A program made the translations under genes and the position numbers. A stretch of DNA of 64,000 nucleotides from Fistulifera solaris (Eukaryota), in NCBI GenBank assembly GCA_030295235.1, contig AP026129.1, forward strand, positions 310,001-374,000, in the 5' to 3' direction. The stretch's first letter is position 1; every line of letters begins with the position of its first letter. Below the pieces are notes generated by a model. It did no database searches. It saw nothing but the letters and a program-made list of their open reading frames with translations, and was not told the DNA's origin. Positions 1 through 64,000 of this stretch are shown here, one piece after another.

Positions 1-503
1 TTTTCTCCAAATACTTTGTACTTATAGCGCTTCCCCCCGCAAAGGTGGGGGGATACAATTTTTGCCCAAACGCCGCAACGTCCAATCGTGGCCGCGTCCG
101 AAAGGGGTAAAATCTTGGACGCACAGCTACTACTGTACCTGGCACAAGTACTTTGTACATGTAATAAATGTGCGTGATGTTTTGGAGCGGTACCGTACCA
201 GTACTCCAAACTTTAGCTTATGTCGCAGCGTGTTAAGAAAATGTTATACAGAGGACACCGACAGACTGGGTCCACTAGGGATGATTCATGACTAAAACAC
301 TAATCTTTTACGGGATTCAGATTGCACCTGGTACATGTTCTACGTGATATGGCCTTCCCTCCCATCACATGCAAGGCGCAAAAGGAGTGAAAAAGATACA
401 TTTGCACTGAATTGCATCACGATGAGATTTACAAGAGGAGGTTACAGCTATTATTCCAGAAGCCAAAGTCGAAGGTTCATCAATATCAATTTATTAATCA
501 ACC

Positions 504-4385
<3,882 letters not shown>

Positions 4386-4410
4386 ATTTCACGGGGAGGC
4401 GTCTTGTCGC

Positions 4411-6894
4411 TCAGCTAAAGTGATGGCCACCAGGACTACTTGCGTTTGTTGAGTAGGTTCCAGCACCAGCGTCTGCTGAAGCTGCGGGTCGAATGTACGA
4501 ACTTTGTAAGACTAATCCGGGCTCTGCAGCATTTGCTTGCTCTCCTAAAGCTGCTAGGGTTTCAAGTTGCCGTGCTACCACATCACGGTGTAAATTCTGC
4601 TCGAAATGACCAGAGATGAAATCCACTTGACCAATCCCTTGACTTGCGCATCGCCAACTTGGATGAGTAGCCTGGAAAGCTGTGAGTTTGAGTGATTTCC
4701 ACGAACGCGAATGCCAATTACTACTTACTTGAAAAGAGTCAAGACTGTGCTTCATCTTTCCCAGTTTCGCTTTTGGTTTGGGATACGCTTGAACAGCATC
4801 GTGAACACTTTTGTGCAGTAGAACACTTTCTGCTAGTGTGCCTGTTATCGGTTCGTCTGCTCCTGTTTCAAGTACGCCGAACCCTTCATCTCCAAACAAA
4901 TCAAAATCGAAGGTGGCGTAACCACACACATCACCGGCTCCTGGAACTTCCTTTTTAATTGCTAAAATAAACTCGCATATTGGCTCAGCACAATCAGCCA
5001 AGGATACACAAAGTATGTAGGGTGCCAGAATCAGGGCTAAAACTTCCCGAGCGAAGTTCTTAGCTTTAAACTGAAACATAGCAGAAAAATTTTGAAAGAC
5101 TGATGGGTCCCACCCTCGCCCTCTCCATATTTCAGGATAGTAGTGAGTATGCTTTGCTACCGCCTCCAACGATAAGTTCATTTCGTCGTACAGATTCCTC
5201 GCACTGCTTGGCTGCTGCAAGGCAGTGGGGATGAGTCCCTGCCAATCGAGTATAGGGCCCCCACCATCCCAGCATACCACAATAGATTCCAATCCGCGAT
5301 TTTGATATGCAACAGAATGGCATCATTAATGGCAGCTAGTGCAAACAAAACCGCTCCAAGAGACCCACCCAAGAAAACGCAAATACGACCAATTGTTGCC
5401 AGTATTTCACTGGACCCAAACAAGTCCAAGTAGTTTTCCGCTGCTTTATAACTTGGAGCAAGGCGACGTTCAAAATGATGAGGAAGTTCGTTGAGCTCAC
5501 GAAAAGTCCACTTAGCATGGAGAGACCAGTCTTTTGGACCAAGATATCTTTTGAATTCTTCCAGTCATACGCATTAGACAAGCCAAAGTACAAGGTCAAA
5601 AAAAAGAGTAAGAAAGGCATGAATATCAAATGTGCCACTCCACAAAGAATGAATCGCCTCCGAAGAGATCCAGGATCCAAGTAAAAAGCCGGTCGTATCT
5701 TGTACTTATGATTGAACATAAAGTTGAGAACACAAAAATATACGCTCCACTGCAAAAAATGTACATAAGTTGAATATGCAAGAAAGAAGAAAACCAAGGA
5801 AAAGAAACAACGTACTTCCAGACTAGGACAAAGCAGTTGTCCTTTTATTCCAGGTACTGTCAAGTCCAAGAGCTGACGATTAAAGAGAGCGACAAGAAAA
5901 TTCTCTTTTCGCATTATTCGTTGCGCAATGACCAAAGCGTCTAGCTCTTGTCCATGAATAGCAATGCGGTAGATCCCCGATTGTTGCAATTCCAAAATTT
6001 TCCCGACGACATCATGATCCCAGTCAACAGCACCGCCCAGTAATCGATGCGCGCTTATTCCGAGACGCTCCTCGAACACCCATTTCGCTTGCAGCGCATC
6101 TTGTAAAGTCCTCCAAAATGACGTGAAAGCAAATGCGGTGTAGATCAGAAAGATGATACTGTAAGTAACCACCAAAACCGTTGCTCGGGGACGGGGTCGG
6201 ATGTATTCTGAAAATTGAGGTCGACAGGTACTTTCATCTGTGCATTGACTCAAACCGTGCCAATCGACGTAGGCGAACAAAAAATTGATAGCACAAGCGT
6301 AAATACCAGTGTCAGCAGCTCAACGACACCTTTACCAATGATGGGCACCAGACCTCGGTGATAAAAATAAGAATACAATGACTGAAAGTATAGATCTAGA
6401 TTCGAAACGGCACCCCATCCTTCGTTTCTTGGACGGAATCGAAGTTGCGGCAAAAACACGAAGTCGGTCTTATTGCTTTGCGCGTGTTGCTGACTTTCAG
6501 GAAATGACGTGTATTGCATCATGGTAGGATCTTCATCGTCGTCATTTATATCAGTACTAGTGCTGGGAATACCAAAATCTTGCAAGTCGACCGAATTAGA
6601 AAGATTGATGGCACGATATTCAACTTGTCTCATCTTATGTTCGTTCCACGCGTCGACAGCTGCTTGGTAAAACACATTGAAGCCTCGAGAGACCTCCGAA
6701 GTCGTTTGACGCACGAATGGACTTTCTCGATGAGGCTGATGACGAGCCTGATGCTGTCGCATTTCACGGGTGTGCTGTGATTGCAATTCTGTGAATGAAG
6801 AATACTATATTTGAGAATGTGGTCAAAGCGCAAGCACAAACATTCTTGCAGTCCTACCTTCCCATAACCCCTCATCTTCCTCATGCGTTGCCAT
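4411..6894 (-). CDS. ATG9: Autophagy-related protein 9
   Basis: NLDLYFQSLYSYFYHRGL, IAQRIMRKENFLVALFN, LRRRF, HTHYYPE, VGDVC-like AGDVCGYATFDF, GKMKHS. Probable introns 6789-6857, 5750-5815 and 4672-4728. Several 1-nt frameshifts. Confidence 0.9.
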
Positions 6895-7060
6895 GGTTAC
6901 TTCTATATGGAATGAGAATGAGATATTACTAATGAGAAAGGCATGATCGAGAATAGTAGTTACAGTAGCAAGTTAATGCAGTTTTCAACGAAAATTGCTA
7001 ACTATGTCACACCTCGCGCCCGCCCGTTGCCCGTCTCGTGCGCTATAGACCCGTAATAAG

Positions 7061-7320
7061 TGTTGTCCGTTTTTCGACACGACTGTATTTCAGTCATGAA
7101 TCATTAACATTTGAGCCGGACTGCTGCTTCAACCACCGTTCATTCTACTAGCGTGGTAGGCAAGTTTTGTCATCAAAGTGATGCAATAACCATCAGCATC
7201 ACTTACAACGCACGCCGCGATTCCTGGTTTCGAAAATCCTTGCGGACCATCCTCCTACGTAATTACTATGACCCACAGTGTAGACTCAACTTATCCACGA
7301 CTGTTTTCAGTCATGAGTCA
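7061..7320. repeat. Dispersed repeat family copy (core CGACTGYATTTCAGTCATGAATCA...GAGCCGGACTGC)
   Basis: The same core recurs at ~7295, ~8886, ~9065 and ~40850. TCGAAAATCCTTG and GATGCAA..ACCATCA.CATC are shared with 40750-40945. Confidence 0.65.
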
Positions 7321-7597
7321 TGCTCTGGAAGAAATCATCATCATCATCTGGAAGACTGGAAGACCTTAACCGTCTGAGCCTGGTACGGCCGAAGTTCTCG
7401 CGCTTTTTCGTGGTGACGAAAGTGCAAACGAAACGAGAAAGTTGAACTTTTCGCTTTTCCATCGGCCATCGATGGATTGAAAGGCACCAGTACTGGTACC
7501 AGGGTAAGGTTAGCAGGAAAATTTATTTCCTCTTTGATCGAACGTGGATGAGCTTACAGATAGGAGAAAGGGACGAGTGCGTTAATCTGCAAGCACA

Positions 7598-8776
7598 ATG
7601 AATTATCTTCGCACCGCAAATTCCAAATTGGCAAATGCCAGGACGATGTTGTCACGACGCGTCAAATCCTCAGCTGCGACCGATAAAGTTGCCCCCAAGA
7701 CTGATGAAACCGGCGTGCCGGTGGCTTCGTCCATGTTTGCCGCCGTTCTTGGTATCGGAGCAGTCTCAGCTGCTGCCTACATCGTTGAGGACGCCACAGC
7801 CTCTTCGGTGCCTCCGTTTCACCCAAAGAGCCAACGCTTCGACCAAAGCAGCTTTCTCGGTCGATTTTCAAAGATGCTTTTAGCGTGCGACCCTCGTCTT
7901 CTCTTCTATACCGAGGCACAGGTCCGAGAAGCGCAAAAACTTCTTGAAAGTTACAAAGACCAGGATAGCAGCATGGATCGAGCGCTTTGGGAAGCTCAGC
8001 GCATCGTCAACGCGGCCCTCCATCCCGATACAGGCGAAGTCATTCCTCGACCCTTTCGAATGTCCGGCTATGTACCCTACAATGGGCCCATTTGCGTTGC
8101 TATGGTGGCTTCGACTTCAACTCCAGCTCTTCTCTTTTGGTCCTGGACTAATCAAAGTCAAAATGCCCTGGTCAACTACTTCAATCGCAACGCGTCCAGT
8201 CCCATGTCGAACGAGACCTTGGCCAAGTCGTACGCTGCTGCCGTAGGTTCCGCCCTACTAGTGGCATTTGGGCTGGCTTCTTTTATTCAAAAGAAGTATC
8301 CTCCCGCCCAAGCCAAGGCATTATTGAGATGGGTCGCTTTCCCCAGTGCCGTCATTGCAAGCAGTCTAAATTGTTACATTGTAAGAAGTCCGGAAATCGA
8401 ATCCGGTGTTCCCTTACAAGATTCCAATGGCAACATTGTTTTGGAGGGTGCTACCTCCCAAATTGCTGCCAGACGTGGGGTTGAGTCGACAACAGCCAGC
8501 CGTGCCATCCTCCAGGCTCCCGTGTACTTCTTGCCACCAGCTTTGCTTTCCATGGGACCCTTGTCTCGATTGGTGGCAACGAAGCCGAGCCTTTCGGTTC
8601 CCTTGACGACCTTTCTAGTATTGACTGCTTTCGGTCTCGGCCTACCTGCTACAGTGGCCATTTTCCCACAAATAAGCGAGATCCCAGTCAAAGATTTAGA
8701 AGAGCGCTATCATCATTCACGAGATCCAGTCACACAGCAACCGTATACTACTCTTTTTTACAATAAAGGATTATAA
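7598..8776 (+). CDS. Sideroflexin / mitochondrial tricarboxylate-serine carrier
   Basis: RFDQSSFLGRF, HPDTGEVIPRPFRMSGYVP, WTNQSQNALVNYFNRNAS, AIFPQ, C-terminal YNKGL. Confidence 0.93.
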   Translation: MNYLRTANSKLANARTMLSRRVKSSAATDKVAPKTDETGVPVASSMFAAVLGIGAVSAAAYIVEDATASSVPPFHPKSQRFDQSSFLGRFSKMLLACDPRLLFYTEAQVREAQKLLESYKDQDSSMDRALWEAQRIVNAALHPDTGEVIPRPFRMSGYVPYNGPICVAMVASTSTPALLFWSWTNQSQNALVNYFNRNASSPMSNETLAKSYAAAVGSALLVAFGLASFIQKKYPPAQAKALLRWVAFPSAVIASSLNCYIVRSPEIESGVPLQDSNGNIVLEGATSQIAARRGVESTTASRAILQAPVYFLPPALLSMGPLSRLVATKPSLSVPLTTFLVLTAFGLGLPATVAIFPQISEIPVKDLEERYHHSRDPVTQQPYTTLFYNKGL

Positions 8777-8879
8777 GCAATTGTTCTATTTTGTTTTAGT
8801 ACGCATAGTGTTTATTATAAAACGCATCGTGGCTGAAACGAAGGAATTTGGTACGTAGCGAATCTGAACGGAATATCAC

Positions 8880-9110
8880 GTCTCCATTTCAGTCATGAAT
8901 CAATAGGCTTTTGAGCCAGATTGCTAGAGAGTCTACTTAACCTTCGCATTTGTTTCTTCTCACTGGTTAAGCTACAGTTTGTTTCTGGCAGATTCTTTTT
9001 AGCAGCATCTGCGATGCATGTATCGATTTTTTCCGTCGAAATGTCGTTAGATGATTCGTTTTCGTTCAGTCACGAAGCATTACCTTTTTTTTAAGCCGGA
9101 CTGCTTGCTA
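8880..9110. repeat. Two further degenerate copies of the dispersed repeat core
   Basis: CATTTCAGTCATGAATCAA..TTTGAGCCAGATTGC (~8886) and TTCAGTCACGAAGCA..AAGCCGGACTGC (~9065). Confidence 0.55.
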
Positions 9111-10772
9111 TCGCATCCTCTAAGGACGTATAAAAATGTACATTCATCGCATCGGTTCAAATCCATTGACAAGTCGATAGGTACCGGTACCTAAACCTGA
9201 TACGGTTCTTGTGGTCGACGAATGCTCCGCGACAGCCACTTTCACCACGTAACTCAACAATAAGGTTAGTATTATTGGGTGTCTCGGTGGTTTCAGTAAA
9301 ATCGTCGTGAAAGATTTTTTCGAGAAACAAATGATCGAATTTTTCGCCACACTTGACCATCGATTTCATTTGAAGACGAAGCACTCAAAACTATGCTTGT
9401 CTTGTTCAACCTATAGGTAACTTACAAAAAAATAGACACAATCACTGCTGCTCCAAGAAACGAGATCCAGCCAATTCACTTAGCGCAATCGATTTTGCCG
9501 CACACATTGGTGAACAATTTTGTTTGGAGTACATCAAAAGACAATCAAAGATGCTGAGACTGAGAGAAAAAATGACAATCTCAGCGGGGTCTTGAATCTA
9601 TCACAGGAAAACCTTATAAATACCTGTCAGCAGCGTATACATGAGCCTAGATATTCGACGACAGCTGATTTACTTTCACAAAACCAATTGACCGAGACGT
9701 TATTGCCACAACCATCGCACCTTCTTCAACGACCGAGAAAAATCGACGAACAGAATGCACACTGCAAAGAAAAGATACGGGTACAAGAAAACGACCATAT
9801 TTACTTGTCCACATTGCCTTCAGTGAATTGCAGTGATGAGATGTCGAAAAATTATCTTCCGTCCGACTCGACAACCGTATCTATGGAATTTCAACGAAAG
9901 AGCAAACACTCGTTTCAGGAGGAAGCAGCATCAGACCATCTACGGAGTATTGCAACAGACCGATATTTAAACAACAATATGAGGTTTGCTGACAGAAGCC
10001 CTCGTAGAAATTCTGACGCGACTAAGAAATCCGAGTTTGCGATGACAGCCCGCTCTGTAACATCGAACCTCGAAAGCGCAGAGAACGGCCAGATTCCTTT
10101 TTCCCATATTCTTACTCTTCAAGCTGCGACGGTAATAAAGTTAATCTATATCGTGATGTGTTGAAAATCAATTCAGGTGCAACGGACCGGCAGATCCGGA
10201 TCGCGTATTTTCGCGAGGGTCGTGGGATCTTGACCGATGATGAACTATCACCGGCATCCAAACGACAATTCGAAGCCATCAGTCTTGCCTACGAAATTCT
10301 GTCTCGTTGGAGAGAGCAATATGATTCCTGTGACGATGATCTGAACCAGCTACTGAATGACTCGCGCTGAAGAGTCTGGTGAAAAACAACCTGCCCAACA
10401 GAATCAAACGCCGGTCCTAACCGCCTCTTCAGAGAGGACGGATACTAAAATGCCATCTTTGACAAATAAGAGTCGCGGAATCCACTGGAATGAAAAAAGT
10501 CGAAGAATGGCTGTACGAACAAAGTCCCCAGAAAGCTGACAATGTATACCTCGACGAACAAACTACCATTACGGAGACAGACGAGCTACCCCAGAATCAC
10601 CATCAAGTGCTTGGCAACGCAGAATTTGATAGGGAGATGTCAAACGATAACGACGAAATGTGTCAACCCGGATCAAAGTATTTAGAACGTACTACCATGA
10701 CAGTAGTCAATGCGCGTTCTCTGGCCAATCATCTGACAAATTTTGACCCTCCAATTATCAACACGTTTCGAC

Positions 10773-10948
10773 TATCGTGGGAAGACTCTAATTGCTATGC
10801 AATAGTCGTTTACAAGAAGAGTGAGCTCATGGAGAGCTCGTTATTCTACGATCTTATTGAGGAAGTCATTCATTGTGTCTTCCGGTGCCGTTCACGTCAA
10901 GGCTAGGGACTGACGGAGTCTTGGATGTAGATAGTCCTCCGGCCGATA
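10773..10948 (-). repeat. 3' LTR (176 bp)
   Basis: TATCGTGGG...GGCCGATA. The adjacent internal sequence reads AGGGGGCGG on the minus strand (polypurine tract, 10949-10957). Confidence 0.95.
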
Positions 10949-10949
10949 C

Positions 10950-13900
10950 CGCCCCCTGATCAAAACTAGGGATGTTTTGATTAAAAGTAAATTTGGCCGA
11001 AGAGGAGACAGAGTAGGAAGGGAGGGAGTGACCCATAGAGCGGCGAGCATGGCGAGAATGCAGGACCCAACCGAGAGGTTTGGTGAGATCGTCGGCGTTG
11101 TTGAGAACGCCAGAAATGTACCGCATAGTGATATCGCCGTGTTCTTTCCATTCTTGAATTGCAAAATATTGAATATCAACGTGGCGCTCTGTGGGCTTTT
11201 TGGAGTTAATCATGTTGATAGTTGACATATTATCTTCATAGATTGGGGTCGGACCAGATTGGGGAAAACCAAGTTCAGCTAATACCGAAGCGGAGGTAAC
11301 GGGCATGTTTGGCAGCAGTCACAGCAGCGAGGAATTCAGCTTCAGTAGAACTAGTGGCAGTAATGGATTGCGTAGTACACCGATAAGAGATAGCACCACC
11401 ACAAAGCATAAACACGTATCCTGTAGTAGAGCCGTCGGGTTTTTAGATCATTGGCGAGCGGCATCCACAAAGCACTGCAAGGAAGTAGGATCCGTAGCAG
11501 GGGAACGGAGGAAGAGAAGGATCTGGGGCAAGAAATGTGCGAGGAATGACGGGGAGGCGATGGCGTTGGGGCAGGTTTGTGGAACACAATACCCCAATCG
11601 GAGGTTTCACGAAGATAGCGAGCAATGTCCTTGAGAAGGGTAAAATGGACGTCATGCGGGTAAGCCGGCAAACTTCGACAGGGTAACTAAGGCGTAACCG
11701 ACATCCGGGCGACAAGTGACATAGGTATAGAGCAGTTCACCAAGGAGAGAACGAAATTTGAAGCCATGTTTTGTCTCAAGGGCAGCATGGTCGGGCGAAC
11801 TTTCCGGCGGGCCAATGTTTTCGTGAGATGAGGGGAATGGAATCAGCAGGAATGGGGGACTGTGGCACAGTAGTCGGGTGTGTAGAGGGGTCATCCAACC
11901 ATGTGTCTGCATCACGCGACCAATGTAATCCTTCGCAGAGATTTCAATACATGAGTCAAACTGATTGATGTTGACGCCATTGAAGACGCGGAGGAGGCCT
12001 TCATATTTAAAAGGAACTTGTGGCTCGGTAGGGAGTTGAAGACGTGTACCAATAGCAGCGAAAATGTCTTTGGCAATAGATTCCGAAGGGCAAGCAAGAG
12101 CGAAGTCGTCCACTTGGCGAAGGAGGAGGACCGGAGTGCCGTTCCAAACCGCAGAGTATATGGTACGGTCATGGGTGGTGCTTATAAAACCTAATGCATG
12201 GAGGATGGTAGAAATATGAGCCTCCCAGAGTTTTCCAGATTCAGGGTGGCCTTGTAAAGCATGGTTCACCGGAAGGACAAGGGAGCGATCGAGATCGATG
12301 CCAAAACGGTCTTTGTACCAATCAGCATAGGGCGTCATCAATTTCCACATAGGTAGGCACACCCGGTGGGGGGGAATGGGGCGTAAGCATCTTTAGCGTC
12401 AGCTTTATAGATAAGGTAGCAAAGAGCAGCAGCCAAAGCGATGAACATACGCTGTATTGGTTGCATTGCACGACAGTAGGTAGAGGCATATCCATGTAAG
12501 GCAGGAGCAGCTTTCTTGGATCCATCACAACAGTTGCGAGACCTGCGTTCACCATCCTTCTTGACAGAGTAATTCCAGTGTTGCCGAAGGACAATAGCAT
12601 GCTTAGGACGGCGACATGGGGGGCCGTACATACGGAGTGCGTGGAAGTGGTCAAGTTGGCGATGTTCGCCACGGCGCCACTCAAGCCAATTGGAAAGCGT
12701 CTTGAGTTTTCGGCGGGTGAGTTTCCCAAGGGCCATTTCCTCTGGTGTGAGAGATGTAGAGGACATAGCAAAGACACCAAGGGCGTAGTGCATCGAGGCA
12801 AGCAAAGTCATCAGAGAAATCAAGATCAGGATAGAGTACAGAGGTGATGAACAAGATATCCTCGGCGGAAAAGTCCGGAGCGAAGTTGTCGAGCTGGTCG
12901 GGGTGATCCGGCTGGAACAAATTGAATTCACGAAGCGCACGGTGGAATGTGTTCCCACCAAGATACCGTTCAGGGGCAAGAGTCAGGGAAACGGAGGGCG
13001 GAGAAGTAGCAAGGCAAGACGCCAAAAGCGGCGGTAGCGTCATCAACAGTAAATACAGTGTGCTCGCCAACGGAGAGTGATGTAAGCCAGCGCAATGTAT
13101 TTTTAGCGGCTTTGAGCGAAGAGTGGAGCTGAGCGGCACTTGATTTAGACACAATATCACGAATGTAGACACGATTGTTGAGTTCGTCTCGAGCAAGTTG
13201 GAAACCCAGGGTCCGGCCACGGCATTTGACAGGAACATCCAGCGTAAGAGTAGCGGCGAAAGGTGAGTTGCGAAAATAGAAAGTGGAGACAGAGCATTCA
13301 GAGGGCTCTGAAGGCAGAGGGTCACCATTTTGCGTGCGTTGCAAGTGGATGACATTTGGAGGAATTTGATCAGTGGGCAGATCATTCATTCCTTCATCAA
13401 AGCGGACGTGTTTGGCGATCTTGACGCGGTCAGAAGCCACATCATACCAAAGTATATTGCGAGTGGTGTTAGGTAGAAAGCCAAGGAAAATACCCTTCGC
13501 TGAAGCAGATTTGAATTTAGCTTGGCGACGGCCAGGGGAACGGACCCAAACGCGGCAGCCAAAAGTCCGGAAATCACTAAAATCATCTTGCGTGCCCGTT
13601 GCAAGTGCGAAGCGGGGATTGGTGCTGGTCACGAGATGGAAGGGAATTGGTAATGCGGAGCCAATGGTGAAAAGCGTAGGGCCAAAACTTTACTGACAAA
13701 TTTGCACCAATGAGCATAGCACGGATAGCATTTGCAATGGTAAGGTGGGCACGCTCAACGGGTCCATTCTGATTAGAAGCATCAGCACCAGTCGGACAGA
13801 CAGTGTATCCATGTTTGGCAAACACAGAGAGTACCGCTGGATTGTGATACAGTTCACCACCTTGGTCCAAGAAGACATATTTGCCACGACAGGACGGCTT

Positions 13901-16809
13901 ATGCTCGGACAGGAAATGGTCGAGCCAATGGATCGGGGACGCTTTGGAAAGACGTGTGTCGCCATGTTGCATTCGAGTCACATGGTCAGTGACGAGTATC
14001 CAGCAGGTTTCGCCATTGATGCCAAGGTAGTCATCAGCACGACCGGGGTCGGATGACAGCTGACCGGAGAAGGAGAAATCAACTGATAAGCCCTGATAAG
14101 GGACGGTAGCAGTACGAGTTGTATTACCTGCGGAAGATGCTTTGACCTGTTTGGAACGGATACACGTGGGGCACGTATCGAGGACAGGGTCCGCGTGTTG
14201 AAAAACGGGAATGCCTTTGACATACTTATGGGCTTGACCAAATAATGATTACTGGGATGTCCAAGGCGCTGGTGCCACAGGAGACGCTGAGTCTGGGCAC
14301 GAATTGCAGCAATGGGTGTGTTAGCAGCAATATATTCGTGAAACGGAAGTGTCTGATATGGTTCGGGGATGCGATCCAAGTCGGAGCGGAGCCGAGCGTA
14401 TTCTTTTCCTGCCAGGAATAAATTTGGAAGACCGTAGCGCGCTCGCAATCCGATGCAAAAGTGGGATCATGAAGCAGCATCTTGTCAGAGGAGGTAACCG
14501 GAGTTGCCAGCGGGTGGTCAGCGGGAAGATCCGGAGGGATCAACGCATGGGTGTAACATTTGGCATGTAATAAAATGCCATCGAAGTATACATCATCTGT
14601 GGTTCTTAGGCGGTGATGACATCGCAGGGTAAACGTGCCTTGGTCATGGTGTTTGGTAAACAATTCCGTCTTGAAATCCTTGACAGAATATCCGTAAGCC
14701 CGGATAATGTCACGTTCATCAATGACAGTCGTGCGGAGAGAGGGATGGTAAAAAGTGCGAATGGCAAGGTAACCTGATGGAGCATGGCGACATGGCACAT
14801 GAAGGTAGCCGAAACCATGGGGAACAGCATCAGAGCCCTCAGTCGCAGGGAGGAGACGAACCGGGCATCGGAACTGCGAAGTGAACGGACGGTAGCGATG
14901 CAACAGATGAAGTAGGTTGGTGCAAGAGATGAAAGCACCAGTGTCGATCTGAGCACGAGGAGCATCCGGATTGTCCAAATGAGGAGGAGAAGACATGACA
15001 TCGGAATGTGGGATAGTGGTAGGGTATGGAACGTTGACTGTATTTACTGGGAAAACATTGAGTTCACTATGGAGATCAGTGAAGACGCGAGAGACAGCTG
15101 AAGAATCCGAAGAGACGGAAACATTCGTGAGAAAAAACAAACACGGCAGCGAGGGAGGATCGTCGTCGGCGGGCTGTCGAAGGTCGCGACGTCACGGGAG
15201 TACAGGGCTGCGTTCCTCCGTTTTTAGAAACGGCCCTGCTGAAAATCCAAAGGTTCATCAATGGTGTTGTCAGCCGAAGGAAGTCATCGGGTGGCGCAAC
15301 CGTGAGGGCATGAACCGGCTCAGACGATGAAGGGGGGAATGACTGTGCTTCAGAGCGGGCAACGCGATTTAAGAACTGTTTGAAAATGATATAGTGTTTC
15401 TTGAGAAACTCAGAATCATTTAAAACAGGGCAAGAATCAAAACGATGCTGACCGGAGCAGACAACACAGGGTTGTTGGCGGGCAACATTGGGGTCTTGAC
15501 TGATCTTGTGAACCGAAGCTTGATATTCAAGAAAGAGTTGACGTTGAGCAGGGTCATCCGGAAGAGCCACAGCAAAAAGATCGGCAAAGAGCTTGTGGTA
15601 TTCGTCAGATGCATTGAGGTCGGAAGCATGGTCATTTAGTAAGTCCTGCTGGACGGGTGCAATAGACGTAGTAACCGGAGGAGAACCAGAAGTACCAGTA
15701 GCGTTGTGGTTGGGGAAACGGGTACGAAAAGCAGAACGAGTCGGAGTTCCAAGAGCAGCTGCCGGAGAAGAGGGACGAGAGCGTGGTAAAGCTGGAGAGG
15801 CCGGGCGGAAGCGCTGCAAAGCAGGACTGTGCGGAGCTTGAAGATAGCGCTGCAGGGTTTCGAGAAGCTGCGGACCTTGGAATTGGGATGTTTTGGTAGG
15901 ATCACGACGATCGTCGTAGGACATACGAGCCAAAAAAAGTTGGATAGTCTGATCGGCTAATGAAAATATCAACCTCATGACTGTTGGCAAGAGAAGAAGG
16001 GTTGTCAGCAATCAAAGCTCGGAGATGAATGAAGTCTTGGAAGAGCTGGTAGTATTCCGGAAACGATTTGCCAGCTTGACGAGGGTAGTCTTCGATGAGT
16101 GTGTATGGCCGCTCATAGAAAACCGGAAGTACCTTGGTAGCAATTTGTTTGAGAATCGCATAGCCATCACCATAGTGGACGTGTAGCAAGTCGATGACGG
16201 AGCTGCCGTCAGGGAACATACTCGGCTTATTGAAAAGCTGAAAGAGCATGGACGACATTTTCGGAGGTGTTGGTTCATATATGAAGGTAGGTCGTCATCC
16301 TGGCCGTTGCCAGCGGTAAAACCATGTAAACCACCATGATTGGCCTGGTAGCAGAAAGGTGGATGGACGTAAACGCCATGGCCCATAGCAAATGTCACGA
16401 GAGCGTGCATCCATTGGCGATATCCGGCAAAGGTATCGGAGCGACAAACAACGTAATCACGGAAGAAATTACGGTCGTCAATACCTTTCAAGACGAATAA
16501 AGTACCATCGGCAGTAATAATGCGTTGAGGTCCACATGTTGCATAGCGGAGTCCATGGGCATAGCGAGTGCGAAGAGTACTGCCAATAAGTGGATCACCA
16601 CGAAGTTTGGCATCATAGCGAAGGCGAACATCAGCTGTAAGGTCATTCACATTGAAGAGGGTCAAGTCAATAGAAGGTGGCATGACCGGCAGAGCAATGG
16701 GATCATGGTTGGGGAGTACAGCCTGATGGGGGACAACGGGGGGTGTCGGAGGGGCCTGAGTTGATGGTATTGCAGCAAACGCGGCGGCAAGAGCTTGTGC
16801 AAGTTCCAC
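10950..16809 (-). CDS. Copia gag-pol polyprotein (heavily frameshifted)
   Basis: Zinc knuckle CVVCSGQHRFDSC; protease AQIDTGA; GAG-pre-integrase LWHQRLGH; integrase DQGGEL/NGPVERAH; SH3 FRTFGC; RT ADAKDAY, LQGHPESG, LRQVDDF; RNase H IYEDN, HVDIQY, ADDLTKPL. Confidence 0.92.
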
Positions 16810-17329
16810 AGCACTCAGAGGAGCAGGAATTGCACCAGCGACAGCGGCTGCAATGTCAGCGGCCGAGAGAGGGACATTGGCAATCGGCGGAGCATCATGC
16901 GCGAACTCAGCAGGTGGTGCTGGAGTAGTGGAAAAATTACGCCAATCAAGGTTAGACTTGTGACTCCCTCAAAAATTATGCTGCAGTGAAGTGACTTCCG
17001 TGGCGAACCCTTGGCAGTGAAGTGGAAGTGAAATCACTCCCGTGTCGCACTGGCTATACTGTGGGGGGAAGAGTACGAGTCATCGTAGCGGTTAGCGATG
17101 ATGGATGATTGATTATTGATTGGCGATGATCGCCATTCACAATTCACAATCACTCATTCTATAAGCTGTTACGGAGTAATAAACTCATTGCAATTTTCAA
17201 TACTTTTCTTTGAACAAAGTTCCTTGATTGTCAATAGCATCACTGAGGTGGAAAGTCCAGACTTCTCAGTAACTTGGTGTTCCTTGTTCCTTTTCCTACA
17301 AGCCGTGAGCCGTGCGTGATGCGTGAGGC

Positions 17330-18220
17330 TTGAGCCCTTCGACTTTCGTGAAGATGAGTTCAAATAGCTCTGCTCCAATCCAAGAGGTCGTCGTCAGATT
17401 AGAACAAGGGCAAGTGCAAACGCATCAGCAACCACCAGCAAATATCCCTACCGTCAACGACTCAATAATCAGACGGTGGTGCTGTTCAAACTCAAGCGAA
17501 CAAGTTCTAACTACTGGGATTTCATCTCTCCCGCCGCATTGTATGTCCCAGGGAAAAAGCTAAGTGCCTATACTTCAGATGATGCAGTATGTGCATGGTG
17601 CAAGAAATGCAATTGTGAGGTAACCTTTGGGAAAGGTGATATAAAACCCGTAATCTCGCGACTTGGACTGTTTTCATAAAGAGCACCTTAAAAACCACCA
17701 AGAGGCTTCACAAAAGACCAAAGCTTCTCGCGATACGGTAGTCACGCATCAAACATCGTTGAAAGATTCCTTCGCATCCTCAAAGAAAGCTACAGCTAGT
17801 ATGCCAAAGGCGTCAAAGGCTGACCAGAAGAAAGCCGATGCTTTGTCCCTATTGTGGATCACGTCGTCACTTCGTTCATTCAACGCAATTAATGACTATG
17901 GACTTCGGATGCTATTCGATTTCCTCAACGCTGCTACCACCGCTATCGAAATCCCTGATCGCACAAAACTTTCTACAATGACTGTCGACTTGAACACGAA
18001 AGTTTGCGAGACTGTAAAGCTTCGGTTAGCAAAAGAGATGAAATGGTACTGTATCACCACCGACATCTGGACATCAAGAAACGTAGAAAGTTTCATGGCG
18101 ATTACAATTCACTACCTGAACTCGTCATTTGAGATGCAGAACTTTGTTCTAGAAGGACGAAAATGGCAAACCATCGTCGACGTACAGAACTTCTCACATT
18201 CTCTACGTAGAATCACGTAA
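17330..18220 (+). mobile_element. Truncated hAT-family transposase fragment (BED finger plus first DDE block), antisense inside the copia element
   Basis: SNYWDF...AWCKKC..V......H (BED-like), WITSSLRSFNAINDYGL, YCITTDIWTSRNVESFMAITIHYL. The C-terminal two thirds are absent. Confidence 0.85.
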
Positions 18221-18405
18221 ACACAGTACTTGGGAGTGAACCCTTCTCGCTCGGCAGTGAAGTGAAGTGAGAAGTGAAATTTCTCACGGCAGTGAAGTGG
18301 ACGTCAGCAGTGGAGAAGTCACATGTCTAATCAAGGTAGCTGAACTCGTTATGGCGAGGAAAGAAGAGATGTGTGGTACCGATGAGGATAGTTATGGAAG
18401 TCTTG

Positions 18406-18927
18406 TCACGGGCGAGTATCCAGCATGCACATTGTCAAAGTCCGAGAGTTGAGACGACGAATGGCGCCATCATAGGAGACATTCAACGTCGCTTTGGTCA
18501 CAAGCGGCAAAATCACATTTCGATCCGGAGTGAGCACCGCAGTATCAGCAATCATGTCACAAATAATGGTGCGAATTGCAGGAAGCAAGTCGCCATCGTT
18601 CAAGACACGGGTGGGGTTTGCAGCATGATCAAAAAGAAGTCGATGATCAGGCATCTGGTACGAATGCGTTGTTGAGGTTGACATGAAACTGCGGAGAGGA
18701 CGGGTGGGGCAAAATTTGATCAAAACCTCGTCAATCGTCAGAGAAATCGTGCTGGGTGTTGTTAACCATGGTAAGGAAAACAAAAGCAACGGAAAAGAAA
18801 GAGTAAAAGAAGTCGCGGGAGCGGGAACTGTGTGTCGAAGGAGGACGTCGGAGGGATAGAAAGATCGAACAAATATCGTATGAAAAAACTTCGACACAGT
18901 CGCTCGCGAGTGATGGTAACACTGCAA
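18406..18927 (-). CDS. 5'-most internal ORF of the retroelement (probable gag N-terminus or extra ORF)
   Basis: ORF lies just downstream of the PBS, on the element sense strand. No recognisable domain. Confidence 0.4.
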   Translation of the reverse strand: MQCYHHSRATVSKFFHTIFVRSFYPSDVLLRHTVPAPATSFTLSFPLLLFSLPWLTTPSTISLTIDEVLIKFCPTRPLRSFMSTSTTHSYQMPDHRLLFDHAANPTRVLNDGDLLPAIRTIICDMIADTAVLTPDRNVILPLVTKATLNVSYDGAIRRLNSRTLTMCMLDTRP

Positions 18928-18959
18928 GATATGACTGAGGAAGTAATAAATACGTTACC

Positions 18960-18971
18960 GGCTCAATAACC
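18960..18971 (-). promoter_or_regulatory. Primer-binding site GGTTATTGAGCC (half-tRNAiMet type)
   Basis: Directly abuts the 5' LTR. Resembles the GGTTATGRGCCC PBS of Drosophila copia and yeast Ty5. Confidence 0.7.
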
Positions 18972-19146
18972 TATCGTGGGAAGACTCTAATTGCTATGCA
19001 ATAGTCGTTTACAAGAAGAGTGAGCTCATGGAGAGCTCGTTATTCTACGATCTTATTGAGGAAGTCATTCATTGTGTCTTCCGGTGCCGTTACGTCAAGG
19101 CTAGGGACTGACGGAGTCTTGGATGTAGATAGTCCTCCGGCCGATA
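18972..19146 (-). repeat. 5' LTR (175 bp)
   Basis: Direct repeat of 10773-10948 (TTACGT vs TTCACGT is the only difference seen). Confidence 0.95.
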
Positions 19147-20640
19147 TCGACAGGAATTCTTTTGAAGAAAGCTTCGGCACCTTTGATGAATTTTTAAGTA
19201 AAAGTGACGATATCCACTTGAATGATAGCCGAACTCCCAAGAAAAGCAACAGGACGAGCGAGTGCTACGAAGACTCTATTGTGGACCTCTATCAATCGTT
19301 GGAAAAGTCGATTAGTCCAAACGACGTTTTGCCGCGGTCACCGCCCAAGTACCACGCCAATGATACGCTGGCTCGGAACCTATTTCAAGAAGATATTTCG
19401 TATCCAACACGAACGACGCCGAAAAGTAGCAGCCGAGTCGAACAAAATGAATGTTGTGTTGATGAGTGGTCAGAGTGTCAGCTGAGTCTTAATGAGAACA
19501 GTCTTCGTTCCGCCTTTTCGAGAGATCCCTTTGCAGCTTTGAATTTCCCCTCACTTGGAAGCTCGGAGCTGCCGCCAGAGTTCCGTCCGTTCAAGACATC
19601 ACTTGTAGCATCGCAACGGAACGTCGAAAGAAAGCCTACAATGAAGAAGAAACCATTAAAGGATTGTCCTGCGGCCGGCAATATGAAACCTCCACAAGTG
19701 TTCGACCGAACACATCGAAAGGTCATTGTTTCGAGTCCTTTACAGTCGGGGTACGATCATCCTAGAAAATCCACATCGTCAGGTAGAGTCATCGGCTTTC
19801 CGAAGGCTCCAGGTTTACCAGTGGGAACCGTCAATTTAAAGCGAATTCGATCGAACTTGTCCACAAATAGCGGCATCACCTTTGAAGATACTACCACGGC
19901 CACTGGAGGTGCTTCCATCACCCCTTTCTGTGACGACGCCTTGTTGGATCATGTTTCGTGTTACTTTATTCAACTTGGCCATGATGTTACTGAACTCCGC
20001 AATCGCGTCAATGCGGAAATGGACAAGATTGGTACGACTGTAGGAACGACCATTACGCAATACTCTCAACGTGCTTCCGTCGGCCTGGGTGATATTGGAA
20101 ATTCAATGTCACAAACTTGGGAGCATGCTAACCAAGCAATTTCTTCCTCCATCAAACCTCATGACCGAAGTGGGAAAGGATGAATCTCAAATATGCCTTT
20201 CAAAAACACATTACGTTCGACATCATTAGCATAAACTGAAAAACTACGAATACTAAGGAGTCGCTGTAATATTATCAAATCCCGCAGCACTTCTTTTGTT
20301 ACCAACTAGATTAGCTATAGTTCATCAAAATCGCAAAGCCTTAGCGTTTCCCAAAGACTCCGTACCAGGTACCGGTACCAATACAAGTACCCGGTACTTG
20401 TAGTAGTCTTTAGGCTTTTCCATTCGATCAATCGATACCGGTCCGCGATAGCTACTCTAAGTCTTGGTGTGAAGATGGCTTTGAATATTATTATCTTAAA
20501 AACGTGCTCTTTGGGCGTCGCGTTCAAGGGAGGTTGTCGCGCGTTTGCCGAAAATCACAACCATGAGAAATACAAACCATTCAATCGTTTTCATAAGACC
20601 GCTATTTTCTTGTCATCTTGCGTAAGCTGCAATTGCACAA

Positions 20641-21777
20641 ATGACCACAAATAAGCACGTTCGACCAAAAAGAGGGATTCGTCGGTAACCGCACCGACGA
20701 GTTCCGATAGCGTCTCAACAGAACAATCATCAGTTAAAGGAATTTTGAAAAAGTCGTCCAAATATTCGTCTTCTGGGGTTCGAAATAATGGAGTTTTGGC
20801 CGATGAGAATGCACCGGACTTATTACAAGCTCCACATCCCGAATTTTTGTCTAACAGGGCTACAATCGTACAAGATTTTGTCGTCGAAAGGCCGCGGCAA
20901 CCGCGCACAAAAAAAGAAAGCAGAAAAATCAGAGAAAGTGGAGGAGCCTATTTTGTCGTTCAACTCAATCGGTGATTTAATGGAAGCGGCTGGATCGAAA
21001 TTACCGCCGCAACTTATAGAAGAGGGAGCCGTGGTCGAGGCGGGCCTGGAGTTTTCATGCTGCGACCCGGTCGAATATCATGAGGAAACACGCGACGAGC
21101 AATATCGCGTATTTCTCGGTTTGCAGGATGACGAAGAAGAAAAGCAAGTCAACAACAAAGAAAACACAGATAGCTGGGATATTATGGACGACGACAATGA
21201 CGATGAAGAGAGTGCCGTTGAGGCACGGCAGTTTGCACGAGAGCTTTTGGAGGAGGAGAAGAACGGCCCTAACTACGAAGCGGACGACTATTATAGTGAC
21301 TCTGGTGAGGAAGAGGAATGCGAAACTCAACCAAAACCGTTTTTGATATTATGGAAAGCATTGGCACAGTGGGTAAGCCCCGAAGCAGTGGCTTATGTGA
21401 AGCAAATTCGTAATAGCTTGTCGGAGGCACCTGTAACCGAGCGAACGACCACGGTGAGCGATATTGAAGCCTCTCGCTGCTCCGGACTGTGGTCGACACT
21501 GCAAATGCATGTTCAGTCTTGTTGGAACTCGTTAGACGAAACAAGAGAAGAGTGCCAGACTAGCCAGCAACGATTGATTTGCTTGCTCCAGTTACTGGAC
21601 TATCAGCACCCCACCCCTTCCTTGTCCATAGTTCTGATAAAAGCCTTGACGTGCGTTTTACTTGATACCGTTGCCTTCTCGGGCTCGGCATTACCAGAAC
21701 CATGCGAACGCGCTGGTTTGCAAGAAGAAGAGTATCGCTATTTGGTTCGACAAGCTTTTCTTTCGTTTTCTGATTGA
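20641..21777 (+). CDS. Hypothetical acidic protein; C-terminus weakly reminiscent of the RPAP2/Rtr1 C-terminal region
   Basis: Long acidic ORF with LWKALAQWVSPEAVAY and EEEYRYL. N-terminus frameshifted. Confidence 0.45.
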
Positions 21778-22521
21778 TAGAGATGTAATTCACTCTTCAT
21801 TGAATTACTTAAAAATAAAAAAGGATTATCAATTTTTGTTACCTTATATACATGTACCGAGCCTATCACATCATTGTATGACCTGCGGAAGGACGGTGCT
21901 GGTTGCGTCCCATGGAACCAAGCACTCTTGAAAAGACAGGATCGAAAGGGCGAGGCAGCCTATTGCATCATAGATCACATATAGCACTTGAAATTTCAAT
22001 TCAAGACAAAAGCTTCTGCACCTTTTAGCTTTCAGTCAGAAACCCGGATAGAGTTGTTTAAGTAATAGCCCTAGCTCTAAAGCGAAGATCAAGAATGGGC
22101 TGTGGTTGTGGTTGGATGCCATTTTCAAAACCGTTTCGAGTCGTGTACATCGACGGACGGCAAAAATGATGTCGCAGCGCGCATGTCTAGAGTCATCCGT
22201 ACTATTGGATTTATAGTTCAAGTCACGCCGAAAACCATCGGCATGACCAAAAATGGGGGAGATCGTACGCTGATCAACACGAAGGAAGCATATCTCGTGC
22301 CGGCGATAAAAAGTGAACACGACGCGAAAAAAGACACTTGCAAAGAAGAAATCGTGTTCGATAAAGCAGTTTCAATCGCAACGCTTTAACTCTAAGTGTC
22401 AATCGACTAGATTAATCGGAAACGTTTAAGTCGCTTAGCGCTTTCTTTGCAAGCATCATCTATTATTTGAAAAAAGACCTCTCTCAGCCAACAACTCGCT
22501 CATCGATCTATCTTGACAACC

Positions 22522-24827
22522 ATGTACGGAAATCATCCGTTGAGAAACGTCGCTCATATTCATGCTCACGACGTATTGTGTGGAAGGTACGTTCGAATCA
22601 AAAGTGAATTACCAGCGCAGAGGTCCCTCGCTCTAATGAATCGATCTCTTTTATCTCATCAGAGGGGGAGGAACAAATGCACACGTCGGAAATGCTCACT
22701 GGAGGATGCTGGTAGCTGCAAACAAGGAACTGTATGTCTCGTTACCGAAAAAGCAGAAGATGCTGTTAAGCAAGTCGATTGTGAACGCTGTACGTAGTCA
22801 AAATCCACCGGGACGATTTTTGCAAAAAGATAATAAAACGAACCTATGGTACGATGTAGGTGATCAACGTGCGCAAGAAAAAAACATCACAGGCATTGCG
22901 GGAGGGTGCACCGGTGATTCGATCGAAAAACAACAAAGAAAGCGGGTCAGACGAGGACGACGATGACGACGAACAGTCTGTGTCTCCGGAGAAAAGCCAG
23001 GCACTAACAGATGAAAAAAGTCCGAAAGTAGCACGAGTGCACTCCGGAAATATACCCGTTACTTCTCCTGTTATTCCGGTTCAACAATACTCAACACAAA
23101 TGATGCCTTCTGGTCCGCCTGTTTACATGAATCCAGCAAGCAGCATGGGAATGATATACACTCCGCAACCGCCTCAGTATCCGTTTCCTTCTCCTCACTC
23201 GATCAATCCACTTCCACCGCATGGTGCCCCGCCTGTCTATGCGCCCAATCATCCGGCAGGTCCGTATCCTCCTATCATTTTGAATCCACATGGTATGCCG
23301 CATGGAATGGTCGCTATACCAGCTCCCGTCCCAGCTCAAGGACCGGTTCCGGATCGTAACCGAAAACCGAAGAGTCCGACGAAGAAGAAAAGACAAGGAA
23401 GGTGGCAGCGGCGACGACAAAGAGACAGAAGCGAAAAATTCATCGAAAGCCAACTCACCTCAACAAGAGTCGCATCCTCCTCCGTCGCATCCGTCGTCTC
23501 AGCAGAGTCGATCGAGTCACAACAATAATAGGACCGTTGAGCCAATTTCTTACGTTCAACTAGACCCACGATATCCACAACAAAAGCAGTACGAAAACAC
23601 TCAAGAACAAAGCGTTTTTTATGAAGGAGAACAATCAAAACCAATGCCACCAGCAATATTGGAGGATCAAGTTGGCTGCAGTTTCGGCTCCATTGCCATG
23701 TCCGAGGTAGAGCATGCTCGCTTATTGGATGGATCCGTTTCAGCGTACAATCAAGGAGGGATGCCGCAGCAGCATTATAACGGAGCAATGAATCATTACA
23801 ATCAGATACAACAGCAGCAACACTATGAAAATTATCAATCATCATACCCGGGTCAAGTGCACCAGTACCGACAAGATTCGTATTCATCTCAACCTCCACC
23901 ACGGCCACCTCGACAGCAACAGCAACAGCAGGAGACGCCGTCTCAATCTATAATGCGCAACGAATACAGGAACGGTAGCGAGATCAGCGATCTGGCTCCG
24001 TTACCAGTGGATGGTGGCTTGGATGGTGGTGTTGGCTTTTCATTCGGATCCATTATGAGTTTAGAGGCACCGAAATTGGATGGCGGTGTTGGGTTATCGT
24101 TTGGATCTGCCATGTCGTATTCTATGCGAGGAGATATTGCGCCACCGGACGGGGGTTTGGAAGCCATTGGAACCAGTTTTGGTAGCATGTCATTGATGGA
24201 AAGTAGACCGCAGCCAGTGGATGGAGGCCTAGACGGAGTTGGGACCAGTTTTGGATCATTTTCGTTGTCACAAGACAGAGACAAGTTGGTCGAAGTACCC
24301 CCGCAAGTTGCGAACGAAGATGAGGCAGCTCTCTGTGCGCAGCCGCCATCGTTCCGTCAGCAAAAGTCGAAAGGCAGCTTGCTCGAATGCAGTGATACTG
24401 ACTCCGACGACGAAGCGTCAGGGAGCGCTAGAAGTGCACGAAAATCTGAGGACTGGCAGAAATTGCAAGACACGTGGGCAGCCCAAAAATACCCCATGCC
24501 TCTCATATACCTCCGAGTTTGGGTCCAGGTAGCTCATCACAGAAGCAAAGCTATTATGAAGTTCCTCGTCACGTTCCTGCTACCCATTTAGGTCGTGACT
24601 TTTCTCAAATGTCAGCGATCAGCGTAGGCGATTTCAACGAGAACGATCATTACCAGGTTATGCCCACAGCAGGCTATCCAAACGGAGATAACTCTTATCC
24701 GAGCAGTAGCCCGCAGAATGATATGAACGCGATGCCCCCACCTCCACCGGCTGTGCGAAAGCATGACGATGATGATCTTTGGAGAAGCGAAGGGGATCAA
24801 TACCAACAAGCATTTGGCGGTTCGTAA
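22522..24827 (+). CDS. DUF6824-domain protein with Pro/Gln-rich tail
   Basis: DVLCGRGGGTNAHVGNAHWRMLV...IVNAVRSQNPPGRFL..WYDVGD..A.EKTSQALRE. Intron 22587-22662. Frameshifts downstream. Confidence 0.85.
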
Positions 24828-25081
24828 CGGTGTATAAGTTTGTATTTTAACATTAGTCACCCATTCTAGATTGTTCTGCTGTCAACTGACTACTCGAATC
24901 TACTGTGGGTATCAAAAGACCCTGAGAGTGAAGCTCGTTTTTGAAGGTGACGTTTAGTTTCTCGACACTAACGAAGTCTGTCCACCAACCGGAACCATCT
25001 AGAAAAACGATGCCATCGCGTTGAAAATGTGATGAATGTTCCTTTACCAGGTACGACGATGTTTCCATCATAGTTTTCACC

Positions 25082-26965
25082 ATGAAGGTATGCTCTTCCT
25101 CGACAAAAAGACCCATTTTACACAGTATCGTTACATTGTTGATGATACAATTCGATTATAGTCGGCGTTGTTTGTCGTTTGTAAGACCTTTGTATCAACA
25201 ACAACACGTTCGCTTACTTTCACAACAAATCAACCCAACTCTGGAATGGAAAGGTGCAGCACACTCTACTTCTGGTTTCGTATCGCATGTTCTGGTCGAA
25301 GAAGAAGGCTCTACATCTTTCGAGCAAGTGTCTCGAGTCTTGACCGCGCGAAAACATGCCAACGATACGGTCACCGACTTGAATGCTCTTGAATTAATGA
25401 GGCTCGGTGCTGTGTGGTTCTTGCCCTTCGATGCTCCACGTGATCCATCGAAGGGAATCAAACCAGTGCGCCTTTTTGAGAACCGTGATCTTCAACCTGG
25501 GGACTATTTAAGAGTCCACCATAATCCAAGGAGATTTCCCGCTGTCAAAAAGTATGATTGGTCGGCATTTAAATCGTATGCTTCATCGGATAAACCAGGG
25601 ATCATCGTCGCCCGGAACGCTACCAAGGGGTGGATGGTTATTGACAAACCACCAAACGTTCCAGTTCACATGACAGTGGACAATAGTCGCGAGAATGTAG
25701 CGTCCTGTCTAGAGGAAGTCCTACGCTCCTATGTGACGACACCCCAGCGACTAGATCAAAATACGTCGGGATTGTTGGTGGTGTCCACTTCGAAAGTGTT
25801 TGCAAATTATTACGCCGATCTTCTGAGACACAAAACAGCGCTACAGCTAGAAGTGAATCAAACACAGGAAACCGAGCATTTTCGTGATTATATACATAAG
25901 AAATATCGGTGTCTAGTTTGTTTACAAGAAGATGATGACAGATCCATCTTGGAAGCTGCGCGTGAACTACAACAGCTTCGTGGTTCCATCATACGTCATT
26001 ATTTGGAACCTTCGATTCGAGCACCCAAGCATTTTGTGGCAGAAACATTCGATTCTGCATGGTTGGAATGCTTACTCCGCATAACTGGCACCAGTGATGT
26101 GTATGCCCTAGTCGGTCATGGACAGGAACTAGCCAACAATCTGTGGAGTTGTCCTGCAGAAGACCGACCGCCATCATGTCAGGCAGTCATGGAATTGGAG
26201 ATTGAGTTGCTAACAGGGCGGACGCATCAAGTGCGTGGTCAGTTGTCAGCCATGGGCTTTCCGATCGTTGGTGATACGCAGTATGGTGGTGCCATTCCGC
26301 AAAGCGTACCATCACGTTCCTCCGATGGTGTTGATTTCCAAGATTCCGCCCAGTTGGCTTTGCAATGCTGTGCCCTCGAGTTCGCAGACCCAGATATTGT
26401 CGAAAAGAGCGATGGTACAGAAAGCATGAGACGATCACAGCGTTGGAACTCGTTCGGACTGGATACGGCATGGTGGACTCCGTTTCTCCGCGCGTATGAT
26501 TCTAATCCAAAAGCGGACGGCAAAAGTCAAACGGACGTTGCTACAAACCTGGAAGAAGAGAACAAGCTACGGGTACGTTCAGTGCAAACAAGAAAGCTCC
26601 CACGACCCGACTTGTTGCCTCCACGCGTTTCACTTTCTAAGGGTGTGAACAAGTATGTTCTCATTCGAGCCACTCATCCACTCACTGACTCTGTCGAATG
26701 GTTCGTAAAGAGTGCGGCACCGTTCGAATGTGGCGGTCCTTACCACGGAAATGTGGCCCAAGACTTAGGAGAATGGATTGCAGCTGCCGGGTACAAGGCC
26801 GAAGTAACCGGAGGCGGACGTATTGATTATGACGGCTCAAAAGCTGTCGTGTACGGATTCAGTTACGGCTTTGGGAAAGGGGATCATGCGAAAGCGGTTG
26901 AACTGATTCGAAAATATCAGCCAGAAATTGATGCAACGTTTGACAATACCGATGGTCTGTATTGA
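25082..26965 (+). CDS. RluA-family pseudouridine synthase fused to a C-terminal Janus/ocnus (PHPT1-like) domain
   Basis: IDKPPNVPVH, QRLDQNTSGL, LLTGRTHQVRGQLSAMGFPIVGDTQYG; then KYVLI, YHGNV, GGGRI, VYGFSYGFGKGDH. Confidence 0.88.
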   Translation: MKVCSSSTKRPILHSIVTLLMIQFDYSRRCLSFVRPLYQQQHVRLLSQQINPTLEWKGAAHSTSGFVSHVLVEEEGSTSFEQVSRVLTARKHANDTVTDLNALELMRLGAVWFLPFDAPRDPSKGIKPVRLFENRDLQPGDYLRVHHNPRRFPAVKKYDWSAFKSYASSDKPGIIVARNATKGWMVIDKPPNVPVHMTVDNSRENVASCLEEVLRSYVTTPQRLDQNTSGLLVVSTSKVFANYYADLLRHKTALQLEVNQTQETEHFRDYIHKKYRCLVCLQEDDDRSILEAARELQQLRGSIIRHYLEPSIRAPKHFVAETFDSAWLECLLRITGTSDVYALVGHGQELANNLWSCPAEDRPPSCQAVMELEIELLTGRTHQVRGQLSAMGFPIVGDTQYGGAIPQSVPSRSSDGVDFQDSAQLALQCCALEFADPDIVEKSDGTESMRRSQRWNSFGLDTAWWTPFLRAYDSNPKADGKSQTDVATNLEEENKLRVRSVQTRKLPRPDLLPPRVSLSKGVNKYVLIRATHPLTDSVEWFVKSAAPFECGGPYHGNVAQDLGEWIAAAGYKAEVTGGGRIDYDGSKAVVYGFSYGFGKGDHAKAVELIRKYQPEIDATFDNTDGLY

Positions 26966-27203
26966 TCTTCTAAAATACGATGATGATATACATTCGTTTC
27001 AACAATGAGTTCAAACAAAAAGTCATGGATCAGCTTGTTGAAGAGCGAGAAAGTACCTGGTAGCGTCGTAAAAATTGTTTATGCCAAACTATATAGCACA
27101 ACTCACGATTCAGTCGCGAAATGACACCAGATTTGACTGTGTGACCGTATGTACCATGTGGCGGCAAGATTGTCATCCGCGACACAAAAGATCTTCGCAC
27201 AGG

Positions 27204-27366
27204 GAGACACGGGAACGCACCTCTGCTTGGTATATTTCTCTACGGGGGCCTACGCGAAAGTACGGTACACAATTTCCCGCACCGTCCAGGAAGGTGCGGG
27301 AAAAGTGTACATTCACGTAAACCCCCGTAGAGATATGTACGGAGCAGAGGTGCGTTCCCGTGTCTC
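27204..27366. repeat. ~165-nt imperfect foldback (MITE-like)
   Basis: 24-bp perfect outer arms (27204-27227 / 27343-27366), with inner arms CTCTACGGGGG/CCCCCGTAGAG and TTTCCCGCACC/GGTGCGGGAAA. Confidence 0.9.
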
Positions 27367-27516
27367 TCAGTACCTGGTACAAGTACCAGTAAAAGTCGTC
27401 TTCCCTTTCTCTCCGAATCTTTTCGAACAACAAGTCAATAATATTATTTCACACAAATTGATTGATATCATCTCAAAGACAAACAGAGACTCTAGAGAGA
27501 GAGAGATAAAAGCAAG

Positions 27517-28627
27517 ATGCAGTTGAATCAGCGCATTCCGTGGAAAGACTCGAATCTGTCTCTGATTGGCAGTGATCTCGATCACAAAATCAAAGAAGCC
27601 GCGGCGGACGACGAGACTCAATGGGAGGGAATCGGTGTAGAACCCGGTTTGCAGGTGTGGCGAATCGAAGATTTCAAAATTGTACCATGGGATAAACCAG
27701 GCAAATTCTATACCGGGGACTCGTACATTGTTTTGAATACCTATCAACGAAACAACAAACTGCTGCACGATGTTCACATTTGGATCGGAAGTGAATCTTC
27801 GCAAGACGAGTACGGCACCGCTGCTTACAAAATGGTCGAATGTGATGAAGTATTAGGAGGCGGAGCAGTTCAGCATCGCGAGACGCAGGGTCATGAGAGT
27901 TCCTTGTTTCAGAGTTACTTTGATGACAAACTGGAATATTGGACGGGTGGTTCGGCCTCGGGGTTTCATCACGTCGAAGCCACCGATGAGCAACCTATTC
28001 TTTACCGTGTCAAAGGAACTCAAAAGGGTCTTCGCATGACACAGTTGCCGCTGAAGAAAGGCTCGTTGAATCACGGAGATTCCTTCATTTTGTATGCGAG
28101 TACTAGCTCTGTCTGGATCTGGCACGGTAAGTCGGCCAATCCAGATGAAAAAAGCAAAGGCGGGCACTCTTGGAGAAAAGATGTGCACGCATGGGACTGC
28201 GGTCGTATTAGACGACGGCGATGACGACGACGCTACTAATTTCTGGAAGTATCTCGGTTCGGGCGAAATTTCTGAAGCTGATGATAAGGATCACACGGTG
28301 GAGAGCTTTGTCCCTGTCCTCTACAGACTCCACCAAGGCGGAGAACCGGAACAGGTATCAAAAGCAGCCGCTCAAGTAAAAATTCGTTTTGGAAAAGCCG
28401 ATCCACCCATTGATAAGAATCTGCTGGTAGAGGATGAAATGCTTTTGCTGGATGCTGGCTGGGAATTGTTTCTCTGGATGGGAAAAGACGTGCAGCGAAC
28501 TGAGAAATTGCAAGCAATCGCACAAGCCGAGGATTTCAGCAAGAAGGATGCCCGAACGATGAATCTGCCATTGACTCTAGTTAAGTCTGGGTGGGAAAGT
28601 AGCGATTTCATGTGCCATTTTGGGTAA
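27517..28627 (+). CDS. Gelsolin/severin-like actin-binding protein (3 domains)
   Basis: GLQVWRIEDF, FYTGDSYIVL, WIGSESSQDEYGTAA, QHRETQGHES, LNHGDSFIL. One frameshift at ~28160. Confidence 0.93.
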
Positions 28628-29447
28628 CGTTGGCAAGGAGCATCATTGCAACTACTTTGAAGTCATACATACTATGAACAAGACCGAAAATTATTAACGA
28701 GAAAGTTTTTCAATCAACATGGTCATATCGTGAAAAATATCATTTGCATCGTTCCCAACCAAGGACCGGAGAATGCTTTGGTGCAACTAGCCGAACGCGA
28801 CAACTTTTACTGAATATTACGAAGGAACACTTACTGTACGCCTTTAGGACAGGCATATTTACCATGCACATGGGATTTAAACGAGACAGCAAATTCTTTA
28901 TACGACGCACGACGCGTCGCTTCGTTTTGGTATTGATAAGCAATCAAGCGTTCACAAGACGCCTCAGATGGATTGAATAGGACCGAGATTGAAATACTCA
29001 AACAATGGCTGTATGCTAGTACATCCTAAACGCCGTCAGCCTGAATGAATTCGTCTTTATCCAACAAAACATAATTCCCAGATTGATAGCTCCATGGGCT
29101 TCGCAATTAGAGCACAAAGCGCGACACAACATGTTGGATGATAATATGCACGCTTTGGTTTGATTTTTGATGGGTGCCTGCGCTTTCAGCTCTATGTTGG
29201 TGGTAGAACATTATGATCTCCTCTCGCGCGTTTTGTAACTTGAGTAAGAAACTGAAGGCTCCTTCAGAAGAAAATGAAGTGATCTTATAGCGTAGAGCGC
29301 AAGACAACAAAAGATGGAGAGACTAGAGCAAATAACAATCCGCACGACCACGAAAAGGCTTGCGCGCACAGAATTGGACAGTGTCAGATGGAGGAGCTCC
29401 TCCCGACGCCCGTCGCCATTCCCCGCCACACGCATCCTTCCGTTGTA

Positions 29448-29455
29448 TTTATATA
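29448..29455 (+). promoter_or_regulatory. TTTATATA box upstream of the structured region
   Basis: ~35-40 nt upstream of the first predicted helix. Preceded by a C-rich element (29419-29433). Confidence 0.35.
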
Positions 29456-29489
29456 TTAATTAAATTTACTTGGTTTTGAAAATGAACAA

Positions 29490-30070
29490 GTGTTAGCATG
29501 TAGTTGTTGTGGTATACATTTTTCATTGTGCTGGGACATATGGGGGACCCTTGCGAGTGCCCGTACCCGCTAACCTATTTCTAGGATAACTCATAAGCAC
29601 CGCAAGAGCTCCGAAGACGTTAAGCAGATGTCAACAAGCGATCACAAACGCCCATGTATCCGGTTGGGAGCGGAAAGGCGAATGTGGCTTTCATAAGCTG
29701 CTCAGCGGGTGAACCCCAAACCCCGCTCAACCGTTACCATTGCTTCACCAATCATCGGCGCACACAGTTCTTCGGCACGCCTCATGGATCCCACAACTCA
29801 GGTGAAGAACTTTTCCCAGCACAATGCTCCAACTGCGTGTTTTCCGGTAAGGCAGGAAGCCTCGCAAGCAGGCAAGCGAATCGTCGAGACGACACGAGGT
29901 TGCCGTTTCGCGAGACGACTCCTCCTTCCTCGGGACATACGCACCACAACCCTTCATGCGCTCCCACTGAGTATTCAACCATACGGTCCCAAGCTATGAT
30001 CGCAGGCCACAGCTTTGGCAACAACTGAATACGGGGAGGACATCAAACCTCTCTCAGTCGCCTTTGAGAG
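29490..30070 (+). ncRNA. Candidate large structured ncRNA (telomerase-RNA-like architecture)
   Basis: No credible ORF. Nested helices: 29496-29500/29955-29959, 29506-29513/29943-29950, perfect 13 bp 29524-29536/29814-29826, 29834-29846/29931-29943, 29854-29859/29925-29930, 29971-29977/30026-30032. Confidence 0.55.
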
Positions 30071-31267
30071 GAGATGTGAGAAGAAGAAGAACGCAGCGAA
30101 AAAAGAGAGAAAGATGTTTGGCGATGCTTCTCCTACTTGTATCGTAAAATCAAAATCAGTTTGTGTTCACAAACTTAATTTAAAATCATTTAGAGGGAGC
30201 TCTCTAAGTATTTCTGTCTCGAGCAACGGTTTTCTCCATGTATCGGTTGGGATCCCACGTGTTCCACGAATGAATGTCGCGATATACGCCTCTGGATATT
30301 TTCCAATATTGATGAAAGCAGCCGCGAGCCCGGCCTGCTCGTATCTCACCAGCGAAATACGCGTTTAAAATTCAATTCGAACCGGGGGGAAATAGTGGAT
30401 CGCAAGTCCAATGGAGGCACTTTGTTTGCCACTCCACGATGAACGACGATGGATGTTTTGTTTTCTGTTTTTGCGTTCATCCTTCACGCCTTGTTTCAGT
30501 CTTGTTATTTCAATCGCAGTCTTTCGATGTGTAGCTTGTCTGCGTGTACGTGTCTGCGTATGCATAATATCGGAGATGAGATCACCCGACCAACTTGCAT
30601 TTACGCATTATTTCACATACTCTCGCCATTCTTACAGAAAGAAAACGATTCTTCTAATAACTCCGTACTATTCATAACAATTAGTGATGATTCGGGAGAC
30701 AGAATGTGCCCTAACGTTTCTCAAATCGAACGATGGGAAGCTGCTGTTTATCGAAAATTTGATGGACCTTAACGCCGACTTACACGGATCGAACAGGTTG
30801 CTCATTACGCTTATCATATTATATCATCCGTTAGCGTTCTCGTGAACGTCATTGTAATCGGAGTATACCGATCCGATTGACATTGATGGAAAGGACATGA
30901 CGATTATGTGAAACACGATGGTTTATTGTTTGTTTGTACCTGGTCATGAACTTCGTGGAATCGTCGTTCAAATAGGAAATTCGGTATTCGAGAAAAACAC
31001 CGTAATTGCGTATCCCCGCAACCGACCGCGCGGAAGTGGACCCAGTGCGTGTCATTCGATTGAATTTTCCCTGAATCAATGGCTTCTAACATCCAACCAC
31101 ACGCCCAAAGCCACTATAGGTCCCACCCTCATTCTCGTTCTACAGCAAAACAAAAGAAATCCTGAACAACGAGGAGTCTTCCCCTCAGAATGTTAAACAA
31201 CATTGTAACTATGTGTGATATCAAAGTCATGTTTTTATTATTACTGCATGAGGCTGTTTCGTCTCTT

Positions 31268-31900
31268 CTACATGCCATCGCGACTCGTCATCCCCACAAA
31301 GAACTGATCCCGAGCTTGTCGAAACGCTTGTGTGAGAGTCATATCACCCGGCGCCACACCCGGTGGCAATCCAGGCTGGTGAGACATGTGACCCATATCG
31401 TCACTCGCACTGGCGTCTTCATCTCGTAACAAAACCGCCGAGGCCAACTTGCGTCCATCCACTTCTAGAATAAGTCCTCCGTCACAGTGTTCATCAATCA
31501 ACAAGAAGACCAATTCCAAGTTATCAAGTACCATGGAGCGATCGGTTGATCCTCCCATGAGTTGCGCTAATGCACTGTGCATTCCCTCGCACAAATAAGC
31601 CAGCACCAACTCCGATTCACTGGGTGAGCCAACATGAACCACTTTGACGTCTGGGCCGTTGCCACCCGTGAATACAGCAGTACGTCCTTGCACGGTGACA
31701 ACTTCGGCAGCATCCGGCCGTGCGGAAATCCCAGCGATTTTCTGCTGCAAGGCTTGTTCAAATTGCAAACGCAACGCTTCGACCGTTTGATCACCGCTGG
31801 GCTTGCTCAAAAACTCTCCGTAATATTTACCCGCGAGGCGATTGCCTTCGTGATCCAAGACAAGAATTGCGTCTATTTTCGGGAGCAAAGGTGGAATCAT
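31268..31900 (-). CDS. COPZ: Coatomer subunit zeta
   Basis: AILVLDHEGNRLAGKYY, SELVL, LDNLELVFLLIDE.CDGGLILEVD, LTQAFRQARDQF. Confidence 0.9.
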   Translation of the reverse strand: MIPPLLPKIDAILVLDHEGNRLAGKYYGEFLSKPSGDQTVEALRLQFEQALQQKIAGISARPDAAEVVTVQGRTAVFTGGNGPDVKVVHVGSPSESELVLAYLCEGMHSALAQLMGGSTDRSMVLDNLELVFLLIDEHCDGGLILEVDGRKLASAVLLRDEDASASDDMGHMSHQPGLPPGVAPGDMTLTQAFRQARDQFFVGMTSRDGM

Positions 31901-32211
31901 TGTTGATAATAGTCAAAAACAAGAACGAGTGGAATGAAAAATACTGCGGTTCGCGTCGCTTATTGCGACCATGGTCACGACGACAGGAGCGCCTTGCCTC
32001 GTTGCGAAAAAAAGCAGCAGATGACTTTTTTAGTACCGAACGGTTATGGCGTCACGACGTGATTGAATGCCGTTTACCCTTTGCATAAGCTTATCCTTAA
32101 GTGAAGAATAATTCGAGCGAATGAATGAGGCCAACTCATCGCAACAACAACAAAAAACATTGTCAGGCTCATCATTGTTGTAAGCATTAAGTAAGAAAGG
32201 GTCCATCTTTC

Positions 32212-33713
32212 ATGTATTCTCGCACTATTTGTCTACCAAGAAATCTGTTTATCGTGTCGTGGTTTTTGATCCTTTCTCAACGAGCTGCTACCGTTCGTTC
32301 ATTTCATTTCTGCCGATCGTTTTCCACCGCAATCGGCCGTCCCCTCATCAGCATGGCGCCGGCTCGTACTTCTCCTCGTCGACGGACGCTAGCTTCTACT
32401 AAAGAAGAAGAATCCGCTGAAAGAACCATTATAGAGTCACCGAAGAAGAAACTAGCAAAAGTGGTGAAAACGAAAAAGATAACAGCAAAAGCGACTGTTA
32501 CAACCAAATCACCCAAAGGATCTACGGCAACGACGACACAAGGTGAAATAACACCCAAGAAACAAAAACTTTCCAAAGGTTCCGATACAGAAGACTCCCC
32601 CCACAAAAAAGGTCAAAGCACCGAAACATCAAGTCGTCACGACTCGAGACCCTATTCCCAAGCTATGGAATGAAGATCGCGCACGTGAAAATAACTCTTA
32701 CAGTACGTCTCGTCGGCACTTACATCGCTGAAAAGCTTTCGTCACCTCATTTCCGTTTACTCTTTGTATTTTATAGCCTTTAAAATCGCCACTTGGAATG
32801 TGGCTGGTTTGCGGGGTCTTTTGACCAAAGATCCAGAAGCATTGAAGAATTTGTGTCAAAAGCATGATCTGGATGTGTTGTGCTTACAGGAAACCAAGTT
32901 ACAAGAATCACACGTGACGGATCTCAAACTAAATCTGACACAGCATCATCCTATTGGGTACGATGCCCACTACTCGTGTTCCAAAGCTCGCAAAGGTTAT
33001 TCCGGAACGGCTGTTTTTGTGAAACGACAAGCGGTGACGAAACAACAAACAACGTTGGATTCGTTCTTTCAACCGAAAACATCGGAAAGAAAGGAAAGGA
33101 AAGTACAAAGTACGTTCCAGCAAACTTCGATCGTTCGTTGTTGTCACCCACCGAGATTCTATTCGATATGGGCATTGAAAAGCACGACCAAGAAGGACGA
33201 ATGGTTGTTTTGAAGTTTCCTCATTTCACTTTGGTGAATGTATACGTTCCGAATTCGGGTCAAAAGTTAGAGCGCTTATTGTATCGCACCGAGGAATGGG
33301 ATGTAGATTTTTTGAAATTTATGCAGTCACAGCCCAACGCCTTGTGGTGTGGCGACTTGAACGTGGCGCACACGAACCTCGAAGTCTGGAATGACGGCGC
33401 CAAGCATTTGGCAACACAAGCCGGTGTCACTGAACAGGAAAGAGCTTCTTTCACGCATCAATTAGAAACTGGATTTATTGATGTGTTTCGTCACCTCCAT
33501 CCAACTGCGGCGGGACACTACACGTACTGGAGTCAGCGAGCTGGGAACCGAGAACCGAACAAGGGCTTGCGCTTGGATTATTTCATTTGCCATCCGTCTT
33601 TATTAGAAGAGTCCTCGAACATAATAGTCCGGGACAGTTACATGGACCCAGAGCAAATGGGATCGGATCATTGTCCAGCTATAGTGGAAATGGAAATCAA
33701 AGCTACTACATAG
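32212..33713 (+). CDS. AP endonuclease (ExoIII/APE1 family)
   Basis: KIATWNVAGLR, LCLQETK, KGYSGTA, EGR, NVYVPNSG, CGDLNVAH, LRLDYF, GSDHCP. Intron 32703-32776. Frameshifts. Confidence 0.92.
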
Positions 33714-33769
33714 ATCGTTAAGTAAAATCAACGCGACCTTAAATGCGTTAGGCCTCTCTACGTCGGGGC

Positions 33770-34225
33770 AACTTTCGAATTCGAAGCATAAGATGTTATC
33801 TCTTTTCGACGGAGTATGTTTTCGTATCGATATTCGAAAACTTGCTGCGTTTCAATACGAACGATTATTGTTGTACATGGCACGAGATATTCATGACGCA
33901 AAACATAGACACTAGAATGATGCGGTGAAAAATTTGACTCAATATCCGGGATTCCCTAATACGATAAATAATTTTCCTACGGGACGTACGTGCAAACCAC
34001 GTAGACTCTCCAAGCATGACATATTTTCTCGCTTGTATGTTTTTTGCATCGATAATCAATAGCCTGCTGGTTTTCAATACGAGTGATCTATGCTATTCAT
34101 GGTACCCTGGTACGTAAGATGTTTGACGAAAAACATACCCCAAAATTGGCGTGGTCAAATTTGATTCAATATCGATAAATTTCCTACGGGGGCAACGTGC
34201 AACCACGTAGACGTTCGAAGCATTT
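33770..34225. repeat. Degenerate tandem duplication, ~220-bp period
   Basis: AAATTTGAYTCAATATC...TTTCCTACGGG...ACGTGCAA(A)CCACGTAGAC...AAGCAT at ~33928-34017 and ~34157-34223. TTTCAATACGA at ~33850 and ~34072. Confidence 0.7.
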
Positions 34226-34643
34226 GAATTCTTCTCTTTTCTCTAATTTGAATTCAATTATCGCTTACCCAATACTTTTTGATACGAATAAGCTCTCTTA
34301 TCAATAGAACAAGCGACGATTGGCGCAAAACAAGCCCGAAAGCTGGTTGGATAAAAACTATGTCGATGGATTCCCAAAGTACAAGTACCGGTACGGTACG
34401 TCCTCCGGTACCGGTTACCGTACCGTACCAGGTACCGGTACGTCCTTCTGTACGACTACCCGATACCGCTGAAATTTTTTGCATTCCCGATGGTCGATGG
34501 TGAATGAATCAACACGAATCTTCCGACCAATCGCAAAAATCGGGCCAACAACAAGTCTCACCTGTACTTGTACCTTCCGATGTGCTGGAGATGCAATACA
34601 CAAACCACGCTTGCATAAAACTTTCCCGACTCATCACACAACC

Positions 34644-35070
34644 ATGACGAAGAAATCTGCAAAGGTGCCAACGAAGAAAGCATCAAGTACAGCAAATTAC
34701 GAAAAACATGTAGCTGAAGAAACAGTGGCAACAGTCGGAAATGGCAAACGACGAGGTCTAACTTTCTTTGGTAAACTCGGAATATTCTTAGGCTTTCCTT
34801 TACTTTGTGGGTTCATGGGACTCTATATGTGGTATTTTGCTTCTCTGAAAGACCCTCAAAGAAAGGTAGATTTGGATCGGGATTTTATCATGCCCTTTTA
34901 CTTGGACTTGCTATGGTCGTCGTCGTCGGCATGCAAACGAATGGTTTTACCACAAAAGAGACAAAACCTTTAATACAGTGGCCGAAAGTGAAACGGGTCA
35001 AAAGTTTGTGCGGAAAGGGGAGGAAGGTGGAACGACAGAAAGTTCAGCGGTGCAGAAAAAAGAGAACTAG
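34644..35070 (+). CDS. Small hypothetical membrane protein (2 TM)
   Basis: Lys-rich N-terminus, hydrophobic GIFLGFPLLCGFMGLYMWY and LLGLAMVVVVGMQT across a frameshift. Confidence 0.6.
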
Positions 35071-35223
35071 GTTGTTGGGGGAATGTTTCGCGACTTCAGT
35101 GCCTATAATCATCATAATAAGTGTAAATGAAATAGAATCCAGTCGCATGGGCAGGTTTTTGTCAAGTCTACGAAAATACTAAAAAATTGATGTACAGATG
35201 AATGTAAAAATAAGAAACTGAAT

Positions 35224-37582
35224 TTACAACTCATCGTCACCAAAGTCACCCGCGTCATCGCCGCCGGCGCTGCCTCCTGAGCCTCCCCTGCTGGTAAACA
35301 TTTCGCATAATAGGATTGGACACTTGTTCGACTTCCTTCAGCTTCTCGTCGTAGTCAGCCTTGTCGGCTTCTGGGTTGGAGTCCATCCAGTCAATCGTTT
35401 CATCGATCATGTCTTGCAATTCCTTCTTATCTTCTGCGGAAATAACATCAGAGATACCCTTTTCTTCGTCTTCAAGAGTGTTTTTCAGGTTGTATAGGTA
35501 GCTCTCAAGTCCGTTGCGGGCGTCAATGCGCTCCTTGACTCGCTTATCTTCCTCAGCGAACTCTTCAGCCTCGCGCACCATTCGCTCAATATCCTCCTCC
35601 GACAAACGTCCCTTTTCAGCAGTGATGGTAATCTTTTCAGACTTTCCTGTTCCCTTGTCTTCGGCAGACACTTGCAAAATACCGTTGGCGTCAACTTCGA
35701 AAGAAACTTCGATTTGGGGAACACCACGGGGAGCCGGAGGAATTCCAGTCAACTCGAACTTTCCAAGCAAATGGTTGTCCTTGGTCATGGAACGTTCTCC
35801 CTCGAAAACCTGGATCAACACAACACTCTGGTTGTCCTGGTGAGTAGAAAATGTTTCTACGAAAAGAGGAAAGGTCAGCAATTTGTGCACAAGTGACTCC
35901 TGAAATACATAGCGACACTACTTACGAGACTTCTTGGTAGGAATGGTGGTTCCACGGTTGATAAGCTTAGTCATGACTCCACCAACGGTCTCGATACCTT
36001 GGGAAAGCGGGGTCACATCCAAAAGAAGAATTTCACTGGTAGCATCACCACCTTCTCCGGACAAGATACCACCCTGTACAGCAGCTCCGAAAGCGACGGC
36101 TTCATCAGGGTTGATACCCTTGGATGGCTCTTTTCCGCCAAAGTATTCAGAAATGAGCTGTTGAACCTTGGGAATACGGGTAGAACCACCAACTAGAACA
36201 ATCTCGTCGATTTCGTCCTTGGAAAGGTCGGCATCCTCCATGACACGAGCAACAGGACCCATCGTCTTCTTGAACAAATCGTTGTTGAGTTCTTCGAAAC
36301 GGGCACGAGTCAATGTCTCGGAGAAGTCAAAGCCATCGGCCAAGTCTTCAATTTCCAAACGAGCTTGCTGCTGAGTGGAGAGGGCACGCTTGACACGTTC
36401 GACCTCCTTTCGCAGCTTCTGCAAGGCACGCTTGTCGTTGCTAATGTCAACTTCGTTCTTTTTCTTCATCATCTTAATGAAGTATTGCATGACACGCTGA
36501 TCAAAATCCTCTCCACCCAAGTGAGTGTCTCCGTTGGTCGCCAAAACTTCAAACACACCGTTATCAATCGTCAACAGGGTGACATCGAAAGTACCACCAC
36601 CCAAATCAAAGACCAAGACGTTGGATTCTCCTCCCGTCTTGTCCATACCGTAGGCGATAGCGGCAGCGGTGGGCTCGTTGATGATACGTTCCACCTTCAA
36701 ACCAGCAATCGTACCAGCATCCTTGGTCGCCTGACGCTGGGCATCGTTAAAGTAGGCGGGCACCGTGACGACCGCATGCTTAATTTCCTTGCCGAGGAAT
36801 GTTTCGGCCGTGAGCTTCATCTTTTGCAGAATCATGGCGGAAACTTCTTCGGGCGCAAAAGTAGCCGTTTGTCCGTTTTGCTTGACTTGAATGACGGGCT
36901 TGTCCTTGTCAGAAACGATTTCGTAAGGAACTAGCTTTTTATCGGCCTGTACGGATTTGTCGGAATACTTTCGACCAATCAAGCGCTTGACGTCGAATAC
37001 AGTGTTTTGTGGGTTGATGGTAGCCTGGTTTTTGGCGGCATCACCGACGAGACGCTCACCATTCTCCATGAAGGCGACATAGGATGGCGTGATACGGTTA
37101 CCCTGGTCGTTGGCAATAATCTCGACACGTCCATTCTTAAAGACACCGACGCAGGAATACGTAGTACCAAGATCAATACCAATGACCGTTCCGATCTTGG
37201 ATGTCTCTTCTTCTTCGGCGTAAATTGGGCGAGCCCAAAGTGCCACTGGAAATGTGAATAAGGGACGACAGGGGTGAGAAAAACATCAACGACCGAAAGA
37301 GGCAAGAGATGGACAATTTGAAACGAGAGACATCAACTGAGATCAACATGAGACAGAGGATTGAAAAGCTCTGTATATATAGAATTTTTCTTCATCTACA
37401 GCTTTCATGTTGCAATGAGGTGAGCAGAAACAACAGAACCTGGCTCTCATAGCCCTCTTCCGGTCATTTTCGCCACCGCAGACATCCGTCGGAACATTTT
37501 GTGCCTTTTCCTTTCGGTCAAACGACAAGAACGCTTCTCAACAATACTCACAGGCTGCAACTGCGAATGATTTGAATAGCAT
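35224..37582 (-). CDS. BiP: ER luminal HSP70 (BiP/GRP78)
   Basis: Signal peptide [20 protein letters not shown] after splicing intron 37246-37551. [31 protein letters not shown]. Second intron ~35856-35925. Ends DFGDDEL*. Confidence 0.97.
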
Positions 37583-37743
37583 GTTTCTTCTTCACTTGTA
37601 TTATTATTATTCTTATTCTTATTTGTTTCCTTTTCAAGCAAACGTGATGATGGAAATGAACATGAACACGATGGAGAGAGATTCAATGACAAAGTGTACG
37701 GTAGAAGCGAATTGACGCAATCGGTGGACGGTGGACAAACGTC

Positions 37744-37801
37744 AAAAGTTCCACGTGTGCGGTTTTTCCATCAACCGGAAGTAGACACACGTGGAACTTT
37801 T
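37744..37801. promoter_or_regulatory. 16-bp perfect inverted repeat, each arm carrying a G-box (CACGTG)
   Basis: AAAAGTTCCACGTGTG (37744-37759) / CACACGTGGAACTTTT (37786-37801), ~160-220 bp upstream of the BiP ATG. Confidence 0.6.
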
Positions 37802-38472
37802 TCGAACGATTGCGACGCAAGACCTCTGACTCTGTCTGACCAGTAATCGAAGACGGATTTTGATTAAGGCAAGTAATTCGGTCATTCTTTTTGGTTCGAG
37901 GCTGATCGCTGATCGTCAACGCCTCGGTCATTCAGTCGTGCTCGGGAGAAGGATTTGGCTAGAAACGAAGAGATAGTAAAGTGATACTACCTTTCAAATG
38001 TACAATAGAGGATCTGATTTTTCATTTGACATAATGAGCAATGAGCTAGTCTTGAATCAACTTCCTCCTTCTCCGGTTCTCATTTCCAGTTACTGTTTCC
38101 TGTACTTCTGTATGACTTCCTTGATGAGATGACGTCGACATATCCTTCACTTCTCCGCTCCGATGCGTGGCACCAGCCACGTCGCACACTCCAGCTGACT
38201 TGACTTCAGAAAACTCCGACGATGACCTTGCGTTTTCACGGAGAACGCCGTCACGCTGCCACGAAATTCAACGCCAAAAGGAGGACAAGACAGCGAACAC
38301 CAGCAGTTTTCGAGCCACTTGTCGCACAATTTCTCACGGCACCTGCCTTGTTCACACCGGCGCTGACGACATACTTTCCCCACGGTGGTGACCCCCTTTG
38401 CACCTTTCTTTCTGTAACAACCACATTTTCGTTCATTTCCTCTCTTCTTCAAGAAAGGAAAAACAGTTCCAT

Positions 38473-39186
38473 AATGGATATCATCGAAGAAACACACGCC
38501 AACACGGAAGCTTCTCGCCCCCCGATTTCCGATCTTTCGGAAGAGACCAAAAAGCGAACAAGCGAACAAGCTCAGCTACAAGACGACCCCGAGAGCGACC
38601 GAAAGAAGCTTCAACAACGACGAGAAGCTAACCGGGTTCATGCTTTCAAGTCACGCCAGCGCAGCAAGCACTTGCTATCCGAGTTGCAAACGACGGTGAA
38701 CGAATTGGCCAAAGACAAGTCCGAGCTAGAACGCCACAATGCTGTACTCCGAGCCCAAGTTGAAGTACTGCAACAGCAAAACCTCTCCTTGCTGCAAAAT
38801 CAACAGCAAATGATGCTGCAACAAAAGGGCTCGCCACAGATTCCGCCGTCCTTGGCGGGTTCTTCGGCCGGTTTCAATTTCGCCTCCAATCCTTTCATGG
38901 CAGCCGCGGCAGCCGCAGCTGCGGCCTCGGGGATGGGAAGCTCGCCCTTGGCAACAATGCTTCTCTAGCCATGCTGGCGACAATGATGGGAGCCGCCGCC
39001 AATCCGACCCCGAATGCTGCAGCGTTGGCCATGATGAACTCTTTGGTGGGCGGGCAAGCGCCAAGAGCGATGAATTTGGGGGAGGAAACGAGCGCGGAAC
39101 ATTCCGTTTTGCCGCCGCAGTCGAGTGCCTCCGGCGGTAGCAGACCTTTCGCCGGCCCGGGGGGCCGAAGCGGGGGCGGGAAGTAG
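38473..39186 (+). CDS. bZIP transcription factor
   Basis: RREANRVHAFKSRQRSK basic region plus leucine heptads. The Ala/Met-rich tail changes frame near 38950. Confidence 0.88.
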
Positions 39187-39907
39187 TTAGGTTATTGTTG
39201 TTCTGTCAAGACTCATGTCAACAAGTCACTCGTCAATATATATCAAAGTAACTGTTTCTTTATGCTATTCACTACAGGATGTATACATGCTTAGAGTATG
39301 TTTTGTACTAGCCTGCATCGTTTTGAAGGATTCGCTGAAATTGAAAAGCGGTACTTGTAGTAGAGTGCCGATTCGGCCTCAGTCTGGTGAAATGTTTGCA
39401 TCGCAGCATCGATAATGAACAGTGCACTTCCGATCTCGTCGAAGCATAAAAAATTCAAGTCAGACCCAAACAGCACATGGCATGTCGATTTAAGCGTCCA
39501 ACAAGCTTTGTCGTACACCGTGAAAAGCGTTAGAGGTGCAAAAATCAGTAAAATTAATGCAGGCTATGCCATCCCCTTATGCAAGATGTTAGCAGATTTT
39601 AAGTTTACCGGTTACGGTTATTTCCAACTTGGAACAGTTAAACGCAGTTTACCACTCCGTGAAAGAAACAAGATTAGTTTAAAGATTTCTCTAATTCCTA
39701 TTTTGTGGTAGTTCATTATGCTAAAAAGGCTTCTACTTTAACTCGACTTGACATTCTAGAAAAAGTTGCCCTAAATTCGACAGCGGATCATCATGCCAAA
39801 TGATCGGCGCTTCTACATTCTCGATGATTCCGATTTATTTTTTAAGTTTTCAGGACGAGTTCACCAAGCTGCCGACACACGTACTCTTTGAAGCTTGCGA
39901 CACACCA

Positions 39908-40496
39908 TGAATGCGTTAGCCATGTCTAGGATCTCTGCTAGCGGGCGGCCATGTAAGTCTAGCCAGTCAAACGGGATTTCCAGACATGACAAAAGATCGG
40001 TGGCAGCTCATCAGGAAGATGACTTTACAGAATCAACCTCGACTTTGTCGTCGTTTTCGAGCAAATCAACGTCCGTCAGCTTTGGGAGCGTTCTAGTTCA
40101 TTATCACCCCATCGTTCTCTCGAACAATCCTGCGGCGCGAGAGGGCCCCCGATCGAATTGGCGTGGGAAGCTTTGTACTCGGAAGTCTTTCATGTTGATG
40201 AGCTCACCGTCGATGAAAAGCGAACTGCGGGTAATGTGAAACGGATAGTCGGAGAAGATCGCGAGAAATGGTTACGGGAAAAGGGATTTTGCGATCATTG
40301 TCTTCAAAAGGTATCGGCAGAGATAGAAGCCATTAAACAATCACGCAGTGACGAGGCAGCGATAGCGAAAGAAATCGAATCCCTCGATCGGTACAAACAA
40401 ATGTCGACGGCATCTCACCGCGCGTGCAATCGCGAAATGCGTCGTTCGTTTCACAAAACATCCAATGCTGGATTTGTGGAAAAGTGGAAGAAATGA
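39908..40496 (+). CDS. Hypothetical protein of the 'VxFGxV...LxxNP...GPPxxLxW' family
   Basis: SVSFGSVLVHYHPIVLSNNPAAREGP|.ELAWE; one frameshift. Confidence 0.65.
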
Positions 40497-40749
40497 GACA
40501 AAGTCACTTGATGACACGGCAGCGAAATTCTATCATGCGTTGCTTGCTTCGCAGGAAGAGCGCGCCATAGAAGTTACTGCAACGGAATATGAGGAGAAGG
40601 GCTTGCCCCGACCAAAAAAGAACACCTTAACTTAGTAGAAGAACATGTCATGTGAGTAAACCGAAATGATGTGCGCCGTGCCAGTTCCCATCGTAACGCT
40701 TCCATCACTATTCGTTCAGCTTATCAGTAAGCTTGATGTCTTTGTTGCG

Positions 40750-40945
40750 ATGCATGTACCATCAGCATCATTTGCAACGCTCATACTTCTCGTCGACTGC
40801 TTTTGTCGAAAATCCTTGTGCGGATCGCTGCTTATTGTGCTTTCCGTTTTCGACACGACTGCATTTCAGTCATAAATCATTCATTCTGCTACCTTGGTGA
40901 ACAACATTATTTCTCTATTAAACGATGCAATTACCATCATCATCA
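40750..40945. repeat. Dispersed repeat family copy (related to 7061-7320)
   Basis: TCCGTTTTCGACACGACTGCATTTCAGTCATAAATCATT nearly matches 7066-7105. Confidence 0.7.
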
Positions 40946-41000
40946 TTCTGTTATAGACGCCTTGGATGCTTGATGATTCCACAAAAGCCCTTGGGAACGT

Positions 41001-42077
41001 GGTGTTTTCACGTGCGCAGAAAACTTGACACCGCACCCCCAGAAAATCTTGGCAATTGATCTCTTCACGTTCCCAGAAAATCTGGGGGTGCGACGTTTTC
41101 AAGTTTCCAAAAATTCTGGGCTTATGATGTTTTCACGTCCCCACAAAATCTGGAGGTGCGATTTTTTTACGTTACCAGAAAAGCCGGGCGAGTGGGAGTG
41201 GTGTTCTGAAATTCCCAGAAAATCTGGGCTTTCGATGTGATCACTTTTCCAGAAAATCTGGGTATAAGATGTTTTCACGTGCCCACAAAATCTGAATGTG
41301 CGATTTTTCACTAGCTCAAAAAATTTGTGCGGGTGGTGTTTTCACTTTGCCCAAAAGATCTGGGCGAGCAATGTTTTCACATTTCCCAAAAATCTGGACG
41401 AATGATGTTTTCACGTGCCCAAAAAAATATGGGCGTGCAGTGTTTTCACGTTTTTCTAAAAAAATCTGGGCGAGCAATGTTTTCAGTTGTCAAGAAAATC
41501 GTGGCTTGCGATGTGTTTACGCTCCCAAAAAAAATCTGGCCTTGCAATTGCAATGAGTTCACTTTCCCAGAAAATCTGGACGAGAAGTGGGGGTGATGTT
41601 TTCACGTTCCCAGATCTTCTGGGCGTGTGATGTTTTCACCTGCCCAGAAAATCTGTGGATGTTATGTTTTCACTTGCCCAAAAATTCTGGGCGCGCGATG
41701 TTTTCAAGTTTACCGAAAATCTGGAAGTGTGATGTTCTTACGTGCCCGAATAATCTGGGGTGCAGTGTTTTACCATACAAAGAAAATCTGTATGTTTGAT
41801 GTTTCCACTTCTCCAGAAAATCTGGGGGTGCGATGTTTTCACGTTCTCAGAAAATCTGGGCAGGTGTGTGTTTTCCAATTCCCAGAAAATCTGGGGGTGT
41901 GATGTTTTCACTTGCCCAGAAAATCTGGACCAGTGATGTTTTCACTTAACCAGAAAATCTGGAAGAGTGATTTTTCACTTGCCCAGCAAATCTAGGCTGG
42001 TAATGTTTTCACGTCCCCAGAAAATTCGGATGTGCGATTTTTAACATCCCCAGAAAATCTGGGTGCGTGATGTTTTT
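41001..42077. repeat. ~34-bp minisatellite, about 30 diverged copies
   Basis: Consensus approx. GATGTTTTCACNTNCCCAGAAAATCTGGRNGYGY. Confidence 0.93.
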
Positions 42078-42305
42078 GTCTATTTTGTTGTACTGTGTAC
42101 GATAGACCCCAAGTTTGGTTACAGCCATATCCATTTACAAACAAACACAATCAACTAAGCGATCGAAGCGACGACACAACTAGATAAAAATTTCTGAGTG
42201 TGCTGTAATCGTTGTTGTTCATTACAAAAGATTTCGCAACGCGCAACGCGAAGAATCTACAAGGAGGTAGACACGTTTTACAGACAGCAGTGACACATAC
42301 TCACG

Positions 42306-45194
42306 ATGACCGTGACAACTGTCGAACTTCCGCAAACGGATACGCGAAAGTATCATCACTTGACTCTGCCGAGCAACAGATTAGAGGTGATGCTTGTTCA
42401 AGACATTGCTGCGGAGACGTCCGCTGCTGCCGTGACAGTGGCGGCCGGACAATTTCAAGATCCCGTCGACTTTCCCGGGCTCGCGCATTTAGTCGAGCAC
42501 ATGGTCTTTTAGGGTCGCGCGAGTTCGAAGCGGAAAACGAATACGATCAATTCGTTTCGACGCATGGTGGTCACACGAACGCGTACACAGATCTTGAGCT
42601 CACATGCTTTTATTGCAACATCAAATCGGGGAATTTGGAAGGAGCCCTTGCTCGTTTCGGGGCGTCGCTGTCGTCTCCGTTGTTTGCGGCAAGCTCGCTG
42701 GAACGCGAAATCCAAGCAGTCGATTCGGAGCACTCCAACAATCGACAATCGGACGCTTGGCGCTCGAATCAATTGTCACATTCGTTGATCGGAGGTCGAT
42801 TTCACGACCACGGAATGCATCACGTTTTTGCGCACTTTGGAACGGGAAACATGGACGTTTTGTTACCGGGTGATGACAAAAATGACCGCTTGGTATTGTT
42901 GAGAGAGCAAGTGGTAGCATTCTACGAACGCTACTATAAAGCTACCGCGATGAAACTGGTGATTCTTGGTCCTAATCCGCTGGAGGAATTGGAGGAGTGG
43001 GCGAACAAATACTTTGGGCGTATTCCGGCTGGTGAAGTCCTCAAGGAACCTTTACCACCTTTGCCCAAGCAATCGTGCATGGCTCTAAAATGGGTACCAG
43101 TTCGAGACAGTCGTACGCTGACATTACAATGGATACTTCCCGAACTGAGATCGCACTATCGATCGAAACCCGGGCACGTACTAAGTCACGTCTTGGGACA
43201 CGAAGGCCCGGGCACTTTGTTGTATGTTTTGAAAGAAGAGTTGCATTGGGCTCACGAGTTGAGTGCCGACAACATTTCGTCCATGACGAGTGCGTTCACG
43301 GTTTTTAACTTGATCATCGAACTCACACCGGCTGGATTGGACAATGTTTCACAGATCATTGCAGGAGTGTACAAGTATATTTCATTGATGCAGGATTTAC
43401 CGGACTGGGTCTATGATGAACAAGAGTTAACAGCGGAACTGCAATTCCGGTTCCTATCCAAAGCTGAGCCTGAGGACACAGTGAGTCAATTAGCCGTGAA
43501 TTTGCAGTACTATGGCCCAGAGCATGCTATCTCGGGTCCCCACAAGATTTATAAGCACGAGCCGGCTCTTGTACGAAAATGTCTCGATTGTTTCACCCGT
43601 GATAACATGTTCGTTCTACTTTCCAGTAAAAATTTCGAAACGGATCGAGTCGATCCGTGGTATGGCACCTCAATTCAAAGTGCTCAATAAAGAAGATGCT
43701 ACCGAAACGTTTTTTAACACTGAGACCGAGGCAGAGTGGTTTTCACTGCTAAGCCTGCCGACTCCAAACGATATGCTAGCGACTCACTTTGATCTTGTGG
43801 CATCGCCTGAGCAATGTTTTCAAAATCCTGAGGCAACACCTCGTTGCCTACTGAATAGCAACATCTGTCGGTTGTGGTACAAGCCGGATCTAACCTTTCG
43901 TATGCCCAAGGTGAATGTCATGGTCATGTTTCGGACGCCCTTGGTTTACAACAGTCCACAAAATGCGCTTCTAGCAGCGATATGGACAGAGCTGATTCAA
44001 GAGTTTTGCAACTCCTTTTCCTATGTGGCTTCCATGGCAGGTTTGCATTGCTACTTTCAAGCCAGCACTAAGGCGATTGAAATGACCATTACAGGATACA
44101 ACCACAAAGTCGGCGTTTTGATTGAACGTGTGGTGGATACGATCAAATGCCTACCTGAGAAGATTTCTGATCCTGTTTTTGAAAGAGTTAGCCACAAGCT
44201 TGAGCAGCGCTATCTAGCGTTCATGATGGGCTCCCCGTATCGACATGCTATGAATGGTGCTGATTTGTGCCTCGATGCAGAAAAGTGGAATGTCGAGGAC
44301 CGACTCGAACTTCTCCAGAGCAAAAGCTTGTCTTTAAACGACACGATACACTTTCACCGACAGCTTATGGGAAGCTTTTACTTAGAGGCCTTGGTGCATG
44401 GAAATGCGGAGCCTCCGACAGCGTTAGAATGGATGAACAGAATAGTTGATGTCTTTCAACCGAGCGTTATCTTACATCACCCATTGAATCGCGTAGTCGA
44501 AATCCCAAACGGAGAAACTCTTTATGGTTTTCCTTGCCACAATCCTGAAGACAATAACAACAGCGTCTTAAGCTACTACCAAGTGGGAGTTCTCGACTTG
44601 AGGGGCGCAGCAATATTGAAGCTTACCCAGCATCTCATGCAAGAACCGGCTTTCTTTCAGTTGCGTACATCCGAGCAGCTAGGTTATTTGGTACACACAA
44701 GCGTCAAGACGAATGGTGAGCACGTAAAAGGTTTGATGGTGCTGATACAGAGTGAATCGTTTCATCCAGATCATTTGAATGAAAGGATTGAGGCGTTTCT
44801 GCCTCAATTTCGAAAATCAGTTGTTGAAATGACTGCGGTAGATTTTCAGAAGAACGCACTGGCAGTACGCCAGGGTTTACTGGAACAACCAAAAAATCTT
44901 GGGGAGGAATCGTCAAGACATTGGGATGCCATCTCGAACAAAATGTACTATTTTACTCGGTCAAAAGATCTTGCTACGCTCGTAGAAGGAGTTGGCAAAG
45001 AGGAGATACTGCAGTTCCTTGACAAGTACATCTTGCCGTCGCCATATCGTCGAAAGTTATCAGTTCGAGTCTACGGGGCAAGCAACCGAGATATGATCCC
45101 GAACGTCATCATTGATCCAAAGCAATTCGGCCGCTGTCAAGCTCTTTATCCCACGCACCATGACGTAGATATTTTAAACATGATGATGAACTAA
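42306..45194 (+). CDS. Insulin-degrading enzyme-like M16A metallopeptidase
   Basis: PGLAHLVEHMVFLGS (HXXEH), GGHTNAYT, EREIQAVDSEH, LGHEGPG, FQLRTSEQLGY. Two frameshifts. Confidence 0.93.
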
Positions 45195-45279
45195 GCTATA
45201 AAGTAATGACTGGGAAGAGGAATTAGTTGTATTTATTATCTGTGTTTTCGATGATAATTACATGCTGGATCCGGTCCGG

Positions 45280-48200
45280 TCATAATATCTTTGTTTGGTT
45301 TAGGTGCCCGGCGCGGTCGATTTTGTGGGGTATTTTTGAGTTCTCATGAGAGAATGAATAATCAATTCCCGAGCTCGTAGGGGCTGGATGTGGTATAGGC
45401 CCTTGAAAACTTTGAGACGGATCTAACACGGCCATCGGTTGCAGCAATAATGGCTGTCCCGTGGCCGATGTTGTCACGTAATAGAATGATCCATCGGGAG
45501 CCGTGGTCAGGTAGACCTGTTGCTGAGGCACCGCATATGCCATTGTTTTTGCCTGTTGTTGCTGAAGCAGCAGCTGTTGCAATAACTGCTGCTGCTGAAA
45601 AGGATGCATCTGCGGCAAATTCAAAAATGCCATCCCTTGGTCAACCTCCATTGTAACACTTGATGCGACACTGTCATTAGAATAAAAACTCTGAGGACCA
45701 TTGAACCCGAAAGCGCTAGAAGAATCACCAAGATTTGCGTGAGGATCGTGGTTAAGGTGTACGGGAGCAAAATGGCCGGGGACAGATGATGCGAGTTGCC
45801 CCGGAAAAGGCACTTGTCCTCCTGGCAAAGTATTACGTTGTACATATTGGACACCCCCGAGTTAACAGATTGCGCTGAAGGATTCCCCGCAAAATTGAAG
45901 ACTGCTGTTGCGTGGACGCAGCAGTCGTTCCTGTCACACTCGAACCCCATATTGATTTCGAAGAAATAGAGACAGCGTCAAGTCCTGGTACATTTCCTGG
46001 TCGCTGAAGTGCGTATGCGAAATCGGCACCTGGCCTTGAGTTGGAGGAATTGATATCCATTGTTCTAGAGTAACTCGAAGGCCCGGCGATGTTGGGGAAA
46101 CGGGTTTGTCGCTGTGATAAACCCGTAGCTTTGACTCCAGAACCAGCTTCGACCCTTGCGACGTGCGGTCGTTGAGCGCGATACTCGTGCTCGCAGTGAA
46201 AACTTGTCGTTGCGGCTATCATGCCCGGATTTCGATTGGAATTGAAGGAAGTTGCTACGTCATGCGGTGGTGTAGAGGCTGGATAATAAGCTTGTCTCCA
46301 GTCCCCATGATGCGAATCGGTTTCTTCAGTTGCCGTAGATGGCGTAGGAACCTGCGATTCCGTTGGAGATCTTTGCTTTGGAATATCGCCCAGAGCGGAC
46401 CCGCTGTTGCGACTCGATGAACGGCGCATACTTTGTTGCTTTTCTCGCATCTTTTGAACATTAAGAAGTTTCCGCCGGCATATAGATGGATCCCATGGTA
46501 TCTCCCATCGTACACCGAGCTCACGATTCGCTTGACCCTCTTCTCGAATGTCAACGTCCTTTGCAGGTTGGTATTGTATTAATTTTTCGAAGTCTCCAGT
46601 CAAGAACGGGTGTTGTGCAGCTTGAAAAGCCGTGAGACGTTTCCAAGGATCAGGATCCAGTAACCCGTAGAGAAAATGAACGAACGCGGGCAGCAGATCT
46701 TTGTCTTTGCCAACTGTTGATCGCCCATGCAAAAACAAGATATCAGCTAAACGCGTTCTTCGAAAGTATCGATTTCCCGGTTGCTGCTCAAGTCGAGTCA
46801 ATCCTCCCTTTTTCTCTACTTCGGCATGCGACAGCGAAGATATATACTCTTTCTGTGTCTTCAGTCGCCATTGTGGAATGATTGGGGAATTTGTGCGGTC
46901 TTTAGGCACAAACTTCACAAAATACTTTGTGGCTTTCGACCCTTGGTCTAACATCCAATCAGGCAATGAACCGATCATTTCTACAATCCTACCCAGCTGG
47001 TCATGCTCGTGAATACCAGGTAGGATCGGAAGCCCAAGAAAGAGTTCTGCGGCCACACACCCCAACGACCACATATCTATGACTGAATCGTAGGGAACCC
47101 CTATTAGCACTTCAGGACTTCGGTAAAAGCGAGACTGGATATAAGTATGTGCCGTGTAACCTTCGAAGCATGCGGAACCGAAATCGATAAGTTTTATCTT
47201 CGTGCACTCATCATTCGCGTCGTCGTCAGACGGCAGCACAGTTTCGATATTTCTATGGGCAGTAGTCGTCCCAGTCGCACAACTCTTATCCGAACTTGAT
47301 CGTGATTGAGCGACGTCCGTAGACACGTCGCAATCTTTTGTAGTATCAATGGGTATCGAATTTGATTGAATCGAAGTACTCTTTTCAGCAGGTCGAGCCC
47401 GACCTTCTCCAAGCAACACTAACTCATTTGCGGCAGCTTCGGAGACCAGCAACACGTTTTCGGGTTTGATATCACAGTGAACAATATTCTTTTGCGAGAT
47501 ATCCCGAACACATCGTATCGTTTGCAGCAATATTTGCCGCACCGCAGTGAGCGGCAATCCTCGGAATTGACGCTTCTTCAAAATTTCATACAAATTCGGT
47601 CCCAGCAACTCAAATAATAAACAAAGATGCCCGTGATACATGAAGAAACCCAAAAGTTCAACTCGACTTCCTTTGGGGGACGTGTTTTTATCCAATTCCC
47701 TAAAAACATCGATTTCGACAGTGGCTTGACGTGTATAGTCGGGTCGATTTCTCACAATCTTCAGCGCTACCCACTGCTGCGTGGCTTTGTGCCAGCACTT
47801 AAATACTTGCGCAAACGTCCCTTGTCCCAATAAGCTGTGAACTGTAAAGTCTACCATTTTGTGATCCATCGCACCGATGAATGCGTGCATTTGTTTTCTT
47901 TGTATCTTTATGACATCGTTCTCGTATACCAACAAATTACCTTCTGCGTTGTCACGCCCTTCATTAGCGACCGGCTCTGACGGCTTGGTTAAACATTTCC
48001 CCCGTGGTGGACCGGTAGAAGCAGTTTGACATCCAGTGTCAAAAGTTGAGTGACTTTTCGTGCTTATTGAAGCACTGTTATGAGATTGACTTTGCATCGT
48101 TCTTTCTCCGGTTTGTGTGGTGGCACTATCCGACGCTCCTTCCAATACAGCTGAAAGTAATCCTTTGTTCCCATGCAAATGTGTACCGACAGTAGATTGC

Positions 48201-48760
48201 TGAGCTCCACTTCCGTGTGAACTCGATGCCGCTTTCAGCATCTCTTCGGTGGATATTCTATTTTTGCGGTTGTATGAGCCATGTGATGGCTCGCTTCCCA
48301 GATCTAGTTGCGCAAACGCTTTACGCTGTTGCTCTTCCCATTCTCGAAACGAATCCTTAGCATTTATTGTCAAATTCCGCACAATATTTCCTACCGTTGG
48401 CTGATGCTCTCCGTGGTCTTGATAAGTTGTTTTGGGAACTTTGCGATATCGCGGCGACCCCGACAAAGAATGAGACAACTGTCCCTTATAATGAACGAAT
48501 GAACTGTTTATTGAAGCCTGAATTGAGGTTACAGTTTCCGGCAAATTAATTTGTCCGCCATGAGCTTGTAAAGAAAGCTTTTGCCCTACTCTGCGGTATG
48601 CTTCATCCACATGACTTCGTTGATGCCTTTGACGTTGCCTTGATCGTGGTGAAACATCGCGGTGCTGACCGGGTGATTTTGTCGAGTTACCCGATTTTGT
48701 CGACGATTGGCTCAGGGTTTCAAGTAATTCCTGAGGCCCAAAGGTTGGATTAACATCCAT
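45280..48760 (-). CDS. YAK1/HIPK-like DYRK-family kinase
   Basis: LGQGTFAQV, HCDIKPENVL, DFGSAC, YIQSRFYRSPEV, AAELFLGLP. C-terminal tail frameshifted. Confidence 0.92.
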
Positions 48761-49778
48761 GATGAATCAAAGCAACTTAAACTGACGGGCACTTTTCCCT
48801 CCAGCAGCACGAGAGGTACGATTATTTTTACTTCCTTATTCCTTATCGTCTTTGACGTCGACACGAGATCGGTCCTCCGCTTGTTTCAAATGAAGAGTGT
48901 TCTTTCAAATTTATTTACTGGTGACAACGCCATAAGGTCACCAAGTCAGAAGGCTTCGGAGGAACGGTTTGAGGCGGAGGACGAAACAACAGAAGATTCT
49001 CCACGTTAAACTTGATACCGAAGTACATGGCAGCTGTTGCGGACGAAAGTGGCAGAGGGGCAGGGGGCAGGTCGTCAAACATCAAAACCCCTTGCTTCTT
49101 CACTGTGTCGAACAGATGGGAGAACACACTTTCGACACCATACGCGAACATCGCAGTATGAATTATTGTACATGACTGTGCTGCAAGTATTCTTTCACAG
49201 GAAACAAGATACAGAACAAAGGATACTCGTAAGCTCACATTCCTTCAAGTAGTATAGTCTACGCATCTTGAGTTCTACGAGCAAGCGAATGGTAGGTTTG
49301 GTGGAGACATGGAAATCGGGAATGGATAATGGGACAATGCGAATGGGACCCAACAAGTCAACGAAAGGCCGAAACCACAAATAATAATAATCTTTGGCCC
49401 AATCAGAGTAAAACGAAATACTCCGTGACGAAGACGACGACGAATCCATTTAGCGGACCTTTCGTTAGAGTTGCACGATTGCACTAGGGCTAAGTGGCTT
49501 TGAAGCCTGTTGGCGGTTTGTGGAGTTCGCCTTGAAGTCTGTTGGTCATTCGTAGAAGTCTAGCCCTTAGCCTTTTGGCACTCTAACAGGCTACACCTTC
49601 TTTGTCAACTAATGCGTTAGCTTAGCTCTAACATGCTGCACATGTCGATGATGGAGAGATGAAGAAGCAGCAATGTCAGTTCGGGCTCGAAAGTGTGTTC
49701 TGGGCGGACTGGAGTCAACATGATCAACACGCGACGGTTAGCTTTCAACACGGCTTCATCCATAGAGAGAATTATCAT

Positions 49779-51005
49779 CTATTTGAGTTCAACGTCGTGT
49801 CGTTTCAGAGCTGCATCAATTGCCCAAAGAACGCGCTGTCGGTTTTCCCAATACAGCTCACCTACCGGTCTTATGCGAAAATGAAAGTCAACGGTTGCCT
49901 CCACAAAACCGGGGCCGTAATTGGTCAGTGTTGCCAGAAAGGGACGACTACCATCCGTCACAATTTCCGGACAAGCCAACTGTACTTCCTCTTTGATCGA
50001 CTCCATGACATTTCGTAGAATGGCTCTGTCTTTTAATGAAAATCGTAGCACTTGCTTCACTTGTGAGTAGCGAATGCGGCTCAGATTACTTATCGGCGTC
50101 GATATCAAATCCGTGTTGGGTATGTTCACCGTGATTTCATCCGATCCCCTCAATACAGTTTCCATCCACCCCAGCTTTACGATTGTGCCCTCCTTGCCAT
50201 TGCCAAATCGTACGTAGTCTCCCTCATAAATTCGATCACTCGAAACCAAAAGCAACCCATTTATGACACTTTTTGCGATTCCTTGCGACGCCAAACCTAT
50301 CGCCAAGGTTCCAGCGCTGCCTAAAGCAAACAAAGAGCTCATGGCGATTCCCATCTTCACTTGCAGAATGCCCATGATGACCGTAAGAGTTATCCCTCCG
50401 ATTGCAGCATCTGCCAGTCGATTGATGATCTTCATCCTACCAAATGAATCGGGATGTTCACTGATGAAGCTTCGGATATAGTATTTCTTTATAGTGGACA
50501 TACGATTCGCACCCCACAGGAGGTAAACGACTTGAGCAAATGCGATCGGAAACTCTGCATTATTGAACGACGCAAATCCCATTCCGGTGAGGACAATCTT
50601 CACAATATCCACAAAATAGACAAGCAGCGCGAGTTTGGCGACTTGCTGCACATGTACCAAGAATAGTCGAAGGAGATGATAGTAATCCGCCAAGGATTCT
50701 CTCGCACTCAGTGGAAGCTGCGAGTAAGGCAAGTTCAAAGCGGGGACAAATATCCAACCTGCGCATACCAAGAATAGTATGTCTTCGACATGAACACTTT
50801 CGCGCAAGGCACCATGAATTACGCTTCGATCCAGATGCAGTACTTTTCGAATCAAAGGTTTTATTTTGCCCGCTAGAATATTTCCAGAAACCATTCCTCG
50901 TATGGAATCTCCGACGTCATGCAGCATGGAGTGTCCGTTCTCTCCATTCGCTGAGGCAAGCGCAAGAATCGAGTTTAAAACCGAAACAAAAAAGAACCTT
51001 TTCAT
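49779..51005 (-). CDS. MscS small-conductance mechanosensitive channel
   Basis: Signal peptide, TM helices, GSAGTLAIGLASQ, GDYV, GTIVKLGWMET, IPN, ISNLSR. Confidence 0.9.
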   Translation of the reverse strand: MKRFFFVSVLNSILALASANGENGHSMLHDVGDSIRGMVSGNILAGKIKPLIRKVLHLDRSVIHGALRESVHVEDILFLVCAGWIFVPALNLPYSQLPLSARESLADYYHLLRLFLVHVQQVAKLALLVYFVDIVKIVLTGMGFASFNNAEFPIAFAQVVYLLWGANRMSTIKKYYIRSFISEHPDSFGRMKIINRLADAAIGGITLTVIMGILQVKMGIAMSSLFALGSAGTLAIGLASQGIAKSVINGLLLVSSDRIYEGDYVRFGNGKEGTIVKLGWMETVLRGSDEITVNIPNTDLISTPISNLSRIRYSQVKQVLRFSLKDRAILRNVMESIKEEVQLACPEIVTDGSRPFLATLTNYGPGFVEATVDFHFRIRPVGELYWENRQRVLWAIDAALKRHDVELK

Positions 51006-51380
51006 GGTGTAAGTCATTATTGTTTCTGTGATCTACTTTTTTATTCTTCGGTATAAAGCAACGATCATCAAAGTGCAATGAGCAAAAGATATGGACGAGT
51101 GCAAGTGAATTGTGCGTACAAAATCTACGCCACTACATAAAAAAACTTTTGCGCGATACCAGTAACCTTACACAAAAATCTTTCCAAGAAAATCGAAAAC
51201 TAAGGCCAGATAAGTATGTTACTTCAGTAATGTCATGGATCGGACGCTCCACTTCCACCAACTACTAATAACAATACCTACGGGAACTATCGATTGCTTA
51301 AGACAATTACGTTTCTTACTAGCGGTTTCGCGACAGCCGCTCCCTCTCAACTCAATCACACAAAGTACGCAGTTCCCCGA

Positions 51381-52989
51381 TTAAGTACTCATGTAAGTCG
51401 ACATGTCAATTTCATCCGGCAACTCAGGAATATTAACTTCAAAGCGGCTTTGAACCTTCTCCAAGATCTCTTTGTCAGCTTCGCTACTGATAAAGCTAAT
51501 AGCGATACCTTTCGTGCCGAATCGTCCAGCTCGACCCACGCGATGCAAGAATTGGTCGCTATCGTCCGGGAAATCGTAGTTAATCACCACGTTCACACGT
51601 TCGATATCAATACCACGCCCGAACAAGTCGGTAGCCACCAGAATACGGGCGTTGAAATCTTCGAACGACTTGTATTTCGTGATGCGCTCGTCTTGTTTCA
51701 TTCCAGCATGGATGCAGATACTAGGAAAGTTGCACTCGGTCAACAATCGGTTCAGTTCTTTCGCACGTGCTACTTTGGAGACAAAAATTACGACTTGGTT
51801 GAATTCCAATGCGTCCAACAGATCGTTCAACTTGCGGTTCTTCTCTGCCTCGGCCAACTTCGCATAGTAGAGTTGAAGACCGTGCAACGTAAGTTTTGTC
51901 TCGTCGTCGACGTAAATTTCCATGGGATCTTGACAAAACTTCTTACAAACGGGACGGATTTCTTTCGAAAGCGTGGCACTGAACAACAATACCTGCTTTT
52001 CGTGAGGAGTCATTCGGAAGATCTCCTGCACATCGCGACGCATGTCAAGGGCTTCCAACACGCGATCGCATTCATCCAAGACAAAATGTTTGACTGCGCT
52101 CAACTTCAACGCCTTCTCACGCGCCAGTGCGAGAATACGACCGGGTGTTCCAACGACAATGTGGGGATGATCATTGGAAAGGATCTCACGGTTTTGTTTG
52201 ATGCTCACACCTCCGTAAAAGACAGCGGTCTTGATCGAAGGCAAGTATTTCGAAAAGCGCTCATACTCATGGGCAATCTGGAACGCCAGTTCACGGGTAT
52301 GACACAGTACCAAGACCTGCACATCTTGACTTTCATCAGAAGCGTTCAACTGATGAAGTGTAGCCAACACAAAAACGGCGGTCTTTCCCATACCGGACTT
52401 GGCTTGACATACGATATCACCACCCAAAACAGCCTGCGGAATCGACTCGTGCTGTACTTCGGAAGGATGCTCAAAACCTGCATCGACAATAGCACGAAGT
52501 AACTCAGGTTTCAACAAGAAATCTTTGAAACCAGAGGCATGAATTCCAACGTAGTGACCTTTCTTGCTGTCTTTTGCCTTTCCTGCGTCTTTCGCAATAT
52601 CTGCTACCTCCTGTAATGAAAAATACAAACGTAAGGTTTGATGACCCTTTCAAATCAAAACACTCCCGTGCGCAACGTCGAAAACCCGTTCGGTAAGTAT
52701 TTTTTCGGATAGAGCGATTGATACATGAAGTAACTCTACACCCACAAAGCGACCAATCGCAGCTTATGACCGCGTATAACATTCGTTTTCCTTTCATTCA
52801 ATACATGGATAAATTGTATGCCGCTTCGTCCTTGTCGTCAACTGCACCGGAATCGTTGAGTCAACAAACAGGCCAAGGACTCATCTCTGCCAAGGACTCA
52901 TCTCTGCCGCAGCCGCGCACGATATCACCGCCGCCAAGACGCACCTCTTCTTCGTCATAATCTACGAGTTCTTCTTCATTATCCGCCAT
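51381..52989 (-). CDS. UAP56: DECD-box RNA helicase UAP56/SUB2
   Basis: Exon 1 [15 protein letters not shown] (52945-52989); intron 52611-52944; [32 protein letters not shown]. Confidence 0.97.
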
Positions 52990-53807
52990 GGTTATGTTTA
53001 TGTAAAGCCTTATTCAGGAAACGTTGTATTCAAGTCAATGCTGCAGCAAAGGCAATTGTGTATAATGGCCATTGAGAGCAGCAGCCAATACATTATTGCG
53101 GTATCGCGGCGGTTTGCTCGTCGTGCCGTTGAGAAACGCGAAACGGAGAAAAATCGCGGGTCATCGGCGGTGCGCCCGTCTGTCATCCGTGACATAATCT
53201 ACTATAGTTCCAAAGTGTAGTTCGTTTTTCACCAAGACTAGATTTCCAGTCACGAGCCACGACCCTGATTTCATTTCTTTTTTCTTTCATTGGCTGCCGT
53301 GCTATCGTTGGTCACATTCTGATGGGCACTACGATTCACGAATATGATTATAACGCTGCATTTACATTCGCAGTGCACCACTTGATCATTACTGCTGAAA
53401 ATCTTACTGAATCCGTGTCTTCTAGGGGTCGTCCTTTTTGGAAATTTTAGCTTGACTGCATCTATTCATTCACGAGCTCACTGTTTGTACATTCGACTGC
53501 ATGTCCTACAAGTACTCTTTCACTGATTTTTGCGTTTCACGTTATAGTACTGTACCATGGTACCGGACATTTGCATCCGCGCTTTCCTCTTGCTTGCCCT
53601 TCTATTCTTTCGTTGACACTTCCACAGAACTTCGTGATCACCTCGGATGTGTGACGCGACGATAATCTTACCAGGTACCTTCTTTTGACACAATAAACCT
53701 TGACAAAAGACTTCTTTTTGTAACTCACAACGACGCTTCATTATCGAGACCGAGTTCTCAATTTTGATCCTTCACAAGCCGAGAACTTTCTGTGATTTAG
53801 CAACAAG

Positions 53808-56145
53808 ATGATTATTCCTCGCCAAACACGTTTCCTTCTTTCGAGAAAATCTCAACTGGGTCCAGCGCGTACCTTATCATCGGTGGGGTCAGCCACCATT
53901 GAAGACGAGGCCTCCTCTAATTATGAACATTTGTTTCAGCCATTGGATTTGGGTCCGCACATTGGCATTCTACCCAATCGCGTTCTCATGGGGAGTATGC
54001 ACTCAGGATTAGAGGGACACTCTTTGCCCCGGTGGATGCTGCCCGTCGCAAATTTCGCCTTTAAAAGTAACTACAAAGAACATGACATGTCACAAATGGC
54101 CGAGTATTTCGCTGCAAGGGCTCGAGGCGGAGTTGGATTGATGGTGACGGGAGGAATTGCGCCAAACAGAGAAGGATGGACTGGCCCGTTTAGTTCACAA
54201 CTAACGAACGAATACGAAATGGAACATCACAAAGTCGTCACAGAAGCAGTACACGCTATTCAGGTCCCAATCATTGGTGGTGACTCTGTCAGATCGCGCA
54301 TTGTTATGCAAATTTTGCACACGGGTCGATACGCGTATCATCCATGGGCGGTGTCGGCTAGTAACACAAAAGTCCCCAATTAGTCCCTTTCCAGCAAAGG
54401 CTTTGGACAAAGCGGGTATACAACGAACAATCAGGGACTATGTCAACACTGCAGTTCTTGCAAAGAGAGCCGGCTACGACGGCGTAGAGATCATGGGCAG
54501 TGAGGGGTATCTTCTTTCACAATTCTTGGCACCCCGAACGAATAAACGAACCGACGAGTACGGAGGACGTCTTGAAAACCGAGCACGCATGCCCCTCGAA
54601 ATCATTCGTCAAACAAGAAGAGCAGTCGGAGAAGACTTTATCATAATCTTTCGTCTGTCACTGCTAGATCTCGTGGAACAGGGGCTTTCCTTCGAGGAAA
54701 GTGTCGAATTAGCGCAAAGGGTACAAGACGTGGGATGCACTATTATCAACACTGGTATTGGATGGCACGAAGCCCGGGTACCGACGATTGCCACATCTGT
54801 GCCTCGAGGTGCGTTTGCCTTCCCCACGAAAAGATTGAAGGAGGCTGGTGTGGTGGATATTCCACTCGTTAGTACCAATCGTATCAATGATCCTCGAACG
54901 GCAAATGAGCTACTGGAGCAAGGGGCTAGTGATATGATCAGTATGGCGAGACCCTTTTTAGCGGATCCTGAATTATTACTTAAGGCTCGCGAAGGCCGAG
55001 CTGATGAGATCAACACTTGTATTGGATGCAATCAAGCTTGTCTCGACCACGTGTTTGTGGGCAAGATCGCTTCCTGTCTTGTGAATCCTGTTGCATGTCA
55101 TGAAGAGGAGTTTGATTTTAGTGTATTACCAGAAGCGCAACGCTTGAATATAAGCGTTGTAGGGGCAGGCCCCGCTGGATGCGCATTTGCAATCAGCGCG
55201 GCTCGGAAGGGGCACAAAGTTACCTTGTACGATCGAGATGACAAAATAGGCGGGCAATTTAATATGGCGAAGCGCATCCCTGGTAAGGAAGAATTCTACG
55301 AGACACTACGATACTTTTACGCAATGTTGAAAAAATACAATGTAAATTTAAAGCTTGGAACAGAAGTATCGAGGGAAGATATGGAGAGAGACGCTTCAAC
55401 CGACAAGTGGATCATATCGACTGGAGTCGACCCCCGTGATCCGAGGATTCCTGGTCAAGATCACCCAAATGTGTTGTCTTACATTGATGTCTTGAAAAGA
55501 CAGAAACCGGTAGGAGAAAAAGTTGCCGTAATCGGAGCTGGGGGTATTGGGTTTGATATATCAGAGTATTTGTTGCACTACGAGCGAGATAAGAGGGCCA
55601 GCGACGTTTCTCACCTTGACTTCTGGAAGGAGTGGGGAATCGACAATTCACTGACGGAACGTGGTGGACTCACTCAGCCTCGACATGCTGCGCCGAAGCG
55701 TAAAATTACGTTGTTGCAGCGGAAGAAGGGGAAGTTGGGCGCTGGACTGGGTAAGACGACGGGCTGGATTCACCGGGCTACGCTGAATCAGTCAGGAGCT
55801 GTTCATATGATCAATGGCGTCTCTTACGAGAAAATTGACGAGCATGGACATCTACATGTTAAAAATTCGAAAGGGGAGATAAGTGTGTTAGATGTTGATA
55901 CCATCGTTATCTGCGCTGGTCAAGTCGAAAAACGCGAGTTAGTGTCGGAGAAGTTGTCTGACAGGCTTTTCCTCATTGGCGGTGCGTATGCCGCAGGCGA
56001 GTTGGACGCGAAACGAGCAATAGATATGGGCACACGACTGGCTGTCAAAATCCACGAAGCTGATGTCGTTCCTGGTAAGCATGTGTTCTCTGCCCCCGTG
56101 GGGATCGAAGAGAAGATGTATGGCCTTTTAAGAAAAATCTCGTAA
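53808..56145 (+). CDS. fadH: 2,4-dienoyl-CoA reductase (FadH type, Fe-S flavoprotein)
   Basis: NRVLMGSMH, QILHTGRY, GVEIMGSEGYL, GIGWHEAR, CIGCNQACLD, GKTTGWIH. One frameshift at ~54365. Confidence 0.95.
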
Positions 56146-57037
56146 CTGTTAACGCTGTCTATTTCTACGGCATTTTTGTGTTCTTCATCCGCTGGCTTTG
56201 GTCAGGAAACTCGGGAGCTGTTAAATGTTTTCGTTAATGTCATTATCTACTGGTGGAAACCTAAGGGTGTCCTCGATCAACGAAGATATCTCTAATCTTG
56301 AGCATAGGCTGAGTCAATCTACATTTTAAAAAAAGTCAAGAGAGTCTAATTCGGCCTGAAGGAGCAAGCAACTTATCTTTATCTAAGCGGAACTTCTACG
56401 GATACCATCGCACCTTCAGGATAGGTACGGTACCGGTACCTGGTATGTCTTTTGCCATGTCGTTGGTAGTGTGTTGAGCTTAAGAGACTATCTCTGGACT
56501 CTGGAGCAACTGGTAAGGCTTAGAGCTACTACTAGAGTCTCGAGTTTTTAGGGTTTGTCGGGTTTCGGCACACGGAGCTCTCGAAATCTCCGCTCTCCGC
56601 TCCGACCTATCGTCCGACAGTTTTTATCGGAGTGCCAGGTAAACAATAGACAGATACTGTCAGACATCTTACCGTAGTAGCAGCTTTTCTGCATTTGTTG
56701 TCGGTAGGTCGGTACCCAGGTATAGACATTTATTATTCCTACCAGGCTACCGGGTACCGGTACCGTTTTTACTTGCTTACTCTGCTTGCTGCTTGTGAAA
56801 ACGGGTGTGACTACGGAGGAACTCTCTTAACTCTTAATTACCAGGTACCGGTACCGGTACCGTACCTGGTAATTACTCTGGTCGGTGTCGCTAGTATTTT
56901 GATGACTTCATGTCTTCTTTGCTTTTCCCTCTCAACCAACCTGTGAGTCGATTGCATTTACCGTTCATCGTGAGCATCCTTTGATTACACAACAACGATC
57001 GCAAATCGCACGTCATTCAAAACAATTATTACAAAGG

Positions 57038-57802
57038 ATGAGCTCGACGAAATCACCACACCGAAGATATCTTCGACGCAATGCCTGTCTTAAAATTTTC
57101 AAACACGGCGATCTTGACCTTCTTGTATCCGAACTCAAGCTGGATGATGTTGAAGATTTGACGGAATCTTCATTGGATTCCGCGAGTACGCATTCGGGGC
57201 CAGGGTCAATAAGGATGAAAGGGGCAGCTGCTAGTTGCAATATCAACCCGCTCGACTACTCTCTCGGTAAGAAAGACAAGAGCGGGGTAAAGTTCGGCAC
57301 TGTCCATGTACGCAGCCATCAAAATGTACTCGGAAACAATCCTTCTTGTTCCAGAGGATTGCCAGTGGAGTTAGACTGGGATCACTGCCATTCTGAGAAT
57401 TTTCTTGTTGACGTCTATGAGGAAATGAGAAGCGGGATCCCTAAACGTGTGATCAGAATCGACCCCAGAGATCGTGAGCGTATCTTGCGATTGAAAGGAC
57501 ACTCGCGTGGCAGTTTTCAAAATGTACTTCTGGAGATCGATGTGATTAAACAATCGCGGGAAGTTTCTGCTCAAGAGTTCGACACGACAGAAGACTATAT
57601 TATGATGTTAGGAGGCAACGAGCAAGTCACCAACGAACAAATAATGCGCGAGGAGAGGCATTCCGAACTGAACACGAATGATATGGAGGAGTATCTTTTG
57701 ATGGCTAGCTCTAGAAGGGAACGCAATAATCGCGGCGAACGAACTTCTGCAACTCGACTTCAGTCGAAAAGCCCTATTCGAAAGATCTTTCATTGGAAAT
57801 AG
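57038..57802 (+). CDS. Hypothetical protein, same family as 39908-40496
   Basis: GVKFGTVHVRSHQNVLGNNPSCSRGLPVELDW...VDVYE...RERIL. Confidence 0.75.
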   Translation: MSSTKSPHRRYLRRNACLKIFKHGDLDLLVSELKLDDVEDLTESSLDSASTHSGPGSIRMKGAAASCNINPLDYSLGKKDKSGVKFGTVHVRSHQNVLGNNPSCSRGLPVELDWDHCHSENFLVDVYEEMRSGIPKRVIRIDPRDRERILRLKGHSRGSFQNVLLEIDVIKQSREVSAQEFDTTEDYIMMLGGNEQVTNEQIMREERHSELNTNDMEEYLLMASSRRERNNRGERTSATRLQSKSPIRKIFHWK

Positions 57803-57914
57803 ATACAGCTCAAGAGACAGACGTATTGTACAGGACGCTCTAAAATTACTTATGCGTGAGTTTTAATCACATCAAGTAAACATCCAATCGTAGACTGCGC
57901 TCAATAGCACGCAT

Positions 57915-59563
57915 TCATGAAGCTTCAGGTGTTGCGCGCGTAGCAGACGATCTTCGGAGCTTCTTGTTGCAACACAAGTTCTGGATCGAAATCCACCACC
58001 GTCGGGAAACCGGTGTTGTCGTCGATGCCCTAGATCCATCTGATGATAAAACTTCATCCTCGTTCTCTCTTGCCGCTTGTTTGACGTCATCCTTGGCTAC
58101 CGTTGGCTGAAAATCTGACAGATGCGTAGGATTTCTTTGTGACTGCTGTTTCCCGCTCGCAAGCTCAGCTTCGGCTGCGATTTGACGGGTTGTTAAGCGA
58201 GCTTCTCGTAAACTGGTCGATGATAGCAATTTGTACATGAGTAAATCGTCTTCCTTCTTCTTGTCCTCTTTGACTGCCTTTCGAGACGCTTTAATTTCCT
58301 GAACTTCGAACTCGATTCTTGAAAGCGAATCGTCGGACACTCCCTTTGTGCGTAGAAGTTCTTCTCGTTCTTCGCGACTAATCTTTTGAGCCTTTTGTCG
58401 ATCTCCGGTGATCAATTCGTAATCCTCCAAGTCGAAATGCTGAGACGACATATACGACCAATCCAGCGCCACAGGAGGTCCCTGAGACACACAGGGATGA
58501 TCGCCGAGAGTAATCTTGTGTCGTCGCACCCGAACATCACCAAAACTGACACGGCTCGAAGTGCTTCTGTCAGATCGTCCCGAAACGTGAGAGCTGAAAT
58601 CCTCCTCTGAGGCCTCGTTGCACGGCTGCAAAACGGCAAGACTACCAGCTCTGTGTTTCCGCTGTGTCTGCAGACTGCTGTCTTCCGCCGCTGAATCATC
58701 TGGTCGATTATCGCTCGCTGCATCGGGAATTGATGCGACCATCTGCTTCGACACTTTTCTTTGTGCTTTCTTTTCTCGAACGACCTTTTCTCGTAGTCAT
58801 CCGATGCAAAACTTTCTGAGTTGCTTCGATGTTCCCAATCAAGATTTTGCTCTACATCAGTCACATCATGTGTCCGTACTCGGATCTTATCGAACGTTAG
58901 GTCCTTTTCGTTGCCGCTCTCGGGGTTGTCGTTTACATTCCCGCCATCTTCTGGGGGTTGTGCGACTTCGACCACTGATGTTGTTGCATTATGAACGATG
59001 GTGTTGTGTTGTATGTAAGCAGCGGTAGATGAAGGAGAACTTTGTAATGTACTTTGTAGGTCATCAGGTTGAAAGAGTTCTGTCAAATCCAGTGATTGTT
59101 CGTTCGTACGATTCAAGGCCGACAAAGAGACATCGTGTCCTGGACTCGCGGCTAAAAAGTTGGAAATGTGAAAGTGATGACGAGCAATCGAGTCTTTCAC
59201 TCTGCCATGACCAGGAGATAGTTTCCGTATCAGAAGATTGTTGCGGGACAGAATTCTTTGAGGGGCTCGTACGGGGCTGGTCTCGCCTTTGGCATGATTT
59301 TGGTCGTGATTTTCCTCGGGGAGTTCTGCAATTGTGTTGGTATGCTTTTCTTTAAAATCTGAACTCGCTTTCCAAAGAAACTGTTTGTCATCGACGCCTT
59401 TGAGTTGCTTCGAATCTAGAGGCGAGGATAAAGAAGGCAATAGAGAATCAGACGTCTTCCTGGACTCTGAAATGAAATCCGATTCAAGCTTTTTTTGATC
59501 CTCGTCGTCATCTGAAATCGATCTGTTCAGTTTGATTGCGTTGTTTAGGTCCATTGAACACAT
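57915..59563 (-). CDS. Hypothetical protein, same family (one full and one degenerate motif)
   Basis: RVSFGDVRVRRHKITLGDHPCVSQGPPVALDW...LEDYE...REELL; also LTFDKIRVRTH..LDWE..DDYE. Frameshift at ~58755. Confidence 0.75.
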
Positions 59564-60355
59564 GGTGCATTTTTTGATTTAGTTGAAAATTGAAACGTTT
59601 GAAATGGTGATAATGATCAAAGGCTTTGCTTTCTTGACGGCATTATTCAAGGCGACCAAAGAAGTTGTTGCGTTTTATTGACTGGCAATTTTCGGAGCAA
59701 CTCGCACTTGATCCTTGATTTTTGGCTTTTGATTTGATGTGAAAGTGTGAAACCAAGGACAAAAACGGGGGATAGAAAGAGTACTTAGTGTGCATCGCAT
59801 GTAGAACAGAAACGGGACTTAAAACGTACTATGTGCTATGGGGCCCCGAAGTTCTCTTGAGATTTAAGGTCTGGAGAGCGCGAGGTGAGGAGGATGAGGC
59901 GCGACTCCGATTCCGGGTCCTCTGACCGTACCTCCGTTTCATCAGTCTTTAATGGGTTTTTACGTCCATTTGCCCTTTACAAGTAGATGCATGCAGGTCT
60001 ATCTCTCCAGCAGATTTCCTATTGAAGCAAAGACAGATTCGCAGAATATCCGTCTGCTTCAAAATAATCAGAGATTCTGTCAAAGCGATGAAACGTCACA
60101 CAACGTACTAAAGACTCGTCAAAAATAATTTCCGTTAAAAGAATTTCTGTCTGTTCCAAAATGCTTGTACGGCGAACCAATGAATGCTTCCGTCATCATC
60201 GCGACAAAAATCGATTTCTCCTCTTCTTCGAGAAGTATCGATCCATTTATTCGTTTGATTCGAAGTAATAACACTTAAAAACGAGACAATTTACATTGGT
60301 TACTGGGATCAGGCTCGCTTATTCATTTTTGGCGGTATCGCAAGATTCTCTCTCA

Positions 60356-62065
60356 ATGTCAGTATCGATTGCATTGCTGAAACGGTCGCAACGGTTTGTC
60401 TCGCCGATAGGACGGAGGGCACCGTTTGTAGGGGTTTCAGTGCTTCGCAGAACACCAGCGACCTGCCGAATTGCCGGAAATGTTTTCTTATTGGCTGTTG
60501 CACACAGATATACCCTAAAACATCGAAGTCACACATTGTGTTCATCGGATCCTCCAGTCTTATCACGGGATGATATAGAACCAGAATTTTTGATACCGGA
60601 CACCGACGACACGACTGTGGCGTTGAGAGCTTTGAAATGGCTAGAAAGAATAATCGGAAAGTGTTATGATGTGGTAATGGTAACACTTCGTGCAACGGAG
60701 ATATCGTTGTGTTTGAGCCCATTGTTGATATTGACTCCGACCAGCATGTTGATTTCGGGTTTGGGATTCAATTTCTTTTCAGAGATGACTTGGCGGTATA
60801 CCCTATACGCCGTCCAGCACTTGGGTCCCTCCTCTGTGAAACTCTGTCAATGGATGGCGACGCGAAGAGACCTGTTCCCATCTCATATTTGTGACAGATT
60901 GTCGGTTTTGCACGACAAAGCTTTTCCTCATTCATGGCATCACACAGTAGCTACTTTAAAAGAAGCATTCGGTGATGATTATCAGGAGAATGGACTTTTA
61001 ATAAAAGAAGAGGACATTTTAGGATGCGGTTCTGCGGCTCAAGTTTATCAAGCAGTGTTAAAGCAGCGCGATAAACGTGGAAACGAAGTCGAGCGCCCGG
61101 TGGCAGTCAAGGTGCTCCACCCCAACCTCAAGCGGAATGTCCATCGAGACATCTGGCTGATGGAGGCAGTTGCTGGTCTCATGCATTCCATACCCCTAGA
61201 AAGAATTCGCATGCTGAATCTTCCACGGGCGACGCAAACTTTTGTAGACATTCTTCGTCGCCAGACCGACTTGGGTATTGAAGCGCAAAATCTTCGCCAA
61301 TTTCGAGCAAACTTTTACGAAGATGACGATCACGAGTCGCGTTCGGAAATTATTTTTCCCCGACCAATGGATGGATGGGTTCACGAAAAAGTGTTGGTGG
61401 AAGAGCTCGCACAAAACGCACATCCTATTGCAACATCACTAACCGACGACTCATTGGAGGGGCACAAAACGCGACGGCAATTAGGCAAGCAACTCTGTCG
61501 AGCATTCTTCAAGATGATATTTTGGCATAACTTCATTCACTGCGATCTGCATCCAGGTAATGTCCAAGTGAAGCGTTTGGAAAAGGAAGAACAACGAACG
61601 ACCTTCTTTGGTCGAGGTCTACAGAACAAGATTGTCTTGTTGGACGCTGGCATTGCTTTTTCTCTCGACCCTAACGATCAAAGGAATCTACGCGACCTCT
61701 TCCGTGCCGTGGTGTTAAACGACGGTGAGACTGCCGGCCGGCTCATGGTAGAACGTGCCAAGTATGAAAGATGCAGTGAGATGGAAGGTGGAATCGAAGC
61801 GTTTGCCGCGGAAATGCAAAGTATAGTAGAAGAGTTCCACAACAGAAGAAAAGGAGGCGGTCTGACATTTGGATCCGTGCGCATTGGGTCATTGTTGAAT
61901 CGAGTCCTAGATGTCTGTCGCATTTACGGCGTCGAAATTGACCCAAACATGTCCGCTGTAGTTGTTAGCTGCTTAGTTGTAGAAGGCTTGGTGCGGTCGC
62001 TAGATCCCAACCTGAATCTAATTGACGCTGCTATTCCGTTCGTAATCGGGATCGGGGGTGTCTAG
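60356..62065 (+). CDS. ABC1/UbiB atypical kinase (ADCK2-like)
   Basis: GPSSVKLCQWMATRRDLF, GSAAQVY, VAVKVLHP, HCDLHPGN, LLDAG. Confidence 0.92.
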   Translation: MSVSIALLKRSQRFVSPIGRRAPFVGVSVLRRTPATCRIAGNVFLLAVAHRYTLKHRSHTLCSSDPPVLSRDDIEPEFLIPDTDDTTVALRALKWLERIIGKCYDVVMVTLRATEISLCLSPLLILTPTSMLISGLGFNFFSEMTWRYTLYAVQHLGPSSVKLCQWMATRRDLFPSHICDRLSVLHDKAFPHSWHHTVATLKEAFGDDYQENGLLIKEEDILGCGSAAQVYQAVLKQRDKRGNEVERPVAVKVLHPNLKRNVHRDIWLMEAVAGLMHSIPLERIRMLNLPRATQTFVDILRRQTDLGIEAQNLRQFRANFYEDDDHESRSEIIFPRPMDGWVHEKVLVEELAQNAHPIATSLTDDSLEGHKTRRQLGKQLCRAFFKMIFWHNFIHCDLHPGNVQVKRLEKEEQRTTFFGRGLQNKIVLLDAGIAFSLDPNDQRNLRDLFRAVVLNDGETAGRLMVERAKYERCSEMEGGIEAFAAEMQSIVEEFHNRRKGGGLTFGSVRIGSLLNRVLDVCRIYGVEIDPNMSAVVVSCLVVEGLVRSLDPNLNLIDAAIPFVIGIGGV

Positions 62066-62402
62066 AAATTGAATGTAGAGGATAGAGCCAGTTAAAATTT
62101 AAGTTGACTTGTTACGGGCATCACCTCCTTTTCTAAATGACCACGCATCATAATCTTTATCGTTGGTTTGATCGTTAAATAATAATGAGTGCCAGCTAGA
62201 ACAAATCGTGCGTGACACGTCATCAGGTAATGAGTCTGCTTCCTCCGATCTTGCGGATCTTGTGAATTTTCGCCGACCCGTCTTTCGTCAACCATGCGTC
62301 ATGCGTCACCTACCACAGCCACATAAAAACTAAAGAAACCATTCTTCGCTTTTCGACATCCACCGCTTGACATTTCCTACAATACCAATAGTGCTTCTTA
62401 CC

Positions 62403-63750
62403 ATGATCTCCAAGCAATTCATTTCTCGTCTAGGACGACAGTCTCAAAAGTTCTCGACAAGATGGCAGAGTACTAGTCCATTTGCGGCGTACGAGATGGC
62501 ACCTTTAGATCCGATTATTGGCTTGAACGAAGAGTTTCAGCGCGACGACTTTCCTCAAAAGGTCATCGTCGGCGTCGGTGCCTATCGTGACGATGCCGGC
62601 AAGCCATACGTTCTTCCGTGTGTTCGCGAAGCGGAACAAAGACTCGTTGATCAGAAACTGGACATGGAATATTCCGGAATTGTAAGTTGACGCGTCGTGT
62701 CGACCCGTCGTTTTTTCGACACTTTTCAGAATACTTACAAACGCACCTACGGTTATATAGGCCGGAGACCAAAAGTTTGTGGACCTTTCCCTCAAATTTG
62801 GGTACGGAGAAGATTCCGGCGCTTTGAAAGAAGGACGAATTCAAGGTGTTCAGGCCCTTTCGGGGACCGGTGGTCTCCGCGTTTTCGGTGAAATGATTCG
62901 TCGTCATGGACACAAACACATTTACGTACCCAATCCAACATGGGGAAATCACATCCCCATCTTTCAAAATTCTGGCCTCGAAGTTCGAAAGTACAGATAT
63001 TACGATGCCAGCAATAGCAGTTTAGACTTTGACGGCATGATCAAAGATATACAAGATATCCCTGCCGGAAGTTGTGTTTTGTTGCATGCCTGTGCCCACA
63101 ATCCTACCGGAATGGACCCCACGCTGGAGCAATGGAAGCAATTGTCGGAGCTGTTCAAGAAAAAACAACTTTTCCCTTTCTTCGATGCTGCCTACCAGGG
63201 CTTTGCTTCGGGCGATGCTATTCTCGACGCCGCTTCGTTGCGCATGTTTGTTGACGACGGACATCTTTTGGGCACTATTCAATCGTTCTCGAAAAATTTT
63301 GGATTGTACGGTCATCGTGTTGGTACGCTCTCGGTGGTGGGTAGCAATGCGGAAGAAGCCGCGCGTGTTGTGTCACAGATGAAAATGGTGATCCGTCCCA
63401 TGTACTCGAACCCGCCTCGCCACGGTGCCCGCATTGTCTCCACGATTTTGGACGACCCAAAATTGAAAAGTGATTTCTATGAACAATGCAAGGGGATGGC
63501 CGATCGTATGAATACTATGCGCACGAAACTGCGAGATGAACTAGAAGCAGTCGGGTCGACTCGCAACTGGGACCACATTGTGAAACAGATCGGGATGTTT
63601 GCCTACTCTGGTCTGAACAAAGAGCAAGTAATGGAAATGCGATCCAAACACCATCTGTATTGCACAGCGGACGGTCGTATTAGCATGGCCGGTGTCACGA
63701 CTGGCAACGTTTCATACATTGCGAATGCCATGCATGATGTATCCAAGTAA
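62403..63750 (+). CDS. Aspartate aminotransferase, mitochondrial type
   Basis: DPIIG, VGAYRD, ALSGTG, HACAHNPTG, DAAYQGFASG, SFSKNFGLYG, GRIS. Intron 62682-62760. Presequence-like N-terminus. Confidence 0.96.
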
Positions 63751-64000
63751 ATTTATCTATTGCCATACTTTTCGCGTCAATAAAGTGATTGAATAATAGA
63801 CCTCTAATTATATTTTGCTGTAATGGAACTCTGTATTCTATGCATGTATGAAAATCCGATCTAAGCCGCCTTTGCGCGATTTTGGTGCGATTATTCGAAA
63901 CGTTCCGTAAAAGTATTGAGGGTGTCATGAAAAGCCTTTACATCATCTTGGTCAAGCTCGAGCTCGTAGCGAGCAACTACGGAAGGTCTCTTAAGATCCA

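Follow-up and report, generated by a model that had tools for sequence, protein, structure and literature searches.

Telomerase RNAs of the plant/ciliate type are a few hundred nucleotides long and are reportedly transcribed by Pol III from a type-3 promoter. Long telomerase RNAs made by Pol II exist in fungi and trypanosomes, and are represented in Rfam by Sacc_telomerase and Telomerase_Asco. According to the passages of Fajkus 2021 on which we draw here (PMC8287931), the template of a telomerase RNA corresponds to the telomeric C-strand, circularly permuted and longer by at least one nucleotide, and further criteria are a type-3 promoter with USE and TATA elements, a T-rich terminator, a template boundary element and a closing stem. 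The same passages list a pseudoknot 3' of the template as a criterion, rate candidates by the number of similar genomic sequences, and name the Rfam family Telomerase-cil (RF00025); within them, a stramenopile telomerase RNA candidate is proposed only for Blastocystis (PMC8287931). For diatoms, excerpts from a second source report the telomere repeat TTAGGG in Phaeodactylum and Thalassiosira and an unusual G-rich 12-mer, TTAGGGTTGGGG, as the telomere of Nitzschia inconspicua (PMC8329260). A telomerase RNA is reported for no diatom in the literature searched.

Here we consider a GC-richer block at 29490-30070 of the window, which is the whole 64-kb stretch of DNA that was analysed. An earlier note had proposed that the block encodes a telomerase RNA or an ncRNA of an undescribed class. 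The block resembles telomerase RNAs of the plant/ciliate type in its predicted long-range closing helix around an internal domain, its distal long stem, its upstream TATA box and a partly single-stranded C-rich motif spanning nearly two repeat units. It differs from them in that it has no Rfam telomerase match, its would-be template fits no reported diatom repeat, it contains internal T5 and T4 runs and no clear T-rich terminator, its RNA would be ~570-650 nt long, and there are signs of many genomic copies. The long Pol II telomerase RNAs are similar in size range and in the likely Pol II transcription of the block, but a supported template, an Rfam match, an Sm site and an H/ACA or C/D signature are all lacking in the block.

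A non-coding block between two genes

The block lies in a gap of ~2.5 kb between a gene with gelsolin repeats, upstream, and a coatomer zeta gene at 31268-31900 on the minus strand. The gap is bounded by a poly(A) at 28717 and a poly(T) at 31219, both of which are loose ends of RNA contigs. The best named relatives of the coatomer zeta gene, at 64-67% identity, belong to Seminavis, Epithemia, Mayamaea and Nitzschia, and, judged by sequence, the source of the window is a raphid pennate diatom. GC content is 0.49-0.565 across 29500-30099 versus 0.39-0.46 alongside. An insert of organelle DNA was considered and rejected, as a GC content of 0.55 and the many variant contigs described below would both argue against it.

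The claim that this gap holds no credible coding sequence was borne out by Pfam, codon-score and ORF checks. None of the 50 stop-to-stop ORFs of at least 35 codons in 28650-31300 matched a Pfam family at E<=0.001 (the best value short of this threshold was 0.018), and no remnant of a transposon protein was found among them by Pfam. A codon score trained on 23 long ORFs of the window averaged 0.124 over 78 coding windows, with a minimum of 0.018, and gave 0.20 for coatomer zeta and 0.16 for a gelsolin exon, two controls outside the training set. The six frames of the block scored from -0.06 to -0.19.

These results bear directly on the possibility that the block is an unannotated protein-coding exon, which we regard as so improbable as to be nearly negligible. 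Such an exon could be the longest ORF, at 29624-30028 (134 codons from stop to stop, 133 residues), and open frames of 82-134 codons are indeed present on both strands. However, this ORF scored 0.007, below the minimum of the 78 coding windows, it has no Pfam match, and it has no relative of 73-233 residues in a set of 5.8 billion proteins (four candidates, none of which scored). A relative of the block in a freshwater metatranscriptome (run X5, below) differs from it without a pattern of every third base. ORF-seeded scans confirmed 0 of 120 matched stretches in metagenome contigs and 0 of 6 in viral contigs, and exact matches were absent both for a 22-mer of the block in metagenome contigs and for a 20-mer in viral contigs. 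The single stretch confirmed out of 96 in genome contigs comes from an archaeal MAG; 38% identical over 37 residues and without DNA similarity to the block, it is a chance match. The block is non-coding.

Predicted fold and the telomerase RNA reading

The helices, motifs, TATA-like box and T5 run that the earlier note described are present in the sequence, the exceptions being a set of three hairpins and the favoured status of a pseudoknot hairpin. In the fold of the block, which is a prediction from one sequence, 19 helices of at least 3 bp have pair probabilities above 0.8. An outer helix is predicted to join the ends of the block as had been described, pairing GCATG (29496-29500) with CATGC (29955-29959) at a pair probability of 1.00 and, further in, GTTGTGGT (29506-29513) with ACCACAAC (29943-29950), which folds as 29506-29512/29944-29950, also at 1.00. 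Taken alone, such 8-bp and 5-bp pairings are trivial by chance. Within the outer helix, the perfect 13-bp helix between CATTGTGCTGGGA (29524-29536) and TCCCAGCACAATG (29814-29826) was found as claimed (P 0.99); it encloses 277 nt, close to the ~280-nt domain of the original description. Because a perfect inverted repeat of at least 13 bp within 400 nt also turned up when the window was dinucleotide-shuffled (in 32 of 100 shuffles; mean 0.37), this helix by itself is at chance level.

Of the second long stem with three hairpins, the stem stood and the three hairpins did not. The fold has one long irregular stem (29835-29875/29900-29942) of seven helical segments (P 0.96-1.00), capped by just one hairpin, GTCG-AGA-CGAC, at the apex of 29835-29942. 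Beyond it, a 3' domain at 29961-30077 is predicted to consist of the helices 29961-65/30034-38 and 29971-77/30026-32 and a hairpin at 30048-53/30066-71 (P 0.84-0.97), so that the further hairpins proposed to run to ~30070, namely GTATTCA (29971-77) with TGAATAC (30026-32) and a hairpin around 30048-30071, are present. On the plus strand, a TATA-like box, TTTATATA, lies at 29449-29456, ~40 nt before the first helix, where it may serve as a promoter element.

As a whole, the block is predicted to fold better than chance, to a moderate degree. The plus strand of 29490-30070 folds at -192.8 kcal/mol versus a mean of -171.3 for dinucleotide shuffles (z -3.28) and the minus strand at -219.9 versus -199.2 (z -2.62), with 1 of 100 shuffles as good in each case. 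A second control compared the block with 408 other 581-nt stretches of the window, taken on a 200-nt grid over positions 1-44581 on both strands, with energy regressed on base composition and with the block itself and two obvious repeats left out of the regression fit. Against this background the z score was -2.94 for the plus strand and -3.13 for the minus strand, and 1 of the 408 stretches had a lower energy score; the register of the block was picked after the fact and that of the grid was not. The earlier note had named a fold no more stable than dinucleotide shuffles as an outcome that would count against an ncRNA, and the opposite was seen, at z about -3 with two controls.

These same numbers are what could favour a more mundane reading, in which an ordinary single-copy intergenic or lncRNA transcript folds fortuitously and the block is a choice made in hindsight from 64 kb of sequence. 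On its own the 13-bp helix does not exceed chance, the z score of about -3 is modest and belongs to a register chosen by eye, and both strands of the block fold about equally well. Against this reading stand the single background stretch with a lower score, the presence of the block in the RNA library of a second study, and variant contigs and high depth that would be unexpected for a single-copy spacer. We consider a fortuitous fold distinctly unlikely.

The predicted architecture is also the starting point of the telomerase RNA reading, under which AACCCCAAACCCC would be the template for TTTGGGG, the 13-bp helix would close the core and 29835-29942 would form the distal stem. A core-closing helix and a distal stem are both predicted here, in one sequence, and the layout resembles the arrangement of P1c, template-pseudoknot domain and distal stem in the passages of Fajkus 2021 at hand (PMC8287931). 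The reading draws further on the unusual G-rich telomere of Nitzschia inconspicua in the excerpted source cited above (PMC8329260), and on the empty record of diatom telomerase RNAs in the literature searched.

Both template-like motifs of the earlier note exist, at 29570-29577 and 29712-29724; the template role assigned to them is not supported. Candidate 1, CTAACCTA at 29570-29577, lies half within the hairpin CCTA-TTTC-TAGG (29574-29585; P 0.84-0.99), so that 29574-77 are paired at P 0.84-0.99; because it is paired, and because the X5 relative differs there, it fails as a template. Candidate 2, the 13-nt AACCCCAAACCCC at 29712-29724 on the plus strand, contains 1.86 units of CCCCAAA and occurs only once in the window; most of its central part is predicted to be unpaired, and positions 29723-24 pair at P ~0.7. 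As a template it would need a TTTGGGG telomere, and in the literature searched such a telomere is reported for no diatom. A comparable 11-nt motif, CCCAACCCCAA, lies at 2273 on the minus strand, so that one or two such motifs are to be expected at random in a window of this size. Neither strand of the window contains a TTAGGG-type template of at least 9 nt; 8-nt matches number two, at 56548 and 61668, and both lie outside the block. Neither a template of the TTAGGGTTGGGG type nor a tandem telomere motif was found in the window. The best reading of the two motifs is that they are incidental.

The possible pseudoknot gave a mixed picture. The 6-nt complementarity between the proposed loop and GTGAAG at 29802-07 is present, but the ensemble does not favour the hairpin that carries the loop, at 29739-29752 (its best partners reach P<=0.45), and GTGAAG has a better 8-bp partner at 29766-73 (P ~0.74). 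By our estimate, chance alone should give some loop in a block of this size a 6-nt match within ~100 nt. The T5 run at 29519-29523, raised at the outset as a caveat against Pol III, was confirmed, and T4 runs follow on the plus strand at 29811 and 29840, inside the putative RNA. Thus, of a Pol III type-3 promoter and terminator, the TATA box is present, and the T5 and T4 runs lie within the RNA, where they would end Pol III transcripts early.

Rfam gave no match at gathering score anywhere in the window and no telomerase family at E<=10 in 29200-30500. The four weak matches at E<=10 in 29200-30500 belong to unrelated families and reach 11.8-15.5 bits versus gathering scores of 38-69. A snoRNA cluster, RNase P/MRP, SRP and snRNA were rejected on the same Rfam result and the lack of a C box; no Sm site and no C box, H/ACA or C/D signature was found in the block. 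With no Rfam model, no TTAGGG template, T5 and T4 runs inside the RNA and the signs of many copies described below, the telomerase RNA reading is not supported, and we consider a diatom telomerase RNA at this site very improbable.

Transcript cover and signs of many copies

Parts of 27500-31900 are present in five public runs from two studies. Four of these (X1, X2, X3 and X5) were compared with the window, all of them as contigs, which show neither strand nor RNA ends. X2 and X3 contain polyadenylated RNA, as poly(A)/poly(T) loose ends occur in them at both gene ends, and X5 is a freshwater metatranscriptome from a separate study. An X3 contig covers 29369-29968 (600 letters, 11 differences), an X2 contig covers 29518-29837 (320 letters, three differences), and four pieces from X5 cover 29601-30064 with two to seven differences each, so that contigs of RNA runs span 29369-30064. 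A transcript of the block, as the earlier note had expected, is thus seen in RNA runs from two studies. Cover is absent at 28840-29207 in X2 and X3 and outside 29576-30127 in X5, and these absences are not counted as evidence.

Among the matches listed, depth in X2 rises from 17.4 in the piece ending at 29471 to 407.9 in the piece starting at 29518. This step fits a start on the plus strand soon after the TATA box at 29449, probably ~30 nt downstream of it, and fits the end of a minus-strand transcript equally well.

The contigs also allow a comparison of divergence. Among those listed, the coatomer zeta coding region has 35 differences in 643 letters and 29 in 531, versus 3 in 320 and 11 in 600 in the block; the coding region beside the block thus diverges by 5.4% between RNA contigs and window. 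Before 29601, an X5 contig matches 29570-29599 over 30 letters with six substitutions, and lacks one C of 29600-01 (compared by eye). The hairpin at 29574-29585 reads CCTC-TTTC-GAGG in this relative, which amounts to one compensatory pair, 29577/29582. This pair is suggestive at most; a single compensatory pair among six substitutions in 30 nt could be chance.

Signs of copy number come mainly from X1, a run that carries the label 'RNA? (a guess: may be DNA)'. In total its contigs amount to 52 million letters, the longest being 24 kb, and its pieces with no differences span the two poly(A) sites as well as the start of each gene (27234-27553, 28474-28770, 30826-31289 and 31850-32500) at an even depth of 10-23; X1 would appear to behave like genomic DNA. 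On 5.5 kb it has 282 contigs, 117, 92 and 73 of them at >=99, 95-99 and 90-95% likeness. None of the eight longest X1 pieces listed (274-736 letters) lies within 29324-30336; because all eight sit elsewhere, the block appears to be broken into short pieces. Depth in X1 is 30.7 at 29419, which lies within the C-rich element and is at flank level, reaches 422-818 in bins across 29392-30311, and stands at 267.6 at 30132, 360.2 at 30240 and 128.3 at 30260, before falling to 34.9 at 30581 and 30.9 at 30925. The multicopy-looking part thus extends over roughly 29450-30300, with edges uncertain by tens of bases, and the TATA-like box sits at its left edge. Word depth in the block is ~10-25 times that of the flanks; since summed contig depth is no copy number, a figure of about 10-25 copies would go beyond the count itself.

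Other runs point the same way. An X2 contig matches the window to 30047 and then continues for at least 255 unlike letters; a 16-letter piece of this run-on has no match in the whole window with up to three mismatches. Splicing was rejected as its cause, as no canonical GT/AG was seen on either strand (by eye) and the run-on is absent from the window. X5 has two different contigs over 29667-29787, with seven and two differences. Among the matches listed, indels between variants occur at 29419 and from 30132 on, and none within 29420-30131. The block therefore exists in several variant forms, and contig depth and fragmentation point to many variant copies of it, although no second copy lies inside the 64-kb window.

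One contig joint was also observed that runs from 29282 to 30885, skipping 1602 letters with 19 other letters between. One of its sides is only 28 letters, below the reliability mark. The joint could be an empty-site allele.

Of the ncRNA reading in the earlier note, the transcript and the stable fold were upheld, and the signs of many copies, which that note had named beforehand as refuting, tell against it.

Nature of the element

The observation of the block and its RNA is real. We hypothesize that the block represents a structured non-coding element that is transcribed and multicopy, a dispersed repeat being the likeliest kind, and although this is the account we favour, we hold it tentatively and short of an even chance. 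The block would be the conserved core of a transcribed non-coding element of ~0.85 kb, at roughly 29450-30300, that exists in many slightly different copies in a raphid pennate diatom; the window's copy has the gelsolin-repeat gene on one side and the coatomer zeta gene on the other. The RNA of the element is predicted to adopt a three-part fold, made up of an outer helix, a 277-nt domain that the 13-bp helix closes, and the long irregular stem with the 3' domain after it. The element may be a non-autonomous mobile element or belong to a similar family, and the fold would then be a property of its own RNA. Because there are seemingly many copies and no usable telomere template, the transcript of a repeat family is likelier than a telomerase RNA.

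In support of a multicopy element, we have the 282 X1 contigs and their high depth, the run-on at 30047 and the two X5 variants, as well as a non-coding sequence with a stable fold that is covered by contigs of the polyadenylated-RNA runs X2 and X3. In being non-coding, transcribed, strongly self-pairing and apparently present in many variant copies whose flanks differ (the contig leaving at 30047), the block is akin to non-autonomous transposable elements such as SINEs, MITEs and LARD/TRIM-like elements. It differs from them in that it has no demonstrable TIRs, LTRs, target-site duplication, A/B boxes or poly(A) tail, which speaks against our preferred account, as does the lack of transposon proteins. 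Searches for terminal inverted repeats, LTR ends and target-site duplications at the block returned only chance-level candidates, the best being TG..CA termini with the 5-bp TCCGT at 29444/30826 and the 9-bp TCGCCATTC at 29413/30623, each about as good as chance. In the block, the best matches to A and B boxes have two mismatches each and are not ordered on one strand, and neither a tRNA-like gene nor a poly(A) tail of the element was found. A SINE was therefore rejected on its A/B boxes, its A-rich tail and the lack of a tRNA-like gene, and a solo-LTR, a Helitron and a retroposon were rejected because their ends fit no better than chance. The copy-number argument itself rests on contig depth, and the window holds a single copy.

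The most substantial alternative to a dispersed repeat is a functional structured ncRNA gene, or small gene family, of a class absent from Rfam and distinct from telomerase RNA. We regard this as possible, if on the unlikely side. Pol II would produce an RNA of ~570-650 nt, with the TATA box at 29449 as promoter element, and this RNA would act as an RNP scaffold. It would account for a non-coding block whose fold is an outlier versus both shuffles and window background, for the TATA box ~40 nt before the first helix, and for contigs in X5, an independent freshwater metatranscriptome. The low divergence of the RNA contigs (3/320 and 11/600 differences versus 5.4% in the neighbouring coding region), the confinement of indels to both flanks of 29420-30131, where there are several among the matches listed, and the retention of pairing in the hairpin at 29574-85 via one compensatory pair point the same way; these three features fit selection on an RNA at least as well as a decaying transposon. 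However, a transposon-like family is far likelier a priori among multicopy non-coding sequences, the block has no Rfam match, Sm site or C box, the lone compensatory pair among six substitutions in 30 nt could be chance, and no homologue was retrieved from the metagenome, viral or genome contigs searched.

Multicopy snRNA-type genes, which are dispersed, TATA-dependent and transcribed by Pol II, offer a described parallel for such a family. Like them, the block is a compact non-coding unit with its own TATA box and, apparently, an abundant RNA and several near-identical copies, but it has neither an Sm site nor an Rfam snRNA or snoRNA match and is several times longer. A narrower proposal would make the block a single member of a new gene family in raphid pennate diatoms, whose abundant, strongly structured ncRNAs of ~0.6 kb selection would keep almost unchanged and a TATA promoter of their own would drive; it seems to us doubtful.

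A real diatom telomerase RNA candidate would be valuable, none having been reported in the literature searched, and a false one would be misleading; by the telomerase RNA tests available here, the present candidate fails. It leaves a real, well-folding non-coding transcript, seemingly of a repeat family, that merits a line in a repeat or ncRNA annotation of the genome. Should this RNA turn out to be abundant, the compact region upstream of it could also have practical value.

A possible high-copy hairpin element beside the gelsolin gene

Positions 27204-27366, which lie between the genes for pseudouridine synthase and gelsolin, form a long palindrome (about 165 nt). This palindrome matches its own reverse complement at 79.9% across 169 columns, with perfect 13-bp arms at 27204/27354, and is the strongest fold outlier in the window (z about -5). 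In X1, a public run whose contigs appear to behave like genomic DNA, the bin 27184-27367 reaches a word depth of 3501, which is a summed contig depth and not a copy number. Thirty X1 contigs in this bin share a T>C difference at 27233, and the loose ends of contigs at the palindrome disagree with one another on both the left and the right. With these properties, the palindrome has the appearance of a MITE-like hairpin element in high copy number. Also in the window, an ORF of 627 aa (25082-26965) combines two domains, RNA pseudouridylate synthase (PF00849) and Janus/Ocnus (PF05005).

Other repeats of the window

A second dispersed repeat of the window is a 180-nt direct repeat (10772-10951 and 18971-19149), whose copies are 98.9% identical and lie 8 kb apart. 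Perfect inverted repeats of at least 13 bp cluster at 56427-56875 (56427/56754, 56430/56842, 56753/56849 and 56835/56863), where a 42-nt palindrome spans 56835-56875. At 41030-42076, degenerate tandem repeats with self-matches of 67-75% run through about 1 kb; this region, also a fold outlier on the minus strand, is probably repetitive coding sequence.

Gelsolin and coatomer zeta genes

The gelsolin reading frame is not continuous in the window: one ORF covers 27517-28224, and a second, which overlaps it, covers 28094-28627. Position 28148 falls within this gene, by an A-run near 28146, and all covering contigs from both X1 and the polyadenylated-RNA run X2 are one letter shorter there (18.5 of a depth of 18.5 and 9.88 of 9.88, respectively). 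Because the shorter contigs coincide with a split ORF, the break may be a one-base homopolymer error in the window or a real frameshift, rather than an intron.

The coatomer zeta gene (31268-31900, minus strand, with flanks) also occurs in the runs in a second version that differs at 35 of 643 letters, the differences being spaced by multiples of three and so falling at third codon positions. A public assembly contains a protein, P0002, that is 94% identical to the coatomer zeta protein. These observations point to a second haplotype, subgenome or sister strain that has diverged.
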